From assembly GCA_039680395.1 (NCBI GenBank), contig JBDKSY010000081.1, forward strand, positions 1 through 47,728: DNA of 47,728 nt, in the 5' to 3' direction. The stretch is from Anaerolineaceae bacterium (GTDB taxonomy: Bacteria > Chloroflexota > Anaerolineae > Anaerolineales > Anaerolineaceae). Below the pieces are notes generated by a model. That model did no database searches. It saw nothing but the letters and a program-made list of their open reading frames with translations, and was not told where the DNA came from. Positions 1 to 47,728 of the stretch are shown piece by piece. Positions within the stretch are counted from its first letter, which is position 1; the number at the start of each line of letters is the position of its first letter. The position numbers and the translations under genes are program-made.

Positions 1-986
1 CTTGCTGATGGGCCCAAAATGGAAAGGCCAGGAATTTGCGCTACCTTTTCTATGGCATAGGTAATTAATTCTTCTTCAACTTTCGCAACATTTTGCATAC
101 CAATAGCAGTCAAATAATCAATGGCGGCTCCAAAACCAATGCCCTCAGCAATAGCAGGAGTGCCTGCTTCAAATTTATATGGTAATTCATTTGGAGTGAA
201 TGTGCGCAGTGCTACTTTACGGATCATATCTCCACCACCCATGAATGGTGGCATTTCTGCCAGGATCTTTTCTTTACCATATAAGAATCCAATTCCCGTC
301 GGTCCAACCATCTTATGAGCTGAAACTGCCATGAAATCAGCATCCAGATCTTTGACCGATACTGGAAAATGCGGAACGGATTGAGCGCCATCCACCAGGG
401 CTAAAGCCCCTGCTTGATGGGCCAACGCAATGATCTCTTTTGCTGGATTGATCGTTCCAAGTACATTGGACATTTGTGTGAATGCCACCAGTTTTGGCTG
501 CAATTCAAGTAGTTTACGGTAGCTCTGCAGATCCAACAAACCTTCATCAGTTACCGAAATGAACTCTAATCTGATATTCTTTTCAGCAGCCAGTATTTGC
601 CAGGGAACGAGGTTTGCGTGATGTTCCATCTCCGTCAAGATGACAACATCGCCTGCCATCAGGTTCTTTCTACCCCATGTATAGGCTACTAAATTGATAG
701 CTTCCGTTGCATTTCGTGTGAAAATGATCTCTCGCGTTGAAGCGGCATCAATGAATTTTCTGACTTTCTCACGAGAAATTTCATATGCCTGTGTAGCTTC
801 TTCTGCCAGTGTATGAATGCCACGATGAATATTGGCATTCATCGTTCGATAATAATCATCCATCGCCAGAATTACTGACGCAGGTTTTTGAGAGGTGGCA
901 GCAGAGTCAAGGTACACCAGTTTTACCCCTGGTTTTACCTCTCGGGTTAAAATCGGGAAATCAACTCTATAAGGGTTCACAGGCAC
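1..986 (-). CDS. sufS: Cysteine desulfurase SufS (PLP-dependent); C-terminus cut by the window edge
   Basis: Open minus-strand frame running off position 1, so it is not in the ORF track. My translation reads VPVNPYRVDFPILTREVKPGVKLVYLDSAATSQKP..NIHRGIHTLAEEAT..TEMEHHANLVPWQ..FMAVSAHKMVGPTGIGFLYGK..YKFEAGTPAIAEGIG, which are typical SufS/CsdA motifs including the SAHK PLP-lysine. It is the last gene of the suf operon. The start is GTG 986 or, more likely, GTG 980 (AGGTG 5 nt upstream). Confidence 0.9.
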   Translation of the reverse strand, partial: MPVNPYRVDFPILTREVKPGVKLVYLDSAATSQKPASVILAMDDYYRTMNANIHRGIHTLAEEATQAYEISREKVRKFIDAASTREIIFTRNATEAINLVAYTWGRKNLMAGDVVILTEMEHHANLVPWQILAAEKNIRLEFISVTDEGLLDLQSYRKLLELQPKLVAFTQMSNVLGTINPAKEIIALAHQAGALALVDGAQSVPHFPVSVKDLDADFMAVSAHKMVGPTGIGFLYGKEKILAEMPPFMGGGDMIRKVALRTFTPNELPYKFEAGTPAIAEGIGFGAAIDYLTAIGMQNVAKVEEELITYAIEKVAQIPGLSILGPSA

Positions 987-996
987 ACCTTTTTCT

Positions 997-1302
997 TTAT
1001 TCTGCTTGAGGTAAATCTTTTTTTACAGCCCGTTTCTGGGGATAACGGATATGTTGCGAATTCGCTGGATACCATAAGATATGATCTGGAACCATCCAAC
1101 CATCCGTTAAAAAGACATCCGTTCTGAATTGTACTGCGACCATTTTTGAGTCAACCTGAACAACTATACCCTTCAACCAACCTCGTATTCTCTCGCCATC
1201 TTTTTCGTGATCACAAAAAACTTCAACAATATCCCCTACATCAAATGTTAATCCTGGATCAGGAGCTCGCATAAAAGAAATGGATGACATTCCACTCTCC
1301 AT
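997..1302 (-). CDS. Small hypothetical protein with a Tudor/Agenet/SH3-like sequence pattern, embedded in the suf operon
   Basis: 101-aa ORF, or 97 aa from ATG 1290, which has GGAG upstream. It is tightly packed between the sufD stop (1328) and the sufS start (986/980). The pattern FDVGDIVEVF..GWLKGIVVQVDSKMVAVQF..HILWYP resembles Tudor/Agenet barrels. There is no Rieske, SufU, SufA or SufE motif. The fold guess is by eye only. Confidence 0.6.
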   Translation of the reverse strand: MESGMSSISFMRAPDPGLTFDVGDIVEVFCDHEKDGERIRGWLKGIVVQVDSKMVAVQFRTDVFLTDGWMVPDHILWYPANSQHIRYPQKRAVKKDLPQAE

Positions 1303-1327
1303 ATTAAAAATTAATCATATAAGTATA

Positions 1328-2683
1328 TCATATTATAGACTTCATCTTCTTTTGTATTGCAGTATGAAATCTATTTCTCACCCCTTCAAAAGGGATCCGT
1401 TCCATAATGGGGTCAAAAAATCCTTCGACAATCAACTTCTCGGCTTCCTTTTGAGGGATACCTCGGCTGACAAGATAAAAAAGCAGATCTGGATCAATCT
1501 TCCCAATTGTTGCACCATGAGTGCATCGCACATCATCAGCCAGGATTTCCAATCCAGGGATCGAATCCGCCCGAGCGTTCCTGCTGAGTATTAGATTTCG
1601 ATTTGCCTGATATCCATCGGTTTTTATTGCTTCTGGCGCTACATAGATCATTCCTTGCCAGACTGAACGACTTTCATCCAACAGTGCGCCTTTAAAAAGC
1701 AGGTCACTGGTAGTATTTGGTGCCAAATGGTTTTGCTGGGTATCATGGTCAAGGTGCTGATGATTATTTGTGAAGTAAAATCCAGACATTTTTCCTTCTG
1801 AACCCTGTCCATGCAAAGTAATCTCAGAGAAATTCTTTGTCAGTCGGCTGCCTATTGAGCCAAATATCCAATCCACACTCCCATCTTTCTCTACAATCGC
1901 ACGTTCATGCGTAAAGTTCCAAACATTTTGGCCCCAGGATTGCAGCTCAACAAATCTCAAATGAGCACCAGGTTGAATCAATAATTCAACATTTCCTGCA
2001 TGAAATAATTGACCTTCAGTATCATCAGGTGATGCCGATTCATGAACATAAGTTACACTGGCGCCTTCATCCAGGTAAACCAGGATATGACTGATATACG
2101 CAAGATCAATTCCCTGACCCCATAACAGGCTGTGCAGGGGCGCTTCTATCTTCACATTTTTTGGCACAAACAAAAATACACCCTGCCTGGCAAATGCGCC
2201 TGCCAGAGCAGCAAATTTTCCTTCTTGTGGCGAGACTACTTTACCAAGTACTTTTACCAGTAACTCTGGGTATTTTCGCTCTGCAGAGTGCAGATCAGTA
2301 AAAATTACTCCTTTTGAAGATAGTTCTTCACTGAGAACTGCTTTTGTGGTTTCTGCATTCTGGATTAGCTGTCCACCATGAGATTTCCCGGCTAAAGGTT
2401 TTAATAAAGTAGATGGGATTCTTTCCTGTCTGGAATATCCATCCATGCCGGCTAAATGGAACATGTCAGAACGCAACTCATGAACATCGGTTCTGCGCCA
2501 TGCTTCATCTTTTATTGTGGGCATTGGAGTATTCTGAAATGCTTCCCATGATTTTCTTCGGTAATCGCAAATCGCGTCATCCTGGCAAAATCCCGGCATC
2601 ATCTCGCCAGTAAAGCAGAATTCCGGCGCAATGGATGACTCGACTCGACGTTTTCGGGTAATAATGGTGGGTGCTTCTTGCAT
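1328..2683 (-). CDS. sufD: Fe-S cluster assembly protein SufD
   Basis: 451-aa ORF with a SufBD-type C-terminal region (QANRNLILSRNARADSIPGLEILADDVRCTHGATIGKIDPDLLFYLVSRGI). It sits between sufB and sufS. Confidence 0.9.
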   Translation of the reverse strand: MQEAPTIITRKRRVESSIAPEFCFTGEMMPGFCQDDAICDYRRKSWEAFQNTPMPTIKDEAWRRTDVHELRSDMFHLAGMDGYSRQERIPSTLLKPLAGKSHGGQLIQNAETTKAVLSEELSSKGVIFTDLHSAERKYPELLVKVLGKVVSPQEGKFAALAGAFARQGVFLFVPKNVKIEAPLHSLLWGQGIDLAYISHILVYLDEGASVTYVHESASPDDTEGQLFHAGNVELLIQPGAHLRFVELQSWGQNVWNFTHERAIVEKDGSVDWIFGSIGSRLTKNFSEITLHGQGSEGKMSGFYFTNNHQHLDHDTQQNHLAPNTTSDLLFKGALLDESRSVWQGMIYVAPEAIKTDGYQANRNLILSRNARADSIPGLEILADDVRCTHGATIGKIDPDLLFYLVSRGIPQKEAEKLIVEGFFDPIMERIPFEGVRNRFHTAIQKKMKSII

Positions 2684-2698
2684 TCTCTTATCTCATTT

Positions 2699-4111
2699 CT
2701 ATCCGACTGAACCAGCCATTTGTAGCTGGACCAACCGGTTCATCTCAACAGCATATTCCATAGGAAGCTCTTTTACCAATGGCTCGATGAAACCTGAAAC
2801 GATCATCGATGTGGCTTCTTCTTCGCTTAATCCTCGGCTTTTCAGGTAGAACAACTGCTCTTCACCAACTTTTGATACCGATGCTTCGTGCCCAATGGAC
2901 ACATCTTCTTCATCGATCTCCATGGTTGGATAAGTGTCTGAGCGAGCTTGTCGATCCAACAGAAGTGCATCACACACCGTATTCGATTTCACCCGTTCAG
3001 CTCCATCAATCACTTTCACCAATCCCCGGTAAGACGACCTGCCATTACCTTTACTGATAGATTTCGAAGTTATCTTGCTGGTCGTATCCGCTGCAAAGTG
3101 GAGCATTTTTCCACCTGCGTCCTGGTGTTGTCCATTGCCGGCAAACGCCATCGAGAGGATTTCACCATGCGCCCCTTTCCCCATCAGATAACAGGAAGGA
3201 TATTTCATGGTGACTTTAGAGCCTATATTGGCGTCCACCCATTCCATGGTGGCATCTTCGTGCACCAGAGCACGCTGCGTTACCAGGTTATACACATTGG
3301 TAGACCAGTTTTGAATGGTTGAATAGCGCATGCGGGCGCCTTTTTTAACGATGATTTCGATCACGCCACTGTGGAATGAGTTCGTAGAGTATTGAGGTGC
3401 AGTACAACCTTCTACATAATGCACTTGTGCTCCTTCATCAACAATGATCAGTGACCGTTCAAATTGTCCAATATTGGCGACATTCAATCGGAAGTAAGCC
3501 TGTAAAGGAAGATCAACTTTCACCCCTTTTGGTACATACACAAAAGAACCACCAGACCACACAGCACTGTTTAATGCTGCGAATTTATTATCTTCAATTG
3601 GCACGACAGTACCAAAATACTCTTTAAACAGATCAGGATGTTGCTGTAATCCATGCTCAATGCTCAAGAAAATCACACCCTGTGCAGCAAGATGCTCCTG
3701 GATGCTGTGATAAACCATTTCTGATTCATATTGCGCTCCAACACCAGCCAGGAATTTTTGTTCCGCCTCAGGAATACCCAGTTTATCAAAGGTGTTTTTT
3801 ATCGTTTCCGGGACATCGTCCCAATTTTTACTTTCAGCTTCTGTGGGCTTTACATAATAGTAAATATCATCCAGATCCAATTGCGAAAGATCAGCCCCCC
3901 ATGTGGGAATGGGTCTTGTTTGATAATGTTCGAGTGCCCGTAAACGAAAATCAAGCATCCATTGAGGTTCATGTTTCATGGCAGAGATCATCTCTACCAC
4001 CTGGCGATCCAACCCTTTACGAGATTTAAATACCGAAACATCTGGATCTATAAACCCATACTTATATTCACTGATCTTTTCCAGGAAATCTGCCTTCTGT
4101 TCGTTGCTCAT
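2699..4111 (-). CDS. sufB: Fe-S cluster assembly scaffold SufB
   Basis: 470-aa ORF. N-terminus has YKYGF. C-terminus reads [79 protein letters not shown], a classic SufB sequence. Confidence 0.95.
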
Positions 4112-4136
4112 AACAACCTCCGCGGTACCTCTAAAA

Positions 4137-4913
4137 TCAGGCAGTTACCCCGTTCATATATTTTTCTCGCACCCAATCATACCCACGTTCTTCCAGATGC
4201 AGAGCCAGTTCAGCATCACCTGATTCAACGATCCTTCCATCCAGCATAACATGCACAAAATCGGGTTTGATGTAATTGAGAATTCTCTGATAATGAGTGA
4301 TCAACAAGATTCCCAGGTCGGATCCACTCAAAGTATTGATCCCCTCAGAGACTATACGCAATGCATCAATATCCAATCCAGAATCGGTCTCGTCAAGGAT
4401 GGCAATTTCAGGTTTTAAGATTGCCATTTGCAATACTTCAGCTCGTTTTTTCTCGCCACCTGAAAATCCCTCATTGAGATACCTTCCCGCAAATACCGGA
4501 TCCATTTTTAGCAATTCCATTTTTTCTCGTAGAATCTTTCGAAATTCCACGATCGGTACACCTTTGTCTTCTGGATTGGCAGCTTTCCTTCTTGCATTCA
4601 CTGCAGTGCGAAGAAAATTGGCAACAGTAACCCCTGGAATCGAAACCGGATATTGAAAAGCCAGGAACATACCCATTCTTGAGCGTTCATCTGCGCCTTT
4701 ATCCAAAATGCTTATTCCGTTAAGGAAGATATCACCGCCAGTGATCGTATATGCAGGATGTCCCATCAGCGCGTTTGCCAAAGTGGATTTGCCCGTTCCA
4801 TTAGGCCCCATGATGGCATGGACTTCACCCTTTTGTACAACCAGATTGACGCCTTTCAATATCTCTTTCTCGCCAATATTCACATGCAAGTCGTATATTT
4901 CCAATCCTGACAT
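4137..4913 (-). CDS. sufC: Fe-S cluster assembly ATPase SufC
   Basis: 258 aa with Walker [13 protein letters not shown] signature FSGGEKKR and Walker [11 protein letters not shown]. First gene of the operon. Confidence 0.95.
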
Positions 4914-4931
4914 TCGAAAACTCCTGTTAAT

Positions 4932-4946
4932 CGCAGATAATCTGCG
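4932..4946. promoter_or_regulatory. Perfect 7-1-7 palindrome CGCAGAT-A-ATCTGCG in the sufC 5' leader (candidate operator or RNA hairpin)
   Basis: Read directly. cgcagat (4932-4938) is the reverse complement of atctgcg (4940-4946). It lies between the predicted sufC -10 element and the sufC SD/ATG (4913). Confidence 0.4.
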
Positions 4947-4970
4947 TAATCATTTTTCTTTTTCGGCAAA

Positions 4971-4999
4971 ATTATAGCACACGCAATTAATAAGGTCAA
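4971..4999 (-). promoter_or_regulatory. Predicted sigma70-type promoter of sufCBD-x-S
   Basis: The minus strand reads TTGACC (4999..4994), a 17-nt spacer, then TGcTATAAT (4979..4971), i.e. an extended -10. It lies about 58 nt upstream of the sufC ATG. Confidence 0.6.
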
Positions 5000-5023
5000 T
5001 ATTTATGATATTATTCTAATATA

Positions 5024-5052
5024 TTGACAATAATTCACTCCTTGGTTATACT
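5024..5052 (+). promoter_or_regulatory. Predicted sigma70-type promoter of the sufR-DUF59 operon
   Basis: TTGACA (5024-5029), a 17-nt spacer, then TATACT (5047-5052). The ATG is at 5064, so the leader would be very short. Confidence 0.6.
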
Positions 5053-5063
5053 CCGTATCAGGT

Positions 5064-5717
5064 ATGAAAATGAAAAGTACTCGAGAGCGGATTATGCAAT
5101 CCTTATTAGAACATTCTCGCACTTCTATTGCCGAATTAGCACAGGAAGCGGGGATCAATACCATTTCTGTTCGACACCATCTGGATGCCCTTCAGTCAGA
5201 AGGTATGGTAAACGCTGAAGAAGAACGGCATGGTGTTGGTCGTCCAAGATTGGTTTATTTTCTCACTGAAAAAGGACAAGAACACTTCCCAACTCGATAT
5301 TTTCGTCTGACCAATCAACTTATCGACCAAATGAAACAAGTACTGCCTGTTGAAACCATTCAACAGATATTTGCAGGGTTGGCTAATGATATCTCTTCTG
5401 AACAAGGGAAACGAGCTTCCGCTCGACCTCTCGAAGAAAAGTTGAATATATTAAAAGAATTGCTTGCAAGAGAAGGTTTTATTGTGGAATGGGATAAAGA
5501 CGAAGATAGTTATCATCTTCGCGAAATCTCCTGTCCATACATGCATATTGGTCAGAATCACCCAGAAGTATGCACCCTTGATCAAACGATCATTGCGAAC
5601 ATCCTTAATGTTCCTGCACAGAAGATCACCTGCGTACTGAGTGGAGATAATCTCTGTACCTATGTGATTCCTCGCAACTCAATGGAGACAGAAAATGACC
5701 GAACAACCCGGCAGTAA
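5064..5717 (+). CDS. sufR: SufR-type winged-helix (ArsR/DeoR-like) Fe-S regulator
   Basis: 217 aa. N-terminal HTH: RERIMQSLLEHSRTSIAELAQEAGINTISVRHHLDALQSEGMV..GVGRPRLVYFLTEKGQEHFPTRY. The C-terminal region has four Cys (C-x12-C-x19-C-x7-C) that could bind a cluster. It is divergent from sufCBDS, as cyanobacterial and actinobacterial sufR genes are. Confidence 0.8.
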   Translation: MKMKSTRERIMQSLLEHSRTSIAELAQEAGINTISVRHHLDALQSEGMVNAEEERHGVGRPRLVYFLTEKGQEHFPTRYFRLTNQLIDQMKQVLPVETIQQIFAGLANDISSEQGKRASARPLEEKLNILKELLAREGFIVEWDKDEDSYHLREISCPYMHIGQNHPEVCTLDQTIIANILNVPAQKITCVLSGDNLCTYVIPRNSMETENDRTTRQ

Positions 5718-6042
5718 TCAAGCCCATTGGCAATCTGAGCAAACTGACCCAGAACTAACCGGTAAATTGCGAGAAGGTTTACGCGAAATAACAGATCCTG
5801 AAATTGGTTTGGATATCATTCAGCTTGGTTTGATTCGAGATGTAAAGATTGAACCTGATTTCGCCCTCATAAAAATGATCTTAACCACTATTTACTGCCC
5901 TTATGGTCCTGCCATGATGGAAAAAACACGAGAAAAAGCCGAGCAAGTTTTAGAAAGACCTACCCGGCTTGAATTAGGGATGGAAATGTGGGATTACTCA
6001 ATGATGGAAGATGGCGCTGCTGAAAATTGGGGTTGGTTCTAA
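5695..6042 (+). CDS. DUF59/MIP18-family (SufT-like) Fe-S assembly protein
   Basis: 115 aa. Contains ITDPEIGLDIIQLGLIRDV and the TTIYCPYG motif typical of DUF59 (conserved Cys). Overlaps the sufR 3' end by 23 nt. Confidence 0.8.
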   Translation: MTEQPGSNQAHWQSEQTDPELTGKLREGLREITDPEIGLDIIQLGLIRDVKIEPDFALIKMILTTIYCPYGPAMMEKTREKAEQVLERPTRLELGMEMWDYSMMEDGAAENWGWF

Positions 6043-6046
6043 TTTC

Positions 6047-6376
6047 CTAACCCAATTTAAATAAATTCAACAACTTCATAGCAAATGGCATATTTCCACC
6101 AACTTTGATCCTACCCTGCATAAATGCAGTGGCTGGATCCAATTTTCCCGTAAAAATCCGTATGCAATCTTGTGTATTTGCAGTGAGCGTTACTGTTGGA
6201 TTTGGTTGAGCACCTTCTCTTACTTTGCATTGCTTATCCTTGATTTCTACCGTCCATGACCGTACTTCTTTATCTTTCAAATCGAACTGAACTCTGGCGT
6301 CAATACCTTCAGATTTTTCAGGTTGAAAAGCAGTTGGAATGAATTGAAAAAATTGCTCAACATTTAATTCTGTCAT
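6047..6376 (-). CDS. SCP2 sterol-binding-domain protein
   Basis: 109 aa. The C-terminal half reads GKLDPATAFMQGRIKVGGNMPFAMKLLNLF, the SCP2 signature. GGAGG lies upstream of the ATG. Confidence 0.8.
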   Translation of the reverse strand: MTELNVEQFFQFIPTAFQPEKSEGIDARVQFDLKDKEVRSWTVEIKDKQCKVREGAQPNPTVTLTANTQDCIRIFTGKLDPATAFMQGRIKVGGNMPFAMKLLNLFKLG

Positions 6377-6413
6377 GATGGTTTCCTCCGTCCATTAGTA
6401 TAACGACAAATGG

Positions 6414-6445
6414 AACGGGCTGCCAGTGCAGCCCGTTTTCTTTAT
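6414..6445. terminator. GC-rich hairpin between the peroxiredoxin and SCP2 genes (intrinsic terminator, possibly bidirectional)
   Basis: 10-bp stem AACGGGCTGC / GCAGCCCGTT with loop CAGT (6414-6437). The plus strand continues TTCTTTAT. On the minus strand an A-tract precedes the stem and CCATTTGT follows it. The hairpin lies 31 nt downstream of the prx stop. Confidence 0.55.
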
Positions 6446-6467
6446 ATCTAAGAGTTATATATAGATT

Positions 6468-7181
6468 CTAAAAAGCTTTATCAGTAGTCCATTCTTTCCA
6501 GACTTTACCAACCAGAGCTGGGCTGGGTTTCAATGTGGGTTTGCCTGGTATCCAACCAGAAGGTGTCACTTCGCCGGTGGCTCGAACATGCTGAAATGCT
6601 TTTACCTGGCGTAATAATTCATTGACATTTCTACCAACTTCAGGAGTTAACACTTCCATTGCACGAATGACAAAATCCGGGTCAATAATGAACCGACCTC
6701 GAATATCCACTCCAGCTTCTTCATCGTACACACCATAGATTTCACCTACCCTGCCACCCCCATCAGACAGCATGGGGTATGGAATACCCCCCGGCACCAT
6801 CTTCGATAGTTCTTCTTCGTGCCAGATCTTATGGGAAAATCTGCTATCAACACTTATCGCAAAAACTTCAACCCCCAGTGCTTTTAGTTCACTATATTTG
6901 ACGGCAACTGCCGATAATTCTGTTGGTCAGACAAATGTAAAGTCACCTGGATAGAAACAAATAACGATCCATTTTCCTTTGTAATCGGATAATTTGATAT
7001 TTTTAAATCCGCCATCAAAATAAGCATTTAATTCAAAATCAGGAGCGGGTTTTCCTACCTTCGCAAGCATTTTTGATGCCTCCTTTTTTATTTCAGGAAG
7101 TAGACCTTCGGAGAGTTTTTCTCCTTCAGGGATAATTGGCCCTTGAGTTGGCTTTACGCAAGATAATTTTTGTTCAGTCAT
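6468..7181 (-). CDS. Peroxiredoxin (AhpC/Prx family) with an in-frame TGA at the peroxidatic Cys position; candidate selenoprotein
   Basis: Track ORFs 6927..7187 and 6468..6800 are in the same frame. Reading through gives ..[12 protein letters not shown](6929..6927)[51 protein letters not shown].., which is continuous Prx sequence with no other stop. There are two candidate starts, each with GGAGG: ATG 7181 (MTEQKLSC..) and ATG 7070 ([12 protein letters not shown].., giving typical Prx length). Confidence 0.8.
6902..6913 (-). other. Short hairpin downstream of the in-frame UGA (weak bacterial SECIS candidate)
   Basis: The minus-strand RNA has CGGC-AGUU-GCCG starting 14 nt after the UGA, with the loop G about 19 nt from the UGA. 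The stem is only 4 bp, so this is weak evidence. Confidence 0.3.
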
Positions 7182-7223
7182 GCACACCTCCTTATTCGTA
7201 TTTTGTACTGATAATTCCTACCT

Positions 7224-7238
7224 TGTATATAGTATACA
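7224..7238. promoter_or_regulatory. Palindrome TGTATA-TAG-TATACA upstream of the peroxiredoxin gene (candidate operator)
   Basis: Read directly: 6-bp arms around a 3-nt centre. It overlaps the predicted -10 of the prx promoter. Confidence 0.3.
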
Positions 7239-7259
7239 TCAAGTTTATTTTTTTGATAA
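7231..7259 (-). promoter_or_regulatory. Possible prx promoter
   Basis: The minus strand reads TTATCA (7259..7254), a 17-nt spacer, then TATACT (7236..7231). The hexamer matches are moderate. Confidence 0.35.
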
Positions 7260-7406
7260 TTCTGCATATTGAGTTGCCTCACCAGATGCATTTCTCCGAC
7301 CATCATTGCAGTTGATCTACCAGGGATATCATTTGTAGATCATTCATATACCTTCCCGCAAGTGGCATATAATTCATACAAGAAAGAATTTCCAGAGAGG
7401 TAGCTT

Positions 7407-8384
7407 ATGATACGTTCGATTTCTTTTTCCCAGGATGGTTCCATACAGGAAGGATTAACGATTCAACAGATGAAATCGGCGATAACCCAGGAAGAGAACC
7501 TGCTCTGGGTTCATCTTGCTAACCCGACACAAGAAGAGACAAAATCCATTCTCTCTGACCTGTTTTCTTTTCATCCTTTGACGATAGAAGATTGCCAGAG
7601 CCTGGGTTATCAACCCCCTAAAGTAGATGACTTCATCGAATACTTATTCATCATCATGCATGCTGTTCAGTCGGACCATGATTCTCAAAAAATGGATACG
7701 AACGAATTGAATATCTTCCTTGGAAGTAATTATTTAGTGACCTTTCATCAAGAAGATTCTTTGACATCCATAGAAAATATCTATGGCAGGTTAAAAAGGG
7801 ATTCCAGAATTCACCAGTTTGGAACTGATTTTTTGTGCCATGCCATTCTGGATGTTGTGGTAGATGAATATTTTCCAATTTTGGATGCTATGGATGAAGA
7901 AATCGAAGTATTGGAAGATAAAGTCCTTGAGACTCCCGAACCTGGCGTATTGGAACGGATCCTATTTCTTAAGCATAATGTGATGGAGCTTCGACGCATC
8001 GTAGCTCCTCAGCGTGATGTCATTAACCGTTTAAGCAGAGATGAATATCGCCAGATTGACCAGCAATCGAAGATTTATTTCCGAGATATCTATGATCATC
8101 TGGTGCGAATTCAGGATATGAGTGAATCCATCCGCGACCTGGTTTCAAGTGCTCTTGATATTTACCTTTCCTCTACCTCTCTCAAGTTGAATAACGTAAT
8201 GAAGGCTCTGACGATAGTTTCCACCATTTTCCTGCCCATTACCTTTCTGGCAGGTATTTATGGTATGAACTTTCATTACATGCCTGAACTTACCTGGCGA
8301 CTAGGTTATCCCATGGTTTGGCTCCTCTGTTTACTGATCATTACTTTCATGCTGCTGTTCTTTAAAAAACGGGGTTGGTTCTGA
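7407..8384 (+). CDS. corA: Magnesium/cobalt transporter CorA
   Basis: 325 aa with two C-terminal TM helices and the YGMNF motif (GIYGMNFHYMPEL). Confidence 0.95.
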   Translation: MIRSISFSQDGSIQEGLTIQQMKSAITQEENLLWVHLANPTQEETKSILSDLFSFHPLTIEDCQSLGYQPPKVDDFIEYLFIIMHAVQSDHDSQKMDTNELNIFLGSNYLVTFHQEDSLTSIENIYGRLKRDSRIHQFGTDFLCHAILDVVVDEYFPILDAMDEEIEVLEDKVLETPEPGVLERILFLKHNVMELRRIVAPQRDVINRLSRDEYRQIDQQSKIYFRDIYDHLVRIQDMSESIRDLVSSALDIYLSSTSLKLNNVMKALTIVSTIFLPITFLAGIYGMNFHYMPELTWRLGYPMVWLLCLLIITFMLLFFKKRGWF

Positions 8385-8471
8385 TCTCATCCTAATGTAG
8401 ATTCTTCACCTTACACTCTATTAATAGACTATAATATTTTGCATTAAGTTAAAATCTCCGAGGAGGTTTGC

Positions 8472-9308
8472 ATGGTTCATGTCTTAACTGATAGCTGCGC
8501 AGATTTGAGTCCCGAATTACTGCATCGCTTTGAAATTGGGGTGATCCCTTTATCGGTATATATCAACGATAAGACTTACCACGATGGTAGTGAAATATCA
8601 TCGGACTTGTTGTATTCTGAAGTAGAAAAAGGCGGTCAACTCCCTAAAACTGCAGCACCTGCTGTAGGAGAATTCATTGAATTTTTTAAACAATATCCAG
8701 GTGATATTATTTTTATCAGTATTGGTTCTAAACTTTCAGCAACAAACCAAAATGCTATCTTTGCTGCTCAATCCTTGCCCAATCAGAATATTCGGGTTGT
8801 AGATTCGGCCAATCTTTCTACAGGGATAGGTCTATTGGTGTTAGCTGCAGCTGAAATGCGTGATAAAGGTGCATCTGTAGATGAAATTGATAACTATGTA
8901 TCATCGCTTGTCCCACAGGTAAATACTTCTTTCGTGATTGATACTCTGGATTATCTATATAAAGGTGGAAGATGCTCCACAATGGAAAGTATCATGGGAA
9001 GTCTGTTGAGTATTCACCCTATCATTGAGGTACGCCATGATGGCACACTTGGAGTACGTCAAAAGGTGAGAGGTTCAGGTACAAAAGGGATGGATACATT
9101 GATTGATACCTTTAAATCCAACCTGGAAAATATTGACCTGCATAGAGTTTTTATTACCCATAGTGGTGGAGATATCGATCCAAACTATATTAAAGAAAAG
9201 CTAGAAGAAGTGGCAAAAATAGATGAAATTTGTATCACACATGCTGGTGCAACCGTTTCCAGTCATTGTGGTCCAAAGACCATAGGTATTCTTTACCTTA
9301 TGAACTAA
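8472..9308 (+). CDS. DegV-family fatty-acid-binding protein
   Basis: 278 aa. N-terminus VHVLTDSCADLSPELL..IGVIPLSV and DTLDYLYKGGR are typical of DegV. GGAGG lies upstream. Confidence 0.9.
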   Translation: MVHVLTDSCADLSPELLHRFEIGVIPLSVYINDKTYHDGSEISSDLLYSEVEKGGQLPKTAAPAVGEFIEFFKQYPGDIIFISIGSKLSATNQNAIFAAQSLPNQNIRVVDSANLSTGIGLLVLAAAEMRDKGASVDEIDNYVSSLVPQVNTSFVIDTLDYLYKGGRCSTMESIMGSLLSIHPIIEVRHDGTLGVRQKVRGSGTKGMDTLIDTFKSNLENIDLHRVFITHSGGDIDPNYIKEKLEEVAKIDEICITHAGATVSSHCGPKTIGILYLMN

Positions 9309-9328
9309 GCAGGATTTTTTCTGATTAT

Positions 9329-9363
9329 AAACCGTCTGATTTAATTTCAGACGGTTTTTTATT
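9329..9363. terminator. Bidirectional intrinsic terminator between convergent degV and folE
   Basis: Stem AAACCGTCTGA / TCAGACGGTTT (11 bp) with a 7-nt loop. It is followed by a T-run on the plus strand and flanked by an A/T-run on the other side. Confidence 0.8.
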
Positions 9364-9370
9364 AGCGAAT

Positions 9371-10018
9371 CTAGAAATGTAAATTCTCGGAGCCGCGAGA
9401 AATATTATTCAAAAACTCCATGCGAGACGCAATATTGGTTCGAAAACTACCCAACATAGCCGATGTTGTCATACGCGCATCGTGCTTTTTTACACCACGG
9501 ATCATCGAACAGAGGTGAAGTGCTTCTATAACCACTCCCACACCCACAGGATTCAACAACTCCTGTATGAATTCCGCAATCTGGCGGGTCAACCTTTCCT
9601 GCACCTGCAGACGATGAGAAAACATATCCACTATCCTGGGAATTTTAGATAATCCAATGATTTTCTCTTTCGGAAGATATGCCACATGTGCTCTACCAAT
9701 GAATGGAAGCATGTGATGTTCACATAGACTGAAAAACTCAATATCGCGAACAATTACCATTTCGTCATAATCAACATCAAATAAGGCATCATTTACCATT
9801 TTCACAGGATCTGTACGATACCCTGCTAAAAGTTCGTCATACATGCGCGCCACGCGTTCAGGTGTTCGTTTCAAGCCCTCGCGCTCTGGATCTTCGCCTA
9901 TGGCAACCAATATTTCACGCGCTGCTTTTTCGATAAGGTCACAATCCACTTCGGTTTCGGTGATTAAATCTGCTGCTTCATAGACACGACTTTTTGGATG
10001 AGACATAATATCCCTCAC
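9371..10018 (-). CDS. folE: GTP cyclohydrolase I (FolE type)
   Basis: 215 aa with [32 protein letters not shown] and [14 protein letters not shown]. Confidence 0.95.
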
Positions 10019-10023
10019 GTTCT

Positions 10024-11028
10024 TTATTTCTTCCGATGTAATAATTCTTCCGTCATCTCTTTTAAAATACCCAGATATACTTCATCTTTGATTGATAGGT
10101 GTAATGCCTGCAAAGCTGACTGGGTTAACTTCTCAGCTTCCTTTTCAACGTACTCTCTCGCCCCACATTCCTCTAGTTTCTGTGCCAGTTCTTTTGCCTT
10201 TTGGGGGTTACCAATACCAGATTTCCAGATTTCAGCAAAATTTTCGCATCGGCTCAAACCATAGATCACAGGTAAAGATTTTTTACCTTCTACCAGATCA
10301 CTGGCAGTGGATTTTCCGGTTTGACTTTCATCACCCCAAATACCCAGCCAGTCATCCACAACCTGAAAAGCCAACCCTAAAGACTCTCCAAAATGGCCTA
10401 AATGGTTAAGAGTCTCTGGAGTTGTGCCCGAAACTATCCCCCCCATTTTCATACAGCAAGAGGTTAATGCCGCTGTCTTTCCGGCGATCATCTTCCAATA
10501 ATCATCGGTACTTATCTGAGTTTCTTCCTCATACTCCATATCCAGGAATTGTCCATAAGTTAATGCCAAACAGGTACAGTCCAACAATTCAGCAGCCATT
10601 AAAACCTGTTCTGCTGAAAGGTGCTTTGTCAGGCCCAGCACGCTGTTTCTAGCCAGACTGAACATTAAGTCGCCAGTGTTAACAGCTTGAGGTACTCCCC
10701 ATATTGACCAGACAGTAGGTCTCCCCCGGCGCTTTTCAGAATTATCTTCAATATCATCATGAATAAGAGAAAAATTATGGATCAATTCTATACCGGCAGC
10801 AGCAGGTAGTGCTTGTTGCCAGTCTCCTCCAGTGCCTGCACAGGCAAGAAGCGTTAAAAGTGGTCGCAGTCGTTTCCCCTGTGCCTTCTGTCCACTTCCT
10901 TCTCCTTCCCAACCCATGTGGTAAGCAAGCATGAGCCGTAATTTACCATCGGGAACTTGATCAATAACATTCTTTAAGGTCTGTTCAATTTCCCTGCGCA
11001 TTACGTTCATTAATTCTGATGTATCCAT
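10024..11028 (-). CDS. Polyprenyl (geranylgeranyl-type) diphosphate synthase
   Basis: 334 aa. First Asp-rich motif [14 protein letters not shown]; second motif [26 protein letters not shown]. Product chain length cannot be judged from sequence. Confidence 0.85.
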
Positions 11029-11031
11029 AAA

Positions 11032-12129
11032 TCAACTGGCTTTCTGCTTTATCAATCGGGTATTCTTAAGTTCATCCAGGTTTCTGCACCCTGTTGCAAA
11101 CATGGCGATTCGCAATTCATTCACAAGATAACCAATCAGGTTTTCAACCGAATCCTCGGATATTTTTACTGCTCGAATAAAAGGTCCAGCTAACCCACAA
11201 AGCGAAGCTCCAAGTGCAATTGATTTAGCGATATCAATACCATTTGCAATTCCGCCTGAAGCAAAAGTAAGCATATGCGGTATTTGAGTTTTGATCTGCT
11301 CAAGACATGCAGTTGTTGGGATTCCCCAGCCATGAAAATCTGAGGCGATCCTCCGATTTGTAGGATCTTCGATTCGATGAGACTCAACCTGTGACCATGA
11401 CGTTCCACCTGCCCCAGCCACATCAATAGCTTGAACACCAACTTCCCATAACTGCTTCGCCACCTTGCCTGAAATTCCCCATCCTACTTCCTTCACGATA
11501 ACCGGTACAGGAAGTTCATGGCAAACATCCTCTATCTTAGATAACAATCCAACAAAATGGTGGTCTCCTTCTGGCTGCAGGGCTTCCTGCAAAGAGTTCA
11601 GGTGCAGGTAAAGGGCATCAGCTTCCACCATTTCCACCGCTTTTCGACAATGGTCAATAGTATATCCATAATTGAGCTGTACAGCGCCCAGATTGGCAAA
11701 CAACAAAATATCAGGAGCGACCGAGCGAATTTGAAATGTATAAGCCAGATTGGTATCTTCGATAGCTGCACGTTGTGACCCCAACCCCATCGCCAAACCA
11801 TGCTTCTGAGCTGCCTGCGCAAGATTGCGATTGACTTCAGCAGCTTCAGGCGTTCCACCGGTCATCGAGGAAATTAAAACAGGTGCCTTCAATTGCTTTC
11901 CGAATATTTTGATCTTTGTATTTACTTCATCCAGATTCAATTCTGGTAAAGCATTATGATTAAAACGATACTCGTCAAATCCTGACTGTAAGCCAGAATG
12001 AACATCTTTTTCAACATTTATTCGAATATGGTCAGCTTTACGCGATGGAAGCAAGGAATTATCGGGCATTTTGCCTGCTTTCGAAACGTTTTTGTCTTTT
12101 TTGTGTTTTTGAGTATACCAGACAAACAT
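11032..12129 (-). CDS. fni: Type 2 isopentenyl-diphosphate delta-isomerase (FMN-dependent)
   Basis: Motifs SSMTGG, GLGSQR, VKEVGWGIS and ASGGIANG. The true start is probably ATG 12069 (MPDNSLLPSRKADHIRIN) rather than 12129. Confidence 0.9.
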   Translation of the reverse strand: MFVWYTQKHKKDKNVSKAGKMPDNSLLPSRKADHIRINVEKDVHSGLQSGFDEYRFNHNALPELNLDEVNTKIKIFGKQLKAPVLISSMTGGTPEAAEVNRNLAQAAQKHGLAMGLGSQRAAIEDTNLAYTFQIRSVAPDILLFANLGAVQLNYGYTIDHCRKAVEMVEADALYLHLNSLQEALQPEGDHHFVGLLSKIEDVCHELPVPVIVKEVGWGISGKVAKQLWEVGVQAIDVAGAGGTSWSQVESHRIEDPTNRRIASDFHGWGIPTTACLEQIKTQIPHMLTFASGGIANGIDIAKSIALGASLCGLAGPFIRAVKISEDSVENLIGYLVNELRIAMFATGCRNLDELKNTRLIKQKAS

Positions 12130-12172
12130 TCTGTCTAAATACTAATTATATGGAACTATTTTATAATACCAC

Positions 12173-12201
12173 TTGACAGATTTTCGTCCTGCAATTAAAG
12201 T
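12173..12201 (+). promoter_or_regulatory. Possible promoter of the ACP-like gene
   Basis: TTGACA (12173-12178), a 17-nt spacer, then TAAAGT (12196-12201). Confidence 0.4.
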
Positions 12202-12230
12202 CAATTTAGAATTCTTTCGGAGGATTTAAC

Positions 12231-12467
12231 ATGGATGAAACTTACGAAGCAGTACGCGATGTGATTGTAGATGTGATGAAATGCGACCCCGCTGCAGTAA
12301 AACCTGAAACTCGTTTTATCGAAGATCTCAACGCAGATTCAATGGATCAATTCTTCTTGATTGATGGCTTCTGTGAAAAATTCGATCTTACTATCGCTGA
12401 TGATGAAGCGCGAAATATCAAGACTGTCACAGATGCGGTTACATACATAGATAAGCACAAGAAATAA
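12231..12467 (+). CDS. Acyl carrier protein-like, stand-alone
   Basis: 78 aa. EDLNADSMD matches the ACP DLGADSLD phosphopantetheine-Ser motif. GGAGG lies upstream. There are no fab, PKS or NRPS neighbours. Confidence 0.75.
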   Translation: MDETYEAVRDVIVDVMKCDPAAVKPETRFIEDLNADSMDQFFLIDGFCEKFDLTIADDEARNIKTVTDAVTYIDKHKK

Positions 12468-12561
12468 CCAACACTGAATAGATTGTTGATCCGTCCTTTG
12501 CTGATCAAATAATTTATTCCAAATAACCTCGTCAGTTTTTTTGGAGGGGTTTGCTTAAACA

Positions 12562-12591
12562 ACAATCCTTCAATTAATTTTGAAGGATTGT
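12562..12591. terminator. Perfect 12-bp hairpin between the convergent ACP and sucD genes (probable terminator)
   Basis: ACAATCCTTCAA-ttaatt-TTGAAGGATTGT. The flanks are AT-rich but there is no long U-run. Confidence 0.45.
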
Positions 12592-12628
12592 AAAGTTTAA
12601 TTATAGCCAGTATTACTAACTTTTTTTA

Positions 12629-13492
12629 CTACATCAATAAACCTGGAATATCTTCAGGATAATGTGCGATCTTTGCTCCGGCTGCTTCAAGTGCTTCGAT
12701 TTTTTCTTGTGCAGAACCACTTGATCTCTCAATAATGGCGCCAGCATGTCCCATGCGGGTTCCAGCAGGTGCTGTTTGCCCTGCGATAAAAGCAACCACA
12801 GGTTTTGTATATCCCTTACTGATCATCTTTGCTGCCTGTTGTTCTTCCAAACCACCAATTTCACCAATGAGAACCACCTTTTCTGTGTGTGGATCATTTT
12901 CCATCAAATCTAGAATATCTGTAAATCCTGTTCCTACGATAGGATCTCCCCCAATTCCAAGACACACACTTATCCCTATACCAGAACTCTTCAGTATACT
13001 GGCAATTTCATAGCTAAGTGTTCCCGATCGAGAAACCAGACCTACATTCCCTGGGATGGCAATATCCTCGGGAATTATGCCAATTTTTATTTCGTTTGGT
13101 ACCAGCATTCCAGGAGTGTTTGGACCAATTAAAGTGATTTGCTGCTGCTTTAAATACCAGCGTATCCTCATCATATCTTGAATGGGTATACCTTCAGTTA
13201 TTACGAATATCAATTTGATTCCCGCATCAGCGGCTTCAAAAATAGCATCGGTTGCTGCGCGTGCTGGAACAAATATCACACTCGTATTGGCACCACTCAC
13301 ATCTACAGCAGTCTTAACACAATCGAACACCGGTACTTTTCCATCCAATACCCATTCACCACCTTTACCTGGTGTAACCCCTGCCACAATAGGTATTGTA
13401 AATTTCAACATTTGTTGAGTATGGAATAACCCTTCGTGCCCTGTGATTCCTTGAATTAAGAGACGTGTATCTTTATTAATGAGTATTCCCAT
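12629..13492 (-). CDS. sucD: Succinyl-CoA ligase alpha subunit
   Basis: The N-terminus [18 protein letters not shown] taken from ATG 13492 matches the usual SucD start; the track ORF extends to 13516. Other motifs: SRSGTLSYE and phospho-His MGHAGAII. Confidence 0.95.
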
Positions 13493-14630
13493 TTGGCACT
13501 CTCTGCGAAAATTCAACTGCCAGCCTGGCAGCTTCGCTCAAACTGCTGGCAATATTTAAATTTCTTTCCATCAGAATTTGCATTCCCTCTTTTGCGTTGG
13601 TACCACTAAGACGCACAACGATTGGGATCTGGTTATCAATTTCATATAAAGCTGCAATGATCCCACGAGCCACTTCATCACATCTTGTTATGCCACCAAA
13701 AATATTGATAAGAACCGTTTTAACATAGGAATCAGAAAGAATGATCTTAAGTGCAGCACCAACTTTCTCAGAATTTGCCCCACCACCGATGTCAAGGAAA
13801 TTCGCTGGTTCGCCGCCATAGCTATTGATGAGATCCATGGTTGCCATCGCCAATCCAGCTCCATTAACCATACAGCCTACTTTTCCCTTCAGAGGGATAT
13901 ATGATAGTCCGAACTTCCTTGATTCAGTATCAATGGAATTATCAGTTTCTAGCCAGCGCATCTCAGCAAGTTCAGGCTGCCGAAATAACGCATTATCATC
14001 AATGATCATTTTTCCATCAAGCGCTATCTGGCGATTGTCTGGTGTGATCACTAATGGATTTATCTCCACCAGTGATGCATCGCAATTTCGGAATACCTGC
14101 CACATATTCGAAAGCACTTTCGCAAATTGCCGCCAATATTGTCGTGAAAGATCCATATAAATGGCAACTAAACGGGCATGATATTCCTGAATTCCCAAAA
14201 GCGGGTTGATTGGAAGGCGGATAATTTTTCCTGGAGATCGTAATGCTACCTCTTCGATATCCATCCCTCCTGAACCTGAAGCCATGAGAACAGGTAACCC
14301 TGCCTCTCGATCAATTGTGATTGCCAGGTATATCTCCTGTGTAAAGATCACTGCTTCTTCAATCAGAACTTTGTGAACAGGAAGACCCTTTATTTCCGTT
14401 CCCAGAATATAGGCTGCGATTTCTTCAGCTTCTTTGGCACTTTTTGCCAGTCGTATACCCCCAGCTTTTCCTCGCCCACTGACTAAAACTTGTGCTTTCA
14501 CAACAACGGGTTCACCTATTTCATCTGCAATTTGCTTTGCTTCTCCAGCATATGGAGCAATTTTCCCCCTTGGAACTGGAATTCCATACTTGTTAAAAAT
14601 CTGTTTAGTTTGATATTCGTGCAACCTCAT
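13476..14630 (-). CDS. sucC: Succinyl-CoA ligase beta subunit (ATP-grasp)
   Basis: 384 aa with [47 protein letters not shown]. Confidence 0.95.
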
Positions 14631-14700
14631 GCAGTTCCACCCGATTTAGATGAGATGCCTTGCTAAATCTTAGTAAATTATAGTCCATTCACCACGAAGA

Positions 14701-14725
14701 TACAGCCCGGGTTTTCCGGGCTGTA
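14701..14725 (-). terminator. Hairpin terminator downstream of the SPFH-HTH gene
   Basis: 10-bp stem TACAGCCCGG / CCGGGCTGTA with a 5-nt loop, 23 nt after the stop at 14748. On the minus strand it is followed by TCTTCGT. Confidence 0.55.
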
Positions 14726-14747
14726 CCTGAATTTCAGCTAAATTATC

Positions 14748-15803
14748 CTACGCTCCCTTAAGAAAATCATCGAGCGCCTGTTTGCTGATACGATATGCAT
14801 TTCCTATTTTTCTAGCTTTCAATTCACCAGCTGAAATTGCAGCCATTACATCTTCTTCAGAGACTTTGAGTACTGAAGCTGCTTCAGAAGGAGTCATGAC
14901 ATCACTGGCTGCAGCACCACCAGCCGCTGCGGCACCTGCAGCACCTTGCTGCTGAGCAGTGCCCATACCCTGCAAGGTTTGAGAAATTACACCACCGATT
15001 CCCATCCCTGCGCCAATGCCTGCAGTCAACCCTGCGCCACCACTCGGATTCTGTGCAGCAGCAAGAGTTGCATCAGCCACCTGTAGACGAGTATAGGTAT
15101 CCAGATCCAAAACACCCATTTGCTTTAATTCTTCCAGTGATTTTTCAGCAGGTTTCAGGCTGGAAATATAGAATGTCTTCAAGAGCAAGCCAATTGCTGC
15201 AAAATCATCCTGAGCTTTTGCCCGCACACCAGCGCCAAGTTCCTCAGTTAACCCGATCAACTCAACAACACTTTTCTTGGCAGCGGTTTCTCCAAGCAGA
15301 TCCTGAAGCTTCGAAAGCAGCATAGAACGTAAACGGTTCTCGATATCAGACATGCGGTAGATGCCCTGCGCACCCACAATTTGTGTGACAAATTGTTGTG
15401 GATCAGATATCTGCACGCTGTAGCTTCCAAAGCCCTGCATTAAAGCCACACCAATACCCATACCCGGGTTACGCACGATTATTGGCTGAGGTGTACCCCA
15501 TTTACGATCTGCAAACTCTTTCATCGAAACATAATAAACTTCGGCAGTGAAAGGAGTACGGTCATTAAAAGCTTTACCAATCACATCTATTAATTTTGGA
15601 ATGTTGGCAGTGACAATAGTATGGCGGCCTGGGATAAATGTATCGAGAGCTTTACCATCCCTGAAGAAGATCACACGCTGCGATTCTCGCACAATAACCT
15701 GCGAGCCAATTCGCAAGTCAGCTACACCTGTTTCTGGGAAACGATGTACAAGCTCATCTGCCATCTCATTTGGATATTCAACTACATCAAAAATTCTAGC
15801 CAT
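14748..15803 (-). CDS. SPFH/Band-7 (YdjI-like, Band_7_1 type) protein fused to a C-terminal excisionase-type HTH
   Basis: 351 aa. The N-terminal ~250 aa (IFDVVEYPNE..LVHRFPE....IGSQVIVRESQ.VIFFRDGKALD.F.PGRH) fit the cytosolic SPFH family. A Gly/Ala/Gln low-complexity linker follows. The C-terminus MTPSEAASVLKVSEEDVMAAISAGELKARKIGNAYRISKQALDDFL looks like an HTH_17/excisionase domain. Confidence 0.8.
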   Translation of the reverse strand: MARIFDVVEYPNEMADELVHRFPETGVADLRIGSQVIVRESQRVIFFRDGKALDTFIPGRHTIVTANIPKLIDVIGKAFNDRTPFTAEVYYVSMKEFADRKWGTPQPIIVRNPGMGIGVALMQGFGSYSVQISDPQQFVTQIVGAQGIYRMSDIENRLRSMLLSKLQDLLGETAAKKSVVELIGLTEELGAGVRAKAQDDFAAIGLLLKTFYISSLKPAEKSLEELKQMGVLDLDTYTRLQVADATLAAAQNPSGGAGLTAGIGAGMGIGGVISQTLQGMGTAQQQGAAGAAAAGGAAASDVMTPSEAASVLKVSEEDVMAAISAGELKARKIGNAYRISKQALDDFLKGA

Positions 15804-15834
15804 TATCTCTCTCCATTATTCAAAATAGATGAAC

Positions 15835-16365
15835 TTAATGCTCACCCTCTGTTCCACCACGCATCACTTCACCGCGGCGGTTGAATGCATCTACACATCG
15901 TTGAGCAATACTGGTCAATGCGCGAATTGATGCAGGTAATCCATCCGTACCAATGGATGTTTCTACATTATCAATTCCATGCTTTACTTCATCAACAAGC
16001 TCAAGTAATGTAAGGTCATATTGATACATCTTTGCGAGTTCTTCTTCGTTAACTTTGGCAGCTTCAAAAAAACTGGAATATCCATAAGAAGCAGTGCGAA
16101 CTCTGTCAATGAATTGGCGGAATTTTATTGAAGCAGCTTCCAGGTCATCAATCAACCCTATCTCACCTTGCGCAATTAAATCTCGTTGCAACGCAGAAAT
16201 TCGTTGCCATTGCTCTTCATATCTTTCTGCGACCTCCGAACGGAGTATTTTATCAGCCATACGCCGATTGGTTCTTTCAACGTATCCTTTAAAACCAGGA
16301 ATTTTACTTAATAATTTTTTAAAAATATCCTGGTATCCAGTAACCTGTTCATATAAATCGCTCAT
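15835..16365 (-). CDS. Hypothetical all-helical protein, upstream partner of the SPFH-HTH gene
   Basis: 176-aa ORF with GGAGG upstream, 31 nt before the SPFH gene on the same strand. I recognise no motif. The composition is coiled-coil-like. Confidence 0.6.
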   Translation of the reverse strand: MSDLYEQVTGYQDIFKKLLSKIPGFKGYVERTNRRMADKILRSEVAERYEEQWQRISALQRDLIAQGEIGLIDDLEAASIKFRQFIDRVRTASYGYSSFFEAAKVNEEELAKMYQYDLTLLELVDEVKHGIDNVETSIGTDGLPASIRALTSIAQRCVDAFNRRGEVMRGGTEGEH

Positions 16366-16500
16366 TGGTCCTCCTGAATTTAAACAAATCTAATTTTCTA
16401 ATCATTATTATAGCAATAATCGCACTCTCTTTATCTAGAAAATCTGGGGCAAACATTATTTTAACATTATTCCTTGTAAGGTGTTTGCAAGGTCTCCCAC

Positions 16501-16529
16501 TTGCATTCGAATAAGGTTTTGTCTATAAT
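16501..16529 (+). promoter_or_regulatory. Predicted promoter of the flp/tad operon
   Basis: TTGCAT (16501-16506), a 17-nt spacer, then TATAAT (16524-16529). Confidence 0.55.
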
Positions 16530-16566
16530 AAGCTATGATATCCAATCGCGAAAGGAGGTGAAAATC

Positions 16567-16713
16567 ATGTTATTCGCACCGAAGGAAAAGGGACAAGGCC
16601 TCGTAGAATATGCCTTAATTCTCGTTTTAGTCGCGGTAGTCGTAATCGTAATCCTTGCTTTGCTTGGTCCAACAATCGGAAATGTATTCAGCAATATCGT
16701 AGGCGCTATCTAA
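16567..16713 (+). CDS. flp: Flp-family type IVb pilin precursor
   Basis: 48 aa from ATG 16567, with AAGGAGG 7 nt upstream. MLFAPKEKG/QGLVEYALILVLVAVVVIVILALL contains the G-x4-EY processing motif plus a hydrophobic helix. The longer track ORF (16501) has no SD. Confidence 0.85.
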   Translation: MLFAPKEKGQGLVEYALILVLVAVVVIVILALLGPTIGNVFSNIVGAI

Positions 16714-16743
16714 ATTTCTTATATTATTTCATGGCTGCGAGAG

Positions 16744-16775
16744 AGCTCTGTGAATACAGGGCTTTTTCGTTTTTA
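16744..16775 (+). terminator. Intrinsic terminator or attenuator after the pilin gene
   Basis: 7-bp stem AGCTCTG / CAGGGCT (one G-U pair) with loop TGAATA, followed by TTTTCGTTTTTATT. A pilin-proximal partial terminator is common in pilus operons. Confidence 0.55.
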
Positions 16776-16884
16776 TTGCATATTTCCACCCTACAGTTTT
16801 CTTAAGTGGCATAAAGCATGCATCTTGTTTGTTTTGATATATAATGATTTTGTATATTCCATGCCCATAATGGAGGAGGACTCT

Positions 16885-17973
16885 ATGGCAACAGGTGGAA
16901 AGAAAACAGGTCGTCTTTTTATACTGGTAGCTTTGATTTTAATACTTATAGTTGTGGCAGCAGTATTCCTGCTGCGAAAACAACTATTTCCATCACCAAC
17001 TGCTAATGTAGAAACGACTCCGATCCCTTCATCAGATTTAGTAAAGATCGCAGTTCTGGCTCAACCCGTAGTTCATGGAACCCAGATAACTGAAGATCTA
17101 TTACTTTTCGTTGATTATCCACGGAAAAGCCTGACTGAAGGATTGTTTTATACAGAAGATCAAGTAGTGAATCTCCTGGATAAACGAGTGAAATTTGATC
17201 TGGCGCAAGGAACACCCCTTACACCTGGATTGATCACTGAAGCACCAACCGGTTCTTATGCATCGTACCTGATTCCACGAGGCATGGTGGCTGTATCCAT
17301 CCCGATCAGTCGTCTGACTTCTGTTGCCTATGCACTTCAAGCTGGAGATCATGTAAATATTATTGGTTCTCTGTTGCTTGTTGACCTGGATGCAGACTAT
17401 CAGACCATTCTGCCAAATTCGACAGGTGTAATTTTATTACCTGGCACTCCCCTGGGAGAAGGAACAACCGGTACAGCAACAGTTCAAAGTGGAGAAGGTT
17501 CAGGTGTGGCTGGTAGAACGATCATTGATATGACATTAAATCAGGCGTTATATGTTACACCGTCCGAGGCACAACGATCGCGGTTGATCAGCCAGACCCT
17601 TATTCAAGATGTAGTTGTATTATGGGTTGGGAACTTCCCTGAAGGTGAATTAATTGCTGGACCTGCACCAACACCCACTCCAGCTGCAGAAGGTGAAGAA
17701 CAAGCAGTCACAACAAGTACTGGCAATCCAGATATCATTACTTTGATCGTGACCCCGCAAGACGCCGTTACAATAAATTACTTGATGCTTTCTGGTGCAC
17801 AGTTAAACCTTGCTTTGCGTGGCGCAGGAGATGATCAGCAGGTTGCCACTGAAGCGGTTACTTTGCAATTCTTAATGGAGCAATATGGGATTCCTTACCC
17901 TGTAAAACTGCCATATGGAATGCAGCCCAGGGTAGACCAGATGATTTACCCATCACTTGAGAATGGTCAATAA
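16885..17973 (+). CDS. cpaB: Flp pilus assembly protein CpaB/RcpC
   Basis: Start ATG 16885, preceded by GGAGGAGGA. It has an N-terminal TM helix (LFILVALILILIVVAAVFLL), a SAF-like segment, and the motif IPRGMVAVSIPISRLTSVAYALQAGDHVNIIG. Gly/Thr/Pro-rich inserts are present. Confidence 0.8.
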   Translation: MATGGKKTGRLFILVALILILIVVAAVFLLRKQLFPSPTANVETTPIPSSDLVKIAVLAQPVVHGTQITEDLLLFVDYPRKSLTEGLFYTEDQVVNLLDKRVKFDLAQGTPLTPGLITEAPTGSYASYLIPRGMVAVSIPISRLTSVAYALQAGDHVNIIGSLLLVDLDADYQTILPNSTGVILLPGTPLGEGTTGTATVQSGEGSGVAGRTIIDMTLNQALYVTPSEAQRSRLISQTLIQDVVVLWVGNFPEGELIAGPAPTPTPAAEGEEQAVTTSTGNPDIITLIVTPQDAVTINYLMLSGAQLNLALRGAGDDQQVATEAVTLQFLMEQYGIPYPVKLPYGMQPRVDQMIYPSLENGQ

Positions 17974-18020
17974 CGGATAGCAAGCCAGTTATTGAGCTAT
18001 CTTAATCTTTGGAGAACAGC

Positions 18021-19232
18021 ATGCCATCTCAGGAAAAAATCAGAACTCTTTTGGTTGATGATATTACTGAGACAAGAGAGAATCTAAGAAGACTTCTTCA
18101 ATTCGATGTAAGCATTGAAGTCATAGGTGAGGCGCGTGGTGGCAGAGAAGCCATTGAATTAGCGGCGAAATTAAAACCCGAAGTTGTCGTTATGGATATC
18201 AATATGCCAGATATGGATGGCATCCAGGCAACAGAAGGTATTCGGAAAAAAGTACCCTATTGTCAGGTCATTATTCTCTCTGTTCAAAATGACATGCAGT
18301 ACATGCGCCGTGCAATGGTGGTGGGAGCACGTGATTTCCTAACAAAACCGCCAACCATTGACGAGCTCACTATTGCAGTTCATCGAGCAGGTGAAACGGC
18401 AAAAGATGAATTTGCCAAATACAATCAAAGCCTTCAACTTGCAGCAACTCCTGGTTCTACAGGAGTTGGCGGTTCGGTAAATGGGAAAATTATTGCTGTT
18501 TATAGCCCTAAAGGTGGTACAGGTTGTACATCAATAGCTACTAATCTTGCGTTGGCAATGGATACCAGCTTAAACAAAGTCGCTCTGGTAGATAGCAGTA
18601 TGCAATATGGCGATATCCCAATTTTTATCAATGAACAATTAAAAAATTCAGTCCTCGATTTGACAGTACATTCAGATGAATTAGACCCAGAATTAGTTCA
18701 GGAAGTTGTTGTCAAGCAGGAAAAAACCGGATTACATGTTCTTGCTGCTCCACCTCGACCAGAGTTGGCAGAAAAAGTAGTAGGTGATCAATTTGGTCAG
18801 TTGTTAAATTACATGCGAAATTTGTATAACTACATAATTGTAGATACCTCAACCTACTTATCCGAAGCAGTTCAATCCGTATTGGATATCGCAGATGCGA
18901 TCGTCTTGATTACTACTCAAGATATACCTGCTATAAAGAATGCAAGTTCATTTTTATTGCTCGCGGATGCCCTGGGAATTTCGCGTAAAAGAGTTCTCTT
19001 CGTCCTTAACAAGTTCGATCGAAGGGTTGCCATTCTACCCGAACGTATTACCGTAAACCTGAAACAAGAAGTAATTCTTTCCATTCCATTGGATGATCGC
19101 TTCATTAGCAATTCGATCAATCGTGGAATTCCATTATTTTTAGAAAATAAAACTCATCCATTCAGCAAAAGTATGATTACATTGGCAGAAATGGTCAAAC
19201 AAAGGCTGGAAACATTGGAAGGTACATTTTAA
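18021..19232 (+). CDS. cpaE: CpaE/TadZ-type pilus assembly protein: response-regulator receiver plus ParA/MinD-like ATPase domain
   Basis: Start ATG 18021. The receiver carries all canonical residues (LLVDD, VVVMDINMPDMDG, ILSV, LTKP). The ATPase-like domain has the deviant Walker A KGGTGCTS. Confidence 0.85.
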   Translation: MPSQEKIRTLLVDDITETRENLRRLLQFDVSIEVIGEARGGREAIELAAKLKPEVVVMDINMPDMDGIQATEGIRKKVPYCQVIILSVQNDMQYMRRAMVVGARDFLTKPPTIDELTIAVHRAGETAKDEFAKYNQSLQLAATPGSTGVGGSVNGKIIAVYSPKGGTGCTSIATNLALAMDTSLNKVALVDSSMQYGDIPIFINEQLKNSVLDLTVHSDELDPELVQEVVVKQEKTGLHVLAAPPRPELAEKVVGDQFGQLLNYMRNLYNYIIVDTSTYLSEAVQSVLDIADAIVLITTQDIPAIKNASSFLLLADALGISRKRVLFVLNKFDRRVAILPERITVNLKQEVILSIPLDDRFISNSINRGIPLFLENKTHPFSKSMITLAEMVKQRLETLEGTF

Positions 19233-19256
19233 TCTGCCACTTGGGAGTAGCTATCA

Positions 19257-20672
19257 ATGTCAATTTTAAAGAGAATTCAGAACGGGGAAAGTAAGCCAGG
19301 CAATCCTGCAACAGCTTCTTCGCCTGTTCCGCCCCAAACACCTCATCAACCTCAACAACCAACATTGCAGGCGCGTCGAATCACAGCGCCAACTTCCAAC
19401 ATCGGGCAGGACACTTATCAGGATTTAAAGACACGAGTACAGAACAAATTGCTTGCTGGTTTGGATCCCAGCATGGATGTCACGAAAACCGCAGAAGTTC
19501 GAACCACAATTCAGGAACTTTTTGAATCTATCCTGAATGAAGAGAATATTATCCTCACCCGGCCAGAAAGAGCCAGACTCTTTGAGCAGATTTCCGCTGA
19601 AATCCTTGGCTTTGGTCCAATTCAACCGCTGCTCGAAGATGACTCCATTACCGAAGTCATGGTAAACGGCGCAAAGAATATCTACATTGAGCGTAAAGGG
19701 AAAATTTACCGGGTCCCTTTAAGTTTCGAATCAAATGCCCATGTAATGCGCATTGTTGACAGAATTGTTGCTCCTCTTGGGCGTCGCGTAGATGAATCCA
19801 GTCCTTATGTAGATGCTCGTCTACCTGATGGTTCTCGTGTAAATGTGATCATTCCCCCCATTTCTCTGGTGGGACCTGTTATTACCATTCGTAAATTCGC
19901 ACGAGACCCCATCACCGTTGACCAACTTATCGAATATGGTACTGCAACACCCGAGGTTATTGAATTTCTTAAAGCATGCGTACAATCCCGCTTAAATGTT
20001 GTCATTTCAGGTGGTACTGGTTCAGGAAAGACCACTTTACTCAATATCCTTTCCAGTTTCATTCCTGCGGATGAACGCATTGTAACAATCGAAAATGCAG
20101 CAGAGTTGCAACTCCGTCAGGAACATGTAGTCACGCTTGAATCAAGACCACCAAACATTGAAAACAAAGGGGAAATCACCATTCGTCAATTGGTTGTCAA
20201 TGCCCTGCGTATGCGCCCTGACCGCATCATTGTTGGTGAAATTCGTGACGAAGCAGCCATTGATATGTTGCAGGCCATGAACACAGGTCATGACGGGTCA
20301 ATGACCACCCTTCACTCCAATGGACCTCGTGATACACTTGCACGTCTTGAAACTATGACCTTGATGGCAGGTATGGACCTCCCTGTACGTGCTATTCGTG
20401 AACAGGTAGCATCCGCAATTGACCTGATCGTCCACCAGGAACGCTTACGTGATGGAACCAGAAAGATTGCATCACTTTCTGAAGTTGTAGGCATGGAAGG
20501 CGATATCATTACGATGACAGAGGTCTTTGCCTTCGAACAAACCGGTTTGGATAATGGACATATTTTAGGAAGATTACGCGCAACAGGGCTTCGTCCGAAA
20601 TTCATGGAAAAAATAGAGGCATCTGGCATCTCACTTCCGCCCAGTATTTTTGGAATAGGTGTACGAAGATAA
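19257..20672 (+). CDS. cpaF: CpaF/TadA secretion ATPase
   Basis: 471 aa with Walker [31 protein letters not shown] and [13 protein letters not shown]. Confidence 0.95.
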
Positions 20673-20686
20673 TGCAGAGGTATTGA

Positions 20687-21655
20687 ATGAACCTCAGTCC
20701 CATTCTAATATTAGGCATTGGTGGTGGTTTCGCAATCATTTTGTTGGTTGTTGGCATCGCCGTATCAGTCAAGCGCGATAAATCCCTTGTTGATGAACGC
20801 CTGGGAAAATACGTTGATAAAACGCAACAGGTTGTTGATAAAAAGCAATCAACATCTGTCGTAACAGAATGGATTGATCGTAAAGTAGAAGGCTCCAGCA
20901 CTGGAGACAAGATAAGAAAGAATCTCGCACGTGCTGACCTGAAAATGAAAACCGGTGAGTATATTGCCCTCATCGTGATCTGTGTAATTCTATTGGCATT
21001 CCTGGGATATTTTATTGGCGGTCGTTCTATCATTGTTTTCATCATTGGTGGAGTAATTGGTGGTTTCTTACCCGGGATCTATGTGCGTAGTCAGCAAAAG
21101 AAACGTCTGGTTCATTTCAATGATCAATTGGGTGATATGCTCAATTTAATGGTGAACGGTTTACGTGCAGGATATTCCACCATGCAAGCAATGGAATCCG
21201 TTAGCCGTGAACTACCCAGCCCAATATCTGATGAATTCCGCAGGGTAGTTCAAGAAATGCAACTGGGTATTTCTATGGAAATAGCACTAGACAATCTATT
21301 ACGCCGTATTCCCAGTGATGACCTTGATCTCATTATTACTGCAATAAATGTTCAACGTGAAGTTGGTGGTAACCTGGCTGAAATTCTCGATACGATTTCG
21401 TATACGATACGTGAAAGAGTCAGGATCAAAGGAGAGATCCGGGTGTTGACAACCCAGGTGATGTATTCTGGCAGATTCCTTTCATTCTTACCTTTAATTG
21501 TTATGGCCATTCTTTATATGGTTAACAGACCTTACCTGATGGAATTCTTTTCTAAGAGTAGCGGAATTTGCGGGTATGTTGCATTAGGTCTGGCAGCAAT
21601 TTTGATCGTATTCGGATATATGGCAATGAACAAACTGGGTGATATTGAGGTTTAG
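20687..21655 (+). CDS. tadB: TadB (T2SS-F family inner-membrane platform protein)
   Basis: 322 aa with TM helices flanking a GspF-type cytoplasmic domain (LPDMLNLMVNGLRAGYS...ALDNL). It follows cpaF after a 14-nt gap. Confidence 0.85.
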   Translation: MNLSPILILGIGGGFAIILLVVGIAVSVKRDKSLVDERLGKYVDKTQQVVDKKQSTSVVTEWIDRKVEGSSTGDKIRKNLARADLKMKTGEYIALIVICVILLAFLGYFIGGRSIIVFIIGGVIGGFLPGIYVRSQQKKRLVHFNDQLGDMLNLMVNGLRAGYSTMQAMESVSRELPSPISDEFRRVVQEMQLGISMEIALDNLLRRIPSDDLDLIITAINVQREVGGNLAEILDTISYTIRERVRIKGEIRVLTTQVMYSGRFLSFLPLIVMAILYMVNRPYLMEFFSKSSGICGYVALGLAAILIVFGYMAMNKLGDIEV

Positions 21656-21674
21656 CTCCGCATCGGAGGCTTGT

Positions 21675-22625
21675 ATGATCGGTGTAATCGTTATTCTTCT
21701 CATAATTCTAATCGGGGGTGGTGCTTTAGTTTATATCGGGATTCGTGCCCCCCAGAACAGCGATGATGATCTGATTCAAGAGCGTCTTGAAGAGTTTCTT
21801 CAAAAAGGCGAACAGGTAGACCTCGAAAAACTCGAAATGTCTCGTCCTTTCACTGAAAGAGTACTTTATCCAGTTGCAAGAAAACTGGGACAGGTAGCTG
21901 CGAAATTTACTCCTCAAAATGCCCTAAATTCAATCGCTATGCAATTGGAGAGAGCAGGAAACCCTGGCCGGTTGGATCCAACTCTGTTCCTGGCTCTTCA
22001 ATTTATTGCCCTGGTATTCTTTGGCGGCGTCATATTACTGGTATTTTCAGTCGGACAAACAAAAATGCCGTTTGGGCGGATACTGCTTTTCGCTCTCCTA
22101 TTTGGTATGTTGGGTTTCTTCTTCCCTCGATTATGGGTGACCAGCAAGATCAATCGTCGTCAAAAATCCATTCGAAGAGCGCTGCCAGATGCATTGGATC
22201 TTTTAACCATTTGTGTTGAAGCTGGCTTGGGTTTTGATGCCGCTATGCAAAAAGTAAGTAACAAATGGGAAACGGAATTATCACTTGCCTTTGCGAGAGT
22301 AATTAAAGAAGTACAGTTAGGAAAACTAAGAAGAGATGCACTGCGAGATATGTCCGATAAAATTGGTATCCCTGAATTAACCAGTTTTGTCGCAGCAGTG
22401 ATCCAGAGTGAGCAATTGGGTGTCAGTTTAGCAAAAGTTCTCCGAATTCAATCTGATCAAATGCGAATGAAACGACGGCAGCATGCTGAAGAGGAAGCAC
22501 ACAAAGCCCCAGTAAAAATGTTGATCCCAATGGTGCTCTTGATATTTCCTTCACTGATAATTGTATTGCTTACACCAGCCGCACTCAAATTAATGAGCTC
22601 ATCATTAGGCAGTATGTTTAAATAA
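21675..22625 (+). CDS. tadC: TadC (T2SS-F family platform protein)
   Basis: Start ATG 21675 with GGAGG upstream. Contains ALPDALDLLTICVEAGLGFDAAM and multiple TM helices. Confidence 0.85.
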   Translation: MIGVIVILLIILIGGGALVYIGIRAPQNSDDDLIQERLEEFLQKGEQVDLEKLEMSRPFTERVLYPVARKLGQVAAKFTPQNALNSIAMQLERAGNPGRLDPTLFLALQFIALVFFGGVILLVFSVGQTKMPFGRILLFALLFGMLGFFFPRLWVTSKINRRQKSIRRALPDALDLLTICVEAGLGFDAAMQKVSNKWETELSLAFARVIKEVQLGKLRRDALRDMSDKIGIPELTSFVAAVIQSEQLGVSLAKVLRIQSDQMRMKRRQHAEEEAHKAPVKMLIPMVLLIFPSLIIVLLTPAALKLMSSSLGSMFK

Positions 22626-22638
22626 AGAGAGCCAAAAT

Positions 22639-23448
22639 ATGATTAACCTGCTGGCGGGAAAGAAAACCCATCCAGCTCTACTTATTTATCACTTCTTATG
22701 GCAGGTAGCAGATTGGCTGTTCCCTCCATACTGTGCAGGTTGCGGTACTTTTGGAAGTCGGTGGTGCGCGGTATGCGAAGAAAGTATTCAACCCATCAAG
22801 CCTCCTTTATGCAAAATTTGTGGCCAACCTTCTCAGTCCAGTGAAATTTGTGGTGCATGTCAATCTTCACCTCCTGCCTTCACATCATTACAGGCTATTG
22901 CTGCATATACTGGGTCATTCAGAAAAGCAATTTTGCAGTTAAAATTTAAAAACGATCTTGGAATAAGCGAGATTTTCGCACAGAAGCTCGCACGACGTAT
23001 AATAAAAGTAGATTGGCATCCTGATTTGGTAGTAGCGGTACCTTTGAGTAAACAGCACCAAAAAACCAGAGGTTTTAATCAAGCAGAATTATTGGCAAAA
23101 CCTCTCTCCTGGTTAATTCATGTCCAATATATTCCCGATGCAATAACGCGCATAAAACCTACCTCGTTTCAGGTAGGCTTAACTTCAAACCAAAGAAAAA
23201 TGAATGTCAGCAATGCATTCCTGGCAATACCAGAATTGGTATCTGGGAAAACAGTACTTCTGGTTGATGATATTGCTACTACCTGTTCCACAATGGATTC
23301 ATGCAGTCGGGCTCTGATCACAGCGGGAGCAAAACAAGTTTATGCAATTTGTCTTGCAAGAGCTGTACTTGACCAGGATATTTCAATAGATGCATCTTCC
23401 TTGGAGAAGAATTCTCCTCTCCAATATTCATCTTATTTAGGAGGCTGA
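22639..23448 (+). CDS. comFC: ComF-family protein (ComFC; zinc-finger plus phosphoribosyltransferase-like domain)
   Basis: 269 aa. N-terminal CxxC pairs (CAGC..CAVC..CKIC..CGAC), RGFNQAELLA, and the PRT motif VLLVDDIATTCST. It starts 13 nt after tadC. Confidence 0.85.
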   Translation: MINLLAGKKTHPALLIYHFLWQVADWLFPPYCAGCGTFGSRWCAVCEESIQPIKPPLCKICGQPSQSSEICGACQSSPPAFTSLQAIAAYTGSFRKAILQLKFKNDLGISEIFAQKLARRIIKVDWHPDLVVAVPLSKQHQKTRGFNQAELLAKPLSWLIHVQYIPDAITRIKPTSFQVGLTSNQRKMNVSNAFLAIPELVSGKTVLLVDDIATTCSTMDSCSRALITAGAKQVYAICLARAVLDQDISIDASSLEKNSPLQYSSYLGG

Positions 23449-23449
23449 A

Positions 23450-24016
23450 ATGACTCTGAAAGTTGACGTTTATACCCGTAATTTAGAATTAACTGACCAA
23501 ATGAATGAGTACGTTACTAAGAAAGTCTCCAAACTTGATAGGTTTCTGAACAATATTGACGAAACAAGGGTTGATCTCGGTTTTTCTAAATCAGCCCGAA
23601 GCGCAAATGACCGATATTCTGCGCAAATCACAATACGCGGTCGAGGTTTCATCCTGCGAACGGAGGAAAGAGCAGACGATATTTTTGAGGCAGTGGATGA
23701 ATCGCTGGATAAAATTGAACGTCAGATAGAACGATATAAAGGGAAAAGAGCCCGTGGACGTGGTGATGGAACCCCTGCTTCACAGGTAGTTGAGCAACTG
23801 ATTCCTGCAGAAGAGGAAGGCATCGAAGAACCTGTCATTGTCCGCAGAAAGGCTTTCACATTAGTTCCAATGGATGAACATGAGGCTTTAGAGCAAATGG
23901 CATTACTGGGGCACGAAAACTTCTTTGTCTTCTATAACGCCAATACCAGCAAGATTAATATCCTTTACCGCCGGCTGGATGGCACGTATGGTTTGATTGA
24001 GCCATCCATTGGATAA
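23450..24016 (+). CDS. hpf: Ribosome hibernation-promoting factor, long form
   Basis: 188 aa: an N-terminal S30AE domain and a C-terminal dimerisation domain (FFVFYNANTSKINILYRRLDGTYGLIEP). It starts 1 nt after the comFC stop. Confidence 0.95.
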   Translation: MTLKVDVYTRNLELTDQMNEYVTKKVSKLDRFLNNIDETRVDLGFSKSARSANDRYSAQITIRGRGFILRTEERADDIFEAVDESLDKIERQIERYKGKRARGRGDGTPASQVVEQLIPAEEEGIEEPVIVRRKAFTLVPMDEHEALEQMALLGHENFFVFYNANTSKINILYRRLDGTYGLIEPSIG

Positions 24017-24041
24017 CAACTAAATTTCAATCAACACAAAA

Positions 24042-24076
24042 ACAGGTTGCATTGCAATATGCAGCCTGTTTTTCTT
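24042..24076 (+). terminator. Intrinsic terminator ending the flp..hpf transcription unit
   Basis: 11-bp stem ACAGGTTGCAT / ATGCAGCCTGT with a 6-nt loop, followed by TTTTCTT. Confidence 0.8.
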
Positions 24077-24114
24077 AAATTAATTCACCACGTACGCAAG
24101 ATAAGTTGTTTTCC

Positions 24115-24143
24115 TTGCAGCAACCTACTTGCTGGACTATAAT
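24115..24143 (+). promoter_or_regulatory. Predicted efp promoter
   Basis: TTGCAG (24115-24120), a 17-nt spacer, then TATAAT (24138-24143). Confidence 0.55.
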
Positions 24144-24176
24144 GGGACGTTGCAATTTTTCGAAAAAGGATAGCGT

Positions 24177-24740
24177 ATGATTGATGTTAATGATCTTCGT
24201 AAAGGCGTTACATTTGAACTCGATAATTGTTTATATCGCGTTTTAGAATATAGCCATAATAAACCAGGGCGGGGCAATGCCACCATTCGTATCAAAGCCC
24301 GAGACCTGCGCAGTGGTACCACACTGGAAAAGACTTTCCAATCCGGCGATAGAGTTCAAGATGTACGGTTAGACCATCGCATGAGTTCATATCTGTATAA
24401 CGATGGTAATTTCTATTATTTTATGGATATTGAAACCTTCGAACAGACCACTGTTCGCAAAGATACTATTCAAGAGTATGTCGGTTTACTCAAAGAAAAT
24501 ATGGAAGTCAAGCTGACTTTCTACCAGACAGAAGTTGTAGATGTTGAACTTCCTACAACAGTGGATATGAAAGTTATCGAAGCAGAGACTGCCGTTAAAG
24601 GGGATACTGCGACTGGCGTGACAAAAAAGGTGAAAGTCGAAACAGGCCTGGAAGTAATGACACCCTACTTTGTAGTAACTGGGGATATTATTCGTATTGA
24701 TACTCGCACGGGTGGCTATGTAACTCGTGTCAATGGATAA
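24177..24740 (+). CDS. efp: Translation elongation factor P
   Basis: 187 aa, colinear with B. subtilis and E. coli EF-P. The loop reads HNKPGRGNA, so residue 32 is Arg where those two have the modified Lys. Confidence 0.95.
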   Translation: MIDVNDLRKGVTFELDNCLYRVLEYSHNKPGRGNATIRIKARDLRSGTTLEKTFQSGDRVQDVRLDHRMSSYLYNDGNFYYFMDIETFEQTTVRKDTIQEYVGLLKENMEVKLTFYQTEVVDVELPTTVDMKVIEAETAVKGDTATGVTKKVKVETGLEVMTPYFVVTGDIIRIDTRTGGYVTRVNG

Positions 24741-24776
24741 CAGGATATTGCTCTTTCTTGTTATCCTCCCAAAGGG

Positions 24777-25151
24777 ATGACCCTTTCAAAAACGAGTACA
24801 TCTATGCGCACACCATATGGCACAGAGTGCCCCTATTTCTTTGGCGAATATCATCGAGGTCACGACCAGAATCGTTGTGACCTTATTGGTGCTGCTTCGC
24901 CTCCACGGAATTGGACACCATCCTTGTGTAAATCCTGCCAGGTTCCTTCCATCTTACGTGCCAATGGATGTAATCATATGCATCTTTCTGCAGAAGTCCA
25001 ACCTGGCATTTTCCGATTAGGAAGATCGATTAAAGTTACAGCGTACTGTACCAAATCTCACCAGGATGTGAAAGAACCTCATGTAGGTTGTGGGCATTGT
25101 CATGAGCCTATTGATTTTTTAGTAGAAGATACTTCTGGAGACACCAGGTGA
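24777..25151 (+). CDS. Cys-rich hypothetical protein (8 Cys, including CKSC and CGHC pairs)
   Basis: 124-aa ORF, or 115 aa from ATG 24804 (MRTPYGTECPYFFGEYHRG..). It starts 36 nt after efp, and its stop overlaps the next gene's GTG (GTGA). I recognise no family. Confidence 0.6.
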   Translation: MTLSKTSTSMRTPYGTECPYFFGEYHRGHDQNRCDLIGAASPPRNWTPSLCKSCQVPSILRANGCNHMHLSAEVQPGIFRLGRSIKVTAYCTKSHQDVKEPHVGCGHCHEPIDFLVEDTSGDTR

Positions 25152-26341
25152 AAATAACTGTTCTAATTGATCTGGACGATACATTACTTCGCACAGACGA
25201 GTCATTCTTTCCCACTTATATCAAATCACTTGCACAGAAAATAAAAAAGGTTGACCCTGTTCTTTTCTCACAAGAGATGAAGATCATCACAAAGCGCATG
25301 TTGGCAAAAAACACGCCAGCGATGACTATGGAGCAAACTTTTGATTCCTATTTTTATGACGCAATCCATGTCGCTCATAATGAAATCGCAGATGTTCTCA
25401 ATGATTACTACAAAAATGATTATTGCCATCTTCAGAAATTAACAAAACTCTTGCCGGAATCTAAAACCCTTGTGGAGACCGCTTTTGCACTTGGGCACCA
25501 GGTCGTAATCGCAACAAATCCTTTTTTTCCTCGTATAGCAACGATGCAGCGTCTGTCATGGGCTGGCATTCCCATGGAAAAATATCCCTTTAGCATTGTT
25601 TCGACATATGAGAATTTCCATTTTGCCAAACCCAATCCCGCATATTTTACTGAACTTCTTGCCCAGCTTGGATGGCCTTCAGCTCCAGCAATCATGATTG
25701 GAAATCATATGGGAGAAGACATTCTTTCTGCTGATTCACTTGGTTTTCCAACCTTTTTTGTTCAAAGTACAGATAGCTCCAAAAAGGTTGCTACGCATGT
25801 TCTGAGCAGTTCAGGTCCGCTATCAGAAGCTATCTCATGGTTGGAAAAGATTTCATCAGCAGAGTTTTCGAATGACTTTTCGACCATACCTGCAATGACG
25901 AATGTAATGAAATCAACACCTGCAGCATTAGAAACGCTAACAAAAGATATTCCACCTCAAGCTTGGAATCAACGATCAAATGAAAATGAATACTCATTGA
26001 ATGAATTATGCTGCTATTTTCGTGATCTTGATAGAGAAGTTTATCTGCCAGGAATTCAACGTGTGATCACAGAAGCCTATGCAAACTTTCCAAATATTGA
26101 AACAGAAGCCTGGTCTGAAGAAATGGGGTATATTCACCAGAATGGTAAGCTTGCTTTACAGGATTTCTTTGATTCAAGAATGCAGATGATCAATTTGCTT
26201 TCTACCATGAATGACACAACCTGGCAAAGTCAAATAAATTCAGCCAAATATGGGATGATCACTTTTCAGAAGTTAGCTTATAAAATTGTCACTCATGACC
26301 AAGAGCTTCTTCGACAGGTAAAAAAGGGATTAAAGAATTAA
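25148..26341 (+). CDS. HAD-superfamily hydrolase fused to a DinB-like C-terminal helical domain
   Basis: 397 aa. HAD motif I is VLIDLDDTLL, and later HAD motifs are present (VIATN, KPNP, GNHMGEDI). The C-terminal ~170 aa ends ..ITFQKLAYKIVTHDQELLRQV, resembling the DinB_2 four-helix bundle. The C-terminal call is by eye. Confidence 0.7.
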   Translation: MKITVLIDLDDTLLRTDESFFPTYIKSLAQKIKKVDPVLFSQEMKIITKRMLAKNTPAMTMEQTFDSYFYDAIHVAHNEIADVLNDYYKNDYCHLQKLTKLLPESKTLVETAFALGHQVVIATNPFFPRIATMQRLSWAGIPMEKYPFSIVSTYENFHFAKPNPAYFTELLAQLGWPSAPAIMIGNHMGEDILSADSLGFPTFFVQSTDSSKKVATHVLSSSGPLSEAISWLEKISSAEFSNDFSTIPAMTNVMKSTPAALETLTKDIPPQAWNQRSNENEYSLNELCCYFRDLDREVYLPGIQRVITEAYANFPNIETEAWSEEMGYIHQNGKLALQDFFDSRMQMINLLSTMNDTTWQSQINSAKYGMITFQKLAYKIVTHDQELLRQVKKGLKN

Positions 26342-26430
26342 ACATCTTCTATTAATCCTAAATTTTATATGAATTATCTTAATATTTCGAGTAATTGCTT
26401 CTCTTTATGCTACCAGTCGCAAGGATTGCT

Positions 26431-26439
26431 TGGTATAAT
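26431..26439 (+). promoter_or_regulatory. Extended -10 element (TGgTATAAT) upstream of ftsH
   Basis: Read directly. The -35 region is poor (TACCAG). Confidence 0.35.
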
Positions 26440-26485
26440 TTGTCGTAGAGTTCTATTTGTCTGTTAATAGGACCTGGAGGAATAA

Positions 26486-28354
26486 GTGAACCAAAGAAAT
26501 CAATCATATCTTATCTACCTGCTATTGTTCATCGCCATTGTTGCCTTGCTGGTATATAACTATGGTTCATCAAACAATAGTACAAAAGCACTTTCAATTA
26601 ATGAGGTAGCACAAGGTATAAAAGATGGTGAAATTACCCGTATTGTTGAAAATGATGATCGGCTAACCATTTATTATGCAACTGAAGGAAGTCAAGGTAC
26701 TTCTACAAAAGAAAGTAGCGCAACATTAATTGAGCAGCTTATTCAATTAGGTGTAACTCCTGATGAGCTACAACCCAATAAGATAAGTATCGAAATAAAG
26801 GCACCTAGTCCTTTAGTGGGAGTACTTACCACACTGGGCTATATTCTCCCCTTTATCTTTCTCGGTGCAGCCTTCTTCTTCATTATGCGGCAGGCACAGG
26901 GCAGCAATAATGCAGCCATGTCATTTGGTAAATCCCGCGCCCGTATGTTCCGTGGTGATCAACCTACCGTGACTTTTGAAGATGTTGCTGGGGTTGATGA
27001 AGCAAAAGAAGAGCTACGCGAAGTCGTCGAATTCTTGCGCGAACCACAAAAATTTATCTCCCTTGGTGCCCGTATACCAAAGGGTGTATTAGTTGTTGGA
27101 CCTCCTGGAACCGGTAAAACTTTGCTTGCAAAAGCAGTCTCTGGTGAGGCGGGTGTACCCTTCTTCTCCATCTCTGGTTCAGAATTCGTCGAAATGTTTG
27201 TCGGTGTAGGTGCCAGTCGTGTTCGCGATTTATTCGATCAGGCGAAAAAGAATTCACCTTGTATCGTTTTCGTAGATGAAATTGATGCTGTTGGGCGACA
27301 ACGTGGTGCTGGTTTAGGTGGTAGTCATGATGAACGTGAACAAACCTTAAATCAGATGTTGGTTGAAATGGATGGCTTCGATACAGATACCAACGTCATT
27401 ATCATGGCAGCAACCAACCGCCCTGATATTCTCGATCCTGCCTTGTTACGCCCGGGTCGTTTTGACCGTCGTGTAGTTCTGGATAGACCTGATGTGCGTG
27501 GTCGTGAAGCCATATTGAAAGTACATGTCAAAGGCAAACCTCTCGATCCCGCAGTTGATCTGGCAATCTTGGCACGTGGTACACCAGGTTTTGTTGGTGC
27601 CGATCTGGAAAACCTTGTTAATGAAGCTGCTATTTTGGCTGCTCGAAGAAACAAGCGGTCTATCGCGCAAACAGAATTTGAAGAAGCGGTTGAACGTGTC
27701 ATAGCTGGACCTGAACGCAAAAGTCGTTTGATCAGTCAAGAAGAAAAACTCATCATTGCATATCACGAAGCTGGTCATGCTGTGGTGATGAATGCATTGC
27801 CCGAAGCTGACCCTGTACAAAAGGTGACTATCGTAGCTCGTGGCATGGCTGCCGGTTATACGATCGCATTACCCAAAGATGATCGAACACTCACTGGTCG
27901 TAAGAAACTTATTGCAGAGATGGTCGGTCTACTGGGTGGGCGGTCTGCTGAAGCCATGGTTTTTGATGATATTACCTCAGGCGCAGCAAATGACATTGAA
28001 CGTGTAACCCAACTTGCCAGAACCATCGTCACCCGGCTTGGCATGAGTGAAGAGCTTGGTCCAATGGTTTACGGACAAAAAGAAGAACTTATCTTTTTAG
28101 GTCGTGAAATATCGGAGCAACGTGATTATTCGGAAGCTGTTGCAGAAAAAATCGATCAGGAAGTTCGCAAACTGGTACATGATGCTTATCAACAGGCCAC
28201 CGATATCCTTACGCAATATCGCGATAAATTGGATGCAGTTGCCAATAAGTTGATTGATGTTGAAACAATTAACAAAGAGGAATTCGAACGCATCTTCCCG
28301 CCACCATTCCCCAAGAAAAGTGGCACACCAGTATTAGTGAACGGAATGTCATAA
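26486..28354 (+). CDS. ftsH: ATP-dependent zinc metalloprotease FtsH
   Basis: 622 aa with a GTG start after GGAGG. Two N-terminal TM helices, Walker A GPPGTGKT, Walker [13 protein letters not shown] region, and the HEAGHA zinc site. Confidence 0.97.
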
Positions 28355-28381
28355 AACAAAAAGTAAGATAAAAGGAAATTA

Positions 28382-28414
28382 AATCGGAGGTCATGAGACC
28401 TCCGATTATTTTAG
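28382..28414. terminator. Bidirectional intrinsic terminator between convergent ftsH and miaA
   Basis: 11-bp stem AATCGGAGGTC / GACCTCCGATT with loop ATGA. ATTTTAG follows on the plus strand, and there is a T-rich run on the minus side. Confidence 0.8.
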
Positions 28415-29380
28415 TTAATGATCTCTGAGCTGATCCTGACAATATGCCAGCACATGCTCAAATATTTGCTCATTCATCTCAAACCATTGGATCGTTGTAT
28501 CATTCAACTGAAACCAGTTCGCCTGTCTGCGAACATAATTACGTGTTGCCCTCTTCATTAAAATTACTGCTTCTTCAATATCATGTTTTCCCTGAATGAC
28601 AGCAACCATCTCTCTATACCCAATAGCGGATAGCGAGGGTGAATCAATTGGGCAGCCATCTGCCAATAATTTTTCTACCTCTTGCAGCAATCCGTTGGCA
28701 ATCATTTGATCAATCCGTAGATCAATTCTTTGATATAGTTCCTGCCGAGGTCGAATTAACCCAACCTGTATACAAGCATATCTTGGTTCAACTTTCCCCC
28801 TCTGCACAGAAAAAGGTTGATTTGTCTGTTCAATGACTTCTAATGCTCGGATCACTCTGCGAACATTGCGTGGATCAATCATACTGGCAGCATCAGGGTC
28901 TTTCTCGCAAAGTTGTTTGTAAAGGTAATCACCTCCACAGGTTTTCGCATCCTCTTCGAGCTTTTTCCTTAATTCAATATCAGGTTCAAGTTCAGGAGGT
29001 TTCCAACCCTGTACTACGGCACGGACATACTGCCCGGTTCCCCCTACCAGGAACGGCAATTTACCTCTTCGATGAATATCATCAATGATCTGATAGGCGC
29101 TTTGCTGAAATAATGCCAGACTGAATATTTCTTCTGGGTTTACCACATCAATCAAATGGTGCTGAACAGCGCTTAATTCTTCTGGATTTGGTTTTGCCGT
29201 TCCAATATTCATTTTCCTGTAAATCTGGCGCGAATCTGCAGATACGATTTCTCCATTCATCTGCCTTGCCAGCTTTATGGAGAGCTCAGTTTTTCCTACA
29301 GCGGTGGGGCCAACAATAACGATCAAGGGGATCTTTTTATCAACCAATGGCATTTTCAAACCACTCCACATGATGTTCAT
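28415..29380 (-). CDS. miaA: tRNA dimethylallyltransferase MiaA
   Basis: P-loop GPTAVGKT and ADSRQIYR.MNIGTAKP. The likely true start is an internal ATG (29353, MPLVDKKIPLIVIVGP). Confidence 0.95.
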   Translation of the reverse strand: MNIMWSGLKMPLVDKKIPLIVIVGPTAVGKTELSIKLARQMNGEIVSADSRQIYRKMNIGTAKPNPEELSAVQHHLIDVVNPEEIFSLALFQQSAYQIIDDIHRRGKLPFLVGGTGQYVRAVVQGWKPPELEPDIELRKKLEEDAKTCGGDYLYKQLCEKDPDAASMIDPRNVRRVIRALEVIEQTNQPFSVQRGKVEPRYACIQVGLIRPRQELYQRIDLRIDQMIANGLLQEVEKLLADGCPIDSPSLSAIGYREMVAVIQGKHDIEEAVILMKRATRNYVRRQANWFQLNDTTIQWFEMNEQIFEHVLAYCQDQLRDH

Positions 29381-29738
29381 TCCAGTTTTTTGGATTGACT
29401 GTTATTGCAAAAACATCAATTTGCCAGTTTTGTTCTAACTCAGGGTGTATCTGGATGTACCAGGCAGCACTTTGCTGCATATGATTCAATTTTTGTAGGT
29501 TGATCGAATCTTCTGGTTGTCCAAATGCTTGAGAAGAGCGCGTTTTAACCTCGATGAATCGAGTTCCGTCACCATCAGAAGCGATCAGATCAATCTCACC
29601 ATAAGGTGTACGAGCATTCATGGCATTGATAGTAAAACCTTTCTCCCGTAGAACCTCTCCAACCAACGCTTCACCCCACCGAGCCAGTTGTTGATTTCGT
29701 GATTTTGGATTCTTCTTATTCCTGGATTGAGCAATCAT
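29340..29738 (-). CDS. YraN-family (UPF0102) endonuclease-like protein
   Basis: 132 aa. GEIDLIA..FIEVKTR is the PD-(D/E)xK-like YraN core. Confidence 0.85.
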   Translation of the reverse strand: MIAQSRNKKNPKSRNQQLARWGEALVGEVLREKGFTINAMNARTPYGEIDLIASDGDGTRFIEVKTRSSQAFGQPEDSINLQKLNHMQQSAAWYIQIHPELEQNWQIDVFAITVNPKNWNEHHVEWFENAIG

Positions 29739-29862
29739 GGTACTATGTATTTTACCCGACCTGTGATGTGTGAATTGTAAAAATTATTCAGAGAAAGTTT
29801 AATTGACGAACTACATCATACCATGTTAAACTTCATAACTTCATAGAGAAAGATATCAACAG

Positions 29863-31008
29863 ATGCCATCTATAGAGATCATTGCTATTGGAACCGAACT
29901 TTTGTTGGGTGAAATTCAGGATACCAACACCCGATATCTGGCTCGGGCTGTGCGAGATGCAGGAATTGACCTATATCGTGCTACATTGATCGGTGATAAT
30001 ACTCAACGTATCGCTGAGTCCATCCTCGATGCTGTCAAACGTTCTGAAATCATTATTACTACAGGTGGATTAGGGCCAACCGTTGATGACCCCACACGCG
30101 AAGCTGTTGCCCTGGCTGCTGGCACTGAACTGGAGTTTCATCAGGAATTATGGGATCAGATACTATCTCGGTTCATAAGATATGGGAGAACAGCGTCTGA
30201 AAACAACCGCAGGCAGGCATTCTTACCACATGGTGCTATTGGAATAGAAAATCCTGTTGGAACAGCACCTGCTTTTTCCATTGAAATTGGGAAAAGTATT
30301 GTAATTAGTTTGCCGGGTGTCCCACGTGAAATGGAATACCTGTTTGACAACCGCGTACTTCCCTTATTGCGTGATAAATACGCTCTCCATCAGATGATCC
30401 TTGCACGCGTGATCCACGTTTCAGGGGTGGGAGAATCTCATATTGATGAGCAAATTGGTGATTTGGAGTTATTCTCCAACCCTACGGTTGGACTTCTGGC
30501 TCATCCTGGTCAGGTAGATATCCGTATTGCAGCAAAAGCGAATTCCTACGACGAGGCAGCATGTATGATCCAGCCAGTAGCTGAAATCATTCAAAAACGG
30601 CTAGGAAATTCGATTTACGGGATCGATTCTGATACGCTTGAAAGTGTGGTTCTCGCAAAACTGATCAACCTGCAGAAAAAACTTATCATCTTGACCTCTG
30701 GAATGGATGACTCATTTGTCACTCAATGGCAAAATTCTGGTGTTCCCGTACACAAGGTTCATAAACGGAAGAAACCTCTTACTAAACTGCAATTGAAAAA
30801 TGAAGTCACTCTTCTTGCTCAGAAGAATCCATCGGATATCATTCTAGCCTGTTCATTTCAAGCAGGTACAGATCAACAGAATCTATTGATTGGTTTATTG
30901 CTTAATGGTGCATGGAGTGAAGATCAACGTTCTTATGGTGGCTCTCCACTTCATGGAGCAATCTGGTCAAATAATTCAATTCTAGATTTCATGCGACGAA
31001 ATATATAG
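29863..31008 (+). CDS. CinA-like protein (MoCF-binding N-domain; degenerate PncC-like C-domain)
   Basis: 381 aa. The N-terminus IEIIAIGTELLLGEIQDTNTRYLAR..TTGGLGPTVDDPTREAVA is canonical CinA. The C-terminal domain lacks the AESCTGG-type motif and reads LTSGMDDS instead. Confidence 0.8.
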   Translation: MPSIEIIAIGTELLLGEIQDTNTRYLARAVRDAGIDLYRATLIGDNTQRIAESILDAVKRSEIIITTGGLGPTVDDPTREAVALAAGTELEFHQELWDQILSRFIRYGRTASENNRRQAFLPHGAIGIENPVGTAPAFSIEIGKSIVISLPGVPREMEYLFDNRVLPLLRDKYALHQMILARVIHVSGVGESHIDEQIGDLELFSNPTVGLLAHPGQVDIRIAAKANSYDEAACMIQPVAEIIQKRLGNSIYGIDSDTLESVVLAKLINLQKKLIILTSGMDDSFVTQWQNSGVPVHKVHKRKKPLTKLQLKNEVTLLAQKNPSDIILACSFQAGTDQQNLLIGLLLNGAWSEDQRSYGGSPLHGAIWSNNSILDFMRRNI

Positions 31009-31021
31009 GATAATAACTATT

Positions 31022-33010
31022 ATGGAAAAGACAATAATTGATTTCCTCTTTACCAATGCCCATGTATTAACGATGGATGCATCGCTAACGCAATATGCAT
31101 CTGGTTCAGTGGCTGTACAAGGTGACAAGATATTAGCTGTTGGGTTGGAATCGGAATTGCAGAAACAATTTACAGCAAAAAACGTTGTAGATTGCAATGG
31201 CAAAGTCTTGATGCCAGGTCTGATCAATGCTCATACGCATGTGCCAATGACGCTTTTGCGTGGATTGGCAGATGACTTGCGGCTTGATGTCTGGCTCATG
31301 GGTTACATGATGCCGGTCGAACGCGAATTTGTTTCTCCAGAATTTGTCCGCTTGGGAACCCAGATTGCCTGTGCAGAGATGATCCGCAGCGGTGTCACCA
31401 CATTTGCAGATATGTATTACTTTGAAGACCATATTGCTCAAGCAACTGCCGATGCAGGAATGCGCGCATTATGCTCTCAGACCGTAATGAAATTTCCGAC
31501 ACCTGATGCTGCCAGTTTTGAAGATGGCCTGGCGTACGCCAGAAACTTCATCCGGGAATGGAAGGGGCACTCCCTCATTGTTCCTTCTGTTGCGCCACAT
31601 GCAGCGTACACCTGTACCGAAGACATTCTCCGGGCAACGGCAGAATTGGCGATCGAATTTGATGTGCCCTTACATGTTCATATTGCTGAAACAGCTATCG
31701 AGCAAGAGAATAATCGGAAAGATAAGGGAATGCCAGTTGTTCCCTACTTAAAAAAACAAACCCTTTTTGAAGCCAAAGTCTTGGCTGCTCATTGCGTGCA
31801 TGTAGATGAAGGGGAAATGCGCACTATGCTGCATGCTAATGCTGGTGTTGCACACAATCCAACTTCGAACTTGAAACTGGCATCGGGCATCGCCCCTGTC
31901 AAACGCATGTTGGATATTGGCTTGAATGTAGGTATTGGTACAGATGGGCCAGCCTCGAATAATGATCTCGATATGTTCGAAGAGATACGCCTGGCATCAC
32001 TTCTGGCAAAAACCGCCAGCAATGATCCCACCACCTTGCCAGCTCAACAAACATTGGCTATGGCTACCAGAATTGGCGCAAACGCAATGCATATGGGAGA
32101 TATTACAGGCTCGTTGGAACCGGGCAAACGAGCAGATATGATCCTGGTGGATATCAACCAATTACATAATTCGCCACATTTCGAGCGTGATCCGCATAGT
32201 ATTTATGCCCAGATAGTCTATTCTACAAAAGCAACGGATGTCACGGATGTAATGATCAATGGCAAATGGGTGATGCAAGATCGCAAACTACTTACACTGG
32301 ATGAAAAGGAATTATTACTGCACAGTCAAGAATATGCACAAAAAATTGATGTTTTCCTTATCCGGCGTGAAAAATCCGTTCTCTCTAAATTGATCGCCAT
32401 AGGGGGAGCAAGTGAAGAGGAAAGTTTTGAAGTGCAGGCAAAAGTGAAAGTGGAAAATCTGGAACCCATCCTTGATGCCATCGTTTCTACTACTGATAAA
32501 ATTCAGGTGATTCGTAAAAGGCATTATCACGAATATGATATCTATTTCTTCTTCCGTGATGGTGAGGAAGAAGAACGACTACGGTATCGTGAAGATCACT
32601 TTTTGGATGATAAAGGTGAGATAACCAATGTTCGCAGTCGCCTGACTCATATCGGGCAGGCGCGTGAGCATAAATACCCTAATCAAGTTCTCCTGTCTCG
32701 ATCTCGCTTCTTTGCTCCAGCTACCCAGAGTTTACGATTCTATCGTGAGTATTTCAAACCCTCCTCTGAATTGGAATTTGAAAAGGATCGCTTACGATAT
32801 TTGATCCTCTATAAAGACACAGAATTCTTTATAAACCTGGATACAATAGAGGAACCAGTTATCGGAAAATTTGTAGAGATTAAAAGCCGCACTTGGAGTC
32901 AGAAAGATGCTGAGGTTAAATCTGGATTGATCTCAGAATTATTGACCACCCTTGGGGTATCTCCAAAGAATATGGTTACTGAAGATTATTTTGAGATGTT
33001 AACCAGATAG
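31022..33010 (+). CDS. MtaD-type amidohydrolase (5'-methylthioadenosine/S-adenosylhomocysteine deaminase-like) fused to a C-terminal CYTH-like domain
   Basis: 662 aa. The N-terminal ~445 aa carry PGLINAHTHVPM, HVHIAET, AHCVH and GIGTDG.ASNN. The C-terminal 216 aa (from ~32360) read FEVQAKVKV..DIYFF..RLRYRED..EKDRLRY..INLD..GKFVEIKS, which is the CYTH/class IV cyclase pattern with substitutions. Confidence 0.8.
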   Translation: MEKTIIDFLFTNAHVLTMDASLTQYASGSVAVQGDKILAVGLESELQKQFTAKNVVDCNGKVLMPGLINAHTHVPMTLLRGLADDLRLDVWLMGYMMPVEREFVSPEFVRLGTQIACAEMIRSGVTTFADMYYFEDHIAQATADAGMRALCSQTVMKFPTPDAASFEDGLAYARNFIREWKGHSLIVPSVAPHAAYTCTEDILRATAELAIEFDVPLHVHIAETAIEQENNRKDKGMPVVPYLKKQTLFEAKVLAAHCVHVDEGEMRTMLHANAGVAHNPTSNLKLASGIAPVKRMLDIGLNVGIGTDGPASNNDLDMFEEIRLASLLAKTASNDPTTLPAQQTLAMATRIGANAMHMGDITGSLEPGKRADMILVDINQLHNSPHFERDPHSIYAQIVYSTKATDVTDVMINGKWVMQDRKLLTLDEKELLLHSQEYAQKIDVFLIRREKSVLSKLIAIGGASEEESFEVQAKVKVENLEPILDAIVSTTDKIQVIRKRHYHEYDIYFFFRDGEEEERLRYREDHFLDDKGEITNVRSRLTHIGQAREHKYPNQVLLSRSRFFAPATQSLRFYREYFKPSSELEFEKDRLRYLILYKDTEFFINLDTIEEPVIGKFVEIKSRTWSQKDAEVKSGLISELLTTLGVSPKNMVTEDYFEMLTR

Positions 33011-33022
33011 GAAGGTAACACA

Positions 33023-34474
33023 ATGGGCAGGAAGCTATCAGTTCTATTTACCGCCTCAGAAGCAGATCCTTTTATCAAAGTAGGCGGATTAGGGGATGTA
33101 GCTGGTTCGCTTCCTGGTGCAATTCTTTCTCTCAATCCCAAAGATCGCGCCGATACCGCAATTGATATTCGATTGGTGATCCCCTACCATTCCATGATCA
33201 ATGTCTCTGGTAGCGAAATTAAGCACATTTGTCAGTTTCCAGTGCAATTTCAAGAAGTCGACCAGCCAATAGATGTATACCTTACCGAACTGAACAACCT
33301 GCCTGTTTATTTACTTTCAAGCGAATGGATCCATTCCAGTGACCGGGTGTATGACCAGGATGTAATTCGAGCTGCAAAAAAATACATGCTTTTTTCGAAG
33401 GCTGTTGCAATGCTTCCAGAAGTTTTAGGTTGGCAGGTTGATATTTTGCATGCAAATGATTGGCATACTGCGCTCTCAATTCCCATAACATATGCCCTGG
33501 GGAAAAAGAATGTCCGTACTGTCTTTTCTATCCATAACCTTCCATTTATGGGAAGTGAAACTCGTGGTATGCTGTCGGATTTTCACATTTCCCCTTCTAC
33601 TCACCCACAGTTACCCGATTGGGCTCGAGAGCTTCCCCTTCCAATGGCAAGTGCTGCAGCCGATAAAGTAGTTGCTGTATCTCCTACATATGCCAGAGAG
33701 ATCATGACCCCCGAATTTGGATGTGACCTGGATCCTTTCTTCTTTTCCATCCAGGATAAATTGACAGGTATCTTGAATGGGATCAATTATTCAACCTGGA
33801 ATCCCTCAGCAGATAAGAGCATTTCTCAGAATTTTGATATAGATCACATTGAAAAGCGTATGCAGAATAAACGCTTTCTCCAGGATAAATTCAACCTTCC
33901 AAGAAAAGATGATGCAGCATTATTCATTGTCATCAGCAGGTTTGATAAACAAAAAGGTATTGACCTGATCATTCAAAGTTTGAAGCAATTAGAAGGCGGT
34001 CTCTGGCAAGCGATTCTCCTGGGTAGCGGAGATATCGTTCTTGAGCGTATGTCTCAGGAACTTGCCATGACCATGCTTGATCAGGTTCATAGCGAAAATT
34101 GTTACAACGCAAATCTTTCTCACCAGCTTTACGCAGGTGGAGACATGATCTTGATGCCTTCCAGATATGAGCCATGTGGCTTGGCACAAATGATCGCAAT
34201 GCGGTATGGTTGCATCCCACTCGCACGTGCAACTGGTGGATTGAAAGACTCCATTATGTCTTTCGAGCAAGATCCAGATCATGCAACTGGATTTTTATTT
34301 GATCAGGCTTCAGCCGATGCTCTCACAACTACCATTCAGCAAGCACTCAATATCTATGCGCAGAAGAATAAATGGGAAAATATACAAAAGAATGCCATGA
34401 AAATGGATTTTTCCTGGGATAGTTCAGCCAGAAAATATATCCAACTATATCGCAAATTGGAGGCAAGACAATGA
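33023..34474 (+). CDS. glgA: Glycogen synthase (GT5)
   Basis: 483 aa with ASEADPFIKVGGLGDVAGSLP (KxGGL motif) and C-terminal PSRYEPCGL.Q. Confidence 0.9.
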   Translation: MGRKLSVLFTASEADPFIKVGGLGDVAGSLPGAILSLNPKDRADTAIDIRLVIPYHSMINVSGSEIKHICQFPVQFQEVDQPIDVYLTELNNLPVYLLSSEWIHSSDRVYDQDVIRAAKKYMLFSKAVAMLPEVLGWQVDILHANDWHTALSIPITYALGKKNVRTVFSIHNLPFMGSETRGMLSDFHISPSTHPQLPDWARELPLPMASAAADKVVAVSPTYAREIMTPEFGCDLDPFFFSIQDKLTGILNGINYSTWNPSADKSISQNFDIDHIEKRMQNKRFLQDKFNLPRKDDAALFIVISRFDKQKGIDLIIQSLKQLEGGLWQAILLGSGDIVLERMSQELAMTMLDQVHSENCYNANLSHQLYAGGDMILMPSRYEPCGLAQMIAMRYGCIPLARATGGLKDSIMSFEQDPDHATGFLFDQASADALTTTIQQALNIYAQKNKWENIQKNAMKMDFSWDSSARKYIQLYRKLEARQ

Positions 34475-35958
34475 AACTTCCTAGAGCTTCAGGTATTCTT
34501 CTTCATCCTACATCTTTACCTGGTCCAGATGGTATTGGCGATCTTGGACCCGAAGCCTATCACTGGATTGATTTTTTGCATGGTTCAGGCACAAAATTGT
34601 GGCAGGTGCTTCCCTTAGGACCTACCGGTTATGGCGATTCCCCTTATCAATGTTTCTCTGCGTTTGCCGGTAATCCTTACTTGATCAGTCCTACTTTGTT
34701 ACTTGATCAGGGACTTCTTACCCGATCTGACCTTTCTGATCGCCCTGCTTTCCCATCAAACAAAGTTGATTTTGGGCCTGTAATTACCTGGAAAATCATT
34801 TTGCTCGACCGTGCTTTCCAGCACTTTCGTCATAGCACTGATGAAGCATTGCTTCACCGTTTCGATGATTTCCAGGCTGAAAATGCTTCCTGGTTGAAAG
34901 ATTTCTCACTTTTCATGGCAATTAAGGATTCACAGGGTGGTGTTTCATGGTTAGACTGGCCACAACCTTTGAAAATGTGCGATGACGCTTCACTGAATAA
35001 TTTCGCACAGCAACACCTGGAAGAAATTTTGAAGCATTCATTCAGACAATTCATTTTTTTTGAACAATGGCTAAAACTCAAGGATTATGCCGAAAGTAAC
35101 AATATAAGCATTATTGGTGATGTTCCCATCTTCGTATCTATGGATAGTTCTGATGCCTGGTCGCATCGTGATCTATTCTTCATTGATGCCAAAGGTAATC
35201 CAACTGCAGTTGCGGGTGTTCCACCAGATTACTTCTCTCCCACTGGCCAGCTCTGGGGGAATCCCCTATATAACTGGAATATCCATGCCAGTACTGGTTA
35301 TTCATGGTGGATCGAACGGATGAAAGCATCGTTGAAACTTTTCGATTGGATCCGTTTGGACCACTTCCGTGGTTTTGCAGCCTATTGGAAAGTGACTGCG
35401 GGTAACCCCACCGCTGAAATTGGAAAATGGGAGAAAGGACCGGGGATTGACCTCTTTGAAACATTGCAAAATGTGCTGGGAGAATTACCCATCATTGCAG
35501 AAGATTTAGGGGTTATCACCCCAGATGTAGATTCTATGCGCGAGAAATTCGATCTGCCAGGGATGAGGATCCTCCAGTTTGCCTTTGGCGGTGACCCTAC
35601 AGATCGCTTTTTACCACATAATTATGTGAAGAACACCGTTGCGTATACTGGAACCCACGACAACGATACCACCATTGGCTGGTACTCTTCTGCACCTGAA
35701 AACGAACGGGATTACTGCCGGCGATACCTCGGTAGAGACGGAAGCGATATCACCTGGGATATGATCCGGACAATTTGGTCTTCGGTGGCAGCTTTTGCAA
35801 TCACACCCATGCAGGATATTCTCAATATGGGCACAGAAGCTCGCATGAATTACCCCAGTAAACCGGATGGAAACTGGGGTTGGCGTTTACCTTCATGCTC
35901 TTGCACCAGAGCACTTTCACAGAGAATTGAAGAGCTGAACCGCCTTTACCTTCGGTAA
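34471..35958 (+). CDS. malQ: 4-alpha-glucanotransferase (amylomaltase)
   Basis: 495 aa with RASGILLHPTSLPG..YGDSPYQ and GDVPIFV..DSADVW-like motifs. It overlaps the glgA stop by 4 nt. Confidence 0.95.
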   Translation: MKLPRASGILLHPTSLPGPDGIGDLGPEAYHWIDFLHGSGTKLWQVLPLGPTGYGDSPYQCFSAFAGNPYLISPTLLLDQGLLTRSDLSDRPAFPSNKVDFGPVITWKIILLDRAFQHFRHSTDEALLHRFDDFQAENASWLKDFSLFMAIKDSQGGVSWLDWPQPLKMCDDASLNNFAQQHLEEILKHSFRQFIFFEQWLKLKDYAESNNISIIGDVPIFVSMDSSDAWSHRDLFFIDAKGNPTAVAGVPPDYFSPTGQLWGNPLYNWNIHASTGYSWWIERMKASLKLFDWIRLDHFRGFAAYWKVTAGNPTAEIGKWEKGPGIDLFETLQNVLGELPIIAEDLGVITPDVDSMREKFDLPGMRILQFAFGGDPTDRFLPHNYVKNTVAYTGTHDNDTTIGWYSSAPENERDYCRRYLGRDGSDITWDMIRTIWSSVAAFAITPMQDILNMGTEARMNYPSKPDGNWGWRLPSCSCTRALSQRIEELNRLYLR

Positions 35959-35979
35959 AGGTTTGCCTGTGAATTCACC

Positions 35980-36921
35980 CTACTGACCAACCCGTTCAGC
36001 AGAATTCCCTGAACGGCTCGATAAATAGATCCCTGTCAGGATGAGCACTCCTCCCACAAGTTCAAGAAATACCGGGTTCTCATGCAGTAAAATTGCCGCC
36101 AATATGGTTGATCCGACCGGTTCACCTAATAAGGCAATGGATACCAGCGATGCTGGTATATACTTCAGCGCCCAGTTGAAGGCACTGTGGCCAATAAGTT
36201 GAGGTATTACCGCTAATAGAACCAGCCACAGGTAGGTTTGACCATGGAAGCCAGCCATTGGAGTACCGGTGATTAAAACAGCAACCAGCAAGAGAACAGC
36301 CGAAACCCCATAAACCAGGAATGTATAAACAGGAAGCGATAATTGAGGTCGTACTTTTCGTCCGATAAGCATATAGCCTGCTGCAGCCCATGCCCCGACC
36401 AATGAAAGAAGGTTTCCTAACATGCTGGATGATGTCTTCACTGCTGTGGTTGCATTTTCAGCTGATTGCATAAACCAGGTGGGGATTTCATGCGAAAGTC
36501 CAACAACGATACTACCCGTCAACGCAACGGCCAAACCAATGATGATACTCTTTGATGGGCGTTCTTTCAATAAAAGTGCCCCAAAAATTGCCACCCATAA
36601 AGGAGTCGTGGTAACAAGTACTACTGAACTGGCAACACTGGTAAAGCTTAATGAAGTGATCCATGAGGCGAAATGGATTGCTAAAAACAATCCAGCTAAT
36701 AGGATTTTCCACCAGGTACTCCAGTTGATCTTCGCCAAATCCATCCGATAACGGATGAATACAACAGGAAAAAGGAGCAGGGTTGCAAAAATCATCCTAT
36801 ATGCAGCAATACTTAATGCCTGTGCTTCTCCTTGTGCCATGCGAATGAATATTGAAGCAGTTGAAACAGCTAATACCCCAAGGATAATTCCCAAATAAGT
36901 AGTAGTTTTTGATGGATTCAC
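35980..36921 (-). CDS. EamA/DMT-family transporter
   Basis: 313 aa with about 10 predicted TM helices in two EamA-like repeats. Confidence 0.85.
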   Translation of the reverse strand: MNPSKTTTYLGIILGVLAVSTASIFIRMAQGEAQALSIAAYRMIFATLLLFPVVFIRYRMDLAKINWSTWWKILLAGLFLAIHFASWITSLSFTSVASSVVLVTTTPLWVAIFGALLLKERPSKSIIIGLAVALTGSIVVGLSHEIPTWFMQSAENATTAVKTSSSMLGNLLSLVGAWAAAGYMLIGRKVRPQLSLPVYTFLVYGVSAVLLLVAVLITGTPMAGFHGQTYLWLVLLAVIPQLIGHSAFNWALKYIPASLVSIALLGEPVGSTILAAILLHENPVFLELVGGVLILTGIYLSSRSGNSAERVGQ

Positions 36922-37014
36922 AAGATTGCACTTTCTAATAAAATATTTATTGAATTATTGCGACTATTTTGGTATTATTAGTTATTTTAATTTTGAAACT
37001 ATTTGGAGGTTACT

Positions 37015-37626
37015 ATGGCTTTTGAATTACCTGCTTTACCGTATAAATTTGATGCTCTGGAAAAGGCATTAGATGCGCAGACAGTCGAGATTCATTATAC
37101 CAAGCATCATGCCACCTATTTAAAGAACCTGAATACTACTTTAGAGCAGTACCCTCAATTATTCAACCTTCCCATTGAGAAAATTTTGTCTGAACTTGAT
37201 CAGGTGCCCGAGCAAATTCGCACCGCAGTTCGCAATAATGGTGGTGGATATTTCAATCACATCCTGTATTGGAATGGTCTTTCTCCAAATGGCGGTGGGC
37301 AACCAAAAGGAAAATTGGGACAACTAATTGAGCGCACTTTTGGTTCATTCGATAGCTTTTCTATAGAGATGGATAAATCCGGTCTGGGAAGATTTGGTAG
37401 TGGCTGGGCATGGTTGAGCCGGAAGAATGATGGTTCGCTCGTTATCCATTCCACTCCGAATCAAGACTCACCACTCGCTGAAGGGTTATTTCCAATACTA
37501 GGAATTGATGTTTGGGAGCATGCTTATTACCTGCGATACCAGAACCGGCGTGCTGATTACCTCTCCAGCATCTGGAATATCATCAACTGGGACGAAGCTG
37601 AAAGACGTTATCTTGTTGTACAATAA
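37015..37626 (+). CDS. sodA: Fe/Mn superoxide dismutase
   Basis: Start ATG 37015 after GGAGG. Contains [25 protein letters not shown]. Metal specificity is not resolved. Confidence 0.95.
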
Positions 37627-37653
37627 ATTAATACTAATCTTCGGGAGGTAACC

Positions 37654-38067
37654 ATGACACATGTAATAACCAGTTTATGCCTGCGTGATGGCGGTTGCGT
37701 TACAGTCTGCCCAGTGGAATGTATCATTCCTGGAAAACCCGAAGATAAATATCCGTTATTCTATATAGACCCAGAGACTTGTATTGATTGTGGCGCATGC
37801 ATCCCAGAGTGTCCCTTTAAAGCAATTTTTCCTGGGGATGAAGTTCCTTCAGCTTATGTTTCTGATATTCCAAAGATCATTTCCATGCCAGCAGGCACTC
37901 CTGGTTTTGACCAAATCTATGATGGATTTGATTATGAAGGCAAGCCAATACACCTCGCAAGCACACGAATGTTGCCTGCAGGTGAAGTTGTTGATCTTAC
38001 TCCAGATATCGTGGCGAATGCGTCTTACTTTAATGGAGGTCCCGGTTACGAAGCATTAAAAGAATGA
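37654..38067 (+). CDS. Ferredoxin (dicluster Fe-S type) with a C-terminal extension
   Basis: 137 aa with Cys motifs C..C...CPVEC and CIDCGACIPECP. Confidence 0.85.
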   Translation: MTHVITSLCLRDGGCVTVCPVECIIPGKPEDKYPLFYIDPETCIDCGACIPECPFKAIFPGDEVPSAYVSDIPKIISMPAGTPGFDQIYDGFDYEGKPIHLASTRMLPAGEVVDLTPDIVANASYFNGGPGYEALKE

Positions 38068-38798
38068 TGGATGGAAGCGTAAAGTGCGGCACCAATGATA
38101 CCAGCTTGGTTGTATAACTGGGCTGGTACTATTTTTGTTCGTACGTTGATGTATGGAAAGAATTTCGCATGATTTCTACTGATTCCCCCACCGATGATGA
38201 TTATATCGGGCCAAAAGAGATTCTCCATTATCCGTATATATTCTTCAACGCAGGCTGCCCATTCTTTCCAATTTAAATCTTTCTTTACCTTTACAGCAGC
38301 AGAAGCACGTTTTTCAGCATCTTTTTCACGAATCTGCAAATGTCCAAATTCCAGATTGGGAAGCAAAACTCCATCATTAAAGATGGCTGTTCCAATACCA
38401 GTACCTAAGGTGATCACCAGAACGACACCCTTAAAATCTTTTGCTGCTCCAAATCTGACTTCAGCCAACCCGGCTACATCTGCATCGTTTGCCACGTAAA
38501 ATGGATTGCCAGTCTCTTCCTGAAATACCCGCTCGACATTTATATTGATCCATGAAGCATCAATATTCGCTGCGGTATAGCAGACTCCATGCAGCATAAC
38601 GCCTGGAAAACCAGCACCTGCAGGTCCTTGATAATCCAGTTTTTTAACCAATTTTTTGACAACTTTTGCAACTGCTTTAGGGGTTGATGGGTCTGGAGTT
38701 ACCAGACGTATCCGTTCGCTGACCAATTGTCCAGCCTCTATATCAACTATTGCCCCTTTAATTCCCGATCCGCCAACATCAATTCCCAAAGTATTCAT
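38046..38798 (-). CDS. ppgK: ROK-family polyphosphate/ATP glucokinase
   Basis: 250 aa with LGIDVGGSGIKGAIVD and short PpgK-type architecture. Its 3' end overlaps the convergent ferredoxin gene by 22 nt. Confidence 0.85.
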   Translation of the reverse strand: MNTLGIDVGGSGIKGAIVDIEAGQLVSERIRLVTPDPSTPKAVAKVVKKLVKKLDYQGPAGAGFPGVMLHGVCYTAANIDASWININVERVFQEETGNPFYVANDADVAGLAEVRFGAAKDFKGVVLVITLGTGIGTAIFNDGVLLPNLEFGHLQIREKDAEKRASAAVKVKKDLNWKEWAACVEEYIRIMENLFWPDIIIIGGGISRNHAKFFPYINVRTKIVPAQLYNQAGIIGAALYASIHHSFNAS

Positions 38799-38829
38799 GG
38801 ATATCCCTCAATCAGGTTGGTTTATTATT

Positions 38830-39963
38830 TTATGGACAGGCGTTCTGCAGATGTTCCTCATATGTTACAGCAAATTGATGTTTTCCACTCCCATCACATG
38901 CAGCTCTGAAGTAATAATACGGTGTTTGAGCTGGAGATGCAACTGCCTCAATTGCTTTTACAGAAGGAGCACTGATCGGTGATGGAGGTAAACCTTGATA
39001 CAAATAAGTATTGTTTAGAGAATCGATCTGAAGTTGTTCTGCGTTAATTGGATTTGTCCACCAGGTATTTTGTTCTGAATTGAAGCCAATGGCATATTGC
39101 ACCGTGGGATCGCTATCCAACCGCATACCCGATTCAAGCCGGTTATAGAAAACAGAGGCGATCATTGGTTTTTCTTCATCTACCATCGCTTCTCGCTCAA
39201 CAATCGAGGCAAGGATCAACCCCTCATAAGGACTCAGTCCCAGGGAAGCAAGTTGAGATATTATGGAATCAGAAAATTGCGCTTCCTGATCTTTCTCCAA
39301 TATGGATAAAAATTCTCCCAGGGTAGCGGTACGCTGAATGATGAATTCGCCGGGTGGTAATAACCCTTCAAGCGAAGTTGGATCCCCCCAGAAGCTTAGG
39401 TCAAGCAATGTTGCAGGATTCTGGGCAGCATTGAGAAATTCTTCTTTTCCAAAAGCCAGACCAGAATTGGGAATGGTCCCTGCGATCTCTTCAATCCGCC
39501 ATCCAGCCAGTAAACCGAATGTTACTTCTTCTGGCGTTGCGTCAACAATTTCGTACGCAATTGCCACAGGATTCATTAAATTGTTTATGGTGTGTGTGCG
39601 AGCTTGGATTTTTGTATCCAGACCTGAATAGATCAAGTAATCAATAAATGATTCAGTATTAGAAATGAACCCCTCTTGATAAAGCCGGTTTGCAATAGAT
39701 TGAATGCCTTCACCACTTTCAATGCTAAATTTTATTTCCTTTTCTCCCCTTCCCGCAGGGGATAGCAATTCATCTTTGTGGAATTCAAGTTGAAATGCAT
39801 AGGAATACTTTTGAACAACTGTCAGAGAAGGTGATGCTGGCCCGAATACACTTTCAACCTGTTGGGGTAAACGATAAACCACCCAACTGATTCCTGCCAA
39901 TACTGCACACAAAGCAATTACCAGAACCAGGATGATCAATTTTGATGTAGTTTTATGTCTCAT
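38830..39963 (-). CDS. mltG: Endolytic murein transglycosylase MltG (YceG-like)
   Basis: 377 aa: N-terminal TM helix, LASIVEREA, DPTVQY, and YNTY-like NNTYLYQGLPPSPISAPS. Confidence 0.9.
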   Translation of the reverse strand: MRHKTTSKLIILVLVIALCAVLAGISWVVYRLPQQVESVFGPASPSLTVVQKYSYAFQLEFHKDELLSPAGRGEKEIKFSIESGEGIQSIANRLYQEGFISNTESFIDYLIYSGLDTKIQARTHTINNLMNPVAIAYEIVDATPEEVTFGLLAGWRIEEIAGTIPNSGLAFGKEEFLNAAQNPATLLDLSFWGDPTSLEGLLPPGEFIIQRTATLGEFLSILEKDQEAQFSDSIISQLASLGLSPYEGLILASIVEREAMVDEEKPMIASVFYNRLESGMRLDSDPTVQYAIGFNSEQNTWWTNPINAEQLQIDSLNNTYLYQGLPPSPISAPSVKAIEAVASPAQTPYYYFRAACDGSGKHQFAVTYEEHLQNACP

Positions 39964-40399
39964 TGAAGTTGTTTTCCTGATTCATACGATTTGCTTCCAG
40001 ATAATCTTGCAACAGAATTGAAGCAGCAAAATCATCCAGATGTCCTGCACGCCTGGAACGCGGTACATCCATCTCTCGAGCATACCTTTGAGCAGATTGC
40101 GTGGTACCACTCTCATCCCATAAAACAACTGGTTTATTGGTGATTATTTTTATTGCTTCAGCCAATCTGGCAGCTCTGCGTCCCTGGATGGATAACGTAC
40201 CATCATCTTGAAGAGCTTGACCCACTACGATGCAGCTTATCTCATTTTCTTGAACAAGGGCTGCGATTTCTTGAGCATCCTTTTCTCGAGATGTATGCAA
40301 AATTACTTTCAATGGTCGGGCGATCGTGCCAGTCAGATCGCTTATTGCGACTCCGATACGTTTATTACCCGGGTCAATTCCTAGAAATCTACAGCTCAT
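39953..40399 (-). CDS. ruvX: Putative pre-16S rRNA nuclease / Holliday-junction-resolvase-like YqgF
   Basis: Start ATG 40399 (MSCRFLGIDPGNKRIGVAISD), which overlaps the upstream gene's stop as ATGA. The track ORF's longer N-terminus is unlikely. Confidence 0.9.
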   Translation of the reverse strand: MSCRFLGIDPGNKRIGVAISDLTGTIARPLKVILHTSREKDAQEIAALVQENEISCIVVGQALQDDGTLSIQGRRAARLAEAIKIITNKPVVLWDESGTTQSAQRYAREMDVPRSRRAGHLDDFAASILLQDYLEANRMNQENNFNET

Positions 40400-41883
40400 G
40401 GAGACTCTATTTCTATTTGGAAGGAGAGGTAGGGCATTCGTGTCCAAAATCCAGGGTAGACGATCACTTCACTGGCTGGTAAAACACCTGGAATTTGCTT
40501 GACGAAGTTCACCGCTTCTTCCTTCTTCATTCCTCGCATTTGAAGTGCGAGGGTTTCGTGATCAATATTGGTTGTGATATTTCGAACCGCAAAAATATCC
40601 CACTCATATGGTTCAGATTTTCCAACAGGCTCACTCAACAGGGTATATTGCAGACTCCCTGGAACACTTTTTTGGTTTTTCTCTAAAATTGCATCCATGC
40701 TCATCTGAATTGCCTGGTGTACATCTAAATCTTTGTAATAGAGAAGCGTAATAGTTGCAGTTTGCTTTAATTGCAAATATTCAGAAGGCATTCCAATCCC
40801 TGGTTGAATTTCTTCGTAAGTGACATCAATTACGGGGGATTCTGCTTCGATAACAATAATACTATCTTCTGTTTCACTGATCTTCAATTTTGCAGCAGCG
40901 ATCAGATCCTGTTCAAGTTCCTGTCGCAATTTGAGAAGATCGCTTTCCATTCCCACAGGTGAGATCACATCTTCTCCACCTGTACATGGTTGGGGATTGG
41001 TAACATTCAAATACACACCAACAGTCCCTTCCACCGCAACGATCTGGTCAATCTCCACATTTCCAATCGTTCCTGGTTGCAAGGCTATGATCTCAACTGT
41101 TTTCGTTGATCCCATGCCCCCAGTCACAATAATGTCTCTCGTTGTTGCAAATCGGATGACAGGATTACTCTGGGTTAAAACAATGGTACCAGCCGGAACA
41201 GTGACAGAGGTATCACGTAAGCTGGTGAAAACTACTTCGCCCTGTGCATAAGTTTTCGGGACTGCCTGCTGACCACTGGTTTGAATTTGCTTTTCCCCAG
41301 TCACGCTGATCTCCGCAACTTCAAGAGGGATGTTACCAGCAATATCAGGGGAGGAATATTTGCTGCTTCCACGTAAAGTCATTGTGACCTCTTGTTGCAA
41401 GTTGGATGTCTTTACAACAACCCTGGCTCGAGGTGCAAATAAAATCACCAGAGAAAGCATGGCAGCTACCCCGATTAAAAATGAAGTCACCCTCAACCAT
41501 ATCGGTTGATGGCGTGGTTTTAAAACTTCCCGTCTCTCGCGCAACTCTGCTGCTGAAGCTACTTTTTCTCGTGAGGGTAACTTTTGTAAGTATTTTTTAC
41601 TTCTTCGCCAGGGTTTACTATTCGCTTCAGGAATAGAAGCGAAAAAAGGTACACCCATTTCTTTAGCAAGCTCCAAAACCTCGTTATCATGGGTGATCAA
41701 ACCCAATTGTGCTCCTTGCCATCTTGCCTTGCGGGCTAATAATTGAAGATCTTTCTTTGAATGGATGATATGTTGCTTCTTCGGCAGTACAAGCAACACT
41801 CTTGTACTTTTTGACCATGAAATCTGGTCTAGTACAGAGATGACATCGTCATGACTTTCAGGTTGAAGAATGTGAGTTTTCAT
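40396..41883 (-). CDS. Membrane-anchored hypothetical protein with a baseplate-J/gp47-like beta-rich ectodomain
   Basis: 495 aa. It has an N-terminal ~95-aa soluble domain, one TM helix (WLRVTSFLIGVAAMLSLVILFA), then ..AQGEVVFTSLRDTSVTVPAGTIVLT..IRFATTRDI..VEIIALQPGTIGNVEIDQIV..VTNPQPCTGGEDV..ESDLLKLRQ, which resembles the Baseplate_J pattern. The resemblance is by eye only. Confidence 0.6.
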   Translation of the reverse strand: MKTHILQPESHDDVISVLDQISWSKSTRVLLVLPKKQHIIHSKKDLQLLARKARWQGAQLGLITHDNEVLELAKEMGVPFFASIPEANSKPWRRSKKYLQKLPSREKVASAAELRERREVLKPRHQPIWLRVTSFLIGVAAMLSLVILFAPRARVVVKTSNLQQEVTMTLRGSSKYSSPDIAGNIPLEVAEISVTGEKQIQTSGQQAVPKTYAQGEVVFTSLRDTSVTVPAGTIVLTQSNPVIRFATTRDIIVTGGMGSTKTVEIIALQPGTIGNVEIDQIVAVEGTVGVYLNVTNPQPCTGGEDVISPVGMESDLLKLRQELEQDLIAAAKLKISETEDSIIVIEAESPVIDVTYEEIQPGIGMPSEYLQLKQTATITLLYYKDLDVHQAIQMSMDAILEKNQKSVPGSLQYTLLSEPVGKSEPYEWDIFAVRNITTNIDHETLALQMRGMKKEEAVNFVKQIPGVLPASEVIVYPGFWTRMPYLSFQIEIESP

Positions 41884-42086
41884 CTGACGTTTTTTTGATT
41901 GCTCTGAAAATTATACTGTATAACCCAAACAATCATATTCACTGGTTGATCAATTAATGTTCTATCAAGAATAAACAAGAAATATTCGTTATAATGAAAA
42001 AGTTATACCATCACGGAACTGGTTTCGTATTTTTTTGAAGGCAAATTATATGGTTCGGTTGGTATAACATAATTGGAGAAAGAAAA

Positions 42087-42905
42087 ATGAAAAAGATAAT
42101 TTTGATGGTCCTTTTATTGGTGGTAGTCTCTGCTTGTGGGCGTATTTCTCCCACTGCAACGCAAGATTTGGTTGCTACGATTGTAGAGCAAACATTATCA
42201 GCACCCACCAACACGGTAAACCCAACGAATACAGAAGAAGTTTCTGTTACTTTAACACCTACCCCTGAATCTTCTATTACACCAACCATTACAACATCTC
42301 CCACCGTTGTGACAGATGAGATTCGAAACACCCTGGGTGCTCCTGCGTGGCAAGATCAGTTGAATGATTGCTCATCGTTTGGATTGTGTACACCCTATGA
42401 AGATGATAATTCGAAAGTGACAGTTGCTGATGGTGCCATGATCATGACCAGCAAGACCACTGGAGGGTATCAAACCTGGCGATTAACTTATCCGCGCCCT
42501 CAAAACATGTATCTCGAAGGGACTTTTACCGTTCAGACCTGCTCGGGTGGAGATATGTATGGGTTGGTTTTTCGGGCAAAGGATTACACCAGCGGTGTTG
42601 GGTATTACCTGGGAGTTACCTGTGATGGACGTTACAGCCTGGATAAATGGGACGCATCTGGAAAGTCAAATGTGCTATCTCTGACCCAATCAGATGTGCT
42701 GGTTGCTGGTTCAAACCAGACCAATCGTATAGGTGTGCTTGCAAATGGAGATTCATTCCGCATTTATGCTAATGGCAAATTCATTCAAGAGATCACCGAC
42801 TCCAGCATCCCGGGAGAAGGATATATCGGGGCTTTCATAGCCGGAGTGAATACTCCTGGTTTCACGACGGAATTAACCGATATTGCATATTGGAATTTGC
42901 CCTGA
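42087..42905 (+). CDS. Lipoprotein with a Thr/Pro-rich linker and a C-terminal lectin/LamG-like beta-sandwich domain
   Basis: 272 aa. Signal peptide plus lipobox MKKIILMVLLLVVVSAC. The fold guess comes from the repetitive beta pattern only. Confidence 0.7.
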   Translation: MKKIILMVLLLVVVSACGRISPTATQDLVATIVEQTLSAPTNTVNPTNTEEVSVTLTPTPESSITPTITTSPTVVTDEIRNTLGAPAWQDQLNDCSSFGLCTPYEDDNSKVTVADGAMIMTSKTTGGYQTWRLTYPRPQNMYLEGTFTVQTCSGGDMYGLVFRAKDYTSGVGYYLGVTCDGRYSLDKWDASGKSNVLSLTQSDVLVAGSNQTNRIGVLANGDSFRIYANGKFIQEITDSSIPGEGYIGAFIAGVNTPGFTTELTDIAYWNLP

Positions 42906-42937
42906 AGTTCATCGTAGGATACAATTTAATCCATTAA

Positions 42938-42964
42938 CATCAGAAAGAAGTTATCATTCTGATG
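42938..42964 (+). other. Hairpin after the lipoprotein gene (8-bp stem CATCAGAA / TTCTGATG, 11-nt loop)
   Basis: Read directly. There is no U-run, so a terminator function is uncertain. Confidence 0.3.
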
Positions 42965-42993
42965 AGATAATATATTTCAAATTCGAGAGCGAA

Positions 42994-43578
42994 ATGCAAC
43001 CAGCATTTTTACCTTTAAAACAGCAAGTAATTCAAAAAGCCCGTGAAATACTGTCAAAAGAACCAATATTTTTGGATACTGAAACCACTGGATTAGGCAC
43101 TTCCGATGAGATCATCGAAATTGCGCTGGTAGATCATGAGGGTAACATTCTGTTCCAAAGCCTGATTCACCCAACCATACCCATTCCAGCAGAATCTAGT
43201 CGCATCAACAACATTACAAATGAAATGGTGCAAAGCGCTCCTTACTGGCATCAAGTGTGGCCAGACGTTGGTGCTCTTTTGCAGGGGAAAATTGCTGTTA
43301 TATACAATTCGGAATTCGATGTTCGTATGATGACCCAGACCCATCAAGCCTGGCGTATACCCTGGAAAAAGACATTCATGCCAGTTTGCCTGATGAAACT
43401 TTATGCTGCTTTTTTAGGTGATTGGAATTCGTATAAAAACGATTTTCGGTTCGTTACACTGGAAAAAGCGGGGCAACAATGTGGGATACAGATCCCCAAT
43501 TCACATCGGGCAACCGATGATACATTGCTAGCCCACGCGCTCCTCAAGTACCTGGCATCTCTGGAAATCGCATCGTGA
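42994..43578 (+). CDS. DEDDh-family 3'-5' exonuclease (DnaQ/epsilon-like domain)
   Basis: 194 aa from ATG 42994. ExoI is FLDTETTG, ExoII is IYNSEFDVRMM, ExoIII is HRATDDTLLAHALL. The upstream part of the track ORF has no support. Confidence 0.85.
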   Translation: MQPAFLPLKQQVIQKAREILSKEPIFLDTETTGLGTSDEIIEIALVDHEGNILFQSLIHPTIPIPAESSRINNITNEMVQSAPYWHQVWPDVGALLQGKIAVIYNSEFDVRMMTQTHQAWRIPWKKTFMPVCLMKLYAAFLGDWNSYKNDFRFVTLEKAGQQCGIQIPNSHRATDDTLLAHALLKYLASLEIAS

Positions 43579-43585
43579 AGGGGTT

Positions 43586-45709
43586 ATGACATCCATAACG
43601 GAATTTTCTCCAGAACAAGAAAGCGTACTCAACGCATCGCAAAGAGGAAATGTTTTTCTTTCTGGCAAAGCAGGTACAGGCAAAACCAGTGCTGCGTTGC
43701 AGCATATCATTAACCTGGTGAATGATGGTGTTTCAGCAAACCAGATTCTCATCATTATTCCCCAACGGACACTGGCAAAACCTTATTACGATCTACTCCA
43801 CTCTTTCGACTTGCCTTCGGGGTCAATCCCTACAGTAGCAACCCTCGGAGGGCTTGCCCGCAGGATGATCGCTCTTTTCTGGCCGTTGGTAAACACTCAA
43901 TTTGATTTTGCTCAAAAAGATTCTCCACCCGTATTCCTTACTCTTGAAACTGCACAATATTACCTTGCCAATGTAGCTGATAGCATCATTGACACATCAG
44001 GTTATTTCACCTCGCTTCATATCAAAAGGAACAGGCTGTACAGCCAAATTCTAGACAATCTTAATAAAGCTGCATTGGTGGGATTTCCACTTGATTCTAT
44101 TGGTGAAAGATTATCGGTTGCTTGGAATGGCGAATTTGGTCATACCATCATCTATCAACAGGCTCAAGAAATTGCCCGGCAGTTCCGCCTGTACTGTCTC
44201 CAACATGATCTATTAGATTTTTCTCTCCAGATGGAGATATTTCACCGCTTCCTTTCGCATCAACCTGTTGCAAGGATGTACCTTCAAGAAAACTATTCTC
44301 ATCTTGTTTATGACAATGTCGAGGAAGACGCTCCTGCCTCCCATGACCTGATCGAAGATTGGATGTCTCAATTTCAAACTGCTCTATTCATTAAAGATGA
44401 CAACGCAGGATATCGTTCATTTATGGGTGCAGATCCCATCAGCTCTGAACGCTTTATGCAATATTGTCCAGGAATTTTCCACTTCACACATTCTTTCCAA
44501 TCTTCAGAATCGGTTCAAAGATTCTCACAGGCTTTATCGGCCTGTATTTATCATGAAAAGCCTGCTATTGATCATGAGATGCTGGGTGCATTTTCAGAAG
44601 AATTTTACAGGCTTGCACCTGAAAGCAATCATGCAGTGGTTCAGCAAATCGTGAGACTGGTTGATTCAGGCATTTCTCCTTCGCAAATTGCTGTTCTCAC
44701 CCCAATTCTAAATGACACAACCCGTTTTACATTATCTGATTCCCTGATGAAAAAAGGGATTCGCTGCCGTTCATTTCGACCATCTCGTCCACTCAATGCA
44801 GAACCAGCTTCAGCCTGTCTCCTTACTCTCGCGAAGCTGGCACATCCTCACTGGTGCCTGCAGGTGAATAATATTGAGTTTCGTAACGCATTGATGGTTG
44901 CGATTGGTGAAATGGATATGGTTCGCGCCGCCATCCTCAGTGACATCGTTTTGCACAAGAAACAGGATGCCAACCTGTTATCTTCTTTTGATGACATCAA
45001 AGAATCATCGCGCATCGAGCAAATTACCTACGGTCTAGGCAATAAATATGAAACCCTTCGCATCTGGCTGGATGAGTATCAGCAAGATGCACCCATTTAC
45101 CTTGATATATTCTTGAGCCGTTTATTTGGTGAAGTTCTATCTCAACCAGGGTTTGGTTTTCATGATCGCCTGGATAATGCAGCCATCTGCGCGCGATTAA
45201 TTGAATCGGTACAAAAATTCCGCAAAGTGGTTACAGCTGCTGGCACCCTGGGAGGAAAGGAAATTGGTCAGGAGTATGTCGAGATGGTTAACCGGGGAGT
45301 TCTGGCTGCTCAATACATTAACCAAACTGACCAGGATACGGACAATGCGGTGTTGATTGCACCCGCCTATACTTTCCTTATGTCTAACCAATCTGTAGAT
45401 TATCAATTCTGGCTGGATATCAGCAGCATTTCCTGGTCAGAGAGATTGGAACAACCCCTTACTCATCCATTTGTTTTAAGCCGCAATTGGAAAATCGAAG
45501 ATAAATGGACACATGCGCACGAAAATCAATTGAGCAATGAAACGCTCTACCGTTTAGTAAACGGTCTTAGCGCTCGCTGCAATCAGCATATTTTCCTTTA
45601 TGCAAGTGGGATAAGCGAACAAGGACAGGAGCAAAGCAGTCCATTCTTGAAAGCATTGCAGCGCCTTAGCCGCAACCTGGTTCAGTTCGAGGATAACGAG
45701 AATGTTTGA
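43586..45709 (+). CDS. UvrD/AddB-like helicase-family protein with an intact Walker A, degenerate late helicase motifs, and no recognisable nuclease domain
   Basis: 707 aa. Motifs: FLSGKAGTGKT (motif I), ILIIIPQRTLAKPY (AddB-like Ia), VYDNVEEDAP (motif II-like), IAVLTPILND..L..KGIRC (motif IV-like). Where motif VI (T.H.sKGLE) is expected, it reads APAYTFLMSNQSVD. There is no Cys cluster or PD-(D/E)xK motif. It starts 8 nt after the exonuclease stop. Confidence 0.6.
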   Translation: MTSITEFSPEQESVLNASQRGNVFLSGKAGTGKTSAALQHIINLVNDGVSANQILIIIPQRTLAKPYYDLLHSFDLPSGSIPTVATLGGLARRMIALFWPLVNTQFDFAQKDSPPVFLTLETAQYYLANVADSIIDTSGYFTSLHIKRNRLYSQILDNLNKAALVGFPLDSIGERLSVAWNGEFGHTIIYQQAQEIARQFRLYCLQHDLLDFSLQMEIFHRFLSHQPVARMYLQENYSHLVYDNVEEDAPASHDLIEDWMSQFQTALFIKDDNAGYRSFMGADPISSERFMQYCPGIFHFTHSFQSSESVQRFSQALSACIYHEKPAIDHEMLGAFSEEFYRLAPESNHAVVQQIVRLVDSGISPSQIAVLTPILNDTTRFTLSDSLMKKGIRCRSFRPSRPLNAEPASACLLTLAKLAHPHWCLQVNNIEFRNALMVAIGEMDMVRAAILSDIVLHKKQDANLLSSFDDIKESSRIEQITYGLGNKYETLRIWLDEYQQDAPIYLDIFLSRLFGEVLSQPGFGFHDRLDNAAICARLIESVQKFRKVVTAAGTLGGKEIGQEYVEMVNRGVLAAQYINQTDQDTDNAVLIAPAYTFLMSNQSVDYQFWLDISSISWSERLEQPLTHPFVLSRNWKIEDKWTHAHENQLSNETLYRLVNGLSARCNQHIFLYASGISEQGQEQSSPFLKALQRLSRNLVQFEDNENV

Positions 45710-47728
45710 ACCGCGTGTCTCTCAAAAACCTGTCGTCAATTATCAAGGCGGCAAATTGGGGGTTTCTGCTGTTCCGGGGAGTGGAAAAACCACTACCCTC
45801 TCTATGCTGGCTGTCCAATTGATCAAAAATGGAAAGATCAATGAAGACGAAGAGATACTGATCGTTACCCTGGTCAATTCTGCTGTTGACAACTTCAATG
45901 CACGCATTCAAGAAATGCTGCACGATGCCAGGCAAATTCCTGGAATGGGGTATCGCGTGCGTACATTGCATGGTCTGGCAAATGATATTGTTCGTCAGAA
46001 ACCAGCTTTGGCTGGTCTTTCAAACACTTATGAAATCGCAGATGAGAATATTCAAAGAAACCTGCGTGATGCAGCGGTAAAAAAATGGATCCGGCTTCAT
46101 CCTGAGGTGGTACAAGACCTTACGTCAGAATTTCACAGCCTGGATAATTATAAAGTTCGTAATGGATGGCATGACCTGGTAGATGGGATTGCCACCGCAT
46201 TCATCCGTCAGGCAAAAGATCTCAGGGTTGAACCTGCGACAATCGAGGAAAGGATGAGAACCCACGGTTGGCAGAATGAACTGCTTCAAATGGGATTGGA
46301 AATATATACAGACTATCAGCAGGGTCTGGCATATCGTGGTGCAATTGATTTTGATGATCTGATTGGGATGGCTCTATTTATCCTGAATTCTGACCCTGAT
46401 TATCTGGCGGAATTACAGGCGCGTTGGCCATACATTTTAGAAGACGAAGCTCAAGACTCCAGCCGTATGCAAGAGGAGATCCTACGGAAACTAAGCGGTG
46501 TAAATGGTAATTGGGTGCGTGTGGGTGATCCCAACCAGGCAATTTATGAGACATTCACCACGGCGAATCCTGAATATCTCATCCGTTTCATGCAAGAGAA
46601 AGGTGTTTCGCGTTGCAATTTGCCCGAATCGGGGCGCTCCACTGCCAGTATTATTCGCCTTGCGAATAACTTGATCCAGTGGACCGAAGATCAACATCCC
46701 AATGTTCTTCTTCGCCAGTCGTTGCGTGAACCTTTGATCAATGTCACCGATCCCAACGACCCACATCCTAACCCACCCGATAACCCTGCGGGAATTACCC
46801 TTTACCTGAATAAACTGACTTCTGAAGAAGAACTAAAACTAGCGGTACGATCAGTAAAATATTGGCTGCCAGATCACCCAGATCAAACGGTTGCCATGCT
46901 TATCCCCAGCAATTACTATGGAGAAAAACTGGTTGAAGAGTTAAAAAAGAACAGTGTTCCTCACCATGAATTGCTGCGAACAACAGATTCCACCCGAAAG
47001 ACCGTCAATTTATTTACACAAATTCTTCAGCATCTATCTACCCCTGCAAAGACATCGGCTCTGTCAGATGTTTTCTCAGCCATTACCAGATTTCTTTGCC
47101 ATGATGAGAGGCTATCTCCAATTGATACAGAAATTGTTCGACTGCTAAAGGGTTTGAAAAAGCCTGAAGCTTTCTTGTGGCCTACTCCCAGTCAATCCTG
47201 GATGGAAGCCTTTCCTGACAATCTGGAAAACGCAGAGATCTTTCAAAAATTAGAAGTTTTCCAAAAACAATTGCAGAGATGGCATAATGCCTGCCTGTTA
47301 CCAATTGATCAACTTATTCTGATCATAGCAATGGATCTGTTCACCGATATGACTGATCTGGCATTGGCGAATAAAATTGCTCAGGTGTTGGAACATGCGT
47401 CATCTGACAATCCCGAATTCAGTCTGTCTGATTTCACAGCCATGCTTTTACCCATTGCCCATAATAAAGAAAACTTTGCAGGATTTTCCGATAAAGATAA
47501 AGGATTTGATCCAGATCAATACAAAGGGCAGGTAGTGGTTTCCACTTATCATAAAGCGAAAGGCCTGGAGTGGGATCGAGTATATCTGCTTTCGGTAAAT
47601 AATTTTGATTTTCCATCTGGTGATGAACAGGATAACTATGTTTCTGAAAAATATTTTGTCAAAGATCAACTCAACCTGGAAGCAGAAATCCTGGCGCAAT
47701 TGGATCATCTATTGGGAGTAGATGATAA
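45702..47728 (+). CDS. UvrD/PcrA/AddA-like SF1 helicase; C-terminus beyond the window
   Basis: Open frame with no stop through 47728, so it is not in the track. ATG 45702 overlaps the upstream stop (ATGTTTGA). My translation shows MFEPRVSQKPVVNYQGGKLGVSAVPGSGKTTT (Walker A), YILEDEAQDSS (motif II), RVGDPNQAIYETF (motif III), LPESGRSTASII (motif IV) and VSTYHKAKGLEWDRVYL (motif VI). Confidence 0.85.
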   Translation, partial: MFEPRVSQKPVVNYQGGKLGVSAVPGSGKTTTLSMLAVQLIKNGKINEDEEILIVTLVNSAVDNFNARIQEMLHDARQIPGMGYRVRTLHGLANDIVRQKPALAGLSNTYEIADENIQRNLRDAAVKKWIRLHPEVVQDLTSEFHSLDNYKVRNGWHDLVDGIATAFIRQAKDLRVEPATIEERMRTHGWQNELLQMGLEIYTDYQQGLAYRGAIDFDDLIGMALFILNSDPDYLAELQARWPYILEDEAQDSSRMQEEILRKLSGVNGNWVRVGDPNQAIYETFTTANPEYLIRFMQEKGVSRCNLPESGRSTASIIRLANNLIQWTEDQHPNVLLRQSLREPLINVTDPNDPHPNPPDNPAGITLYLNKLTSEEELKLAVRSVKYWLPDHPDQTVAMLIPSNYYGEKLVEELKKNSVPHHELLRTTDSTRKTVNLFTQILQHLSTPAKTSALSDVFSAITRFLCHDERLSPIDTEIVRLLKGLKKPEAFLWPTPSQSWMEAFPDNLENAEIFQKLEVFQKQLQRWHNACLLPIDQLILIIAMDLFTDMTDLALANKIAQVLEHASSDNPEFSLSDFTAMLLPIAHNKENFAGFSDKDKGFDPDQYKGQVVVSTYHKAKGLEWDRVYLLSVNNFDFPSGDEQDNYVSEKYFVKDQLNLEAEILAQLDHLLGVDD

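Follow-up and report, generated by a model that had tools for sequence, protein, structure and literature searches.

A probable selenoprotein gene: a PrxU-type peroxiredoxin with UGA at its peroxidatic codon in an Anaerolineae-like Chloroflexota bacterium

Two open reading frames on the minus strand of an Anaerolineae-like Chloroflexota contig, at positions 6927..7187 and 6468..6800, raise the question of whether the TGA codon that separates them marks a broken peroxiredoxin gene or a site of selenocysteine insertion. The window referred to below is the whole stretch of DNA that was analysed, 47,728 nucleotides in length. A sequence-only reading had proposed that the two ORFs share one frame, that the 126 nt between them (6801..6926) translate as unbroken peroxiredoxin sequence, and that TGA 6929..6927 is the only in-frame stop and falls on the cysteine of the FTFVCPTE active-site motif. 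All three statements were borne out when the frame was followed through the region. The long form of the coding sequence, prxU, occupies 6468..7181 in a single frame, from an ATG at 7181..7179 to a TAG at 6470..6468, and comprises 237 codons plus the stop. The lone internal stop (6927..6929, minus strand) lies in the sequence FTFV-U-PTE at codon 85, here called Sec85, which is the peroxidatic position of the PxxxTxxC motif, and relatives carry TGA at the homologous codon.

With a cysteine substituted for the stop, Pfam identified an AhpC-TSA domain (E = 3e-39) together with 1-cysPrx_C. The assignment to a subfamily comes from the NCBIfam equivalog model NF040737 'peroxi_PrxU', against which the protein, with U replaced by C in the query, scored 390 bits relative to a cutoff of 270 (E = 3.8e-117). 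The match is nearly full length, pairing residues 7-234 with positions 3-232 of the 233-position model, and takes in the N-terminal extension. The AhpC model TIGR03137 gave 195 bits, under its cutoff of 272, and the protein does not have the resolving cysteine of a typical 2-Cys/AhpC enzyme. Models of the Prx6-type 1-Cys peroxiredoxins (NF009668, NF009669) gave 119-139 bits, likewise under their cutoffs of 211-261, and two further conserved cysteines, Cys8 and Cys75, also set the protein apart from that class. The two hallmarks of PrxU proteins are both present: TGA 6929..6927 stands at the Sec/Cys position of FTFV-x-[PA]TE, and the canonical C-terminal resolving position is occupied by a residue other than cysteine (GEVTPS versus GEVCPA or GEVSPA). 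The UGA also aligns with the redox-active cysteine of homologues, as expected of a selenoprotein; three Cys-form homologues (L032, L084, L085) have TGC at the codon equivalent to Sec85, and the homologues in the PDB have cysteine. The earlier assignment to a PrxU-type selenocysteine peroxiredoxin without a canonical resolving cysteine is thus supported, both by the curated model and by conservation of the TGA. The locus is very probably an intact gene for a PrxU-type peroxiredoxin, predicted to be thioredoxin-dependent, with selenocysteine as its peroxidatic residue.

The known PrxU, a peroxiredoxin that contains selenocysteine, is from Eubacterium (Peptoclostridium) acidaminophilum (Sohling et al. 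2001, as cited in PMC13188914), and selenocysteine-containing peroxiredoxins with a TxxU motif are an established bacterial selenoprotein family that appears in selenoproteome surveys (PMC13188914, PMC1794560). The window protein shares with the E. acidaminophilum enzyme a Prx1/AhpC-like fold, selenocysteine in place of the peroxidatic cysteine in FTFV-U-xTE, and the lack of a C-terminal resolving cysteine. The host differs, being an uncultured Anaerolineae-like Chloroflexota bacterium rather than a clostridium, and the active site reads U-P-T-E in the window protein while a more distant PrxU subgroup has U-A-T-E. The closest solved structures by sequence are typical 2-Cys peroxiredoxins of the AhpC/Prx1 group (E about 1e-51 to 1e-52 over residues 40-220), among them human PRDX2 (1qmv, 7kj1) and hookworm AcePrx-1 (4fh8), which have the same PxxxTxxC(U) motif and C-terminal arm region. 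Relative to these, the window protein has selenocysteine for the peroxidatic cysteine, threonine for the cysteine of GEVCPA, cysteine for phenylalanine ten residues before the active site, and an additional N-terminal arm of 37 residues with a conserved cysteine. Two further selenoprotein families, the Prx-like thiol:disulfide oxidoreductases (UxxC) and Prx-SUH (CxxU), resemble it in placing selenocysteine at a redox-active cysteine of a thioredoxin fold; however, they have other architectures, and the window protein carries a true peroxiredoxin TxxU motif (PMC13188914).

Conservation of the TGA was assessed in a scan of 185,579 species-representative genomes with peptide patterns that omitted the active-site codon, from which the best 80 loci were kept. 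In 79 of these 80 best GTDB species loci the Sec85 codon is TGA. The loci belong to Anaerolineae, where identity reaches 78%, and to many other phyla, and those bearing TGA include members of Chloroflexota, Thermodesulfobacteriota, Acidobacteriota, Actinomycetota, Zixibacteria and Bacillota. A metagenome scan was seeded with Cys-form proteins of planctomycetes, and even so TGA forms were dominant (69 of 76 loci, with cysteine in the other 7). Within this peroxiredoxin clade the selenocysteine form therefore outnumbers the cysteine form among both the best genome loci and the metagenome relatives. Closer to the window, the TGA is kept in the syntenic orthologue L001, whose 149-residue C-terminal fragment matches at 95% identity, and also in L002 and L003. 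Codon differences relative to L001 number 58 synonymous and 7 non-synonymous downstream of the TGA and 11 and 1, respectively, upstream of it. Purifying selection acts on the coding sequence before and after the TGA.

The sequence-only reading had also put forward a short hairpin at 6913..6902 as a candidate SECIS element, and compensatory changes at synonymous third positions, specific to the TGA-bearing genes, now substantiate it. The SECIS-like stem-loop spans nt +13..+32, with numbering that starts at the U of the UGA (6898..6917, minus strand). Its core stem, C17-G28 to C20-G25, forms the hairpin CGGC-AGUU-GCCG (6902..6913), which is closed by an apical loop of the R-GU-Y type, A21-G22-U23-U24 (6906..6909). 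The loop G lies at +22 from the U of the UGA, or 19 nt past its A. Published rules for bacterial SECIS elements call for a stem of 6-8 bp and a conserved G in the loop, about 20 nt past the UGA (PMC4605307), and in the E. coli element the upper stem-loop spans nt 15-31 and carries G23 and U24 (PMC8659212); the geometry predicted for the prxU hairpin fits both descriptions.

The folding of the region after the UGA by itself, which had been suggested as a check, gave -5.7 to -6 kcal/mol with a z of about 0, not better than shuffled sequences. The positive evidence is the conservation of the stem-loop in orthologues. It comes from a gapless alignment of 83 TGA-bearing sequences, 82 of them distinct, in which nt 13-20 and 25-32 form the stem and nt 21-24 the loop. 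Pair 18-27, which connects two synonymous third-codon positions, is unpaired in none of them (GC 64, AU 12, GU 4, CG 1, UA 1). The loop-closing pair 21-24 is AU in 46, GC in 34 and GU in 2, such that the loop reads A-GU-U or G-GU-C, with complementarity between bases one and four in 82/82 distinct sequences. Pair 16-29 occurs as GC, AU, UA, GU or a U.U mismatch, and whole-stem variants such as GAGUGC/GCACUC and GAGCGC/GCGCUC are seen. The covariation score was 0.294, as compared to 0.150 ± 0.010 for shuffles (0/500 reached 0.294) and at most 0.115 for slid registers. Four of five hairpin measures exceeded all 500 shuffles, the remaining one, pairs changed on both sides, being matched by 32/500; all five exceeded every slid register. 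All four base pairs of the core are intact in 132 of 150 distinct selenocysteine forms versus one of eight cysteine forms (Fisher p = 8e-6). G22 and U23 are also the first two positions of a conserved valine codon, so their invariance alone is no evidence.

Like the E. coli fdhF-type SECIS, the prxU element is a hairpin within the coding sequence just past the UGA that exposes a loop G-U (G22 U23 here, G23 U24 in E. coli), and its stem reaches up to 8 bp within the family. The frequently unpaired U16 of the prxU family (U.U) is reminiscent of the bulged U17 of E. coli (PMC8659212, PMC4605307). The prxU element differs in that it lies one nucleotide nearer to the UGA, its R-GU-Y loop has first and fourth bases that always covary (A..U or G..C), and it is without an extended lower helix back to the UGA. 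A search of the whole window against Rfam at gathering thresholds returned no family match, bacterial SECIS elements not being expected among Rfam hits.

Selenocysteine insertion in this organism may be inferred from these conserved recoding signals. Given what is known of the process in bacteria, the UGA at 6929..6927 would not be read as a stop during translation; the stem-loop, which begins about 12 nt past the UGA, is predicted to recruit SelB.GTP.Sec-tRNA(Sec) from within the coding sequence, leading to the insertion of selenocysteine.

The alternative that survives best is that termination dominates at this particular copy, either with the selenocysteine machinery lost or down-regulated or with a weak SECIS element (A15.C30, U16.U29), giving mostly an 84-residue fragment and little full-length protein. 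The hairpin in the window amounts to four G-C pairs plus the loop-closing A-U and, as noted, folds no better than shuffles. Its lower stem is weakened by the U16.U29 and A15.C30 mismatches. Most relatives have a stronger one: a UUA leucine codon places A.C at pair 15-30 in the window, where 67/82 relatives have G-C. Moreover, even a good SECIS gives UGA recoding an efficiency of only 30-40% in E. coli (PMC4513850). Against this, A.C at pair 15-30 is also found in five other species, the upper hairpin UCGGCAGUUGCCGU is common to most Anaerolineae orthologues, and purifying selection persists downstream of the TGA in this lineage. Dominant termination is considered unlikely.

It is more improbable still that the UGA is read without selenocysteine machinery, whether by near-cognate tryptophan or cysteine tRNAs or under a reassigned code (table 4 or table 25 type), so as to place Trp, Gly or Cys at position 85. 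Such a reading might be drawn from public databases, where orthologue translations have W (P0001-P0004) or G (P0119) at the active site. The DNA of L003, the locus of P0004, has TGA at this codon, and the W is TGA translated under another code table. TGA also ends 13 of the 43 long ORFs in the window; from this, UGA is a normal stop in this organism that is recoded at the prxU site, and reassignment of the code was rejected. A tryptophan or glycine at the peroxidatic position would abolish catalysis, and a conserved SECIS-type hairpin that is lost in cysteine forms would have no role. A scan of the other genes of the window for a credible in-frame TGA yielded none, its hits being gene junctions and non-coding frames.

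What can still be said for translation without selenocysteine is that the insertion machinery was not seen in the window. ARAGORN, Rfam and a Pfam search of 20 of the roughly 43 long ORFs found no tRNA-Sec, selA, selB or selD in the 47.7 kb; a SelD-motif regular expression had no match across all fetched loci, and ARAGORN detected no tRNA-Sec in the flanks of 60 related loci. The 20 ORFs searched with Pfam include a suf operon, CorA, DegV, tad-pilus genes, FtsH and glycogen genes. Genes for an SCP2-family protein, an FeS-assembly protein, an HTH regulator and CorA neighbour prxU; only its closest relatives (L001, L008-L010) share this neighbourhood, and the family as a whole therefore has no common operon. 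A consensus scan picked out a 12-bp G+C-rich terminator-like hairpin (6412..6439), with the better T run on the plus strand, in the gap that separates the prxU stop from the SCP2-family gene downstream. Its prxU gene marks the Anaerolineae-like organism as a probable selenocysteine user.

The explanation that a nonsense mutation struck the catalytic cysteine codon of a dead or decaying gene, as the single stop dividing two called ORFs and the truncation of orthologues to 149 residues by public gene callers (P0047, P0069, P0107) might imply, is effectively refuted and has next to no probability: the TGA is common to 150 distinct orthologous sequences over many phyla, close relatives carry it in place of TGC or TGT, synonymous changes far exceed non-synonymous ones downstream, a covarying hairpin follows, and other stops or frameshifts are absent. 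A split-protein reading was considered as well and rejected.

The favored reading of prxU as an intact selenoprotein gene leads to the question of how the oxidised enzyme would be recycled. By homology, Sec85 would attack the peroxide and be converted to a selenenic acid. In an alignment to 4fh8 and 7kj1, GEVCPAGW and GEVSPAGW stand opposite GEVTPSGW of the window protein, placing Thr206 (6564..6566, minus strand) at the canonical C-terminal resolving position, just as the sequence-only reading had it. In all 70 of 84 loci where the motif was matched, this position is threonine, methionine or alanine and never cysteine. With the canonical residue replaced by threonine, the oxidised selenocysteine would be resolved by one of two other cysteines, Cys8 or Cys75, or be reduced directly by thioredoxin.

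Cys8 (codon 7160..7158) opens the N-terminal motif C8-V-K-P-T-Q-G-P15 (7137..7160, minus strand), for which the family consensus is C-V-x-P-A-K/R-G-P. The motif is present in 134 of 150 selenocysteine-form genes with a complete upstream ORF, and among 50 proteins at 58-73% identity at least 90% have both Cys8 and Pro11 conserved. In exported Cys forms from planctomycetes the N-terminal cysteine motif is retained and follows a signal peptide. The AlphaFold model computed for one Cys-form homologue (P0014) has a confident peroxiredoxin core and a low-confidence, flexible N-terminal arm (pLDDT 48-68). Cys8, carried on this conserved and apparently flexible arm, is a candidate resolving cysteine.

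Cys75 is encoded by a TGT at 6957..6959 (minus strand) in the motif xxCFYPGDF (VICFYPGDF here), ten residues before the selenocysteine, and is likewise a candidate for the resolving role. It stands where ordinary peroxiredoxins have the first phenylalanine of FFYP. The cysteine is invariant in a 12-sequence alignment, is present in all 84 genes listed and in nearly all selenocysteine forms from metagenomes, and is replaced by Phe, Tyr or Val in more distant Cys-type peroxiredoxins. Three points of the initial interpretation consequently need to be revised. The N-terminal extension was described as optional; it has a conserved motif and its own Shine-Dalgarno sequence and start codon. Its cysteine was held to be the only other one nearby, and Cys75 is near-invariant. 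Finally, the enzyme was said to be bound to a 1-Cys(Sec)-type cycle; a strict cycle of this kind is not established, since Cys8 and Cys75 are both conserved and could act as resolving residues.

The long form is preceded by a Shine-Dalgarno sequence, AAGGAGG (7187..7193, minus strand), 5 nt ahead of the ATG at 7181..7179. Across the family, 119 of 133 genes have an SD-like sequence ahead of the upstream start, and in 101 of 134 the distance from this start to the N-terminal cysteine is exactly 7 codons.

A second, conserved Shine-Dalgarno sequence and start codon inside the gene were noticed beside the main question. The internal AAGGAGG (7079..7085, minus strand), recognised by family comparison, is 8 nt ahead of an in-frame ATG for Met38 (7068..7070), use of which would give a putative short form of 200 residues with selenocysteine at position 48. 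A start codon is found at the Met38 position in 82/84 genes, and GGAGG occurs 5-11 nt ahead of the internal ATG, GTG or TTG in 73/84 family genes; over these coding sequences the background frequency is 0.0028 per nt. An independent metagenome set has GGAGG ahead of the internal start in 43 of 52 genes. The amino acids encoded over the internal site vary (KE, QE, RE, EE, GG, ME, VE, LE) while the nucleotides are constant. Codon usage at the site is skewed correspondingly, with GAG for 86% of glutamates (46% elsewhere) and AAG for 98% of lysines (59% elsewhere).

The conserved internal Shine-Dalgarno sequence and start suggest, at the level of sequence comparison, that long (237-residue) and short (200-residue) isoforms are made. 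The characterised PrxU of E. acidaminophilum has 203 residues with selenocysteine at position 47. Presumably it matches the short form from the internal methionine and not the 237-residue long form. A tentative and rather doubtful extension is that PrxU genes are dual-start genes in general: in the long isoform, the arm cysteine would resolve Sec85 by a selenosulfide, possibly across subunits; the short isoform, begun 37 codons further on from the internal Shine-Dalgarno sequence and ATG, would be the classical 200-residue form and would have to act as a 1-Sec enzyme; and the ratio between the two would determine how the oligomer behaves, in catalysis or in regulation. A literature search, in which coverage of PrxU was thin and to which the 2001 original was external, found no description of the PrxU N-terminal arm or of an internal start; a search on N-terminal resolving cysteines in selenocysteine peroxiredoxins found only citations of Sohling et al. 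2001.

Since the family has been established since 2001 and the protein passes a curated NCBI model, the identification of prxU is correct but already known: the locus is an ordinary member of a known, widespread and curated family. For annotation, it follows that the ORFs at 6927..7187 and 6468..6800 belong merged into one selenoprotein gene with selenocysteine at codon 85. The need for such a correction is not confined to this contig. Public protein sets mostly hold the PrxU family in truncated form, as in database fragments of 149 residues that are 95% and 88% identical to the prxU product (P0069, P0107), or with W or G wrongly placed at the active site.

The residual novelty is at the level of the family and consists of hypotheses on the conserved N-terminal cysteine arm, Cys75 and the apparent dual start. 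All three features bear on how a selenocysteine peroxiredoxin without a canonical resolving cysteine may be recycled.

Two translation products, of 237 and 200 residues, are suggested for prxU by the arrangement of its 5' region. An internal Shine-Dalgarno sequence, AAGGAGG, is present on the minus strand at 7079..7085, followed by an in-frame ATG at 7068..7070 (minus strand), 37 codons into the long open reading frame. The internal Shine-Dalgarno sequence is conserved across the family loci (L001-L083 and L086-L165), where it lies 5-11 nt ahead of an in-frame internal start codon in 73 of 84 and 43 of 52 family genes. Here the nucleotides are maintained even though the amino acids they specify differ from gene to gene, and codon usage is biased to AAG and GAG. 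It is this combination of a conserved internal ribosome binding site and start, nucleotides maintained over varying residues, and skewed codon choice that points to the two isoforms.

The segment that only the long form would carry includes an N-terminal motif, C-V-x-P-A-K/R-G-P (7137..7160, minus strand), that was identified in 134 of the 150 Sec-form genes, those with TGA at the peroxidatic codon. A start codon is exactly 7 codons 5' of the motif in 101 of these 134 genes. Exported planctomycete Cys forms (proteins P0017, P0023 and P0031) retain the motif downstream of their signal peptide. A description of the motif was not found in the literature searched. Its cysteine, Cys8, is a candidate for the resolving Cys. 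A second cysteine, Cys75 (6957..6959, minus strand), is located 10 residues N-terminal to Sec in the context xxCFYPGDF and is near-invariant within the PrxU clade; ordinary 2-Cys peroxiredoxins have Phe, Tyr or Val there instead, as does a small number of Sec forms (L137, L141 and L153).

The SECIS-like hairpin 3' of the UGA varies within the family. Sec forms of a subclade with U-PTE[LI]-S-H-I-A-V-G-Y (L142, L143, L146, L147, L162 and L165) lack the standard hairpin register and present a different hairpin a few nucleotides farther 3', about +20 to +40 after the UGA, exemplified by AUAGCC-GUG-GGCUAU. This shifted hairpin may serve as an alternative SECIS. The sole Cys form among the 80 genome loci, L032 (6247-6294), suggests a recent Sec-to-Cys conversion since its hairpin (GGCGGC-GGUC-GCCGCC) is still intact despite the TGC codon. 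Pairs 17-28 or 18-27 are gone from the older Cys forms, L084 and L085.

A Deltaproteobacteria MAG contig (L028) encodes two Sec-type prxU paralogues approximately 5.3 kb apart, with TGA codons at 1916 and 7258; both have the N-terminal motif, the internal Shine-Dalgarno sequence and the SECIS hairpin. In a Chloroflexia MAG (L014), the prxU reading frame around 6250 extends just some 20 codons 5' of the TGA, beginning ...MSDYKGKW, although the gene is 75% identical elsewhere. The short upstream frame may reflect a frameshift or assembly error in the record.

In the window, the prxU stop is separated from an SCP2-family gene (6047..6376) by a terminator-like, G+C-rich hairpin of 12 bp (6412..6439) with the better T run on the plus strand. 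The prxU-SCP2 pairing is kept only among the nearest Anaerolineae relatives (L001, L002, L008 and L010). The stretch 1328..6042 holds suf genes for Fe-S assembly, namely SufC and a pair from the SufB/D family, together with a divergent ArsR/PadR-like regulator whose ORF (5064..5717) overlaps a FeS_assembly_P gene (5695..6042) by 23 nt. The window also contains a tad/Flp pilus cluster at 16750..22625, with genes of the RcpC/CpaB-like, response-regulator ATPase and T2SSE types and two of the T2SSF type, while a Baseplate_J-like ORF stands alone at 40396..41883.

In public protein sets, members of the PrxU family appear either as 149-residue truncations or with the active-site residue given as W or G (P0001-P0004, P0119, P0047, P0069 and P0107). 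The W was traced to a TGA read with another code table (L003:1201-1203), and the same origin is presumed for the G of P0119. Such truncated or substituted entries can mislead homology-based annotation.
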